A stretch of 64,000 nucleotides of DNA from Lytechinus pictus. Lineage: Eukaryota. Positions 1 through 64,000 of the stretch are shown one piece after another; position 1 is the first letter of the stretch, and each line of letters opens with the position of its first letter. The position numbers and the translations under genes were made by a program. Location of the stretch: NCBI RefSeq assembly GCF_037042905.1, contig NC_087246.1:12214001-12278000 (forward strand), written 5' to 3'. The notes under the pieces were generated by a model that did no database searches, was not told the DNA's origin, and saw only the letters and a list, made by a program, of their open reading frames with translations.

Positions 1-2937
1 GATACAGGAAAAGAAATGGAAAAGGAAGTTGACCACGTAGCAAATTCTAAATGTAGACTTCTGGTTTGGGTCACCAAAAGCATTTTCACACGAGAGTACC
101 TAAAAAATAAAGTATGCATTCTGAACAAACTACATTTAAGTATTAACTGCAAAGAGAGGAGAGTATATTGTTGGTACTCACAAGCCAGAATCTGAATGGC
201 TTTGGAAGTGATTTTAATAATAGGTTGAAGAAACATCACTGATGCATTAAGTGCTATATAAAACTTAAAAACAGAACATTTGTTATTTGAATAGCTGAAC
301 CATGTGGTAGCTCCATAGCTGTACTGCCAAAATATAAAGAGATTGATCGATATTGCTGCAATTCCTCAGTGGAGTAATTAATAGTGCAAACAATGCAAAC
401 AGAACAAAATGGATGCGCCCACCGGCCAATGCAACTTGGATTATAAAGTTTTTAGTCGATAAATTCAAGCAAGAAAATCAAGAAATCCTGCCCAGTATTA
501 TTATTTTCATAGTTCTACTTGGTTGATTTAAAGCTTGTAGATTCATGTAAAAGTTTGATATACATGTATCTAGAAAAGGAAATAAAAGGCCTGATATGGG
601 GTTGATATTCTCAGTCTTTGGTTACATGTACATGTACACTGAATTTCTTATGTTTTTCATTATTAAGTGGTCCACCGGTCTAGAAATTGCACCTGTGACC
701 AACGGCCTCGGGCGGGCACCGATGGACCACCCGGTTTGACTCGGGCCTAGAATATTGTAAACATTCCCACTCATAATTCCTTGTTTTTAGCATGTGGGTA
801 TGGCTGAACCAACATGCTATCAATAACTTCATCAATAATTATCGCTTTTAAGTATTAAACATTAGGTAGAATTTCCATCACCCATGTTTGCTCCATCTTG
901 AGATTCTAGCCTGATAGCCCTCTTCAGGCTTAAAAAACAAACATAACTCCATTAGCTTGACTGAGTGGAGGGGGGGGGTAGAATTTTTTGCTTGAACATT
1001 GAATGTTACAATATACTTGGATTACAAAGCATACACACTTATGAACTCCTTGTTTGACTTTAAATTATCCAGAGCCAAATCCTGAGCCCTTCACCTAATG
1101 GCATACTATTTTGCTTTTTTTTTCTAACTTTGGCTGATAAAGATGAGCCTATTGTAATTTGTTCTCATGTGAAAACCCTCACTTCCGACAGGACAGAATT
1201 GGTTTCTAACAGGATGCATGTCATACCTTTCTCCTGGAACTTCAGGCAGCTGTACATGTGTACTGCACTTCACTTTTCACAGTTGAAAATAATGTAATTT
1301 TAGGGCATTTTGTATCAAGGGACGACAGATCAAACACACTTAAAATTAACATCTCCCCCTACTCTAATTAAACTTTTTCCCAACATAACACATATCACAA
1401 AATTTATTTGATATCAGTTACATATACAGCCATGCATCTTGAACTCGCCCCATCTGTGTTACTTGTACATCACCAAAATCCAATGATTGCGCACCTATCA
1501 GTACAAAAATGTTCGTAACTTTGAACAACAAAAAAAGCTCTATCCATACAAAAGTGTCATGAGGATTCAAAAATAACATTCAAATGAGGTAGGATGAACT
1601 ACTAAAAATGTTGACTTTTTAGGACCCTGAATATACTTCATGTAAAACATTAATATTTTTTCTTTGTCCATACCATTAATTTCTTGCAATATTTGGATTG
1701 CTCAAGAATTTTCCTTTGTAAATTATGTAAACTTCAAATATCCAAAATTTCTTGCTTTTTCATAAGTTTTTACTTAAAATTTCAAACCAATCGTAATTAA
1801 TTAATGATTCTATGAAGTGTATAGAGGTATCTTATTATACTGAGCCTGTTGTGTGTACCTGTATAATGAGACCAAAATCAAAGGTCTAGCCCCTTGAAAA
1901 CCAAAGTTGAGCATGTTTAGTGCTACATGTAACAATACAACAATCCCATGAGTAGCAGGTAATGTGTACCGCTTCCATCACTGTACCCTTGAGTAGTTTT
2001 CTTTTATCGAGCGCAGTGTAAAAAATTAATGTGCAAAAGCTGATACATATACCATCAACCTAATAGAGTTTATAATCAGCTTTCAAATGACACCAATTAC
2101 ATGACAATATCTCCCCGTTCATTCAAGATATCATACGTTAAACCAAACAAAATTTGAAAATGCAAAAACGACACCACCTTTTTGTGGGTTAAGTTCATGA
2201 TGCATGGCCATATAGATCTGACCCTCGAAATCATTCTGCAGATAGGGGTAAAACACCAAAATACAATAAACTTCAATAAACTACTTGCATTACTTTTAAC
2301 TCCACTACTTTAATGTACTACTACTGCCGCTGCTGCTACTACCACAACTACTACATAACAAAGCAAAAAAATGATGTTGATGATTAGGCCTTCAATTTCT
2401 ATACTTTTATGGCTAGGCCAACTTTCTGTCTAGCACATTTCTCTATCACAGCAAAATTGGAAAAATTGTGTCTTTGGATTAAATTCTCTCAACTTCCTGT
2501 GTGCTGGAGAGACAACTGGGATTACTTTTACATGGTACAAGGTACTGCAGTCAATGATCCACAAACTACCATCGAACTGAACTCATATATTCTTAATATC
2601 CTGTTATAATGAGAACATTCAACAATAAAAAAAAAAAAGCTGTTGTATTCAGGCTTGGCCTACTAATTGAAATTTCTTCAGTCAAAATAGGAGTCTCGAA
2701 ATGCATTCTTTATGTTGAAACGCCACCTCTAATATGTTTGTGCACATGCATACCAATCCTCTCAACCCTTATAGATTCCAATCCTAGGCTGTGCCCGTTT
2801 CTATATACAGTTGATTCAGAGAGTCACACATTAAACTTTCACTGCAACTGCACTTCTGTCTGTCTCTGCATTTAAGTTCTACTTCCAACTTCCAAGTATA
2901 TTAGTAACTTAAGAACCCACAATATAACATAAATTTC

Positions 2938-4200
2938 TGGCGACGAGGATGTTCTTTATTGATTTTCAATGACTGTACATGGTTTCTAAATTTGTTCCTG
3001 ATTTACTCAATACCTCCACCTTCATTTTTCTTGCAAAATTCTGGATCTCTTTTGACTCCATGGACATTACGGTTTCAAATTAAAAGTTTGAAAACTACCT
3101 GTTAGCCTCAGGAAGCAGTGACTTCTCATTTGAGAGGAAAAAGTTGCTTATTGTTTGGGAGCAGGTCAGCCAATTTTCTACTCCCTAGACATTTCTACAG
3201 CAGCATTAGAGCCACACTCTGCTCATGATGCTCAAGGAGCTACTGATGTATACCATAAGACATTAGCAGCAATAGAATCAATGTAGTCACCCAGAGATAT
3301 AGATTCAGACAAAATAAACAGAGGCCAGATGAAAACGGTGCTCAGTGGGTAGCAGCCTTGCAAGAACTTGTAATTATTGTGCTTTTGCAAAGTTGAAGGA
3401 TGAAATGTTACAACACCAGATGGTAGAAGGTTGTCACTATCCCTGTATTCTTAAGAGGCTACTGTTAGAATCGGACTTGAATCTTCAGAAATAAAGTATA
3501 CCTATAAATCGAAAATGCACAGCAAGACTCTGATGCAATTGCAAAGGGATATGAAAGTGACAATGAGAAGGTGTATGAACTACAAAGAGAGGAAACAAAA
3601 GAAGGTAGAGTGGAGGGAAGAGGAAGAGGAAGAAACAAGACAGAACAGAAAACACAGAGAAACAGTTGCAGACATTTTGGAAGTTTGTCTCATGCAGCAT
3701 TCAATGAAAGATGTACGGCAGGAAAGAGTAAATGCTACAGCTGTGGAAAGATTGGACATCGAGCCAAGGTTTGTCAGAAGAGCAGAAAAATTCACAAAGC
3801 TCATGGTAGAGCTGATGAACTTGAATCGCTAGGAGTATTGACTATGAACACTCACCCTACAAAGCCAATACTAGTAAATCATGAAGTTGAGCATTCTGAG
3901 AAAGGTTCACATGTCTATTGAGTGACACTGTCTCTCATGTGTCAATAGCTCCGCTCAGCACCTACAAGAAATAATTCCTAGTCTATGCTCCCAAGTCAGC
4001 GAATGTCAGCATTTCAGATTACTCTGAAGGAATCAGTCCAGTAGTTGGAATCTTCGAGACACAGGTAAAGGGTGTAGCTATGTCAATAATCGCCAAGATT
4101 TCCGTTGTATGTAGAGGTTCAGTGTCACTTGGCTTGGACATCTTCAACGAGTTGAAACTTATCATTGGAAGGCAGTAAGCTTTGCATTAAAACGGTCAGA
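2938..4200 (+). mobile_element. Decayed Ty3/Gypsy LTR retrotransposon internal fragment (PBS, gag with zinc knuckle, protease remnant) inside the MED15 intron
   Basis: PBS-like TGGCGACGAG at 2938; gag-like RQNKQRPDENGAQWVAALQEL near 3307-3370; CX2CX4HX4C knuckle CYSCGKIGHRAKVC at 3733-3774; LGLDIF protease-end-like motif near 4128; stops and frameshifts throughout. Confidence 0.75.
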
Positions 4201-5432
4201 GCTGATTCTCCTACACCCACGTCACAGTTGGCATTGTCTTCATCAAGTGATATCCCACAGGGATTTCCTACTTTGTTTTCACCAGGTCTTGGATGTGCAT
4301 ACAACTTCAAAGATCATGTTAAAGTATAAACTGTTGTTGAAGAAATTGACCCCATACCAGCCATCAACCTGTGGTGCACTTCCGAAGCTTGATCAAGGAG
4401 ACCAGAATGGGTCCGCAGCAGGTGACTCTATGTCAGAAAGTGATTCTGACATTCCATATGACAATGAGGACGCCACTGCCACCCACAGTGAAGCTGATTG
4501 AAGGACAGTCACTCATAACAGTATTGGTCTGACAGAAACGTCTGATAGACTCACTTCCTGAGCTACATCATGTATAGCAAGATTTTTAATATCTTCTTGT
4601 ATTCCCTTGCATTTTTTCTATGTAATTGTTCATGCTCTCTAAGTCTTATTAGTGGTCAACTAACTAATTTTTCACCTAGGTAATTCCAAGCCATGATTAT
4701 ATCTTACATGTAGCAGGTGTATTATGCAGAAAAAGAATACACAGCCAGATCTTTTTTACTATGTATAAAAAAGCGAAGTTCATGTTGTTATTAAACTAAG
4801 TGACAGAGTCTGTTTTATTTATGTTGTCTTTCTGATCTTTTTGAGGAATAACCTCGAGTACAGTAAGATTTCCTTGCCAAGACTTACCAATTCATAATCT
4901 GCAATGGCTGCCTGGTATGGACACCTAACTCCTTATGTGTGTGTGTGTGTGTGCGTCACAGTCTCTCCATTGCATTACAACAATATTGTTGAGGAAAACA
5001 GAAAATGACTTCAGACCCCACTGTCTATTTTGCCAACACGTCTTACAGTTAATTTAGAATTTTGGATGTTGTTATCAATATTGTGTATCATTTGGGATGA
5101 TTATTGACTCAAATAAGGCTTGTGATTACATTTATTTGTAATAATATAAGCCGAAGAACACAATTGCAGAAAATATTAGAGTAACATTTTTTTTTTACTT
5201 CACTCACATTAATATTCATTTGACTAGACTTCAGTCTTATTTCAATTTTTATATTAAAAATCTGGGCCACCGAAGATTCCATTTGGCCACCTGAATTTCT
5301 TAGTCAAGGGGCCCTGCTGGCCACCATTAAAAAAAAAGTCAAGCCGTGCATACAATTTCATTCAGGTTTCAATCTAAAGTTTCCTGGAATTATACTAAAC
5401 CTTTAAATTGAATATTTCATCTCAGGGGGACC

Positions 5433-5622
5433 TAGTCTACAAATGTAGACCCACATCTGCAGTGTCTGTACCACAGCTGATTCAAGGAGTCTGCATAGCA
5501 GACTAGGTCTACTATGGCTCGCTTCGCTCACCCTTTCAGGCTGGTTTCGCAAACCAGCAGCAGCGCACTTCGCGCGCTGAGATCCCACCTCACGAGCCAT
5601 TCAGATTCTGCATAGCAGACTA
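5433..5622. mobile_element. Small non-autonomous hAT-like element
   Basis: Termini TAGTCT...AGACTA flanked by 8-bp direct repeat GGGGGACC (5425-5432 and 5623-5630). Confidence 0.65.
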
Positions 5623-5678
5623 GGGGGACCCCTAAAATGGTTAATCCTGAATGTGAATTTGAATTCCATTAATCTTAC

Positions 5679-5766
5679 CCTATCCCTGGCCCGGTTGAAG
5701 ATATGTTCCTCCAGCTCACTACCTGATTTCTCAATAGGGTTGCAGGCATCTCGTAGAGCATCATTG
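5679..5766 (-). CDS. MED15: Mediator subunit 15, coding exon 2 (KIX domain)
   Basis: 88-nt exon between tttctctttgtAG and GTaaga; joined to exon 1 it reads INDALRDACNPIEKSGSELEEHIFNRARDR, matching the MED15 KIX segment IEDAMRK...SKDMESHVFLKAKTR; later exons not found in the window. Confidence 0.88.
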
Positions 5767-6612
5767 CTACAAAGAGAAATACAAAAATGGACAACTTGGT
5801 TAGCACAACAAACTAGACAGAATGCATTGCCAATGCTTCAGAAGAAAAGTTGATAAAAGCTAATAATATTCCTATCAAAGGGAAAGAAAATATTTCATAG
5901 TAATTTTCCAAATATCTAAAAATATCTTTCATTTTTTTCTTGAACTATTATTCACTTTATTTTGTATTACTTTCAAATTCTAGTGACTGTCCTTATTTTT
6001 GTCAAGCATTTCAGGTACGTTTTAAAAAATTCAAGGCTTAAAGTGTTTGATCCAAGGCCACAAATACCATGGCAGTGGATGTGGATGCCAAGGTTATACC
6101 TAAATGCCCCTCACATTGACCTTGACGATTTTAATTCATCATTTCCAATTCTTCATGTTGTAAATATAGGAATGAGCTAAACATGAAAATGATGTTATCC
6201 TAAAATACTAGAATTTAAGTCTTTTGTTTTATTTTGTAATATTTTAATCTATTTTTTCGTCTTAGAATTAAGTGATTATATATAATTAGTATAATACTGC
6301 TAATTATTTATAATCACGTAATAAATTTTAGTATTTGTGAAATAGTAATCTTTATCTATAAATTGTTCTTCAAAACGGCATCGCTAATCGGATGTACGTC
6401 ATACGTGATAATACGCCAACGGCAGTCTGTAGGCCTACTTTACAGGAAGAAGAAGATACATAAGCGGTTCAAGGGTCGACGCTATTTGTTTGCGTTGTTT
6501 ACATGTGGATCGAGGGATCTACGCGACATCAGTCTGGTAAGAAACCTTCATTTTTAAACATTTTTAGGGAACATTTTTTTAAACCTTCCTATGCATTAGG
6601 CGTAGGAAGGTG

Positions 6613-7059
6613 TAGACAGCTGGCAGCCGTCTGTTTCGAGGAGTTTTTTAACTTTTTTTTTTTTTTTTTTTTCTCCTCGTACACAGACGGCTCGCTAGCG
6701 TGCAGCCACCATTAGGGGACTTGCAATGCAAAATCCCCCCGTCGGGGCTCTTCAATTTTTGTCTTTAATGAATAAAAATTTTGAAAATTAACGCGACCAA
6801 AATGCAAATTAATATTCCCTCTTGGCATTAATTGCCCAAAAATGGAGAAAAATCAAGTTAAAAGGAACAAAAACAGTGACTTACCTCGGCTGTCGCGCAA
6901 ATTCACTTCCCCGTTTTATCCGATCTTAAGTACATAAACAAATGGCCATTGAGTCCCCTGTACAGATCGCGCTAGAACTTCGGTCTCTGTATTTGGTGAG
7001 TGAAGCCAACGGAGTTCAGCTGAACAACCAACATAACAGAGACCGAAGCTTTTGGTCTA
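6613..7059 (+). mobile_element. Non-autonomous DNA transposon with 9-bp TSD, copy 1 of 3
   Basis: Termini TAGAC...GTCTA; TSD AGGAAGGTG on both sides; near-identical to 22303-22747 and to an inverted partial copy at about 24355-24780. Confidence 0.8.
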
Positions 7060-7409
7060 AGGAAGGTGTAGAAATTAATAAAATCAACCTATTTTACATG
7101 ATTCTTTTATGAAAAGATGGAAATCCATCTTTATTTACGTGGGTCTCTTATACGGGCAGGGGTTCAAGACTCCAATGATGAAGAAGTATATGTCAAAGGA
7201 TTTTAAAAAGACATCATCTTGGAGTCCTCAAGACTAGTAAATTTCAACCACTGGGTTCAGGATCTTTGAACTCCGCGCCTGCAGCTTCTCACTCACACTC
7301 ACAGTCGACAGTGCAGTTCACTGTTGTTATTTCACAGGCTCCAGCGCTGCCGCGCTTGCCGAACAAACCCGTCAAACTGCAAGCATAGATCTACAAAACA
7401 ACGACTTAC

Positions 7410-7516
7410 ATTTGTCCAACGACTTTTGATCTAAATTGAGTTGCTCTCCAATTCCCATCTTGCCCTGCTCCTCCTGCTCCCGTAGCACCTATTCCTCCAG
7501 CTCCAGGTGTCGTCAT
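7410..7516 (-). CDS. MED15: Mediator subunit 15, coding exon 1
   Basis: ATG at 7516; MTTPGAGGIGATGAGGAGQDGNWRATQFRSKVVGQ followed by GTaagt (phase 2, compatible with exon 2); resembles MED15 DWRSTAFRQKLVSQI. Confidence 0.88.
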
Positions 7517-9205
7517 TTCGTGTAAATTTTCAGGTTTTCTAACAATAATAACAAGTTTATTGCATGAGAAATCTCAGTTTCTTGTACCGTCCAAATCTGA
7601 CGACGCGAGAAATTGTATGGTGAAGGTAAATCGAAACAGCCAATTGCAAAATTGAATGAGATATTACAAATATTGGAGCTAGCACAACGAAGCAATAGCC
7701 CGGCGCTCTAAGATATGTGCAGGCGGGGTGAATGTGATTATCTTTATCATTATCAAAAAAATGAAAAAAATTAAAAAATGAAATACTGTTTACAACTTTA
7801 ACAATCTGAAAGGTGCAAATTCATCTAAATACCTTTTAAAAAAATGCTTGATTTTGGCAATTTTCCATTCCAAAGCACGACATTAATAACTAGCTCGGTC
7901 ACTCCGCTCTATTGCTTAATTTTGTGTTGAAAAAAAAAAGAAAAAAAAGTTTTCACTACAAAACCAAGGTCATTGTGCTTACATGGGGCCAGTACTGCCT
8001 ATGCATGGAGAATAATGCACGCAGCACCCCCAGGAAAAGCACCCGGATCCAGCATCCCCGCTTCCCAGGGCCGTCGATACATGCTTTAAAAAAACAATAA
8101 AGTAAATGAGGGGTATAACTAATTACCCTACATTGGCACCTTTGGGAGGGGGGGGGGGTATGTTAGGCCTTACCCATGCTTCAGGGAAAATGCATAATGA
8201 GTTATACTGATGACACCAAACACCCGCCAACCCCCCCCCCCTCCCCCACTAGGATACGCCTATGCTCGTTCCCTTCCTTTAAAAGAACCCCCCCCCCCCC
8301 ATCTCATGCATGTCTGCCAAAATTTCTGAACCCCCTTTCGCGGGCTTTTCCTGCCTTGGAGACCCCCCTAAATCCGGAACACTGCTCAATGTACCCCCCC
8401 CCCCCCCATCTCAGGTGAGCTCTCATTCCAACCCCCTATCTCAGGACAGACAGCCCCCCCCCCCCCCCTTCATCTCAGGTAAGCTGTCATTACAATAATA
8501 GAGGTTCCCTGATGTCATGATCGGAGGACAAAACAATAGCAAAACCATGCATGAAAACAATAACTTTTCATAGTCTGATGTACAGGTTTTTATTGTTTGT
8601 CCTCCAATATGGCTGTTTGTGGGAAACCTCTATACCTTAGGAAAGATTTTTTGATGTTCAGAAAGAGATTTCAGAACTCAAATAATGCAGTCATAATTTA
8701 TAAGGTTGGCAGCCACGTACAGTACCCGCAACGTTCTGCTGTTATCTCTCTCGCAGATTTCGAGAAGTCCGTACTATCATGGACCTATACGTCCATGGTA
8801 CTATCGAGTCGATCGTGGGGGACTATGTTTTTACTTTTCAAAATGAAATAATCCTGATAACCCCCTTTTTAAATTTCTCAGGAGTCCAGAGAGAGAGAAA
8901 AAACACTTTAAAGAAATCTCGGGGTGAAAAGTCAAATACACCCCCTTTTTTTACAATTCGCGGGCCGGACATGTCCCGCGAAAAAGTACCCCTTTACCGC
9001 ACATTTTGGGAACACGCATGCGGTCCCTCCGACCCCGGAGTGGGGGGGGGGGGGGCGGGACCACACACCCCACACACTAAGAAATATATCGGGGTGCAAG
9101 AAAGGTGCAACTTTGCGGGAAAGAGGTGCAGAGCGAGTATTCAGCGAGTATTCGAGCATAGTTGCACCTTTCACTCGCCACCGCGCCTGCGCAGGCCCGT
9201 AGTGG

Positions 9206-10621
9206 CCACTGGGCATTTTACCCGATTACCCGGGTTGTAACAGGTAATAACATAGTTATTACCGCGGTAACACCAGTGGGTAGTAACGGGGAAATAGTAG
9301 ACCAATCTTTCCCCGTTATTACCCGGACCCGATATTACTCCATTTACCCAATATTACCCAGTATGATGTAACCGATATTTTCAGCATTTTAATGATATCA
9401 CCACCTCATATTACTCTGTTTACCCAATATTACCCAATTAATGTCGGCTCATTAAAAAAACAATTAGTGTCATTAGGGTCATTGAAGCACATTTTTACAA
9501 CTCCATACTCTAAGCCATATCATCTTATCCTATCCTAAAATCCTACATCCTAATCCTAATCCTATCCTACACCTATCCACCAAACCCTGTCATTTACTTC
9601 TATATATTGAGCGAGTTTACAACACTTGACAAATTATGGTTAACAATTATTCAACCCTAAAACATTTTTCTAAAATTAATGTCATGATTATGACTAATAT
9701 GATATATGCGTGTGCGTGTATTTGAGTTTTGTCAGACGTGTATCAATCAGATATGATTATTTACGTCTGGGACCGACCTTTAACGTCACCATCCGAAAGA
9801 CGTGACCAGGGCTCGAACCTCGAACCTCTGCATCAATTTGTAACTTCCCCACATAGCTTGGATTACAGGCGCACGCCACAACTACATAAACTACACATTT
9901 TTCTGAAAATTTTCTGGGTGGAATAATTGCATAAACATAAACACATTAATTATTACAGCTATATTAGCTAAAATTTTGGCCATTTATTGTAGTAATGAAT
10001 ATATTCATGAGTAACTAATATTCCCAGCATTTTCCTGATATTACCATCTGATATTACTCCATTTACCCAATATTAATGGGTTCCGCATGGGTTGGAGGTC
10101 TCGTTTCCATCTGAGTCCTATCTGGGCACCATGTGGGTTCAAGTATATGTTTTCATCTGGGTTCCATGTGGGCCCATATGGGACCCAGATATCCCAGATA
10201 AGAACCGTATGTGATCCAGATACTTTGCTGTCTGGGAATGGAAGCGTTTCAACATTACCCATTACCCCTTATCAACCTGTTTGTAACTGGGTAAAATGTT
10301 GGTTTCATCAGGGTGATAACAGTAATTTTTTGGACTTTGAAAATTTCGCTGGGATTGCTGTAAGATTGCTCTTATTACTAAAGTTTGCAATGTTATAACC
10401 AATCAAAGTCATTCAACATTACCCTTATTACCCCTCATCACCCTGTTGTAACTAGGTAAATGTAGGTTTCATCAGGGTGATAACAGTAACAGGTATCAAC
10501 AGGAATTATAATTTCGGTAATAACATGGTAATAACGGTAATATTTGGTGTTACTCAAATTTCCGGGTGATATTACCGGTAATAACCGGTAAAATTGGTAA
10601 TCGGTAACAAATTGCCCAGTG
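9206..10621. mobile_element. TIR element with ATTACC-rich subterminal repeats, hosting nested insertions
   Basis: CCACTGGGCA at 9206 and TGCCCAGTGG ending at 10621; many attacc/ggtaat motifs near both ends. Confidence 0.55.
9718..9882 (-). mobile_element. SINE with 7SL/Alu-domain-like head, copy 1 (slightly 5' truncated)
   Basis: Minus strand reads GTTGTGGCGTGCGCCTGTAATCCAAGCTA..., then B-box GGTTCGAGCCC and a CA-rich tail; second copy at 51706-51875. Confidence 0.6.
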
Positions 10622-10891
10622 GGGGAGTGCAAGTTTGAACCTAGCGTAAAGTCGAGGTTCCTGCCATACTTCATCTTTATCAAAATGCTCGCAAAGTTGA
10701 ACCCGCGGCTTGGCAATGAAAACAACTTTTTCATGTTTGTGTGTGTGAGGGTGCGTGTGTGAGGGTGTGTGTGTAAGAATGTGCGTCTTGTATACGTGTA
10801 ATGACAATAAAACTATATTTCTACTTTCGAAATAAAATCACTGACTCTGAAAACGTGTCAAGTTGATCTGTGGCAACAGGCGCAGTCTTAG

Positions 10892-11504
10892 AGGTCAAGT
10901 CCACCCCAGGAAAATGTTGATTTTTCATGAATAGAGAAAAATCAAACCAGCATATTGCTGAAAATTTTATCAAAATCGGATGTAAAATAAGAAAGTTATG
11001 GCATAATATTAACATTTCGCTTATTTTTCACAAAACAGTGATAAAATTATGTACAACTCAGTGACATGCAAATAAGTCAGTCGATGATGTCCATCACTCA
11101 CTATTTCTGTTGTTTTTTATTGTTTGAATTATACATTACTTGATTTTTTTTAAATAGATTTAAAAATAAGGAACAACTTGACTGAACCATATAGTATTAA
11201 ACAATGCTAATTCCACATGTTCAGGGAGGAATCATTGTTGTTTCACTTGACAATGAGGAGAAAATTAGAATATTTCATATAATGAAATACAAAAGAAATA
11301 GTGAGTGGATGACGTCATCAATCTCCTCATTTGCATACCAGCCAGTAGGTGCATATAAAATAATGTTCTGTGAAATTAAGCGAAACTTTAAAATGTCATA
11401 GCTTTCTTATTTCACATCCGATTTTGATGAAAATTTCAGTGTTATGTTTGTTGGATTTTTCTCTTTTTATTCAAATCAACTTTTTGTTGGGGTGTACTTG
11501 TCCT
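10892..11504. mobile_element. TTAA-targeting (Kolobok-like) MITE family A, copy 1
   Basis: TIR AGGTCAAGTCCACCCC / GGGGTGTACTTGTCCT with TTAG/TTAA flanks; homologous to 13164-13753 and 37917-38496. Confidence 0.75.
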
Positions 11505-11564
11505 TTAAGTTCAACTTGGCACCTTTAAAAGTGCAGACCGGATGTCACAATGGGAGCACCTTAA

Positions 11565-12160
11565 AGGGGAATCCAGCCTTGGCCATAAACTGTTGTGTTG
11601 GGAAGGAGAAAAATAAATTAAACAGAATGGTGAAAGTTTGAAAGAAATCGGACAAGCAATAAGAAAGTTATAGCTGCTTTAAAATTGAGATCACTAATAC
11701 TATGTAGATTTCAAATTGGCAACTGAGTAAGTAACTATATGACAAGGGGCAAGGACAACTTTCCCATAGGCCATGTACTTTATTATCAGGGATTTGTGGT
11801 TTTCTCCTAAGTACCCATTCCCCTGGGGCAGCAATCTAAATATAACCCAGGTAGTATATTGTTTTATGTCCTCATGAAAAAAATATATAATTTGAAATAA
11901 AACTTTTGGGGAAAATGACATTTTAGACATAATATGTATTGGAGTACATGGAAGAGTAGTCCTTGCCTTACATCACTATGACATCCCATATGTGGCCAAT
12001 CTGAAGTCTCCATGGGTATAGTGATTACCAATATTTACAACATTTAAAAATTCATAACTTTCTTGTTGTTTGTCCAATATTGTTCAAACTTTCACCTATC
12101 AACTTGTCTGATTTTTCTTTTCCTTATAAAAACAAGTTTTTATTTGGGTTGGATTCCCCT
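11565..12160. mobile_element. TTAA-targeting (Kolobok-like) MITE family B, copy 1
   Basis: TIR AGGGGAATCCA / TGGATTCCCCT with TTAA on both sides; inverted copy at about 37548-38768. Confidence 0.8.
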
Positions 12161-13163
12161 TTAAGGTTTAACTTTGTACCTTTCTTGATGCAAATAAGCA
12201 CATCTTGGGTGGTATTCTGCACCTTATAGGTGCTAATTTGGGGAAGAGTTCCGTATGAACCCCCATAAAATCGAAACTAAAAATATGGAGAAGATTCAAG
12301 ACAATATAATTTTATATAGCCCTGATATAGAACATGATATGATGGGAGAGTGGAGATGCGTACCAAAATATGGCTTTATTCCGTCAAATGTTCGAGCAGG
12401 ATCGAGTGCGTATAATAATATTGTCCATAATCCCATCGCCGGGAGACATCGGTTTATTTAGTCGGTAAAGGATGTATATAAGTCCAAACTAGTCAAACTG
12501 TCATGATTGCTAAAAAAGACCTTCTGGTATCAGCGCTTCTCGTTAGTATAGCTGGAAGAGGTCTTGACTGTAGTTACAACGAGATGAGTTTGAGTCCCAA
12601 GCAAGGGAAGCAACACCTATAAAAATCCATAGAAAAATCTGAAGTGAACAAACCGGAAGTCCTGACATTCTTTTGTTATTATTGGTGGGGGTGCATATGG
12701 AACTATTTCCCTAATTTTCAGAGGTGCAAAGTTGCACCTTTCCAAAAAGGTACACAGTTGCATCTTAAAGGTGCGCCCAGCAGAGTGATCGACATCTGCA
12801 TGGGGGCCGTAACGGTAACACAAAGCTTCGTAATGATCGTATATTTTTTTATTACGTTTGATTCCATTGACTACAATGTACAATCAATCGTAAAAATCAA
12901 GCGTACGATCAATCGCTAACCTTTGTGTTCCAGGACCCTGGTCTGTACCTTTAAAAGTGCAAAGTTGAACCTATTTTTCTTAGTGTGCAATCAATGCTAA
13001 TAAAATACCTTTGATATTGATATCCCCCACATAAATTATATACGGCTTATCCAAAACGTATAAACAATCTAGTACTTCAAAAACCTGAATGAATTTTTGT
13101 TTATAATTCTAAAGACTGTATGCAGTAACGTCTAGCTCAAGCATCTGTTGTTGGAACTTTTAA

Positions 13164-13753
13164 AGGACAAGTCCACCCCGACAAAAAGTTGATTTGAATA
13201 AATGAAAAAAATCCAACAAGCATAACACTGAAAATTTCATCAAAATCGGATGAAAAATAAGAAAGTTATGACATTTTTTGCTTAATTTCACAAAACAGTT
13301 CTTGGTCGGTATGCAAATGAGCAGACTGATGACGTCATCCACTCACTATTTCTTTTGTATTTTATTATATGAAATATGAAATATTTAAATTTTTCCTCGT
13401 TGTCAACTGAAACAACGTTTAATTCCTCCCTGAACATGTAGAATTAGCATTGTTTAATACTATATGGCTCAGTCAAGTTTGTCCTTAGTGTCAAATCTGC
13501 AAAAAATGAAATATTGTTTAAATCAAACAATAAAAAACAAAAGAAATAGTGAGTGAAGGACATCATCAACTGTCTCATTTGCATGTCACTAAGTTGTGCA
13601 TATCCTTGTTTTGTGAAAAAAAAATTAAGCGAAACTTTAAAATGTCATATCTTTCTTATTTTACATCCGATTTTGATGAAATTTTCAGCGTTATGCTAGT
13701 TTGATTTGTCTTTATTTACTCAAATCAACATTTTTCTGGGGTGGACTTGACCT
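13164..13753. mobile_element. TTAA-targeting MITE family A, copy 2
   Basis: TIR AGGACAAGTCCACCCC / GGGGTGGACTTGACCT with TTAA TSD. Confidence 0.8.
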
Positions 13754-14160
13754 TTAATTAAGTAAATTGTTTAAACTTTTTAAAACAATTTATTTTGGGG
13801 GTTAAAGCAGTGGCTGCTGGAATCGCAGGCTTGAGCTCAGCAGCGGTAACTGAACATTATGTTTTTCAGTCTTTTTTCTCCCTGTATATGTTTTATATTG
13901 ATTTATTGTATGAAGATGGTGCCCCACCCAGGGGCGGATCCAATTTTCACCCATGGGGGGAGCCGAAAAATTTTTTCACCCACATTTTTCCTGATCGGCC
14001 GCTCAAACATGATAGAATTCAGGATAAGTCTATTACATACGCAGTGTATTATTTTGACACGAAATATAATCAGAAAAATTAAAAACCAAGCGACTAAAAA
14101 ATATCAAACGCAACTTGATTTTAACTTACGGTTGATTTCTGGAGTTGTATTTAAACATTC

Positions 14161-14455
14161 TAGCGTATTTCAGCATCTACATGCGCAGACACTTTCTGCA
14201 ACGTTCAGAATCTATTGAAAATTCCCGTCGAATCACAAATGATAGATTCGGGGTCATTATCGAAAGTTATCGGACAGTACATCGTCTTAAGATCCGGACG
14301 GGACAAAACATTGCAAATATGTCGTTTGCCAAGGTCCATGACGACACTGCTGTTTTGATTCACCGATTTTCGACAAAGGCTTCTTTGTTATGAAGGGCTT
14401 TTGACCAAATATTATCTGCGTTATAGAAAGCGTCTGCAAAGTGATTGCTAAAATG
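14161..14455. repeat. Dispersed inverted-repeat element
   Basis: Ends imperfectly complementary; diverged reverse-complement copy at about 56083-56361. Confidence 0.55.
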
Positions 14456-15468
14456 CCCCAATACCTCTTTCTTCAACAGGAAAGTGTGCATAAACCACAA
14501 AGATGATTATATCTCTATGGCATAAAACGGACAATAAAATCAAACGCATTGAACACAGAGCTGCAGCAAAGGTCTGTTTGATAGAGGGATTGATTTATTG
14601 AATGAGATAAAGAAGACAAATATTTCGGTACTTTTCTGAAGCACACGCACAAAATATGATCATCTTTCTAATAACATGCAGCTTCTTCTTGATTGAGGAT
14701 CAATTTGGCTTGGATGCTGTTTTTAATAGTAGATTCTTACTGGGAATTCAAGTGAGCCCACTAGGGATGTATTCTAACTAGGCTAACAAAAAAGTGTTTT
14801 TATTTTAATTTGGAAGCCCCACACCCACTCCGTTCAGTTTTTGTGCTCTGAATTCAGAAAGCATAGCCGATAACTGTACGAGATTTTTTTTTTAAATTCA
14901 AGTAAATAGCTGTAACGTTTATAAGTACGCAGTTCATTTTAGACTTCGGAGAGAGAATGCTTGGAAAATATTTTCTGAGTAGAATATTGAAAATTGGAAA
15001 TTAGAATGATGTATACAGAGTTCGTATTTTTACAAATTTTGATGACTTAATAATAAGTCATGACCCGAAATAGCCTTCAATCTGAAAGTGAACCAACTAC
15101 GACAAGTTATATTATAGCACACATTCTGATCAGGGCTTTTGAAAAACAAGTTTTTGTTGCTCCACCAATTTACCCCAACAAAAAATCCACTTTCTTTCAT
15201 CGTAATCAATGACTTTATACTAATTTATCGTTACGTAAATTCGAACAGGTGGCATTTAAATGAATTTTTATGAATTTAAGTGCATGACTTCATTTACTCT
15301 TAATTACAAATTTTATCAATTTTAGTATAACTTTATTCAATTTATCATGAGATTTATATTTTTCGATACAAATCGGTGGTTTTCTTAGATCTAACACTAA
15401 TTTTATTCTCATATCCTTTTCATTTTCAATTGCTTTATTGATTGATATTTCACAGAGCTAAGTAATGT

Positions 15469-16458
15469 CTACTTTGAAGACTTGCGAGCGATAATTTCCT
15501 CCAGTAATTTCTTGATAATGTCTAGATCAAGCCCATCGATATCAATGTCACTCTTTGCAAGTGCCTGTGGCGGGATGTTGATGATTGCCTCTTCTTCGAC
15601 ACCAACAACCTCGTCATCGACGTCTTCATCATCCAGGGTATCTTTAACGAGAGATTGAGACGACTCACGTTTAACCGCGACTTCCTCGTGGATTGGTGAT
15701 CGTGAATGGACAACACGAGAAGATCGTTGGGGATTGATGTAACCTGAAGAAATATCTTGCCGGACATTGGACTTCATATCTTTGGTCTGATCAGGACGAT
15801 GAATCTGATGATTTACAAAAGAGGCAGCAGATGAGGACTTTGTTGCATCACCTGTATTTCGTTGTTGCTTATTCCCTCTGGAGACATCATCCTCATGGTC
15901 TTCGAGGATGCCCATTTCATGCATAAGCTGCAGGAAATCGTCCACCTCATCTTTCATTTTACCCAAGTTTTCGGGTTTTCGAGATAGATGACCATCTCGA
16001 CCATCCTTCCTCTGTCGGGTAAGAAGGTCTTCATAAACCGCGTTTTTCGGAAATGGTGCTCGTGGCGGTTGCACGTACCCATGTTGGATTTGGTCAACCA
16101 GCTCCGATGCGCGTTCTTTACCTGGGAAAACTTGTCCATATTGGTTACCTGCATACTCCTTGAATGCCTCGGACACTTTAGGCTGCTGCTTAATTCCGGA
16201 CGCTGCGTTTATAAATCGCTTGGCTCGGACGGGATTGACTGCAACTTGAGACCGACCTTCGTTCAACATCCTCATCTTAATGGAAGCATGGGTGATGTGG
16301 TCTTCTCCTGTCGCCATCGTGCGTGCACGAATCGCTCGTCGATCACGGTAGAATTGCGAGTAGGGTCCGTAGGCTGCTGTTGTACTCGTGACAGCCATGA
16401 GAAGTAGAAGAGCAGGAAAATAGCTGATTCCAGCCTGGACATAGTGAAACAGCAACAT
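15469..16458 (-). CDS. Secreted 329-aa protein, prohormone/granin-like precursor of unknown family
   Basis: 990-nt ORF in AT-rich DNA; hydrophobic signal peptide (YFPALLLLMAVTSTTAA); basic cleavage motifs RDRR, RAKR, RQRK, KR; acidic C-terminal region; acceptor ttgttgacAG at 16528-16529. Confidence 0.75.
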   Translation of the reverse strand: MLLFHYVQAGISYFPALLLLMAVTSTTAAYGPYSQFYRDRRAIRARTMATGEDHITHASIKMRMLNEGRSQVAVNPVRAKRFINAASGIKQQPKVSEAFKEYAGNQYGQVFPGKERASELVDQIQHGYVQPPRAPFPKNAVYEDLLTRQRKDGRDGHLSRKPENLGKMKDEVDDFLQLMHEMGILEDHEDDVSRGNKQQRNTGDATKSSSAASFVNHQIHRPDQTKDMKSNVRQDISSGYINPQRSSRVVHSRSPIHEEVAVKRESSQSLVKDTLDDEDVDDEVVGVEEEAIINIPPQALAKSDIDIDGLDLDIIKKLLEEIIARKSSK

Positions 16459-16698
16459 TATGGCGTTATTAATCGTGGTTTACATGTTAGCTGCAAGTGA
16501 TTTAAGAGACCATTGGGCAATGGGCTCCTGTCAACAAGAACAAGAAATATAGTATGTGAAATTATATTGTTATTGTATATATCCATTCTTTTCATTCTTC
16601 TTTCATCATTCTCTGCGTAAGTCTTACAGAATGACAATTAGCCTTCATACTATTCCTTTTTATTTCGCAATATAGACGTAGTGATTATTTCCATCTAA

Positions 16699-16992
16699 AG
16701 GGGCCCGTCTTACAAAGAGTTGAGATTAATCCAATCAATCGTAACTCTATGGAAATCCATCAGTGCCATAATTTTTTCTACAGGAAATTTGCCAAAATGT
16801 CCTTTGTAAACAAAGGAGAACACACCAAATTGTTAAGAAATCAATGAATTCATGAATGAATATATGAACATATGAATACATTCATATCTAGAAAATCTTT
16901 TGAACAAACAAGCATTTTATATGTTGACTTTACTGGCTTTCCATAGTTGCGATTGATCGGATTAATCTCAACTCTTTGTAAGACGGGCCCCT
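16699..16992. mobile_element. MITE with long TIRs
   Basis: AGGGGCCCGTCTTACAAAGAGTTGAGATTAATCC and its reverse complement at the two ends. Confidence 0.8.
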
Positions 16993-19900
16993 GATCTATA
17001 ATATTTGGAGACCGAGCGACAGTGTATTCATAATCATATATAGTATATAAGTTTGTTAAAAATTAAACACGTTCCATTATTTCATTGCCATTAAAACCCA
17101 TTCCATTATTTCATGATGATTGTCAATGATTAAACAAAATATATCAGAGTATATTTTAAAGTATGAAACAACCAAAGCTGCTTTATATTTAGATTAAGGA
17201 TACTATGTGCCCCCGTCCCATTTGACGTTGAATGCATCAAAACTAGTCGGGCGCTTTGCTTTCTCGCATGATTTTTTTCTCAGAATCGCATATTTTGCTA
17301 TCCTGTTATAGTTCTGAAAGTGGTTATTTACATAAGATCTGATTCCAGTGTTTACAGTATTTGCAGTGAAAGAATTTTAATTTTTGAGGGCGCAGAAATA
17401 CAAAACAGAAAAGGAAAGGGGGAGAAATTTAAAAAATAAAATAAAAATCTTTATTACACTATAACTGTAAGTGCTCCAGAAATGAAATTTTGAGGATTAA
17501 AAATCAGACAATTTTTTTTAAGGGTTCGATCGTTTCGCTCCCTCAAAATTCCCCCTTTCAGAATTTCACAACGTTTTTACACCAAGACATGGTTAACCAA
17601 TAATTTGCTCTGTTGATAATAAAAAAAAATTGGCCTTAAATCATTGCGAAGTATTTCGTTCATTAACTCCAAATATTCAAAACTAAAGAAAACAGAAAAC
17701 AGTCTATAAAAGTGTTTTATCGTCTATTTTTTGCTTGCCAAAGAAGTTTGGAAGAAAAAATGGAACCTTCTCGACCTTTCCCTGCATGGTCAGTCCTGGC
17801 TCTATCACCGTTTTCAATAGATGGCTCGTTCAAGGAATTAAGCTAATTTATCATCGTTATACCATAATTGCCGAAATCGGTTATGATTTTCCAAGAAGTA
17901 AAGAGAAAAAAAATCTTGTTAATCTTTCTATATACGAATCACAGAAATAACATCATGCTGTAAAACTTACCATTCTTGACATACTAACGTGAGTTGTAGC
18001 AAAGTTAACGACGTTCACCGTATATACGTTAAGCAGGCATTACAATGTCTTAAAATGATAATTACTTAAGATTCTTCTGACGAATTTACCCCTATAAAGC
18101 TCATGCATGTAACAGCTTGCACAAAGAAAAGGTTAATTGACTTCGAGTTCTGTTTATCAATCAAAATTACGTCAGTAAAAACATTGGGAGAGCAAAATTG
18201 AAACAAAGCAGATAATAACTATGACGTTTTGGGTAACGGCTGTCTTTGAACAACCATTATTAATATCCTCCATGGTGACTATAGGGTCTAATGAGTGAAA
18301 TCAATAATCAGGCCTATATATATATTTTCTTTCTAAAAACATATTGTAGTTTCATTCCCCCCCCCCCCCCCTCTCCCCCTCTCCCCCCCCCCTCTCTCTC
18401 TCCCTCTCTATATATATATATTTCTCTTCCCCAGCAACAAAATAATCAGACAGGCATCATTCAGCACAATAATACAATACTGTTTAAAATAACGCAGATG
18501 CATGTAGGATAAGAATATAATCAATACAAAATGTGGGGTAATATGTACCTCCCACCATTTTTTCTTCCTAGGTCCATGCTCCCACCATTTTTTCTTCCTA
18601 GATCCATGCTCCCATGGGAGCATGGACCTAGGAAGAAAAAATGGTGGGAGGTACATATATATATGCACTAAGTTTGCTGTTCAAACCTTTCACTTGAGGA
18701 AAGTTGTCTTAATTATGCAGCCTAATCATTATTCATGTCAGTTATTGTGTCCAGAATCTCGTTCAAACAACAAGTTGTATTTGCAGGCCTACCATAGCTA
18801 TATTGAGTCAGATTCAATCAAGGTCTAGCTCTGCCTGTATATAAACTGTCTCCTGTCATACCCAACTTTAGAAGGGAGAAGGGAAGAGGTGGTTGCCCTG
18901 AGCAGCTTCTCCCTACAAATATGGAAGCTTACACCTTTTGATGAAAAAATTTCACCAATGTGCAAGAAAATCCTTAACATAAGCCGCTGCTTATAATGAC
19001 AATCCTCCCGGCAATCCTCCTGCTAATAATGTAAATGCAGTATGTTGGTAATGGATCTCTTTTGTGTGTGTGTTGAATGATGTTTTTAGTACACTTTATC
19101 TATGATTCATCATTAATGCCAAAAAACAGTTTTAAAAATATGTTTCATGTGTACGGTATGCAGAAAAGAACAATAAATAATTTTTTTTTAAGCTATTCAT
19201 TCCCTCGGTTACTCTCCTCCCCCGGCCTTGGGTCCCGTTTCATAAAGGACTTGCAACTGTTGTAACTTTGCCATTATGGCAATTACCATGGTAACATTGA
19301 TTATGATTGGCTGCTGAGCCCTGTTGCCAGAGGTGTCGATCCTGGGGGGGGGGCAGGGGGCGATCGCCCCACCAATGAAAATATTTGGGGGGGGGGGCAA
19401 ACATCGTTTTGCCCCCCCCCCCCCCAATAATTCCGCATGTGCAAAAATAATAAGATTGTAATGTTACACAGAAATCTGCAAGCGAGATTGAGATGCACAA
19501 CTCCTTCTTTATTTAAAATTGTGCTCAAAATGTCCGCTTTTTCAGATTGGAATACAAAAATTTTCAGCGCGAGCTTCGCGCTCGCATCATTTCTGTAGCA
19601 AAAACCCATACTTTTCATGATTAAATTTTGAATAGAATGTCCCGTTTTCAGTTCTAAACCTCAAAAGAACTCCCGCTTCGATTTGCAATATATCTTGTTC
19701 TTTATTAAAAACGTCCATTAAACTGTCAATTTTTTTTTCAGATCGAAATATCAAAATTTTTAGCTCGCGCTTAGCGCGCGCTCGCATCTATTGTTTTAGA
19801 TACCCATCTTAATCATTGGTACCAAAAATGCTTAGAATATCAAGCTTTCAGGTCAGAATATAAAGAAACTTCAGCTCGCTCTCGGCACTCGCATTATCTG

Positions 19901-20168
19901 TGTAGTGAGATATGTATCCTCCTCATGAGTTACTACAAACAGTCCTATACCTTTTTCCGGTTTTCAGGTTAGTATACTAAAAAATTTCAGCTCGCGTTTC
20001 ACCCTCGCAAAAATTTGTTGGTGAGATATGTGTCTCTTTCTCATGAGTTATATATATATATATATTGTGTGAAAGAAATGGATGAAGAGAACAATGGTAG
20101 GCGTAGCTTAAATCAAGGTTCCCCAGAGCTATCTACCCTTTTTGGAAAAATTGGTGATGCCGAAAAAA

Positions 20169-20240
20169 TGTCTCTGCCGGGAATCGAACCCGGGCCCCCA
20201 GCTTTGAACGCCGGTGCCTTAACCACTAGACCACAGAGAC
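20169..20240 (-). tRNA. tRNA-like gene with anticodon TCA (opal-suppressor-like or repeat-borne pseudo-tRNA), copy 1
   Basis: 72-nt cloverleaf: 7-bp acceptor GTCTCTG/CAGAGAC, D arm, 5-bp anticodon stem with loop GTTCAAA, 4-nt variable loop, CCGGG-TTCGATT-CCCGG T arm; followed by T6. Confidence 0.5.
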
Positions 20241-20581
20241 GGGTTAGTGGCTAGGGCGACCCCGATCCGATTGACCGTCAGATAGACAGATTTTCGACAC
20301 TCTGGTTCCCCAGAGCTATCTACCCTTTTTGGAAAAATTGGTGATGCCGAAAAAATAAAAGAGTTGCCAAAGCTGTAGTACATGTATAACTTCACACATT
20401 TGTATACTTTCTCCCATACGTGTACTGTATCAAAGCAATAGCTTTGATCCAGCTGAGGCATGGCGGCTTGTCATTGTTCAAAACCCACCTTCACCCGACA
20501 AAGGAAATTACAATTGGTATGGTGTCGAAAATCTGTCTATCTGACGGTCAATCGGATCGGGGTCGCCCTAGCCACTAACCC

Positions 20582-20653
20582 GTCTCTGTGGTCTAGTGGT
20601 TAAGGCACCGGCGTTCAAAGCTGGGGGCCCGGGTTCGATTCCCGGCAGAGACA
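20582..20653 (+). tRNA. tRNA-like gene with anticodon TCA, copy 2
   Basis: Same 72-nt cloverleaf; anticodon at 20615-20617; followed by GTTTTT. Confidence 0.5.
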
Positions 20654-20991
20654 GTTTTTCGGCATCACCAATTTTTCCAAAAAGGGTAGATAGCTCTGGG
20701 GAACCTTGATTTAAGCTACGCCTACCATTGTTCTCTTCATCCATTTCTTTCACACAATATTTAAATAAAAGAGTTGCCAAAGCTGTAGTACATGTATAAC
20801 TTCACACATTTGTATACTTTCTCCCATACGTGTACTGTATCAAAGCAATAGCTTTAATCCAGCTGAGGCATGGCGGCTTGTCATTGTTCAAAACCCACCT
20901 TCACCCGACAAAGGAAATTACAATTGGTATGGTGTCGAAAATCTGTCTATCTGACGGTCAATCGGATCGGGGTCGCCCTAGCCACTAACCC

Positions 20992-21063
20992 GTCTCTGTG
21001 GTCTAGTGGTTAAGGCACCGGCGTTCAAAGCTGGGGGCCCGGGTTCGATTCCCGGCAGAGACA
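20992..21063 (+). tRNA. tRNA-like gene with anticodon TCA, copy 3
   Basis: Same cloverleaf, followed by a T6 Pol III terminator-like run. Confidence 0.5.
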
Positions 21064-21376
21064 TTTTTTCGGCATCACCAATTTTTCCAAAAAGGGTAGA
21101 TAGCTCAGGGGAACCTTGATTTAAGCTACGCCTACCATTGTTCTCTTCATCCATTTCTTTCACACAATATTTAAATAAAAGAGTTGCCAAAGCTGTAGTA
21201 CATGTATAACTTCACACATTTGTATACTTTCTCCCATACGTGTACTGTATCAAAGCAATAGCTTTGATCCAGCTGAGGCATGGCGGCTTGTCATTGTTCA
21301 AAACCCACTTGGTATGGTGTCGAAAATCTGTCTATCTGACGGTCAATCGGATCGGGGTCGCCCTAGCCACTAACCC

Positions 21377-21448
21377 GTCTCTGTGGTCTAGTGGTTAAGG
21401 CACCGGCGTTCAAAGCTGGGGGCCCGGGTTCGATTCCCGGCAGAGACA
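21377..21448 (+). tRNA. tRNA-like gene with anticodon TCA, copy 4
   Basis: Same cloverleaf, followed by T6. Confidence 0.5.
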
Positions 21449-22291
21449 TTTTTTCGGCATCACCAATTTTTCCAAAAAGGGTAGATAGCTCTGGGGAACC
21501 TTGATTTAAGCGACGCCTACCATTGTTCTCTTCATCCATTTCTTTCACACAATATTTAAATAAAAGAGTTGCCAAAGCTGTAGTGCATGTATAACTTCAC
21601 ACATTTATATATATATATATATATACATTTATACATACATAATTATATAGGCCTATGTGTGTGTGGGGGGTGTGTTTTGTGTGATCGAGCGCCTTTGGAA
21701 CGGGAACGTTGATTCATGATTTTGCCCCCCAATCTGAAAAATGGATCGACGCCCCTGCCTGTTGCCATGGTATAGTTGCCATTATGGCAAAGTTACAACA
21801 GTTGCAAGTCCTTTATGAAACGGGTCCCAGGTGTGCAAGGTATTTCATCCAATAATTGTATTATTCATCTAGTGATATTCTTGACGAATAAAATCAATTA
21901 ATCAATCAATCAGTGCTACCCAACGAATTGGTGCTACCCCCTCGCACTTCCTTTCTCTCTCATTCTCTCCTTTGAAAACTAGTGTCGCGTTAAAGCGAAA
22001 ACGTAGGTTGAATTGCAGAAAAAGACAGATGTGGGAGGCGGGTAGGAGGTAAGAGAAAATTGGGAGATCGCAAAATATCGTATTAGTAATGTTATTTATC
22101 TCATTTGATTAATTTTCTTGGTTTTCAAATGTCACTTTAATGGTTCTCACGTACATGAAGCTTTATAAAATGATACAAAATGCATTTTTTAATAGCTTTT
22201 TCAGACCACGTAGCGCGTCGACGGTGACTGTGTGCGGTACCACATGTGTAATTTTGTGTTGTGTTCAGTTAAACTTCGTGTAGAGCCGAGG

Positions 22292-22862
22292 TAGTCTTGA
22301 GGTAGACAGCTGGCAGCCGTCTGTTTCGAGGAGTTTTTTAACATTTTTTTTTTATAATTTCTCCTCATACACAGACGGCTCGCTAGCGTGCAGCCACCAT
22401 TAGGGGACTTGCAATGCAAAATCCCCCCGTCTGGGCTCTTCAATTCTTGTCTTTAATGAATAAAGTTTTTGAAAATTAACGCGACCAAAATGCAAATTAA
22501 TATTCCCTCTTGGCATTAATTGCCAAAAAACGGAGAAAAATCAAGTTAAAAGGAACAAAAACAGTGACTTACCTCAGCTGTCGCGTAAATTCACTTCCCC
22601 GTTTTATCCAATCTTAAGTACATAAACATATGGCCATTGAGTCCCCTGTACAGATCGCGCTAGAACTTTGGTCTCTGTATTTGGTGAGTGAAGCCAACGG
22701 AGTTCAGCTGAACAACCAACATAACAGAGACCGAAGCTTTTGGTCTAGTCTTGAGGACGCAATGATGATGATTTTTAAAATAATGAAATATACTTCTTCG
22801 TCAATGATGAAGAAGTATATTTCATTATTTTAAAAATCATCATCATTGCGTCCTCAAGACTA
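22292..22862. mobile_element. Hairpin MITE (about 117 bp, 9-bp TSD) with a second 9-bp-TSD element (22303-22747) inserted in its left end
   Basis: Outer TSD GAGCCGAGG (22283-22291, 22863-22871) around TAGTCTTGAGG...CCTCAAGACTA; inner TSD GTCTTGAGG; inner element matches 6613-7059. Confidence 0.8.
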
Positions 22863-23143
22863 GAGCCGAGGCACTCGTACGTATTGCAAGGTTAATATTA
22901 GTATACCGGTACTAAGCACTCCTAGTACCAATGAGGTCCAAACATTAACATGTATGGACCTCATAGGCGACAATGCGTTAAAAACAGGTTAGAAGTCCTG
23001 CACCCAAGTATTTTTATGATATTAGTGATTATTACTCGAAAAATGCAAGCTTTGTCCTCATTTGTTTAGCATTTATTAAAAAATTGCCCATTAACTATAA
23101 TCCTACTCATACTTTAAATGTTATAAAATAAAGGGAAACTTAC

Positions 23144-23626
23144 ATTTGAGTCCTTTTTCGATCTTTTCTTGGCAGTCAGTCCGGTCCCGTCGAGTGCGAT
23201 CAAAGCGGTACGAAGCTGATTTTCAGATCACGTGATACGAGTAGTCATCACCTGATCGATCGACTATCCTTTTTTAAAGACCGCAACAATTATAAATTTT
23301 ATTATGAAATATATATAGAATAAATAATTGCATGATATCATATATATTTCTACAATCAAAAATATTTTATGATATAAATTTAATATTTGACGTAAAAATC
23401 GCTATTTAACAAAATATTTATTAAAAAATAAAAAATCAAACAAAATAAAAACGCCTTGGACACAGTGCAAAAAACCTAACAATTTGGCCGCGTTCTTAAC
23501 AACTATCGTAAGGGGCGCTCTATTTATAAATAAAAAAGAATGTACAGCTGTCTACCGCGACGTGGTTTGTCGCAAGATTTGGGACAAATCCGTGGGAATT
23601 CTTGAGAAAATACATCAAAAGAACTG
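23144..23626. promoter_or_regulatory. Probable promoter and 5' non-coding first exon of CYB5D2, possibly bidirectional
   Basis: Plus-strand donor GTgagt at 23627 could join the acceptor ctccattctgcAG at 25862-25863; minus-strand donor GTaagt at 23143; CpG-containing flanks and a TCACGTGA E-box near 23228. Confidence 0.4.
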
Positions 23627-24354
23627 GTGAGTACCGATTAAACATTATCAAAGTAGTAAATAGGTTATACATAACTTGTATATATATATTTTAAATTGAT
23701 ATTGATGCTTAGTTCCAAGCTAGGGCGGCCCAAATGTGCGTGAGTGGAGTCCCAGTTTATTAACACGGGTAAGTATTGGGGTGTCGCCTAGAGTGGTACT
23801 AAGCCGAGGGCGAGGCATTGCATGAGCATGGCCATCACGTATTTCTTTGCAACCACCCTGCCTGTACTTAGCCAGGAGGCTCCTAGAGAGTAAAAATTTT
23901 TCACTAGTGCTTACTCTCTCTCCATGGAGCCAGGGGAAGGGATTGCGTCCCAACTCCCATTCATGTGCATGTACCGCGAAAAAACTGAAACTTTCGCCCC
24001 CGAGATTTCTACTTCTAAAAAAACTAAAAGATCTCGTCCTAAATCAAGTAAATGGGATACAACTTCATTTCCGACATTTCTACAATATTGATTTCATTTT
24101 TAAACAAGAATTCTTAAAAAAACAAGAAAAATATGAAAAGACGGGGAAGACTTGCCGTGATGTTTACGTTGCCATCTTGTTTCTTTTTGTTCTTCGCCAA
24201 GTTACAAGATGCATATCCAAGTATTTGTCCCAAAGAACAAGAGAAAAGAGCCAAACATTGCTAACCTTATTTCACCACACAGGGAGTGGTAACAGAGAAC
24301 AAGGTTATACATGTATCATAACATTGGTTCTTTGAATGAGTGCTTTGCATAGGC

Positions 24355-24780
24355 TAGACCAAAAGCTTCGGGTCTCTGTTATGTTGGTTGTTCCGCTGAA
24401 CTCCGTTGGCTCCACTCACCAAATACAGAGACCGAAGTTCTAGCGCGATCTGTACAGGGGACTCAATGGCCATATGTTTATGTATTAAGTTAGGATAAAA
24501 CAGGGAAGTGAAGTTGCGCGACAGCCGAAGTAAGTCACTGTTTTTTCCCCTTTTGAGTTATCTTTCCCCGTTTTGGTGCATTTCAGGCCAAAACGGAATA
24601 ATAATCTTTATTTTGGTACAGTTCTTTTTATATATTTTTATGAAATAAAGACAAAAATCTATGAGCCCCGACGGGGGGATTTTGCATTGTAAGTCCCCTA
24701 ATGGTGGCTGCACGATAGCGAGCCGTCTGTGTACGAGGAGAAATTTAAAAAATAAAAAAAATGTTTAAAAACTCCTCGAA
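24355..24780 (-). mobile_element. Inverted, diverged and truncated copy 3 of the 6613-7059 element
   Basis: Reverse complement of the TAGAC...GTCTA element. Confidence 0.75.
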
Positions 24781-25885
24781 ATGTTCATGTTCAATGACAT
24801 ATTTCCATAATGTGCCACATGCAATCAATGGTTGTTCTTCACTGTCATAAAATTGAATCCTGCTCTTGATGATTAACAATTTTTTGTCATTTATTGAGTA
24901 ATATCAAACTTATTCCATTTAAATCAGACCAGATAAAAGTGAATTTTGATAATGACGAAAATAAACTTGACTGGATATTCTCTGGCAGATTACTATTGGC
25001 ATACATGTAATTAAATATGCTGAACTTAAGCAACTCATGCTCTTTCCAAAAATGTGTAATTTGTCTCATTATTAGGAATAGATTCAATGATTTTTTAAAA
25101 TCCTTGCTTGTCTTTTAATCAATTTTGCCTAGGTTGCCATGAAGATTATTCTATAGGAATTTTGACATTTTTGTAGAACTCTAAGTTTTTATTTCTCATA
25201 TATAACCTTCAAATTGGTCACTACAAGTCTTAACTTCCAAGATTCCCTACTACATGTACAACTGGTACTAGCTCCTGGCAGTAGTAGAAAGAGCTGCAAA
25301 AAGTCTAAGAAGCAATAAGCTTTTTGCACAATAAAAAAAATTATTCAATCAATTAGACAGTCATATTAAATGATTAAAGTTCATGGATATTTTTCCCCTG
25401 TGGACCACTAAGTGATTCAGGTCTGTGTATTAAGTATTTAAGATTTATGGATGTTGTGCAATCTATTGTTTCCTGTATCCCCCTTCCTATGAGTAGTGTG
25501 ACATCATATGTCTACACCTGTGCAGGTTAGAAGATTGCACCTTTACTTGCTGCGCTATCTGACAAACCTCTGGCAAGCTTTCAGGTTTTCAAGAACGACC
25601 TTCTCTTAAAAAGTATAAGATTTGAAGATGTTGGAAGATTGACCTCAAAGGATCTACAATAATTTTAATAACTTGTTGCTATGTCTGAAAAGCATCAGCC
25701 ATCCTTTAATGTTGTCAAGAGGTCTAGAGAATACATGAAATAAAATATCTTTGTAACAGGCCTTTCATTTTACATTTTAATGCAAAGACAATGATGATAA
25801 AAGTACTGACCACTGATTAAAACATGAGTTGTATTGAAATAATAATTGTTCTCCATTCTGCAGCAATGTAAACACAACTTATGAG

Positions 25886-26369
25886 ATGGCTTCATCTGGA
25901 CATGCTATAGGATTCCTGGTTGCTGTTATCGCCATTGCTGCATTCTACATCATTCCTGACTCTGACCCCAGGATTGTCCAATTACAGTCTCAGGTCAACA
26001 CCCTCACCTCTGAGGTCGTGGGTCTATTTTCTCGTGAAAATGTTGCAAAAGCGACCAGTCCAGAAAACGTTGAGGACTCTGGAAAACTGTTCACTGTGGA
26101 TTCACTGAAGGCATTTGATGGAAGCAAGAATAGCCCTGGACTTCACATAGCCATTATGGGGAAGGTCTTCGATGTCAGCAAGGGGGAGAAACACTATGGC
26201 CCAGGAGGGGGATACAGCTTTTTTGCTGGAAGGGACTGCTCCAAGGCTTATGTGTCTGGAGATTTCACTGAAGAAGGACTGATACCAGATGTAGTGGGGC
26301 TTACCCCTCAATATATGGTTGGCATTGATGATTGGGTCTCATTCTTTGAAAAAGAATACACTTATGTTG
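25886..26369 (+). CDS. CYB5D2: Neuferricin (cytochrome b5 domain-containing protein 2), coding exon 1
   Basis: N-terminal hydrophobic segment; MAPR-type cyt-b5 domain (IAIMGKVFDVSKGEKHYGPGGGYSFFAGRDCSKAYVSGDF); donor GTaaga at 26370 (phase 1). Confidence 0.93.
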
Positions 26370-26622
26370 GTAAGATTAAGATTATTGTGGGATTGTTCTT
26401 ATTTGTTTTTCTTTTTTACTTTGTTATTGATGGTTGTCCAGATTTTGCTATGGTTAAACCTTGATCTGTGTCAATTGTTGATCAAGATACACAAAGTTTA
26501 CCTATCAAAATAATAAATTTATGCTCAATCTTGAAAAAGTGTAAGCTTGTATAATGGTTGTCTGATGTTTTTTAAGTTGTTCAGTTTAAATTTTTACATA
26601 TCAACTTGTTTCTGTCAAACAG

Positions 26623-26809
26623 GAAAACTGATTGGTCACTTTTACGATGATCAGGGAGAGCCAACGCCCAACCTGAGGGCAGCGCACAAGGCCATTGAGG
26701 AAGGAAGGAAATTGAAATCAGATGAAGCTGATCACAGGAATAAGTATCCTCCATGCAACTCAGAATGGAAGCAATCATCAGGTTTAAGACTCTGGTGCTC
26801 AAATAGGAG
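26623..26809 (+). CDS. CYB5D2: Neuferricin, coding exon 2
   Basis: AG/GT-bounded 187-nt exon encoding GKLIGHFYDDQGEPT...YPPCNSEWKQSSGLRLWCSNR. Confidence 0.92.
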
Positions 26810-27559
26810 GTAAGATTAGCTGTAAGAACTTATCGATGATATTAAAATTTGGTATTTTCATCATGAAGCTATAAGGCTTTGGCTTGAATGGTGATTTTTT
26901 TAAAAAAACAAATCTCACTTATTGGGGTTATTCTCCACCTTTTTTGTAAAAAAGTACAGGGGATAGAATATGTATCAAACTTTTGACTACAAATTGTATT
27001 AAACGATTGAACACCTTATATGTGTATGCATGTTATCTTTGGGTTAGTGAAAAATGAACGAAAAAAAAAGTTTTCACAAGATAGGTAATCTGTGAGGCTA
27101 TTTTGGAGTTAAAGCCATTTTGTTATTTAGGAGGCAGCTCCATAACGGGATGTATATCATACATACTGATCATTCACATTGGAAAGAGAAGGATGTTCTA
27201 GTAAATGATTATGATAGGGTATGGTATCAAATGTGCACAGGTATTTTTTATGCTCATTGAAAATCAAACATGCTAATAAATGCCTTTGTGCTTCATGTTT
27301 TACAATGACAACAGGACAGAATTTCAGTACGGTAGTAGCTGCGACCATTGGAATATGGAAGGTGATATAAGACCACACCTTTGATCAATTAAAAATCACC
27401 TTTTTCATTTAAATCACACAAACATGACCTCGTTTTCAATCCAACTGGAAATCATCTCACGCGACTCTTTATGTCATGTATAATTATTGCAATGTCGGGA
27501 GTCTGAAAAACATATTATTTCCAATAAGAATATTGTATAATGTAATGATTATCAAATGT

Positions 27560-27729
27560 TTCAAGGCCCACGAAACAGGCATTGAGGACAATCAACGGGG
27601 CAACTTCTTAATCTAGTTTGATTATTAAATTGTGTATCAAGATAATATCTTGATACACAATTTAATAATCAAACTAGGTTAAGAAGTTGCCCCGTTGACT
27701 GTCATCAATGCCTGTTACATGGGCCTTGA
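27560..27729. repeat. Near-perfect 170-bp palindrome (foldback MITE) in a CYB5D2 intron
   Basis: TTCAAGGCCCA...TATCAAGATA-A-TATCTTGATA...TGGGCCTTGAA. Confidence 0.8.
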
Positions 27730-27995
27730 AGATATGTTTGATTGTGAGCATTGCAAGCTTGATTATTAAATTGTGTATGGAGATGTGTTTGATTGTGAGC
27801 CTTACAAAATCAACACTGCTACTGTATTGAATTACGTAATGCAGATGAAACAAGCTTGGGGAGTTCCACTCAGCTTTTTTTTTTCAATTAGACAATGTTT
27901 CAAGAAGAAAGGAATGTGTGCATGTAATATTGATACACCTTTTACATTATCCTGTATGTCTGTCTTTTTTTCCTGTCTTTGTCATACACATAAAG

Positions 27996-28161
27996 CGGAG
28001 GCATTTCACGAGATTGGATCGGTGTTCCTCGTAAGCTCTTCAACCCTGGTACCAACAAATGGCGCTGTGCCTGCATCAAAGAATCTGAGCTACACAACCC
28101 TCATCTCCGTCCCTATGACAACTGCCCTCCTTCATCTGCTTCCTGTGTTGGTGATGCCTGA
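27996..28161 (+). CDS. CYB5D2: Neuferricin, coding exon 3 (stop)
   Basis: SGGISRDWIGVPRKLFNPGTNKWRCACIKE...YDNCPPSSASCVGDA*; the joined CDS is 278 aa. Confidence 0.92.
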
Positions 28162-31100
28162 AAGAGATGTTCCTCATGATCTGGCTAGGGAGATGCATTT
28201 GTAAACAATTTTTACCCTAAATTATTTTGTTTTTCCATCATTAAAGTCATAAGGTAAATTGTTTCGCAGTCAAACATGTGTCTGTACATTATAAAGGGCA
28301 TCTCTCCCTTGACACTTTGAATTCTGTCATTTACGAAATGCCCATCTGTTTCATCAAGGATTTTACAAATGTACTCTTCTTATCAACTAATGAAATGGCA
28401 CCATTTTGGTTGCTTATCATGCCAGCTTTTAAAATGCTGTTCATAACAAGTTTTGTGAAACCGAGTCCTTTATCAAATTGAACAAATCTGTGCATTAACA
28501 AAATCATGCAAAAGCTGATTGCTAAGAGCTTTACAAAATCAAATTCTCCAAGTATTAAATTCAACTCATTCAAAATTGATTTTAGCTGTACGTGGATCAC
28601 TTTCCAATGCTCAAGCAATAAATCCAAGCATTGTTCCTCAGATTTAAGCATGAACAGTTTTAAGTTCTGTAAATTAAATCTCCATAGATTTTGGATTTGG
28701 AGTCATGATAAATAACTTATCATGAGCAAACTTAGTTTTTTAAATAAAAAAAATTATTGAAACTTTGGTGTTGGGTCCCAAAATATGATTATTGTAGGGT
28801 CAAGGTTATTTTTAAAAGGGCAATCTCAACTAGGGGCAAAGTGGCCTTGGATACCCCAAAATTTCAAGGGGCATCAAGGCCATTTTAAAGGGCATCTAAT
28901 TCTGGTCAAAAGGTCACCAAGGCCAAGTTGTCTAAAATGACAAGTAGCACAACATATCATCACAAGACTCTTCGGTATCAGAATTGTGCAATACACACAC
29001 CCTAACTTACAAATTGAACCTAGCTGAAACAAAAGTTTTTAACAGGATGTGGTATCGGGGCCAGGTCTTCCCTTAGAATTATGCTACCACTGATTGACAG
29101 CTGACTTGGCATAAAAGCTCCCTGGCTGGGGTTCTCAGTCTTGATCGTCCTCAGATCTTTGATTGTACTTGTTGAAAGGCTGAGCCACCAATCTCCTTGG
29201 CAACACTTAATGATTGAAAACTGTGGCATATTGGTTTAAGGGGTAAACTTGCCTGTTTTCTTAATTTTTCTCTTTTCCTGGCCTTGTCTATCACATTAGA
29301 CCACTTCTTTTTAATTTGTTCCACTGTTCAAAGAACAGATGGTTTTTTTCTTTGATTGCTTATAAAATGCCACACTTTACTTCTTTCATTGGTGGTTACA
29401 TATTATGGAATTGAAGTTCAAGACTAAACAAGTTGTTTTGTTTCTTACAAGTCTTGATGAAATGCTCTCTATATAACAATTAAGTGGGTCTTACTGTTCT
29501 TGCTCTCCTCTATGTTTGATGAGTTATGTGCCAGGATACTTTGCCAGTGATTGTCTTTTTTTCCATTTCAATCAAAATTGCCATAGGCATCTACCATTCA
29601 AAATATAATTATTTTATCATCAATTAGATTAGTACATATCTATTGACATCCAGAAAGTTGTCTTTCTTCCTTCAACCAATATTGATTTTTTAATTTCCAC
29701 TCTTGCATGCACAAGAAAAAAAGCTTGGAGATCTTTCAAAATTGAAAGCAAGTATCACCATTATTTCTCTTCTTCATTGATATCCACCGTAGTCTGATTC
29801 CTTACTCCATTTTGATTCATACATGAAGCGAGTCATCCTGGATGGATCGATTTCAACATGGAAACCTGGACCCTTTATTGATAGCCTACCATTATTTGTA
29901 ACAGAATTTTAAATGCAGTCTGTCCATCCTGCATATAATGCCTTCATAGGTATATCTGTAGGAAATATAATGTGACTATTTGAATAATAATCACCATTAC
30001 TTGGTCTGTATGAAAACAGGCATCTTTAGGAAGCATACTGTAATGCACCTACACTTTCCAATTTCATACACGCCAAATGTCACCATTTGCTTAATCTCTT
30101 ACACGCCAAACCTTGCTGTATGCTCACACGCTACATGCATTCACAATTGATTCATGCTAAATAACAATCTTTCATGCTAAATAACAATCTTTCTCAAATG
30201 GTTTCAAGTTCAAAGTTAACAGTTTATTTAATAATTATGACACATTCAGATGGTGAATAAGAACAATTAAGGATATGCGTCATTTTACCAATTAATCTGG
30301 ATTTCTGACAGCTATCTGTGATTCTGATTTTCTCTGTTGAAGCTTGTATTCTTCCCGCACTTCTTTTATGTAGTGCGCCCTTTTAGGCAAGAATCTTCAG
30401 GCGCTACAATATGATAATCACTTCCTGACGTAAATGACATTGTTCTGAGACAAGAAGCAATTTGATTATACTGTATATCAATGGAATATGGGTTTTTGAT
30501 GATTATTTTTTTTAATCAGTTTACCATGGACCTAGTAGGGCCATACCTGTACCTACCTGTAATATAAAAGAAAGTTATATGTTCTGGTAGGTGCGAAGTT
30601 AAGGACTGCCTTTTACATTTTCCAGATAAATCTGGATTTTTTTTTCTTCAAAGGTGTAAGTGCAGTTTGTATTGAAATATACATGTATGCCCTACACTAG
30701 TTTCTTATCACCAGCCATTTTCTAGCGGTGGAAATTTTGATATGACATCCATATCTCTCTCTTAATTTTCTCTCTGGATTGACAGCACAACTCTATTTAG
30801 TATCAAATTTCATAAAGTTTCCATTTTTACTTGAAAAATTAATGACAGTTAGATGGGGTTGATATTAATACTGTGCTTGTTGAAATACTTGAGAGATGGA
30901 AAGCTCCAACACTTGAAACACATATGTTTTTAATCTCCACTGAGAATGAAAGTATTTAAGAACTCGTAGTAAGAGGCCATTTATCTTCAGCGCTTGTTTT
31001 ATATTTCATGTTTAACATGTATGGACAGGTTTGATTACATGTATCCAAGTGCAATATAAAGTATAATAATACTCAGATAAATGCAGTACAAACTGATATT

Positions 31101-32154
31101 CTTGAAGATATTTTTTTCTCTTTATTTGCAAATGTACTTTTTTTCACATCAAAACCACAGTCCACTCTAACAACAAATTCACTTTTAAATAAATGAATGA
31201 TATTAAACAAATGTAGGCTGCAGCTTCCAAACATGCCTTGTCAGTGTCTTGCAGGAAAAAAACTTGTAACATAGATATAATGCAAGACTTTAAACTTAAC
31301 TGAAACCACTTGCATTGTTTAGTTCAATACTTTAGCAATCATTTCTATGTCAGATGTGCAGCTGTCTTTGGTTATATGAACTTCTCACTTATATGTGTAC
31401 CTGTGTTTTTAGTTTTCAGCTGTTTCACATCTTTCGTGCAAACTGACTTTGATATCTAGCTTGGATCTTTTGTTTAATGAGTTTGTTTTTTTTGGATGAT
31501 GTTGACCTTTTCCTCAAAGGTTACACAAGCTGCTTTATCTGGGCTATATGTTTGATCTTTTTTTTAATGCTCCGAGAATTTGATATTCATTCTATTGAAT
31601 TCCAGATGTACTTTTAGAGCTGGGTGTGATTCTTGAATTCTTGAGTTTAGATTATTTCTCATGATTTCTGTGCCTATCTTCGAAGTTAGCCCCCTCCAGT
31701 CTGAAACAATGTCTTTTTATTGTTATTCTTATCAATTTTGTATAATTTCTAAACTTCTCTGCCATAAAAAATAATTGGTTGTCTGATTTACTTACCTGGC
31801 TAGCAAATAGAGTTGATATTACATTGTAATTGGTGTATCTATTATGCAAATAGGACAATCCGACATAGCAAACAAACATTTGGAGGTCGGGAGTTCACCT
31901 CGTTTTGCAGCCATTCGATTCTCTTCATTAAAAGCTGTCACAATCTCCATTGAAGCTTTGTAGCTCCTATTGTTCTTTCTACAATCTGGTGAAGTTTCAT
32001 AGCGTCCAGATTGTAGCGTTCTTCTCTGTTTTGGGTTTTGTTTACTACTCAGTGATTTACAGATGGATGCAGATGTGGTAAGCTGAGTCTCTTAGGATAA
32101 TATAGTTATCAGGCAGATTATCCAGGAATGACATGAAATTCTTGCTCCATTTTT

Positions 32155-33120
32155 GTCTCACCTGCATAGCAGAGTGAGACTATAGGCGCCGCTTTTCCGA
32201 CGGCGACGGCGGCGGCGGCGGCGGCGACGGCGGCGTCAACACCAAATCTTAACCTGAGGTTAAGTTTTTTAAATGACAGCATAACTTAGAAAGTATATGG
32301 ACCTAGTTCATGAAACTTGGCCATAAGGTTAATCAAGTATTACTGAACATCCTGCCTGAGTTTCATGTCACATGACCAAGGTCAAAGGTCATTTAGGGTC
32401 AATGAACTTAGACCATGTTGGGGGAATCAACATCAAAATCTTAACCTAAGGTTAAGTTTTTGAAATGTCATCATAACTTAGAAAATATATGGACCTAGTT
32501 CATGAAACTTATACATAAGGTTAATCAAGTATCACTGAACATCCTGCTTGAGTTTCACATCACATGACCAAGGTCAAAGGTCATTTAGGGTCAATGAACT
32601 TTGGCCGAATTGGGGGTATCTGTTGAATTACCATCATAACTTTGAAAGTTTATGGATCTGATTCATGAAACTTGGACATAATAGTAATCAAGTATTACTG
32701 AACATCCTGTGCAAGTTTCAGGTCACATGATCAAGGTCAAAGGTCATTTAGGGTCAATGAACTTTGGCCAAATTGGGGTATTTGTTGAATTACAGCCATA
32801 AATTTGAAAGTGTGTTGGTCTAGTTCATAAAACTTGGACATAATAGTAATCGAGTATCACTAAACATCCTGTGCGAGTTTCAGGTCACATGATCAAGGTC
32901 AAAGATCATGTAAGGTCAAAGAACTTTGGCCACGTTGGGGGTATTTGTTGAATTGCCATCATATCTCTATGAGTGTATTGGTCTAGTTCATAAAACGTGG
33001 AAATAAGAGTAACCAAGTATCACTGAACATCTTGTGCGAGTTATAGTAGTTTTCAAAATCAGCACTGCTGCTATATTGAATCGCGTGATGCAGGTGAGAC
33101 GGCCAGAGGCATTCCACTTG
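32155..33120 (+). mobile_element. Helentron-associated non-autonomous element (HINE; Tsp/pearl/DINE-1-type architecture)
   Basis: Subterminal IR GTCTCACCTGCAT / ATGCAGGTGAGAC, short 5' IR, (GGC)n microsatellite, about 4.5 tandem units of 162-192 bp, T-rich insertion site; diverged copy at about 58350-59020. Confidence 0.75.
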
Positions 33121-35523
33121 TTTTTATCATGTGTTGCTCCATATATAACAACAAACATCAAATGGAATAACATAATAATCACATAGAGCAGATATAACAC
33201 CACAAAATAGAGCATATATCATAAAATACAACAAATGTAACATGTAACATTCCAGTATCAGTCAAATATGAAAATATACAGCAAACCTTACATTATACAA
33301 CAAACAAAATAGAATTCATCAAATGTGCATGTCCGTCTACACCAACATCTGGAATTTAATCCATTATATTTCTTTTTCATGAGCAAATCTGTCAACACCA
33401 TGTCTCCGCATTTGGTGATTAGATACCTAGAATTTATACACTTTCTCTTTGGTATGCCAGTTGGTACTGTCTCCTCTCCTGCTTAAACCATATAAGGTTT
33501 ATTTTTCTCTTAATCCATACTGGTTGTATGCTAATATCATTTTATTCACATTGATGGATATGAATAGTTTGCTCTACCAATTTCCTCTTATTACTACCTT
33601 CCTTTGGGATTGTAACATCATTTTAGTTTGAGGTTAACTGAAGATTTTAACCTTTCAGTACTGTTTCAAATGACAAAACATTTTGTTTTTTTGATAATAG
33701 CCTCAAATTCTCTCTTTACAGCTTCATCATTTCACCTCCTACCCAGAACTTCTAGTTAATCTATCTTGGTTACAAACCACTAAACATGTTTCAGAACTGT
33801 CTGTGAACATAGAAAGTTTGATATTGGTAATCCATTTATTTCAATCCTGTTTATTATTTGAAATTTAGTTCATCTTTGCCTTCTCTTCCAATTTTGATTG
33901 GTGCTTGCTATTAATTGACCTTTACATTCAGACTGTTTCAGAAATCTCTTGATCTTATTTCAACCATTTGACCATTTTGACCTAGAGCCAATTTGATGAA
34001 GACTCAAGGATTACACTTTGCCATTATGGAAACCTTTATTTTTGTTAGCTACTTTGTTTTTCACTTTCTTGCCTCAAAAGATCAGGGTTCATTTTCAATA
34101 GTCAGGAACTTTTGTCTTGATTTCTGTTCATTTGTCCTTTGCCTCTCTTAACCCTCCACCTGGAGTTGGTCGTGCTCTTTCCTCCCTTTTCTTATTTCTT
34201 AACATTCCTTTCCATCAATGCAATATTATTTTTTACATGCCCAATGCATGCCACCCATGATTGTGGCATCTTGCCACTCGGTTGTTACTTAATAATTGAA
34301 TGGACTTTTTCCTGATATAGGTTGTACTGCAAGAAAAAAAAACTGCATGAGGAATCCACACTCTGTACAAGTATTCTGCCTTAATTTGACAAATGGAAGT
34401 AAGTGACATAATCAAAATTGAAGTTTTGACATGTTTTCATTTTACAAATTAAGTTTCACTTCAGTGCCAACTTTTATTTTATAAAATATAAAAAATACTT
34501 CCCCTGCTTGCTATGAAATATTGTTAGTTTAACCATCATGCCAATGCATTGGTGAATTCTATGTGATCTATGTGAATTACCAACACATTTTGCTCGTTTA
34601 CAAGAAAATACACTTTCTTTTGTCAAAGTGGTGCAGCATTTGTTCTTAGTTGATCCTTCTAGTTCATCAAAGATTACATTTGATTTGTAGATTATATTTC
34701 ATATATGTTTTAGGTTATGTAGGTGTATATGTATAAGATTATGGAGTCTATATTGGCATACTTTTATTTTTTTTCTAATTTATTTGTTTTTAATGAATTC
34801 CAGAATTTTGAAATTATTGTTAATAGTAATATTGATCAGAAGAGAAAGATTTGAGGCTTTAAGTTCAGTCAGAATGCTGCTGGATTCAAGTAAACCAAAG
34901 GTTTACATTTTGTTAATGTAAATCAGATTGATGTCAAGGTAAACACACACAAAAAAATGTGACCTTGAGTTTTCCTTGGATTCATCCCTGTTTACTACAA
35001 AACAAGATGGTAATGAATATTTTGCTTCAACATGGCTTTACATGTGTATGTACATATTGCTTTTTCAATTTTTCATGAATTCGTCATAAGTTAACGCAAT
35101 AAGCTATTATTCAATTTCTTTGTTATTGATAAATATTTGATATCGATTATCATAAAGTGTTCTTTTTCATACTTTGCCTCAATGCCAGTACTTAAGAAAT
35201 GTACAGTTTTTTATAATAAAGATATCATACAATGATAATATCTTTGTTTAATTTTGTTTGTTTGTTATGTTGATACATGAGTTCTAATTTGTCAAATGAA
35301 TTCACATTTTATCACAGCAGTAAATACAAAGAGAAAACTCCTTTTAAAGAAAGTTTTATAATTTAAAAAATTACTTAAGAAAAAAGGTATTTTCAAGCTT
35401 ACTTTTCCTACCAACGGTAATGAAACTCCAAGTAATGTATTTTTTTTCATTATGATAAATTATGAAACTTAATATAGACCGTCCTACATATTTATTAATT
35501 TCAGGAACAACCCTACTTCTACT

Positions 35524-36045
35524 AATTTCTATTTCTGTACAGAGTGCATATTTTTCTGGGGGGGGGGGTGCATACAAGGGTAAGTCACAGTGGCAATTGC
35601 CTTTATGGTTTTTCAATTAGTGTAGGAAACATACAATCCCCCCCCCCCCTTGTAGCCTGAATTAACCATGGATGTCCAAAAACCTCATTCTTTTGAAAGA
35701 CTATTTTTCCCGAAAATAACCTCCAATTCTGTCACTAGAATGACAGAGAAAGAATCTTTTGTTCTAAACATGTTTGAAAGGCTGTGAAAGTTATGAAGCT
35801 TTTAGTTTTGTGCATTACCTAGTTGCGGGATGTGCACAAAAAATAGCCCATGAAATACAAAAAATATCCCAAATATGTTATTAATAGCCACAAACAAATT
35901 AGTTCCTTCCAAGTTTTCACGCAGTGTAAAGAAAATAAGAACAAGGGAGAGTGAAAATAAAAGTTAGAGAAATAGCTTTGTCTTATATCATTTGTCGTTA
36001 AAAGTAAATCAAACTCACCCTGAGGTCATCTAAACATCTTTATAG
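35524..36045 (+). repeat. Dispersed repeat of about 520 bp, second copy at 63494-64000
   Basis: Colinear near-identity beginning ATTTCTATTTCTGTACAGAGTGCATA. Confidence 0.85.
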
Positions 36046-36091
36046 AAATACCCTAATGCCGCCCCTGTTCATTGTAACTTAACAATAAAGA

Positions 36092-36383
36092 TTTTTGCAT
36101 TTACTGCGGAGCCGCTCTCAGCAACGCACCAATTCCTTTGACAAAGCAAGTCAAATCGAGCTGCAGGCTTTTGTCGAAAGTTGGTGGACCAGGACATTAG
36201 CGTAGTCTCTTGGCTCTGGACGACATATTTGCCATTGTTCGTCCGGTGCAAATCTTCAGATGATCTGCTGTCCGAGTCCACCCACTTTCGACAAAAGCCT
36301 CTCGGCTCTCCGTTGTGATTTGACTTGCATTTTCAAATGAATTTGTTGCGTTGTAGAGAGCGGCTCCGTAGTAAATGCGAAAA
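36092..36383. mobile_element. Foldback MITE
   Basis: TTTTTGCATTTACTGCGGAGCCGCTCTC ... GAGAGCGGCTCCGTAGTAAATGCGAAAA with further internal inverted segments. Confidence 0.65.
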
Positions 36384-37219
36384 CTGTCATAATATCAATG
36401 TGCAACAAAAAGGAAATCTGTCAAACCTAACATTTCAAATATGATTTCATTTCCATAATCATAATACAAAGTGATGTAAATTGGATACAATTTTACAGAT
36501 GAACATTCTTATCTCGTAAAAAAAAGGATAGAATTTAGCATAAATGGAAATGAGGGGGTCCACTAAAAGCAAATCTTGTAAAGTGTTGATCCCCTTGAAA
36601 ATGAAAAAAAAAAAGGAAATTGTCGACTTAATCATATAAAATTGTCGACTTAATCATAATCATATTAATAATGACTAAAATAAATGGAGAGGGAAATTTC
36701 AGCCAGAAGTCACTGGATCTCACATGCTAACAAGCTACAGTGATGCTCAAAAGTATAGTGAGCCCCAAAGAATACAAAACATGTATAAAGTGTTCAAGTT
36801 TTGTGAAGTCCGGATAAAAATTACATTCAATAAAGGTTTCTTTATCTGGGCTCGCCGAACATTTAATTTGTAGTAATGTTGTCTACACTCATCATGGAGG
36901 AGTGCATTTTATGGTGGGGTTCACTATATTTTTAGCACAACTGTGTACATAATATGATAATTCAAAAGTGCTTATGACAAATTATCAGTTCATTCAAAGA
37001 ACATCTTGTTCGAATAATTCTATTTTTTACGTTAACAAAAAACGGTAACGTTACCATGCATGCCTATTTCCGATGAATAATTAAAATAATAATGGGATTC
37101 TTTTAATTCTTTACCCTTCCCCATCCTACCAAATTCACCCTCTCTATAGCCCTACTAACGTGACTAAGGTATTTTTCGAGGTCTGAATCTCAACGTCAAA
37201 AATTTGTCATCACCCCTCT

Positions 37220-37368
37220 TCAGTCATATGGTGAAGGTGTAACTTCTTCAATCATGATATGGCTTGCGCTATTCCAGCCGGTATAGCAGTCGTAGGTCCC
37301 ATAGCCACTACACGCTCCTACACTGAATCCGACTGTCACACTTCCAGTTCCTATCCCAGAGCAATAAC
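37220..37368 (-). CDS. CTHRC1: CTHRC1-like protein, last coding exon
   Basis: GYCSGIGTGSVTVGFSVGACSGYGTYDCYTGWNSASHIMIEEVTPSPYD*, matching the CTHRC1 C-terminus (GLCEGIGAG...TGWNSVSRIIIEE); acceptor tttctcAG. Confidence 0.88.
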
Positions 37369-37547
37369 CTGAGAAATCGAGGATAAAACATTTCTCGTGA
37401 GGTAAACTTTTTTAATGGCGGTTGAAAATGTTACTTGAATAGTTCGCATAATTGTTATTCCATGCAAGCATTTGACCGAAAAAAATAATACAGACATTGA
37501 TACCTAATAAAATAGCAATGTTCCGTAGTAAACTATATAAGAATTAA

Positions 37548-38768
37548 AGGGGAATCCAACCCAATGTTTAGGAAAATGAAATATCAGACAAGTTGATAAG
37601 TGAAAGTTTGAAAAATATCGGACAAACAATTAGAAAGTTCTAAATATTTAAAAGTTGTAAATATTGGTAATCACTATACCCATGGAGACTTCAAATTGGC
37701 CGTATATGTGATGTCATAGTGATGTAAGGCAAGGACTAATCTTTCGTGTACTCCAATACATAAAATGGCTAAAATTTCATTTTCCCAAAAAGTTTTACTT
37801 CAAATTATATCTTTCTTTTATGAGGACATAAAACAATATACTACCTGGGTTATATTAAGATTACTGCCCCAGGGGAATGGGTTCCTAGGAGAAAACCACA
37901 AATCCCTGATTATTAAAGGTTAAGTCCACCCCTGAAAAATGTTGATTTGAATAAATAGAGAAAATCAAGCAAGTATAACGCTGAAAATTTCATCAAAATC
38001 GGATGTAAAATAAGAAAGTTATGGAATTTTAAAGTTTTGCTTATTTTTCACAAAACTGTGATATGCACAATTAGGTGAGTCAGTCGATGATGTCCATCAC
38101 TCACTATTTCTTTTGTTTTTTAGTGTTTGAATTATACAATTGTTAATTTTTTACAGATTTGACAATAAGGACCAACTTGACTGAACCATATAAAACAATG
38201 CTATCTACACATGTTCAGGAAGGAATTAATCATTGTTTCACTTGACAATGAGGAGAAAATTAGAATATTTCATATAATAAAACACAAAAGAAATAGTGAG
38301 TGGATGACGTCATCAGTCTCCTCATTTGCATACCGGCCAGGATGTGAATAGAACTGTTTTGTGAAATTAAGCGAAACTTTAAAATGTAATAACTTTCTTA
38401 TTTTACATCCGATTTTGATGAAATTTTCAGTGTTATGCTTTTTGGATTTTTCTCTTTTTATTCAAATCAACTTTTTGTTGGGGGTGAACTTGTCCTTTAA
38501 CTCTATGGCCTATGGGAAAGTTGTCCTTGCCCCTTGTCATAATTTACCAAAGAGATATATTACTACTAGTAGTTATATATCTCTATGTAATTTACTTACC
38601 CATTTGCCAATTTTAAATCTACAAAGTCTTAGTGATCTCAATTTTAAAGCAGCTATAACTTTCTTATTGCTTGTCCGATTTCTTTCAAACTTTCATCATT
38701 CTGTTTAATTTATTTTTCTCCTTTCCAACACAACATCCCCCCACAAAAAAAAAGAATACTTTCCCCTA
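37548..38768. mobile_element. MITE family B copy 2 with MITE family A copy 3 (37917-38496) nested at an internal TTAA
   Basis: Host sequence homologous to 11565-12160 resumes after the insert; TTAA on both sides of the insert. Confidence 0.75.
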
Positions 38769-39155
38769 CATAATATATAGCATAGTGGCTGTTGAGATTA
38801 GGAGCACTGATGTTTTCCGTGTTTTTCTGGAGCACACTTCTTTCCATGGAACTTTGGTCAGTTCGTTCTTGACCTTTGAAAATATTATTAATGTAGGCCT
38901 ACACCCAAAACTATCCCTTCTGACCATTATATTTGACACTTAGAAATGATCTGATTGTCTCACCACCCATTGTGACATCTTCTTGTTTTTTGTAAAATGT
39001 GTAGGCCTATTTTTGCACTGGCTTTAATATACCAGACTTGACGGCACTCAGGGGTGGGGTTCTGGTTGTCGCGTCAACCCCCATGGTTCTTTTTATAAAA
39101 GTGGTCGATTCACACCCGGGATTCTCATCTAAAATTATATTCCGAACGCAAGATC

Positions 39156-39650
39156 AGGGGAGCGTTTCATCAACATTTATGTCCGACAAGTTGTCAGATC
39201 TGACAACTTTCCTTGATTCTGATTGGCTGGAAGGCACAGTTACTATGGTAACTGTCGGATAAAACAAATTTTGTCAGATAAAACGTCCGACAAGTCATTC
39301 CATGAAACGCTCCCCATGGGGCCATTTCATGAAAGTACTTTTCGAACGTTTTATCCGACAAAGCCTATTTTATCCCATGTATGGTCACCATAACAGTGCG
39401 TCCTAGCCAATCAAAATCAAGGAAAGTTCAAAGTTGTTTGATTCGACAACATGTCGGACGAAATGTTGATGAAACGCTCCCCAGGCCGGAGCGTTTCAGG
39501 GCGTTTCATTACAGGACCTGTCAGGCGTTTTATCCGACAGTAACCTTAGTAACTATGCTTTTCAGCCAATCAAAATCTAGAAAATTTACTGTTGTCTGAT
39601 TCGACAACTTGACAGATGAAAATGTTGATGAACCGCTCCACAGGGCCCCG
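39156..39650. repeat. Cluster of about three related palindromic MITE units
   Basis: Repeated GGGAGCGTTTCATC / GATGAAACGCTCCCC ends with TCCGACA and AGCCAATCA internal motifs. Confidence 0.55.
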
Positions 39651-39730
39651 TAATATAAAGATTGTGAGTGTGATTTATATGATTGATTGCACTGAGTATA
39701 GTGTGTATAAATCGGCACAGGTTGTAACTA

Positions 39731-40150
<420 letters not shown>

Positions 40151-40677
40151 TCATGTACAAAATCTTCAGCAAGTCTTTTATTTAAAGATGTTGTGAAATA
40201 GATATTCAAGGTTCCCTAGAGCCTGCATCCCTTAAAAATTTAGTGATGTCGAAAACATGTTTCTGCCCGGATTCGAACCAGGCTCTACATTTTACTGACC
40301 ATTGGTATCCTTATCCATCACTGGGAGTTTGTATCTGACGATTTAGAGCCTATTAAGAGGGCATATAGATGGCACAACAGAAAAAAATCCCAGTATTTTA
40401 CAATGTCCAAAACGTCTTGTCTTATATTCCGTCTACCTATCTTCCTATCTCCCCCAAAGACACCAGAGTTATGTTAATGTAGCAGTCTACTAACATAATC
40501 TATACATATATACATATATATATATATATAGGGCCTATATAAGGGATGATAGCTCTGGGAACCTTGATTAAAATCCTTGTTCTCTATATTCCCATTTATT
40601 TTCCAAACATATTTAAATGAGTGTTTCCAATTATAGTTGTGTCGGATTTGTTATTTGACAGTATTATTCTTTCATAC

Positions 40678-40827
40678 CTTTATTTGTCCCGAATCTGTGC
40701 CATCATCGATGCTTGACCACGAGCATTGTCTCCAGTTCGAGGTGACAGGGGTAGGTGCCCCTGACTCCCCTTCGGGCCCCAGTGGACCAGGAGGTCCAGC
40801 TGGTCCTGGCGTACCCGTGGTGCACTC
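40678..40827 (-). CDS. CTHRC1: CTHRC1-like protein, collagen-repeat exon
   Basis: 150-nt phase 0/0 exon ECTTGTPGPAGPPGPLGPEGESGAPTPVTSNWRQCSWSSIDDGTDSGQIK; upstream signal-peptide exon not identified. Confidence 0.88.
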
Positions 40828-41843
40828 CTATTATACAGGTAAAGAGAAGATCAAATTGTTATAAAAGAGGAATGTTGAAAATCATCTACGTCCCAGAAAA
40901 GTTAATTCATTTTCAGAAAGCAGACATTAATATTTCTTGACTATTTTCTTAGATGTATAGGTATTAATGAGCAGATATTGAAAATACGTACATTAATTTG
41001 ATTTTATTCTTAAAATACAGATACCGTGCACCAACTGACCTTTCGGTATCTCTTCTCCATTGTTTTTTTTTCACTCATATCATGCGTGGATGAGGAATCA
41101 TACCAGATAAAAGAGGAGACTAAGCTTTCAATGATTTATGTCATCAATTGTAGTCCTATTCGTGATTAAGTTATGATATACTCGATTTCTGGGTTTCTTG
41201 TTTTATTTTGACACGCATTGCATAATTTACCCTGCATTCCTCTTTCTTGTCACAATATACTTTACATTCACAGTTGTATGGTAATGGTCGTTTCATTTTA
41301 CTTTTTCTGTATCTCAGTCCAATATATCCCTCCCTCGTCCTGTCTCACGTGAGGCTATTTAGTAGTAAACCAAGATCGGTTCGGAGTTTTGGGCATATCT
41401 CTTGTTACCTTTTTTAAATTATTATTATTATGTTTTTCTTTTTCTTTCGCCTTGTGGTTTCCCTAAAGGTTACTTCACCTTTTCTTTCATAATTTCAACC
41501 GCCTGCCAGATGTGAATACAATTTAGGTCAATCATAAAGTGAGAGTATTGTCCCAAACTTGCCAAAGCAGCAAACCAAACCGAATCAAAATGATATATTT
41601 GTCAACGAAAATAAAAGTATTTAAGATAATACCATACGGTCTATATAGGTTAATGAAATTTCAAGCCGCAAAGATAATTTTACCGCGGAATAGATGTCAT
41701 TTGTAAGGGTTACCTTTATTCTTTGTTAATTAAAAAGTTAATTGAAAATCTGAGGAGAATCCATTTTTTTAATCAAAAGAACCACACAAATTATTCTCTT
41801 ATCTGAATATTTTATGCTTCATGTAATTAAATCATGAAGGGCT

Positions 41844-41876
41844 TATAAAAGATTTTAAATTTTCAAATGCTTCAGT
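41844..41876 (+). promoter_or_regulatory. Core promoter (TATA box and Inr) of the micro-exon gene
   Basis: TATAAAA at 41844-41850; TCAGT Inr with its A at 41874, 30 nt after the TATA start; ATG at 41964. Confidence 0.65.
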
Positions 41877-41963
41877 CACGAGCGACGGTGGAAGTTGCAA
41901 CAGAAGTTTCAACAGAACTCGAATTTTCCCTTTTAGTCTTGGTTTTGTTAATCTGGAAAGAAG

Positions 41964-42069
41964 ATGAAGTGCAGTCTTTCTGTCTTGTTTCTTATCGTCT
42001 TCAATGTGAACCAGATCAGTGGTAATGGCTTGTCACAGCCTACAGGTCGTGGAGCTGACGTTGATACCG
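41964..42069 (+). CDS. Micro-exon gene, exon 1 (signal peptide)
   Basis: MKCSLSVLFLIVFNVNQISGNGLSQPTGRGADVDT plus 1 nt, then GTaagt (phase 1). Confidence 0.75.
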
Positions 42070-42548
42070 GTAAGTTTGGTTTCTTATAACTACCTCGGGA
42101 GTATCTAAAACAAGAAGTGATCCTACCTCACAAACGCAGCCACAATCAATAAGTGGCCTGATATGAATAATTAGGATTTTATGGGTCTTAAAAAGCACAT
42201 CCTAAGTTTTAAAATGATATATAGCTTATCAAAATTCATCAACAGTAACCCACACAAGTTATGGATTGAATGCAGAAGAAATTCAGTGGGAGTTTTAAAG
42301 AACATGGAGAAGGTTTAAGTTCCGAGTTTTCTCAAAAATGAAATGGGCACTTTGTGAAATATTAATACAACTCCAAGCAGTCCGCAAGATAGGATGTCAT
42401 CAATTGAACTCTTGTATCGTTTCTTTTTTATTCAACTTTACAATTTTTAGATATCAGCAGAATATAGAATAAATAACGCTTTCAGATGAGCTAATTTTCT
42501 TCTTCTTCTTCTTCTTTTGAAAGACCAGATAACTATTTTGGCTATTTA

Positions 42549-44562
42549 AAGCCAGGGTTACACCAAAACCAAATTCTCTCGAATGAATTCGGACTTATTC
42601 TGCCAGAATATGGCCTGATTCGGATAGATTCGGAACCTATTCGTCTCTGATTCGGGAGCCCCCCACTGATCTGTACACTATCAGATACTATTCAGATCAG
42701 TGGATCTCCCCGAATCGGGAGTATTTTGTTCTCCCTCCCCGAATGCGAGAAAATTCGGGAGGGATTCGGCTCGTTTTGAAATGTTCAAAACCATCCGAAT
42801 ACCCTATAAAATACTCCCGAATGTGGCCACCAGTGGCGTAACTACGGGGAAAGGGAGAAAAAGAGGGAGAAAGGAAGAGAAAAGTATTGGGGAAAGAAGG
42901 AATTATTGTTCATTATCTTGTTATATTATATTATAATGATGTATGTTATATTACATAAACATTTTTTCATAACTTTATGAAACACAATTTGCTCAGGGCC
43001 TATGTCTTCATTGTTCCTGTCGCTCACTTTGTCTGTTCAACGTGATATATAATCCTGTTGTCCTAAAACCTCCCGTTTTCAAGTCAATATACACCAAATA
43101 TATTTCCTCGCACTTCGAGATATTATTGTTTTATGTAGTGACATATGCTTCTTTTCCATGACTACTTAAAATGATTGCCCCATTTTAAGGTTTTAATATC
43201 AAACATTTTCTGTCCGTGCTTACGTTCGCATTAGTGAACTGGTGAAATAATCTGTTCTTCATGAATTCCTAAAATCAGTCCTTGCAATGTCCCTTTTTCC
43301 GATCTGAATATCAAAAAAATTTAACTTGCGCTTCGCGCTCGAATCACTTGATTAGTGAAATACGTATGGTATTAGTAAATTCCTACAAACCAGCCTTATA
43401 ATGCCCCTCTTCAGGTCTGAATTTCCACAATTTGATTAATGAGATGTGTATGTTAATCATGATTACAATGATTGTGTTTAGATGTAATTTTAACAAAATC
43501 AGCAAGCGCTTGGCACTCGCATTACGCGATTGTATTGTGTGTTTAGCAAGACAGGTACGTATCATGATTACAAAAAATTGCTTATAACGTCCCTTTTTTG
43601 GTCTGAATATAAAAAATTTCAGCTCGCACTTCGCACTCGCATTATTTGATCAGTGAGATACATATCTGTTTAATGGCACTGTCCTTAAAATGGAGAATTG
43701 GAGAATTCGTTTTTGGTGTAACCCTATATAGCTTAAAACATCAGTTACATAATAGGAACCGAATCAGATGCAAATCTATTCAAATATAATACCTAATCGG
43801 GTGAATTCGGGAATATTCCGTAACATTCGTGGAGGGATTCGGCTCGTTTTGAAATGTTTTAAACTAGCCGAATACCCTCCAAAACAAGCTTCCAAATGCA
43901 GCCACGACAAACTTTGTTCGGGCAACATTCGGGATGTATTTAGATGGAATTCGGGGTATTCTGGGCAGATCCGGACCTATTCGTATTTTTCGGGGAGTAA
44001 CAGTCTGAATCAAAAAGCCAAATAGACCCGAATATCACGAATATTGTCGAAAATGCCCAGAATGCCCCAAATACCTCCCTGAAACCATACGAATCATTAC
44101 CTGAATGCTGAATACATGGCAGAACACAGGCGAATGAGCCAAACAGACAAGAATATGGCTGAACGGCAGTCGAAAAAGTCGATTTAGTTCCAGTTCGGAC
44201 CATTCTGGTGGCTTTTTTGAGAAATTTGTTGGCAGACTCGCTGCATTAGGCATTTTCGTTCCGATTCGGGTCGTCATTTGGCTGTAATCGGAGCGTTCGG
44301 GCAACATTCGGCTCGGATCTGGTGACATTTGGCTAGATTCTTGCCAGAATTCGGGTTGGCATTCGGCTTTTTTCGGGATGGCCAAACTTGATACGGGTCA
44401 ATTCTTGGCGATTCTGCTACGATTCGGGAACTATTCCGGATCTATTCGTCTCTGATTCGGGGAGCTCCCCGAATCAAAGAATAGGCTTCGAATTCATCCG
44501 AATAAGGACATATTCGCACCGAATTTATTCGGGAGAATTCGGTTTTGGTGTAACCCTGGCTT
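42549..44562. mobile_element. TIR element with a nested hAT-like insert (from about 42831) in intron 1 of the micro-exon gene
   Basis: AAGCCAGGGTTACACCAAAACC / GGTTTTGGTGTAACCCTGGCTT with TA flanks; CAGTGGCGTAACTACGGGG at 42831 followed by GCTCGCA repeats like those in 19328-21757; related fragments at 45690-46640. Confidence 0.65.
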
Positions 44563-45030
44563 TATTATTAAGAAAAAAAATAGGAGCACGGTAAAACAAA
44601 GCTTTTACCGTTTTTACATATTTCATTCCTGAAACAAAATAACGAACGTTTTTCTGTTTTAAATTTCAAAAATAGTATGAATTTTCACTCAATATTCCGT
44701 TTTTGCTATTTCCTTTTCGAATTCAGAAAAACAAATTATCTAACAGTACCTTGATTGAGGAGAAGGAGGAAGAGCTACAAATAAAGGTTTTTTTTTGTTA
44801 TTGCTTTTTTGTGTCACAATAGGTCTAATTTGTCATAAGATAGATATGCACAGTATAATATGCAAAGAAATAAACTGAGGTATTACGTATTGAATACATA
44901 AGTTAATGATCTTATGTTGAGAAACCTATAATATTTACGATAAATTGAATAACATGGAAGGGGTATATAGTAAAGCGTTTACATGTATATATTTAGGGCC
45001 TACTATATTCTTTGATTTCTCCTCCTGTAG

Positions 45031-45066
45031 ATATTGACGTAGAGGAAGCTCTTTTACTAGGAAATC
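45031..45066 (+). CDS. Micro-exon gene, exon 2 (36 nt, DIDVEEALLLGN)
   Basis: ttctcctcctgtAG / GTaagt; phase 1-1. Confidence 0.75.
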
Positions 45067-45642
45067 GTAAGTTGAATTTCATTTTAATCTTTTAATTTGA
45101 TATTTTTATTGAATCAACAAAAATAATAGATGATGAAGAAGAAAAGATGTGAAAGAATACAAATAAAATAAATGAAATGAAAAATAAGATAAAGAAGAAG
45201 AAAACAAGAGATGAATAATTAGAAGAAGAGGATGATGAAGAAGAAAAGGAGAAGGGAGAAAAGATAAAGGAGGAGGAAAGAAAAGCAAAATAATCGAACT
45301 TATGAAAAATATTGGGTGATGCTCTTTATATTATTGTTATTATACTTGTTTATTTCTATAGGGCCTATTTATCTTTGTTATTATATAAAATACATTTGAT
45401 AAAATTGAAGGATATAACATATTTTGTGTTTACAGCTATGTCATAATTCTTGTTCTTTCGATGTTGATCTGGGGCCCATTTCATAATTATAGAGTTACAA
45501 CTGTTGTATCTTTACTACCATGGCAACAGGGCTCAGCAGCCAATCAAAATCAAGGTTTCCATAATAGTTGCCATAATGGCCAGATTACAACAGTTGCAAG
45601 TCCTTTATGAAACGGAGCCCCGGTGTTTTCCTATTTCTATAG

Positions 45643-45675
45643 CTATTGACGTGGAGGAAGCAAAGTTTGGGAGTG
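45643..45675 (+). CDS. Micro-exon gene, exon 3 (33 nt, PIDVEEAKFGS)
   Basis: cctatttctatAG / GTaagt; phase 1-1. Confidence 0.7.
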
Positions 45676-46132
45676 GTAAGTTGAATCAAATCGGGAGGAT
45701 TCGGGATAATTTTGATCTCCCTCCCCGAATAAGAGAAAATTCGCAAGGGATTCAGGAACATTTGTGGAGGGATTTGGCTCGTTTTGAAATATTCAAAACC
45801 CGCCGAATACCCTCCAAAATACTCCTGAATATGCCCACGACAAATTTCTTCCTCGGACACATTCGAGATGTACCTGGATGGAATTCGGTTCGATTCTGGG
45901 AGGCATTGGGCAATTTTTGGGAAGTCAATTCTTGGCAATTGCCAATTGTGCTCCGTTTCGTACCGATTCGCCTCTGATTCGGTCCGAAATTATTCGGGAG
46001 AATTCGTTTTTTGGTGTAACCCTAAAATACCTCCACGAATCCATACGAATCAGCACCTGAATAGAGGGTAGAACACAGGCAAATGAGCCGAACAGACCTA
46101 TTCAAACATGAAGATTCAGACCTATTTGTATA

Positions 46133-46410
46133 TAATAACAATAATAATAGCTGGATTTATAAAGCGCTTTTTCCAGAGGATACAAAGCGCTGCTTTTATT
46201 ACCCCGGCTTTAGCTCGAGCTACCATCACCGGCGCTCAGTGCATGCAAGGAATTAATCCTGCCGGGTACCCATTCACCTCACCTGGGTCGAGTGCAGCAC
46301 AGTGTGGATAATTTTTTTGCGGAAGGAAAAGATGCCATGGCTAGGATTCGAACCCACGACCATCTGTTTGAAAGGCGAGAGTCAGAACCACTAGACCACG
46401 ACGCGCCCAC
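46133..46410 (-). mobile_element. tRNA-derived SINE with L2-like 3' tail
   Basis: A box TGGTCTAGTGG, B box GGTTCGAATCC, central CACTCGACCCAGGTGAGGTGAATGGGTACC, tail AAAAGCGCTTTATAAAT followed by (ATT)n. Confidence 0.75.
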
Positions 46411-47289
46411 CGTATAACGGTCTGAGCTCTACGCGTTAATTTTTGGCCATATTCGTTCCGATTCGGGTCAATACTCGGATCATCATTCAGCTGTAATCGG
46501 AGTAATTGGATAACATTCGGCTCGATTCGGGACACATTTGGTTCGATTCTTGCCATAATGGTATTCGACTTTATTCGGGATGGCCAAAATTGATTCGGGT
46601 CAATTCTTGGCGGTTCTGCGCTGAATCGAATAGGTTCCGAAACGCTTTGATGTCTTGAAAACTAAGAAGTGTTCTTTCATTGGGTTGATAAATATTTGCC
46701 ATTGTTATTCCATGAGAAAGATTCCTGTTCAGAATCTTAAAGTCCATATTGTTACAATCAGGCCCGAATAACAATCGAAACGACAGCTTATTGGCTATTT
46801 AGATAATTACTTTTCTGATTTCTAAACAGAAAAAGGAAATAAGAAGGCGCGTTCAATTTTCTGTTTCGTCAAAGCGAACCCCCCCCCCAAAAAAAAAAAA
46901 AAAACAGAAATACGAAGCGAGAATCTTAATTCAATTTTCTGTTATGTCAAAGCAAAACAAAAATAAAAGTTAAAATATGGAAGAAACAGTAAAACGGAAA
47001 AACGAAGCATTTTACCGTTTTTACATATTTTATTCTTCGTTTTTGCGTTTTCCTTTTCTAAATCAGAAAAACAAATTATCCAACAGTACCTTAATTGAGG
47101 AAGAGGAGGAAGAGCTAAAAAATACGAAGTTTTAATTTGTGTTTTTGTTATTGCTTTTTTCTGTCACAATAACTCTGATCATATTTAGTTGTAAATAATG
47201 TGATTTCACCTAGATTATGACTTTATGATGCCATAACACAAATATATAAGTGTTTACATGTATCAATGTTTATCTTATTTCTCCTGTAG

Positions 47290-47325
47290 ATATTGACGTA
47301 GAGGAAGCTCTTTTACTGGGAAATC
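47290..47325 (+). CDS. Micro-exon gene, exon 4 (36 nt, DIDVEEALLLGN)
   Basis: tttctcctgtAG / GTaagt. Confidence 0.75.
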
Positions 47326-47723
47326 GTAAGTTGAATTTAATTGCAATCTTTTAGTTGGAGATTTTTATTGAATGAACAAAAATGATAGAAGATGAAGAAG
47401 AAAAAGATGTGGAAGAGTGAAAATAAAATGAATGAAATGAAAAATAAGATAAAGAAGAAGAAGATGATGAAGAAGAAAAAAAGAAGGGGGAAAAGTAAAG
47501 AAGGAAGAGAGAGAAACAAATTAATTGAACTTATGAAAATTGAGTGATGCAGCCCTTTCTATTTGTGTTATTATATTTATTTTTTCTTATTTATATATTT
47601 ATCTTCGTAATGTATAAAATACGTTTAATGAAATTGAAAGATATATCATATCTTGTGTTTACAGCTATGACATAATTCTTGTAATTTCAATGTTGATCTG
47701 ATGTTCTTTTTATACCCATCTAG

Positions 47724-47759
47724 CTGTTGACGTAGATGAATCTCTTCTACTAGGAAATC
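47724..47759 (+). CDS. Micro-exon gene, exon 5 (36 nt, PVDVDESLLLGN)
   Basis: cccatctAG / GTaagt. Confidence 0.72.
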
Positions 47760-48100
47760 GTAAGTTGAATTTTATCGCAATCTTTTAATTGGATATTAAA
47801 AAAAATAAAATGAATGAAATGCAAAATAAGATAAAGAAGAAGAAGATGATGAAGAAGAACAAGAGAAGGGAGAAAAAGTAAAGGAGGAGGAAAGAGAAGC
47901 AAATTAATTGAACTTATGAAAATTGAGTGATATTATTCGTAATTGTATTATTATATCTATTTATTCTTTTTTATGTATATAAATCTTTGTTAGTATATAT
48001 GAAACATTTAATAACATTGAAGGATATATCAAATCTTGTGTTTAAAGCTATGACATAATTTTTGTAATTTTGATGTTCTTTTATTTTTATACCCATCTAG

Positions 48101-48136
48101 CTGTTGACGTAGAGGAATCTCTTCTACTTGGAAATC
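48101..48136 (+). CDS. Micro-exon gene, exon 6 (36 nt, PVDVEESLLLGN)
   Basis: cccatctAG / GTaagt. Confidence 0.72.
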
Positions 48137-48471
48137 GTAAGTTGAATTTCATTTTAATCTTTTAATTTGATATTCTGATTTAATGAACACAAATAATAGA
48201 AGATGAAGAAGAAAAAGAAGTGAAAAAAATAAAATGAATGAAATGAAATGAAAAAAAATACGATAAAGAAGAAAACAAGAAATGAAAATTTAGAAGAAAA
48301 AGAAAAGGGAGAAAAAATAAAGGAGGATAGAAAAGCAAATTAATTGAACTTATGAAATTGAGTGATGCTCTTTCTTTTTGTGTTATTATATTTATTTGAT
48401 CTTATTTATATATTTCTCTTCGTAATGTATAAAATACGATCTAGAATTCTTTTATTTCTATACACATTTAG

Positions 48472-48507
48472 CTGTTGACGTAATAGAATCTCTTCTACTA
48501 GGAAATC
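48472..48507 (+). CDS. Micro-exon gene, exon 7 (36 nt, PVDVIESLLLGN)
   Basis: cacatttAG / GTaagt. Confidence 0.7.
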
Positions 48508-48925
48508 GTAAGTTGAATTTCAATTTAATCTTTTAATTTGATATTTTGATTGAATGAACAAAATTGATAGAAGATGAAGACGAAAAGGAAGTGGAAGAAT
48601 AAGAATGAAATGAAAAATAAGATAAAGAAGAAGAAAACAAGAGATTAATAATTAAAAGAAAAAATTATGAAAAGGTAAAAGAGAAGGGAGAAAAAGTAAA
48701 GGAGGAAGAAAGAAAAGCAAATTAATTGAACTTGTGAAAATTGAGTGATGCTCTTTCTAGTTGTGTTATCGTTTCATTCATTTTTATTTATATATTTATC
48801 TTCGTAATATATTAAATACGTTTAATGAAATTGAAAGATATATCATATCTTGTGTTTACAGCTATGACATAATTCTTGTAATTTTGATGTTGATCTGATG
48901 TTCTTTTATTTTTATACCCATCTAG

Positions 48926-48961
48926 CTGTTGACGTAGAGGAATCTCTTCTACTTGGAAATC
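48926..48961 (+). CDS. Micro-exon gene, exon 8 (36 nt, PVDVEESLLLGN)
   Basis: cccatctAG / GTaagt. Confidence 0.72.
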
Positions 48962-49294
48962 GTAAGTTGAATTTCAATTTAATCTTTTAATTTGATATTC
49001 TGATTGAATGAACAACAATAATAGAAGATGAAGAAGAAAAAGAAGTTAAAAAAATATGAATGAACTGAAATGAAAAAAAAATACGATAAAGAAGAAAACA
49101 AGAAATGAAAATTTAGAAGAAAAAGAGAAGGGAGAAAAAATAAAGGAGGATAGAAAAGCAAATTAATTGAACTTATGAAATTGAGTGATGCTCTTTCTTT
49201 TTGTGTTATTATATTTATTTATTCTTATTTATATACTTATCTTCGTAATGTATAAAATACGATCTAGAATTCTTTTATTTCTATACACATTTAG

Positions 49295-49330
49295 CTGTTG
49301 ACGTAGAGGAATCTCTTCTACTAGGAAATC
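49295..49330 (+). CDS. Micro-exon gene, exon 9 (36 nt, PVDVEESLLLGN)
   Basis: cacatttAG / GTaagt. Confidence 0.72.
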
Positions 49331-49677
49331 GTAAGTTGAATTTCAATTTAATCTTTTAATTTGATATTTTGATTGAATGAACAAAAATAATAGAAGATGA
49401 AGACGAAAAGGAAGTGGAAGAATAAGAATGAAATGAAAAATAAGATAAAGAAGAAGAAAAGAGATTAATAATTAAAAGAAAAAATTATGAAAAGGTAAAA
49501 GAGAAGGGAGAAAAAGTAAAGGAGGAAGAAAGAAAAGCAAATTAATTGAACTTGTGAAAATTGAGTGATGCTCTTTCTAGTTGTGTTATTGTTTTTATTC
49601 ATTCTTATTTATAAATTTATCTTCGTAATACATAAAATACGTTTATCTGATGTTCTTTTATTTTCATACCCATCTAG

Positions 49678-49713
49678 CTGTTGACGTAGAGGAATCTCTT
49701 CTACTTGGAAATC
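49678..49713 (+). CDS. Micro-exon gene, exon 10 (36 nt, PVDVEESLLLGN)
   Basis: cccatctAG / GTaatt (weaker donor). Confidence 0.62.
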
Positions 49714-50061
49714 GTAATTGGAATGTCATTTTAATCTTTTAATTTGATATACTGATTGAATGAACCAAAATAATAGAAGATGAAGACGAAAAGGAAGTGG
49801 AAGAATAAAAATGAAATGAAAAATCAGATAAGAAGGAAACAAGAGATGAATGATTACATGTAGAAGAAAAAGATGATACAAAAACTAAAAAAGGGAGAAA
49901 AAGTAAAGGAGGAGGAGAGAAAAGCAAATTAATTGAACTTATGAAAATTGAGTGATGCTCTTTCTATTTGTGTTATCATATTTATTTATTATTATTTATA
50001 TATTTATCTTCGTTATGTATAAAATACGATCTGGTTTTCTTTTATTTCTATACACATTTAG

Positions 50062-50097
50062 CTGTTGACGTAGAGGAATCTCTTCTACTTGGAAATC
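50062..50097 (+). CDS. Micro-exon gene, exon 11 (36 nt, PVDVEESLLLGN)
   Basis: cacatttAG / GTaagc. Confidence 0.7.
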
Positions 50098-50691
50098 GTA
50101 AGCTAAATTTCAGTTTAATCTTTTAATTTGATATTTTGATTGAATGAACAAAAATATTAGAAGATGAAGACGAAAAGGAAGTGGAAGAATAAGAATGAAA
50201 TGAAAAATAAGATAAAGAAGAAGAAAACAAGAGATTAATAATTAAAAGAAAAGGATGATAAAGAAAAAAAAGAGAAGGGAGAAAAAATAAAGGAGGAAGG
50301 AGAACCAAATTAATGGAACATATTAACATAGAACATCTATTATTGTGTTATCAAAATTATAAAAAAATAAGAGGGGAAGGGGGGAGCGCTAGAAGAAGTT
50401 CTAAATGTAATGTAATTAGTTTAGCAATGAATTTAATAACAATGAAGAAGTAAGCTAGTGTGTTTTCAGTTATGTCATTATACATGAACTATCATTTTTA
50501 TTTGGTATTCTTTGTTTTCTACTCTTATATGTAAACTTGTAGTTTCATACCTAGGAAGTTTAAATATCATTATAATCTTTTAACTGAGAAATATGTTACT
50601 GTATACTGCCCTCTCACGTCGGGTACACAAGTACTGACGGGGAAAGTAAATGCATCACCACCTCTTTTTTATATGTTGTTTTTATATCTAG

Positions 50692-50891
50692 AATGATCGG
50701 AGGGACCTTCTTGGTCGATTTGACGTCATACTGCTGTGTAAACTCTCATTACCATAGTTACCACAAGATGGAGTCACACCCAAACCAAATTTAGATATTC
50801 TTCTACAATATCAGCAACATGAAGTAACACAATTAGTTTCTGTAACGTGTATCAGTTTTAAATGAGAGCATACGTGAATGGAAATAATAAA
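50692..50891 (+). other. Micro-exon gene, predicted terminal exon (Q, stop at 50694-50696, 3' UTR, poly(A) signal)
   Basis: Acceptor ttgtttttatatctAG; C|AA TGA in phase 1; AATAAA at 50886-50891. Confidence 0.55.
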
Positions 50892-51705
50892 AAAGACTAG
50901 TATTGCTTATTCGTGGCTTATTAATTTCAACTCTTTATTTGAAATATGAGATTCTTACACTGTAAAAACGTATTCAAAAATTGTTAAGCAACACCGTTTA
51001 AAGCCCCCTCACACCTGACCGAATATAGGCGGACGAAGGGTGACGTACGAATGGGGAAAATGCATACGAATTCAACAAATTCAAATAAAATTTCCGTCAA
51101 ATCATGCGATCAGTAACTATTATGACTATTGTCAAATTTTATTCCCCAGATATTATCGGACAGGTTAAAGTGTGTTTTACCATGGTAATTCGAAAAATTT
51201 ATGTATTGCAATTGGATCCAGCAATGTAGCCATGTAGACTCAAAAGTACCCCTGTCCCTTCAGGGTTGATAATGTAGTCTCATTTTGGTCATCATTACTA
51301 TTTTAACAATATAATGAATAGTGATATTTACTCATTTTATTAAGGTTTATGTTTTGCTGAGTATATTCACGTTTCCATCTATACATATACCTCGAAAGAA
51401 AGAATAAATTATTATAGTTGCAATGTGTTTCATAATGGGAAGTATTTTAATGTCAAAAGAGATGCGACAAAGTCAACCATAATTCTTCTATGATTTTGAC
51501 AATTAAATTTGTTGAGCAGGTCCATAACTATACAAAGACTGTTTGTTCCTTGTAATCGGTATTGTTGTATGTTCGTATGTGTTTGTGTGTTGGGTGTTCT
51601 CTCTGAAAGACCTATGGGTGTGCGAGAGTGTGCGTGGGTGTGTGTGTGCATACCAGGAAGTGTCTATGTAGTTGTCGGACCAAAATGTTGATGAAACACT
51701 CCCAG

Positions 51706-51875
51706 GTGTGTGTGTGTGTATTTGAGTGTATCAATCAGATATGATTATTAACGTCTGGGACCGACCTTTAGCGTCACCATCCGAAAGACGTGACCAGGGC
51801 TCGAACCTCGAACCTCTGCATCAATTTGTAATTTCCCCACAGCTTGGATTACAGGCGTACGCCACAACGCCCAAG
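51706..51875 (-). mobile_element. SINE with 7SL/Alu-domain-like head, copy 2
   Basis: Minus strand reads GGGCGTTGTGGCGTACGCCTGTAATCCAAGCT..., then GGTTCGAGCCC and a (CA)n tail. Confidence 0.6.
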
Positions 51876-53360
51876 TGCGTTAGTGTGTCAGGTGTATTTG
51901 AGAGTGTACGCCTGTGAGGGTGTGCGGGTTCGCGCGCGTGTGTGAAGTGCGTGAAGGGGATGGGAGTGTGTGTATGTGGTTTTTTTTTTGTGTTTTTGAA
52001 GGAGTCACGGCTGTAAATATCATAGATACACATGTTTAATAGCAGTAAACAAAAATCCTATGAAATAAGGATTAACTTAGAGACTGACCATCAAAATGTA
52101 ATTTTGACCGCTTCATTTTAGAAATATATAAATGTGTAGAAAGATTGTAATGAGACCTCATTCGTCACCTGAAAAACTGAAAACAGCCCTAATTCTTCCA
52201 CCAGCTGTAGTTTAAAGAAGTGAAATGAAATTTCTTCACCATTTTGGCAAAGGAAGCCAGTAAATTCCATACCTAAAATCAGTTTTAGATGGTGAATCGT
52301 AATGTATACACGTTTGCCAATCGGCTTTATCAAATGACAAATCTTTAAATTCTGTGAATTGGATTGTCTCGAATAACTGCATTTTGCCTTCCTGTTGCAA
52401 TTAAACGTGTAACGCGAGACGTAAGCATCAATATAGAATAAGTGTGGGTGTAATAGTTGTTTGTCTGGGTGTGATAGAGATTAGAGAAGGGTGTGGCGAC
52501 AAACATTAATAAAAGAGGAAGTAAACCTGTATTATCAGAGGCAATGTAAAATAAGTATGGTTGCATGAGAAGCAAAGAGAAATAGTGGTAAGATGCTTTG
52601 TGCATTTAAAGAAAGTGATCGCGGTGACGAATCACAATTTTATGATATTATTGAAGTTTCAGTATCACACTTTATTTCGAGTAACATTAATTAATAGTTT
52701 AAACTATTTATCAAAGTATATACAAGTATTATACAAAAAATAAAAGAGTACTTTCTTGAGCCATATAAACCAAAACTGAAAGCACATCTATCATGAGATG
52801 CGATTACAGCTCATTAGGATGTTTGGCAAGATCTGTGCTGTACCATGGACCCTACCATGGCTGTACCAATGCCAATATAAAATCCTTATTATGACAGTTG
52901 GTGCATTTAATGCCTCATCCAGCGTTTTTGTCTTTTGCAAAACCATAAGCAACGAAGAGAAGACGTGACGAGAGTCTTTGTTCGGTTTCAAATTTAACAA
53001 AGCTTTGATACACGTGGTATAACTACTGGAGCTTCACCGAGAAGTTCTTTACAGAGTCAGATCAATTTCAACGTTCTCCCCTCTGCTAGGCAGCAATTTC
53101 GTTTCATTTCATTTTAGTGAAGAGAAACCAAGGTCATTTCATTTTAGTTTGGTGAAGGGAAATCTGCAAGACTTTTATCACGACTCCTTAGGGAAACTCG
53201 ACCTTGAATATTGAATTGCATTCTGATTTGCATATGAGTTAATTATTGCTTTGAAACCTACCGATTCTCCAGATTTTCTCCAACTTGAATCTATTACATG
53301 AACGTCAGTGTCATGTCAAACATATCGTAAGACGAAAACAAAATTGTAAATTTTGTAACA

Positions 53361-55442
53361 ATGGATCATCAATTTGCACAACTAGCGCCATTTAAGGCAA
53401 CACTTATGATGTGTTTCGTCGTCAGTTTGGGAATATGTTGCAATATTCTACCAATGAATATTCTTCCAAACAGTGACGTTGTTGTCGGAGTATTGAACTC
53501 AGATGACTTAGCTTATACCATATCGTGTGTTGGGGTGATTCTCCTCGCACTGTTTGGAGACATCATCATGGTTCGGTTCATTCGCGGCAAGACTGCGTAC
53601 CATCAGGCTCAAGAAGTATTTTGGCCAGTGAGTTGCCGCCATTGTGCCAAGGCAGTCGGTTTTCAGATAATGGAAAGGAGTCCTGATAATGTAAATACAT
53701 ATCGGCCATACCAAGACAATAATCTTGAAGAATCACATTCCTGTATCACGCAGAGCCCGGATACTCCTGATGATCATCATCATCCAGCTTGTCCTGGGAT
53801 AGAATCACCAAAAACACATGATAGGAAGACAGTCCTCTTCACTGGGTGCCAAGATATAATGACGGATGAGAACCACGCTATGCCTAAATCAACTGATAGC
53901 CAATCTCTCACTGAAAATATAGGTACCAAGCATTCTATGTTTGAGGACTACAAGAAAGTTCATGATAGAGTATCCCAAGGCCTACAAAACACCCACGATG
54001 GGGATTGTCATTCTGCACCGCTGTTTAAGAGACCTCACAAATCTCTTTTGCAAATTTACACAATACTGACGTTCGTTTCCATTGCTAAAATCATCATAGT
54101 GATTATCGCTGATATCATGTGCATCTTGCAACCACATGAAACATACGGTAGGAAAGTCTCATTCGTTGCTCAGGCGGTTGTAAATGGAACGTGTGGAAGT
54201 ATGCTCGTATTATCACTGATATTTTTGAACTCTTATTACGACGCCATCTTCACCAGAAGCGGGAAATTTTGTTACCCTATTGGATTCATGTTCGCTGGTT
54301 GTATTTGGCTTATTATTTCCCAAATAGGATCTCCTTTCGATTCTTCTGACGATGAGCAGCCAAAGCAACCGTGCAAATTGAACGGAAGTTTCGGACAACT
54401 TGTATTTGATTTTGAAGATACAACGGTCTCCTTTGTAGGAGAATGTGGAATAACCGCAGGTGGCATCTTTTGGCATATGTGGAGCAGTACCTTACCAAAA
54501 GGCGTTTTGAAACTCTCACCAGATGCCACTCCTTCATTTGAATATGTGCCTAAACAGCATTCTCAACCAATTTGGAGGAAGATCTACATCTTTGTATCAA
54601 AGTGGATAAACTATCGAAAACCGTTGCACATCTGCGATTCCATTTCTCAAACTGACATAACATCCTTACAAGTACATACTAATAATAGAAAACGGGATCT
54701 GAATAAATTTATTTTGAAACTGTTCCTGGGACTTTTACTTCTTGTTTTGATCAATACAACTACTGTGCCTTTTCTGCGATGGGATAAAATCACTTCACAA
54801 AAATCCCGTTTCTATTTAATAAGGTGTTGTGAGATCGCGTGCGGCATTCCACTCATAGGCACACTCCATTTCCAATCGTTTGTCACGAACAAAAGGTCAC
54901 AAAGTTTCCCCATGAGAAGAGGAATGTCAGTGCTTAATGGACTGACGAGTAGTGATCGCATCCTGCTCCTTGGGTGTGGCGGTATATTCATTCTTAGCTT
55001 ATTTCGCGTCTTTGGGGCTATCACGTTCTTGATCTTTTCGCAAAATGTATCTAACGACGATCAGATATTAAGCTACTTCATGATCCTATTTGCTGTCTTT
55101 AAGATTTACGTGACTTGGCTCATGACGTCATTCTTGTTCATAGCACAACGTCAATATTTTGATGACATTCAGAAGATTAAGTGGACTTTAATCTGTTCCA
55201 TGTGCACAGGAATGTTTAGCGTCACCGTTTGGGTATTGGGAAACACAAGCATTCATCCATGGGTTGGATTACAATTATTCATCGGAAAGGAAAATGGGTG
55301 GTATTTTGGAAAAATTATGGACCCCCTTGTGAGTTTATATGGTATCCATTCTTCTTTAGTTGCACTTAAGACATTAAAAGAAATATACCATGAGGGAATG
55401 CGTGTTTGCGACAAGAAAGACAGTTTCTACAATTTCGCATAG
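53361..55442 (+). CDS. Divergent otopetrin-like (proton channel family) multi-pass membrane protein, intronless CDS
   Basis: 693-aa ORF with about 12 hydrophobic segments in two halves; SFVGECGITAGGIFWHMW resembles otopetrin TM6 (PxxIEYSLxxxxxLYxMW); PLVSLYGIHSS resembles TM12 PLxIFYRFHS. Confidence 0.72.
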   Translation: MDHQFAQLAPFKATLMMCFVVSLGICCNILPMNILPNSDVVVGVLNSDDLAYTISCVGVILLALFGDIIMVRFIRGKTAYHQAQEVFWPVSCRHCAKAVGFQIMERSPDNVNTYRPYQDNNLEESHSCITQSPDTPDDHHHPACPGIESPKTHDRKTVLFTGCQDIMTDENHAMPKSTDSQSLTENIGTKHSMFEDYKKVHDRVSQGLQNTHDGDCHSAPLFKRPHKSLLQIYTILTFVSIAKIIIVIIADIMCILQPHETYGRKVSFVAQAVVNGTCGSMLVLSLIFLNSYYDAIFTRSGKFCYPIGFMFAGCIWLIISQIGSPFDSSDDEQPKQPCKLNGSFGQLVFDFEDTTVSFVGECGITAGGIFWHMWSSTLPKGVLKLSPDATPSFEYVPKQHSQPIWRKIYIFVSKWINYRKPLHICDSISQTDITSLQVHTNNRKRDLNKFILKLFLGLLLLVLINTTTVPFLRWDKITSQKSRFYLIRCCEIACGIPLIGTLHFQSFVTNKRSQSFPMRRGMSVLNGLTSSDRILLLGCGGIFILSLFRVFGAITFLIFSQNVSNDDQILSYFMILFAVFKIYVTWLMTSFLFIAQRQYFDDIQKIKWTLICSMCTGMFSVTVWVLGNTSIHPWVGLQLFIGKENGWYFGKIMDPLVSLYGIHSSLVALKTLKEIYHEGMRVCDKKDSFYNFA

Positions 55443-58349
55443 ACATTATACCATTGTATATACCCTAGATTATCTGTATGATATTGCTGCATAAGCCCAA
55501 CACTTTCCGAGTTGATCTGCTTCTCTTAAATGAGTAATGTTATGCATAATTCACAGAAAAATTGCATGTTATTTACATTACGAATCATAATTGCATTTAT
55601 AACTGCAATTGTATGAATTCATTGTGAAAAAAATCAATTACCTAACACTGTAGAATGCAATTGATTTAAAAGAATTCCTAGTCTCGTGTAAAAGTATAGC
55701 TCCGCCTTTCTGGCAAGCTTCAGTCGACCGAGGGCTGATGTCAGTCGCTGCAAATATCTTGTAAATTGAAGATATTAGGGAGATTTTAATTAGCGACGTA
55801 AGGAGAATTCAAGAACATGGTAAATGTATTGCAAAATGCATGTCAAAATGACAAAGAACAGCTGGGAGTTCTTTGCCGAGTATTGGTGAACCAGAACCGC
55901 AGTTTCACAATAAGTTTTATAGCTGACGATTTTTTTTTCGCTTATCCAAAATCAAAGAGTAAACTGTCGTTTTTTAGTCTCTAATTGTCGACAAAGACTC
56001 CTTTTTTGTTCTTGTCACACTGGGTATTTGGCAATATGTTTCCTCTATTCTCAAATCCATCGTACGTCGCTGAGTGAAAACAGGGTATTTTAGCAATCAC
56101 TTCACAGACGCTTTCTATAACGCAGAGAATCTTTTGTCAAAAACCCTTTATAAACAAAGCAGCCTTCGTTGAAAATCGGTGAATAAAAACAGCATTGCCT
56201 TCTTTGACTCTCGGCAAAGGACGTGTTTGCAATTTTTTCCGGTCCGAATCTTAAGACGATGTGGTGTCCTGGTTAACCAACTTTATTGTGATTTTACGGG
56301 CATTTCAATAGATTCTCAACGTTGAAATGAGCGTCTGCGAAGTGGATGCTAAAATACGCTACTCCCATATACATGATATATATATTGTGAATACGGTGAC
56401 ACCGCCGGCGAAGAGGGGGACACCACTTCTAGCAGAGCCTTGCACTCAAGTAATCCTGGCGGCACACACTTTAATGTAGTGACTCAAGCAATAGATTTTA
56501 ATTGGCTGATGAAATTTAAACGATCAATTTATTGTTCAATTAAATTCAAGTGAATATTAATTTTCTTACCATTTACATTCTTGTTAGAAAATAAAGAATA
56601 TGAATTTATAAATTATGTGTACTGGAGAAGGTAATAATTAATCATCGGGAACAGGAGCTTATGACGTGATACACCTGTAATACTTAAACTAAACAACATA
56701 TTACAATAAAATGCAATTTCAAAAAGTTACCAGTAACTAACAATACCTTCATTTATCATTTATTCACTTCTTTTAAACTGTAACTTAAACGAATTAGTTA
56801 ATCCAAATGCATACATAATTATGTATTTTGTAATTATACTGTTGAGGTTCTTTGTATATAGTAATTGGAATATACACTTATGTTTTGCAATTATACCGTT
56901 GATATTCATTTTATATTGATATGTTTTGATGTAAATTGGAAATAAATTGATTTAGTTGAATTCTGTATATATTTTTAAATAAAACAAGTATTATATTGTG
57001 TTTAGGCCTGACGAAGAGCAGCAGAACGGAAAGCTTGTGTGAATAAAAATTAGGAAAAATTGTATTGATATTAATCGATAACGATATAGCTTTGACCCTT
57101 CCTGGACAATTGCCTTTAATATGACTATAGAATGGCTGCTGTCCGCTAGTACCAATTATTATAATAGTCATCCTTTGATTTTTTTTAACAGTAACAAAGC
57201 ATTTTATATGTTGAAAGCTATTGAAATTATATCTGAATTTATGATTCACGGGGGTAAATCCGTGACGTCATGCTATTCAAGTGGGGGATGGAACAATAGA
57301 TTATCCCCCCTGAAATAGGCGTGACGCAAGGATTTACGCCAGTGTTATGATTGATATAATGTTGTCTTACCTCAAGAACGATTCGACGTCTGTACACCTC
57401 AGGTTGTTCTATGCTCACAATTACTTTTGATAAGTAGCAACACAGAAGAAACACAGTACCAAATCGTCCACCTATGTTCATCTCTGCTATATTTCCTAAC
57501 GAATTTTATTGAAAATGTACTCTAAAGTCCAAGTATAGATCCTATTTTGGTAAAAGCACACCTTTTGGTAAAAGCAGACCCTAGCTGATAAACCGTTTAT
57601 ATAGAACGTCTTTGCAAAAATGATGATATATGGCGCTAGATTACACCAAGTATGTTTACTTCTCCTTTTCATTTAATGAAAGTAGACAATTTGCACAATC
57701 ATGATGGATCGATTTATGGCTATATTCTTCAAGATTCGTAAACAAAAGAAAGGTGTTTCTCGGTTCTTTGGAAATCGATAAGGGGCAGATTTTTAAATGG
57801 TTCTCCATAGAGTTTTTGTTTGATATAGTCTCAGGATCTATACGCACTCGAAGGTAGGGAGATATCTCCGAGTTTCACCCTCCAGTAACATGATGTAACA
57901 TCTTCTTTTCGTTGTTGTGTTTTCATTCTTAGGTCTGGAACAAGGCAGAGCTGTTATTTATGGTTACACCATCATAAATAATACCATGTTATAGGTTGAT
58001 ATATGTGTGCGTGTGTATATAGTTAGGCCTTATAAACGGACACGGGGACGTATTATTTTGGACACTGTCAGGCTAAGAGACACCTTTCTTTTAAAGTGTC
58101 CGGTTTAATGTTGTCGCCAAGTAGGCCCTAAATGAAATTGTGTATTAACTTTAAATGACTATTTTCGGACCTATGAATTTCGTTGCTGTTGACTATTTCC
58201 GGTTTGATCCTCCATGATCAAGGCGTCTTTTGGGAATATGGAGTCAGGCGAGTTCGCCAGAACTTTCAAATATATGGTTTTCTACAGGAAAGGATTCCTG
58301 TTACTCCTCAAAGGTTCAAGGTGAGCTACGTCCTTACATCGCGGATACA

Positions 58350-59020
58350 CAAAGCAGAGCGATACTACATGTATAGACGCCGCTTTTCCGACGGCGGCGT
58401 CGTCAACATGAAATCATAACCAAGTTTTTGAAATGTCGTCATAACTTTGAAAGTCTATGGATCTAGTTCATTTTACTTGGACATACGTGTACTGGTTTTT
58501 CACTGAACATTCTGCCCGAGTAGCGGGTCACACGACCAAGTTCAAAGGCCGGGTAATTTTGGGTCAACAAACTTTGGCAATGTTTGGGGTATTGGTTGAA
58601 TTGCCATCACAACTTTGAAAGTTTATGGATATAGTTCATGAAGAGTAATCAAGTATCATTGAACATACTGCGTGAGATTCAGGTCACATGACCAAGGTCA
58701 AAGGTCATTTATGGTCAATGAACTTTGGCCATGTCTGGGGGTATTGTTGAATTGCCATCATAACTTTGAAAGTTTATGGATATAGTTCATGAAACTTGGA
58801 CATAAGAGTAATCAAATATAATTTATTGTTTTGCACGAGTCTTAGGTTACATCATGATCAAGGTCAAAGATTATTTAGGATCAATAAATATAGTCTTTTA
58901 TTGTCATATGAATGGTGTGTTTGTGAATAACTTTTTAATAGTCGTTTTTAAAACCAGCCCTGCTTCTACGGTATATTGAATCGCGCAATGCAGGCGAGAC
59001 TGCCAGATGCGTTCTACTTG
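58350..59020 (+). mobile_element. Diverged HINE copy of the 32155-33120 family
   Basis: Shared GCCGCTTTTCCGACGGCG, CAAGGTCAAAGGTCA tandem units and 3' ATGCAGGCGAGAC...CTTGTT. Confidence 0.75.
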
Positions 59021-60195
59021 TTTCAATATACATTCTGTTGCTTGAATATCAGAGTTTCAGAATTTATTCAAAGTTCGAAAATTCACGTTGGCCTATATAT
59101 TACTTCACCTTAACCACTCTTACATTACCCGCCCCGTGATTATGCTTATCTGTTGTTAATACGCATCATTGGTACTTCTCATATCATCCTGGTATAACTT
59201 CAAGCCACTACCGGAGTCACCCCGAGTCAACCTTGTGAAATTATACACATCAAAATGACTGTGGGGAAACTGCTGGAGAGGATATTGCCTCGTGGACGAT
59301 TGAAAGTTTTGTAATTTGTTTGCATTGAGATGGAAATAGGAATAAGTAACTTTTCCATGGAAGACCAATAAGCAAACTTGAACATTCTACAGATCTGGGA
59401 CGCACTGGGTATTATTGATTTCGTATCCATTTCCTTCCATGACGTTTTCAAAAGCAATTGTATATTTTGCTCATACTATAGCTTCATTAACAAATTTCTA
59501 GTCATGTGGATTTCTAGATATCTGAAAAAAACCTCATATTTGAATAAAACATAAGAAGAAAGAAATGACCAAAACATATTGAATTTCCTAATACACAAAT
59601 GGACCTGATTGATGTGATAAAAAATGATAACACATAAAAATTCTTTGAATATTCTCATTAATCTATTTCGCAACCATTGAAATGGTCATCTGTCGAATTC
59701 AAATGATACATGGCTATACAAACAAGATAAATACATATGTAAAAATGATCGACCTGAAACCAGATCAACTTTGACACTTAATTCGATAGAGATCATCACT
59801 GAAATATATTTGATTTACAAGCTTAGCCAGCCAAATTTAAAACAAAAATCCACAATAGACAAGATCAGTTAATGAAATAGGTTTCTAAGATGAGGCGAAT
59901 TGAAAAAAAGTCGTGAAGTTCGCAAACAGTGATCGCAATTTCACGACACAATTCGATTGTAAACCATCAGACTTTTTGGTCACTATTATAAAGACTTTGC
60001 TATAAACTGAAACTAATAACCAAAAAAGGAGAATGATGTGACAAAAATTCACCAAACTTGTGACTGGCGAAACTACTTATGTAAAGTGGTTAAATTGATG
60101 AACAGTGGGACGGTGGGAAATCATGACCACCATAGATTTCGGTAATAAGCGATTCATTTCGGATGATTTATCAGATTAATGTTCATGACGATCAA

Positions 60196-60355
60196 GGTCC
60201 GTTTCATAAAGAGTTATAACTGTTGTATCTTTGCCATTATGGCAACTACCATGCATGGTAACCTTGATTATGATTGGCTGCTGAGACCCGTTGCCATGGT
60301 ATTTGCCATAATGGCAAACTTACAACAGTTGTAACTCTTTATGAAACGGTCCCCA
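60196..60355. mobile_element. Palindromic MITE, same family as 19230-21828
   Basis: CCGTTTCATAAAGAGTTA / TAACTCTTTATGAAACGG. Confidence 0.75.
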
Positions 60356-61132
60356 GGTGAATATTTCTTCTCCAAAATAGCATTGCTCAATTACCTACTC
60401 AAATTGGAGCAGATCAAGTTTTAGAGGGCCAATTCGTATAAGTACTCTGGTCTTTTATAAAAATAGCTAGATTTTAGTAAGAATGACGGGAATCTTGTAT
60501 ATTGTTTGAAATATTCCCTCCTCACTGCGAAAAAAAAGTATTTTAAAGAATAGAGATAAGGTAAAGTTTCCCTCTTATAGGTATCAATTTAAAGTGGGTC
60601 GATCTATATTAGAGTATATGCAATAACTGAATATTTTTTTGTCAGCCATGCAGTTGACAATTGACAGTCATTTTGAAATATCCCACTGAATACCTATCAA
60701 CAGTGAATATAAATTAAATCATACTGGAATGCAACAAGGAAAGTCTAGGCTTTTGATAGAATTGTTTCTCCAACATTGACTCGATCATTTTACATCGTAC
60801 ATTGGACACAGTGTTGCAAAAACGTTAATGGTGTAATGATAACTCGGCTTCATATAATTATGTATGACAAAAAATTAAGTTGTCTTGTACGATTTTAATT
60901 CACGACAGATTGAATAATCAATGATTGCCTCTTTGATTGTAAAAGAATTGCAGTGTACTCAATATGGATTAATTTGTGCAAGATGATCTTCCACTGTCTT
61001 AAACAAGTTTAGGGATCCGGTTTATATGGATCATCGACTTAAAAACGTATCGAATAAACCTTTTATCTATTTACCTCCGATCTACAGTTGTTTACTTTGA
61101 AAAACATATTGAAAAACCGAAATATTTTGGCA

Positions 61133-61333
61133 CACTGCAAAAACGCCGGGAGAGATGAGATGTTAAAACAACACCGGTTTGGCGTTAGGCTAACACCATT
61201 TTGACATTTTAAGCAACACCATAGTGACTAATATCAGTTTGATTATTAACTAATGTTGTTTCAACACTTCTCTGGTGTGGACCGATAAAGATACCAAGCT
61301 GTTGTTAAAATTAACACCGGCGTTTTTGCAGTG
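61133..61333. mobile_element. EnSpm/CACTA-like MITE
   Basis: Perfect TIR CACTGCAAAAACGCCGG / CCGGCGTTTTTGCAGTG, 2-bp TSD CA, AACACC subterminal repeats. Confidence 0.75.
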
Positions 61334-62464
61334 CAGTTTTCATCATTCAATATTCATGTTTCTAGATTGTATTACCAGCAATAATTTTTTTTAACGGATG
61401 CATTATTTTTTTTACCAGACGCATGAAATTGAATTTCTTTTTTTTTGTGATTTTTTTTTTCTTTATTAAAAAAAAATACATTAATAAAAAAATAAAAAAT
61501 AAAAAATAAAAATGTAATTTTTTTTTCTTTTAAATTAAAAAAAAAATTAAAATATTTTTTTTTCTCATGCAACCAGTAAAAATTCTAGCATAGCTCTCAA
61601 ACAATCAGATTGCAGGGATTTCGATACCCATTCTATAATATAAGATATACTGATTTATAAGCATTCTCCTTCTTAACTCGTTTTTCTTTACCTTTCTTTT
61701 TCTCGACCGTGGAAGTTTTGGTGTGGTGTGATGTTGACCCCCCCCCCCTTGGTACACCAGTGCCTATTAGTGAAAATGTTAGACTTTTTAGGACCCATGT
61801 ATTTTAAAACTACTTGGATAACTCAAGGAGGTTCACTCACTTCTAAAAAAAAAGGAATTTAGAAATGTTAAATTATGTGAATCATAAACATCCAAAAATG
61901 ACACTTTGCATCACTTCTTTTTTTAATATACTTGCAACAATTCATAATTAGTCGCGTAATCTTCAATGTCTAATCAATTCAAATTCGATTTTATTTCCAA
62001 CAGAACATACTTTATAACAAATTATTTTCGTACATGTCTATACGCCTAGATGAATATTTTGTTAGGTTAAGTACTTAGCTTTATAATATTTAAATTCAAT
62101 TCTTTATCCCTTTGTAAAGAATATGTCTATATTAAAAAACAATACATGAAATGGGATGTCTGAACATAATTATATATTTCAACTAAATATGTGTAAGCAA
62201 TACATATTTTTATAGTAGCCTACACTAAAACTGTCATGTTAGTGATTTTCTCAGTGGGCTCAATCAGGTTCGGCCGGGGAGGTAAGGAGCATTTCAGGGT
62301 GTTTGGTGATATTTCCCGCTCAACATTCTGATTAAAGGCGAATGCTAAAGTATATTAAGCTCAATCTAAAACATATCCACATCGTGAATTGATCAAGTAG
62401 GTCCCTAGTTAATAATGCAAATTACGTTTCACAATAGCAATACTTTTTAGTCGGAAGATGTATC

Positions 62465-63211
62465 CTACCTGTTGTAAGCACATTCTGCAGGTGTTTGAGG
62501 ATTACGAAATGGGGTCATTAACCATGATCTTTGCGGGTAACCAGAGTCACAAAGAATGACACCTTCCAATTCACCACGCTGGAACGATTGTCCTACTGCT
62601 GAATTCTCGAAGACTCTGCTGTCATGCACAGATCCTGGCCACCGTGCACTTACATTGATGATGTTGTACTTGGCATCACTTAATATGTACTGAACATTGA
62701 TGCTGTGCCATCCTTTCCTGTTGATGAAGGCGTATTCAGTGTCCCCCAAAGGGCTGCCATCAAGCCAAATATGAGTACAGTCCGACGACCATGGGAAATC
62801 CACTCATCTCCATGAACTCCCTCTGCTTTTCAACCACTGGCCGCCATGTTATCACTTCATCTTTCAAGTTTGCCAGAGCTTCGGAAACTCTAGCAACTAT
62901 TCTGCACACGCTATAACTGAAGAAACACCATGCTCCTTCTGGACACTGGAGTAAAAGTCGGATGTTGCATAAAAGTTTAGAGCAACAAACACCTGCAGCC
63001 TTAAGTCTATGGAATAACTCCTCTCTGTCAAAGACAAAGGGGCTATGCGGTCCTGAATTAGGTCGATGATCCTCATCACCCCTTGCCGAGTGAAACGGTA
63101 GTACTTATGCATCTTCTTATCGTTTAATATATCCAAGGGATTGGTCCTATCCCTGAAGACACGCTCTCGATTGAGCGCTCGAGCGTTGTTAACGTACAGA
63201 AGAAGAGCCAT
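62465..63211 (-). pseudogene. PIF/Harbinger (HARBI1-like, DDE_Tnp_4) transposase pseudogene
   Basis: ERVFRDRTNPLD...YRF, DCTHI, NRKGWHSINVQ, ARWPGSVHDSRVF, DSGYP, LMTPFRNP motifs; two frameshifts between 62780 and 62900; C-terminal part not found. Confidence 0.88.
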
Positions 63212-64000
63212 GATGAGATAAACTTATGAAAACTATTCAAAAATCTAAAATTGTAGAGAGCAGAATGTCTACACGGTCGAATGTCAAGAAAGTAGTATCG
63301 GCAAAGTGTTGGCGCCAAAACATGACCTTGGGACAGAAAGTTACGTTTTTGAACCCATCGCAGCCCTGCGATCTCTTTTTGGGCATCTGCTGAGATGAGC
63401 CGCGATGGGTTAACGATGGATGAACCCGTCGCAAGAGTTTCGTGAAATCGAAAAGCAACCCATCGCCCATGGGCGATGGGTTTGCGAAGTTGCGATTTCT
63501 ATTTCTGTACAGAGTGCATATTTTTTCTGGGGGGGGGGGGGGGTGTGCATTACAAGGGCAAGGGGCAATTGCCTTCATGGTTTTTTCAATTAGAGTAGGA
63601 AACATGCAACCCCCCCCCCTTGTAGCCTGAATTAACCATGGATGTCCTAAAACCTCATTCTTTTGAAAACTATTTTTCCCGAAAATAACCTCCAATTCTG
63701 CCACAAGAATGACAGAGAATCTTTTGTTCTAAACATGTTTGAAAGGCTGTGAAAATTATGAAGCTTTTAGTTTTGTGCATTACCTAGTTGCGGGATGTGC
63801 ACAAAAAATAGCCCAAATATGTTATTAATACAAGACTGAAAAGACAAATTAGTTCCTTCCAAGTTTTCACGCAGTGTAAAGAAAATAAGAACAAGGGAGA
63901 GTGAAAATAATAAAAGTTATAGAAATAGCTTGGTCTTATATCATTTGTCGTTAAAAGTAAATCAAACTCACCCTGAGGTCATCTAAACATCTTTATAGAA

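What the first reader, a model, noticed from the sequence alone, without database searches (positions are those of the whole stretch)
41844..50891. Hidden micro-exon gene: ten frame-symmetric 33-36 nt exons predict an acidic secreted repeat protein
Seen: the apparent 370-450 bp GA-rich satellite is an amplified intron plus micro-exon unit. Each unit holds a conserved 36-nt block (one is 33 nt) between a pyrimidine-rich AG and GTAAGT (GTAATT and GTAAGC once each). In nine of ten blocks only the phase-1 frame is open. Many differences between copies are synonymous (CTA/CTG/CTT/TTA) or conservative, while the spacers carry many indels. Upstream lie a TATA box and Inr and a phase-1 exon encoding a signal peptide. 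Downstream is an acceptor giving Q-stop, then AATAAA. Predicted 155 aa: MKCSLSVLFLIVFNVNQISG-NGLSQPTGRGADVDT-DIDVEEALLLGN-PIDVEEAKFGS-DIDVEEALLLGN-PVDVDESLLLGN-PVDVEESLLLGN-PVDVIESLLLGN-(PVDVEESLLLGN)x4-Q. Established: schistosome micro-exon genes (MEGs) use a signal exon plus symmetric exons of 36 nt or less to vary secreted proteins. Inference: this is an analogous system in a probable echinoderm, where skipping any subset of exons keeps the frame and changes repeat number. The acidic, Cys-free mature chain would suit a Ca-binding biomineral matrix, adhesive or mucus protein. I do not recognise the family.
Basis: partly seen in the sequence, partly recalled or inferred. Interest (0 to 1): 0.95.

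Follow-up and report, generated by a model that had tools for sequence, protein, structure and literature searches.

The report
Expressed micro-exon repeat gene, sea urchin
What looks like a GA-rich satellite is a real, transcribed gene in which ten tiny 33-36-base exons each add one 12-residue acidic repeat to a small secreted protein, a layout best known from blood-fluke "micro-exon genes" but here evolved independently and still expanding.

Summary
Ten blocks of 36 nt (one of 33 nt) lie at the stated coordinates, each between a pyrimidine tract plus AG and a GT donor.

Transcript contigs from two studies (runs X1 and X4) carry GT..AG junctions at the predicted borders: exon 1>2, 2>3, 3>4, 4>5 and last micro-exon>terminal exon. 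Intron depth in X1 is about zero. All five small runs that hold exon 1 also hold the 3'UTR. Two deep RNA-seq runs of a third study show no reads on the exons, so expression is restricted.

A tandem paralogue 36.5 kb downstream has an identical exon 1, five in-frame micro-exons and the same Q-stop exon. Exons carry almost no indels and can be 36/36 identical where their introns are only 70-82% alike.

Not supported or untested:
- exon-skipping diversity, because four exons are identical and the contigs cannot count them;
- a biomineral or adhesive role;
- any relation to schistosome MEGs beyond architecture.

No homologue was found for the exon-1 peptide. The spliced protein could not be searched, because it has no reference. 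The scan holds no other report of this gene.

The parts
41844..41851 (+). TATA box (TATAAAAG)
   Evidence: Read directly. It lies 30 nt upstream of the A of the Inr-like TCAGTC. The TATA-to-ATG stretch is 98% identical in the paralogue, against 86% further upstream.
41874..42069 (+). Exon 1: 5'UTR (about 41874-41963) plus coding part 41964-42069 (35 codons + 1 nt, phase 1). It encodes the signal peptide (residues 1-20) and 15 further residues.
   Evidence: The X1 contig carries 186 letters upstream of exon 2 that end in the last bases of exon 1, so its 5' end is at about 41884. Runs X1-X5 hold 0.55-0.77 of the words of 41880-42120, and 0.76 is expected if only the exon part is present. The coding part is 100% identical in the paralogue. 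Hydrophobic core: mean Kyte-Doolittle 2.8 over residues 3-13. The cleavage site ISG|N is inferred from the -3/-1 rule; no SignalP run was possible.
42070..45030 (+). Intron 1 (2961 nt, GTAAGT...AG), loaded with interspersed repeats
   Evidence: The exon 1>2 joint is seen as a loose end at 45030 in X1.
45031..45066 (+). Micro-exon 2 (36 nt, DIDVEEALLLGN)
   Evidence: Joint 45066>45643 with GT..AG ends in X1 and X4. Orthologous to paralogue unit B2, support 99/97.
45643..45675 (+). Micro-exon 3 (33 nt, PIDVEEAKFGS)
   Evidence: Joints 45066>45643 and 45675>47290.
47290..47325 (+). Micro-exon 4 (36 nt, DIDVEEALLLGN)
   Evidence: Joints 45675>47290 and 47325>47724 in X4.
47724..47759 (+). Micro-exon 5 (36 nt, PVDVDESLLLGN)
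   Evidence: Joint 47325>47724 in X4.
48101..48136 (+). Micro-exon 6 (36 nt, PVDVEESLLLGN). Identical in sequence to exons 8, 10 and 11.
   Evidence: Its unit is 96-97% identical to unit 8.
48472..48507 (+). Micro-exon 7 (36 nt, PVDVIESLLLGN)
   Evidence: Its unit pairs with unit 9: intron 93% identical, tree support 95/98.
48926..48961 (+). Micro-exon 8 (36 nt, PVDVEESLLLGN)
49295..49330 (+). Micro-exon 9 (36 nt, PVDVEESLLLGN, CTA codon)
   Evidence: A joint leaves 49330 for an exon of the exon 6/8/10/11 sequence in X1 and X4.
49678..49713 (+). Micro-exon 10 (36 nt, PVDVEESLLLGN, donor GTAATT)
50062..50097 (+). Micro-exon 11 (36 nt, PVDVEESLLLGN, donor GTAAGC)
   Evidence: The joint into 50692 comes from an exon of this sequence.
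50692..51086 (+). Terminal exon: completes the Gln codon, stop TGA at 50694-50696, then 3'UTR. AATAAA at 50886-50891 and again at 51084-51089; the transcript reaches at least about 51086.
   Evidence: An acceptor joint at 50692 with GT..AG ends is present in X1 and X4. The X1 contig of 425 nt runs 136 nt beyond 50950, and an X4 contig covers 50790-50945. X5 holds 0.97 and X4 0.87 of the words of 50692-51090. 50692-50891 is 95.6% identical to the paralogue, against 78-83% for the flanks.

Best explanation
This is a real, transcribed, protein-coding gene with a tandem paralogue. About 76% of its coding sequence (357 of 468 nt) sits in ten phase-1/phase-1 micro-exons.

Shown:
- A TATA-driven transcript starts near 41874-41884.
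- It is spliced exon 1>2>3>4>5, on through the repeat exons, and into a terminal exon that adds Gln and a stop.

Inferred:
- With all exons included, the product is a 155-aa precursor. Its 20-residue signal peptide is removed to give a secreted, Cys-free, acidic chain of about 14 kDa (pI about 4). That chain is one 15-residue head plus ten 11-12-residue repeats of the type P/D-V/I-D-V-E-E-S/A-L-L-L-G-N.
- Each repeat equals one exon. Every exon is a multiple of 3 in the same phase, so unequal crossing-over between the 370-450-bp intron+exon units changes repeat number without breaking the frame.
- That growth has happened recently. A two-unit block (units 6-7) was copied to units 8-9 at 93-97% identity. 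The older paralogue pair differs in number, ten units against five.
- Near-perfect GTAAGT donors, strong pyrimidine tracts and an invariant purine-rich core (GACGTAGAGGAA) probably serve to get such short exons recognised.
- Constitutive inclusion is my default reading.

The biological role is unknown. My best guess, with low confidence, is a tissue- or stage-restricted secreted structural or self-associating repeat protein, rather than a classical disordered mineral-binding polyanion.
For: Structure:
- Exon coordinates and splice signals are, and the exact 155-aa ORF.

Transcripts:
- GT..AG joints 45066>45643 (X1, X4), 45675>47290 and 47325>47724 (X4, one contig at depth 7.55 through exons 2-5).
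- A joint into 50692 (X1 depth 185, X4 depth 10).
- The X1 loose end before 45030 spells the end of exon 1.
- X1 depth is zero in pure-intron bins and 57-266 in exon bins.

Breadth of expression:
- The same five runs from two studies hold exon 1 and the 3'UTR.

No processed DNA copy:
- The genome holds only two copies of exon 1, and both are followed by the intron.

Paralogue:
- It has an identical exon-1 coding part, five micro-exons all open in the same phase, and the same Q-stop acceptor.
- AG and GT are kept in 15 of 15 units.

Constraint:
- Exons have 0-1.7% gapped columns against 5-31% in introns.
- Exons are 36/36 identical where introns are 70-82% identical.
- pN/pS is 0.51.

History:
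- In the unit tree, A2/B2 are orthologous, and A6/A8 and A7/A9 are recent duplicates.
Against: - No run holding the transcript is recorded as RNA. That X1-X5 are cDNA is inferred from the junctions and the lack of intron depth.
- Two deep rRNA-depleted RNA-seq runs (X6, X7; about 6% of each was read) show no reads on any exon.
- Translation, secretion and signal cleavage are not shown.
- The number of repeat exons in the mature mRNA cannot be read from k=31 contigs, because exons 6, 8, 10 and 11 are identical.
- pN/pS of 0.51 on tiny exons is weak evidence of protein-level selection. Part of the exon conservation could reflect splicing-enhancer constraint or gene conversion.
- No homologue was found in any other organism, so cross-species conservation of the ORF is untested.
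Confidence: 0.8

Rival explanations
1. The array is a combinatorial isoform generator like schistosome MEGs. Regulated skipping of any subset of the symmetric micro-exons yields a ladder of secreted variants that differ in repeat number and order.
For: Every micro-exon is a multiple of 3 in phase 1, so any skip keeps the frame. Two exons have weaker donors, GTAATT and GTAAGC. In the paralogue two donors are poor, GTATGA and GTCAGT. Contigs drop rare variants, so skipping is not excluded.
Against: No junction among the distinguishable exons 1-5 skips an exon. The apparent skips 48136>50692 and 49330>50062 join identical exon sequences, so they are ambiguous. Symmetric phase is also the simple by-product of amplifying one exon. 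Strong consensus donors argue for constitutive use.
Confidence: 0.2
2. The product is a polyprotein precursor cut into free 11-12-residue acidic peptides, one per exon. Cutting would occur for example after the Asn that ends each repeat.
For: The repeats are uniform in length, each ends in Gly-Asn, and the next begins with Pro or Asp. Other secreted peptide families exist in this genome, according to other agents' notes (unchecked).
Against: The repeats contain no mono- or dibasic convertase sites, and the mature chain has only one Lys and one Arg. There is no Gly-basic amidation signal. No peptide data exist.
Confidence: 0.1
3. It is a spliced non-coding RNA, or a transcript whose ORF is not translated. 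The exon conservation would reflect only splicing signals and recent duplication.
For: pN/pS of 0.51 is not far below 1. The invariant exon cores look like purine-rich splicing enhancers. No homologous protein was found.
Against: The ORF runs from the first AUG of the transcript, which has A at -3, through 12 exons. A canonical signal peptide is present. All 15 diverged micro-exons in the two genes stay open in one frame, without a single indel. Both genes keep the same stop two codons into the last exon.
Confidence: 0.07
4. It is a plain GA-rich satellite with chance splice-like motifs and is not a gene.
For: Tandem Repeats Finder reports 371/384-bp arrays.
Against: Spliced transcripts with the exact predicted borders are present in two studies. 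A promoter, a signal exon and a terminal exon are conserved at 96-100% in the paralogue, against 78-86% for the flanks.
Confidence: 0.02

Closest known systems
Schistosome micro-exon genes (MEGs; described in the papers read, e.g. bioRxiv 10.1101/2023.06.21.545858)
   Same: A longer 5' exon carries the signal peptide and a longer 3' exon ends the gene. Between them are 10 or more very short symmetric exons (here 33-36 nt; 6-81 nt in MEGs) separated by introns of 0.3-3 kb. The products are small secreted proteins without homologues elsewhere. Family growth is by tandem duplication, and automatic annotation is hard.
   Different: There is no sequence similarity. MEGs are reported as specific to Schistosomatidae or parasitic flatworms. 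MEG exons within a gene are mostly different from each other and typically 15 nt or so; here they are copies of one another, one peptide repeat each. [quoted passage not shown] All exons here are phase 1-1.
Phosphodontin, sea-urchin tooth matrix phosphoprotein (PMC2830187)
   Same: It is an echinoid-specific secreted protein with a signal peptide followed by many 11-12-residue acidic repeats and a pI of about 3.9. The protein here has a pI of about 4.05.
   Different: The phosphodontin repeat is EISSGEGEQPK: Ser-rich, phosphorylated, hydrophilic and Lys-terminated. Here the repeat is Leu/Val-rich, with one Ser not in an S-x-E context and no Lys. Phosphodontin also has an Asp-rich C-terminus, which is absent here. 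In this genome the phosphodontin-like repeats lie in one continuous 286-codon open frame, not in micro-exons.
Exon-per-repeat structural genes: fibrillar collagens (54-bp exons), spider flagelliform silk (iterated exon-intron modules), casein/SCPP genes (24-30-nt symmetric exons). From my own knowledge; not tested here.
   Same: Repeat proteins whose repeat unit coincides with a short symmetric exon. The intron+exon module is amplified and homogenised as a unit. Caseins are secreted, acidic and show exon skipping.
   Different: These have different phases (0 in collagens and SCPPs), different repeat chemistries, no homology, and much longer proteins (collagen, silk). None is known from echinoderms in this form.

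Membership tests
Schistosome MEG family | Most of the coding sequence lies in symmetric micro-exons (multiples of 3, at most about 36-81 nt) flanked by longer first and last exons | tested here: met
   357 of 468 coding nt lie in ten exons of 33 or 36 nt, all phase 1-1.
Schistosome MEG family | N-terminal signal peptide, secreted product | tested here: inconclusive
   Residues 1-20 have Lys2, an 11-residue hydrophobic core (mean Kyte-Doolittle 2.8) and I-S-G at -3..-1. No SignalP run was possible and there are no secretion data.
Schistosome MEG family | [quoted passage not shown] | tested here: inconclusive
   Only consecutive junctions are seen among the distinguishable exons. The apparent skips join identical exons. 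The contigs cannot show rare isoforms.
Schistosome MEG family | Sequence relationship to a MEG family / flatworm lineage | tested here: not met
   phmmer of the exon-1 peptide against 1.84 billion representatives gave only two spurious repeat hits. The genome is that of a sea urchin according to other agents' notes. The full spliced protein could not be searched.
Phosphodontin-type echinoid acidic repeat matrix proteins | Signal peptide plus tandem 11-12-residue acidic repeats, pI about 4 | tested here: met
   Ten repeats of 11-12 residues, mature pI 4.05, 33 Asp+Glu against 2 Lys+Arg. Compare.
Phosphodontin-type echinoid acidic repeat matrix proteins | Ser-Ser-Gly-Glu phosphorylated motif and Asp-rich C-terminus | tested here: not met
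   There is one Ser per repeat, followed by Leu-Leu-Leu. The chain ends in Gly-Asn-Gln.
Phosphodontin-type echinoid acidic repeat matrix proteins | Presence in mineralised tissue matrix | not testable with these tools
   The tissue of runs X1-X5 is not given. Trypsin-based proteomes would miss a chain with only one Lys and one Arg.
SCPP / casein-type genes | All-phase-0 short exons and S-x-E phosphorylation clusters | tested here: not met
   The exons are phase 1 and no S-x-E motif is present.

The most novel reading that the evidence does not exclude
A free-living deuterostome has independently evolved a true MEG-like system: a young, still-expanding pair of orphan genes whose identical symmetric micro-exons are variably included, so that one locus secretes a ladder of repeat-number variants. 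This would be a second, convergent origin of micro-exon-based protein diversification outside parasitic flatworms.
Probability: 0.18. Interest if true: 0.8.

Novelty: new variant of a known kind. Interest (0 to 1): 0.6.

Why it matters
Genes built almost wholly of micro-exons are treated in the literature as a peculiarity of schistosomes and their relatives. An expressed gene pair with the same architecture in a sea urchin, of independent origin, shows three things:
- The layout can arise simply by amplifying one intron+exon cassette.
- It can persist under selection.
- Gene finders probably miss it, since nothing like its N-terminus is present among 1.84 billion representative proteins.

It is also a clean natural example of repeat-number evolution by unequal crossing-over at the exon level. 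Old (ten against five units) and very recent (96-97% identical) steps are both visible.

A practical point follows from the sequence. The mature chain has only one Lys and one Arg, so standard tryptic proteomics of echinoid secretions or skeletons would not have seen it.

Tried and rejected
- **Word-indexed protein search:** It found no candidate. Its length filter (25-79 aa) would in any case exclude the 96- and 155-aa products.
- **Exhaustive phmmer of the 35-aa exon-1 peptide:** the two hits are translated tandem repeats with scores inflated by multiple stretches, not relatives.
- **Spliced 155-aa or 96-aa protein:** it has no reference and may not be typed, so I ran no search, Pfam scan, structure prediction or Atlas look-up on it.
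- **Public annotation of the locus:** I tried to reach it through the neighbouring 693-aa ORF.
- **Literature:** the repeat peptides occur in no paper. Searches for micro-exon genes outside flatworms, or in sea urchins, gave nothing relevant.
- **Further family members in this genome:** there are only the two tandem genes. Other hits to the unit are GA-rich low-complexity matches.
- **Is the X1 3'UTR contig from the paralogue?** No. It shares only 2 of its 6 differences with gene B and lacks B's diagnostic changes, so it is another allele of gene A.
- **Helical hydrophobic-moment analysis:** uninformative on a perfect 12-residue repeat.
- **Organism:** not identifiable with the tools, because runs and names are coded.

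Full report
**What is in the sequence**

Between 45031 and 50097 lie ten short blocks, nine of 36 nt and one of 33 nt. Each is preceded by a pyrimidine-rich tract plus AG and followed by a GT donor: GTAAGT eight times, GTAATT once and GTAAGC once. Tandem Repeats Finder sees the last six units as 371/384-bp arrays.

On the + strand only the frame that corresponds to intron phase 1 is open in all ten blocks. In nine of them it is the only open frame.

Upstream features:
- a TATA box at 41844-41851;
- an Inr-like TCAGTC whose A is at 41874;
- an ATG at 41964 with A at -3;
- an exon that ends at 42069 one base into a codon.

Downstream, an acceptor at 50692 completes a Gln codon and is followed at once by TGA (50694-50696). 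Its parts are:
- a 20-residue signal-like N-terminus;
- 15 unique residues;
- ten repeats of 11-12 residues of the type P/D-V/I-D-V-E-E-S/A-L-L-L-G-N;
- a final Gln.

The mature chain would be about 14 kDa with pI about 4.05. It has 33 acidic and 2 basic residues and no Cys. It is also 37% Leu+Val+Ile.

**Is it transcribed and spliced as predicted?**

Yes. Five small public runs from two studies (X1-X3 and X4-X5) hold exon 1. Three of them hold 0.77 of the sampled words of 41880-42120, and 0.76 is the value expected if the exon part is present and the intron part absent. The same five runs hold the terminal exon and 3'UTR.

I laid contigs of X1 and X4 on 45000-50950. They show joints with GT..AG ends at the predicted borders:
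- 45066>45643 in both runs;
- 45675>47290 and 47325>47724 in X4, apparently on one contig through exons 2-5;
- a joint from a repeat exon into 50692 in both runs;
- a joint from 49330 into a repeat exon in both runs.

An X1 contig that enters exon 2 carries 186 further letters ending in the last bases of exon 1. This confirms the exon 1>2 joint and puts the contig's 5' end at about 41884, ten bases from the predicted start.

In X1 the bins that contain only intron have zero depth, while exon-bearing bins have 57-266. The genome holds just two copies of exon 1, both followed by the intron, so the joined form is not a processed DNA copy. None of these runs is recorded as RNA. That they are cDNA is my inference from these facts.

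Two deep rRNA-depleted RNA-seq runs from a third study, of which about 6% of reads were sampled, have no reads on any exon. Expression is therefore restricted to some tissue or stage that I cannot name.

Contigs continue to at least about 51086, where a second AATAAA lies.

**What the reads cannot say**

Exons 6, 8, 10 and 11 are identical, and exon 9 differs from them by one base. The joints reported as 48136>50692 and 49330>50062 can therefore equally be the consecutive joints 50097>50692 and 49330>49678. k=31 contigs break at these repeats.

So neither the number of repeat exons in the mRNA nor any exon skipping can be read from this evidence. Among the distinguishable exons 1-5 every observed joint is consecutive.

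**Comparative evidence within the genome**

A second gene lies 36.5 kb downstream on the same strand. Its features are:
- an exon-1 coding part 100% identical to gene A;
- a TATA-to-ATG stretch 98% identical, against 86% further upstream, with no similarity beyond about 41616;
- five 36-nt micro-exons, all open in the same phase, although they differ from gene A's by several substitutions;
- the same acceptor giving Gln-stop.

Its product would be 96 aa. The first 200 nt of the terminal exon are 95.6% identical, against 78-83% for the flanks.

Over all 15 units from both genes:
- AG and GT are kept 15 times out of 15.
- Exons have about 1% gapped columns, against 5-31% in introns.
- Exon identity is 85%, against 53-82% for intron segments.
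- Exons 6, 10 and 11 are 36/36 identical although their downstream introns are only 70-82% identical.
- pN/pS among the fourteen 36-nt exons is 0.51, a moderate signal only.

The invariant exon stretches (TTGACGTA..., GGAAATC) may serve splicing as well as coding.

A tree of the units pairs A2 with B2 (support 99/97), so a multi-exon array predates the gene duplication. It also pairs A6 with A8 and A7 with A9. Together with 96-97% and 93% unit identities, this shows a recent duplication of a two-unit block inside gene A.

The gene duplication itself is part of a segmental tandem duplication of about 36.6 kb. That duplication also copied the neighbouring 693-codon ORF.

**How it most likely works**

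Shown: promoter-proximal start, the splicing pattern, the frame, and the paralogue.

Inferred:
- The transcript is translated from its first AUG and the signal peptide is cleaved after ISG.
- A small acidic repeat protein is secreted.
- Each repeat is one exon, and all exons share phase 1 and a length divisible by 3. Unequal crossing-over between the 370-450-bp intron+exon units therefore adds or removes repeats without damage.
- Near-consensus donors, strong pyrimidine tracts and a purine-rich exon core probably compensate for the very short exon length.

Function is unknown. I favour, weakly, a self-associating structural or secretory-product protein.

**Comparison with known systems**

The architecture matches schistosome micro-exon genes in most formal respects:
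- a signal peptide in a longer first exon;
- a run of symmetric micro-exons;
- a longer last exon;
- a small secreted orphan product;
- tandem duplication.

There is no sequence relation. MEGs are described as restricted to Schistosomatidae or neodermatan flatworms. Their exons are not copies of one another, and their hallmark, isoform diversity by exon skipping, is unproven here. So this gene works like, but is not a member of, that family.

The nearest thing in the same animals is phosphodontin: a signal peptide plus 35 acidic 11-12-residue repeats, pI 3.9 (PMC2830187). Its repeat chemistry is different. In this genome its homologue is one continuous 286-codon frame, not micro-exons.

Exon-per-repeat genes such as collagens, flagelliform silk and caseins are architectural precedents. 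I cite them from general knowledge.

**Searches for relatives**

- The exon-1 peptide finds nothing real among 1.84 billion representative proteins or in the word-indexed collection.
- It does not even find itself, which suggests the gene is not in public protein sets.
- The repeat peptides occur in no paper searched.
- The spliced protein has no reference and could not be submitted to any protein tool. This is the main gap in the analysis.
- One run of another organism holds 8% of the 3'UTR words. That hints at an orthologue in a related species.

**Verdict**

- Observation: confirmed.
- Gene model: confirmed by transcripts and by a paralogue.
- MEG-like variation and the proposed function: not shown.

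This is a new, convergent variant of a known kind of gene architecture in a deuterostome, apparently unannotated and still evolving by exon amplification. Other agents' notes in this scan name the genome as the sea urchin Lytechinus pictus. I did not test that.

Noticed in passing
window 53361-55442 (+); copies at G000:C2:12303990-12306062 and G000:C18:19.99-20.19 Mb: An intact intronless 693-codon ORF with no Pfam family sits between the two micro-exon genes. It has a 97% identical intact copy 36.6 kb downstream, so it belongs to the same segmental duplication. A tandem cluster of at least 12 copies at about 55% identity lies on contig C18, and ten of the twelve near-full-length copies carry exactly one in-frame TGA. 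That could mean an intron or a recoded stop.
   Followed up: partly
window 46130-46420 (intron 3 of the gene): An interspersed repeat with very high word depth in all four runs: up to about 850 reads deep in the RNA-seq runs, mostly in one orientation, with many variant bases and many reads running off into unrelated sequence. This looks like a high-copy, transcribed SINE-like family. ARAGORN finds no tRNA in it.
   Followed up: no
window 45514-45592 (intron 2): RNA reads and contigs show 'opposite strands' joints between 45514 and 45585-45592. This indicates a short inverted-repeat (hairpin/MITE-like) element that is transcribed somewhere in the genome.
   Followed up: no
window 42560-42830, 43760-44560, 45690-46020, 46440-46640: Introns 1 and 3 are filled with copies of an element rich in the words GAATTCGG and CCGAATA, in both orientations. 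It is probably a MITE-like family and accounts for the unusual length of these two introns.
   Followed up: no
window 51706-51882: A stretch of about 177 bp that is 95% identical to a stretch at the matching position downstream of the paralogue.
   Followed up: no
G000:C3:5271963-5272625 (L017-L019): Phosphodontin-like acidic 11-residue repeats (56-76% identical to the S. purpuratus peptides in PMC2830187) lie in a single 286-codon open frame. This is probably the orthologue of the tooth matrix phosphoprotein.
   Followed up: partly
window 25886-26464 (+): An open frame with a cytochrome b5-like haem-binding domain (Pfam PF00173, E 4.6e-07). It is probably an exon of a neighbouring gene.
   Followed up: no
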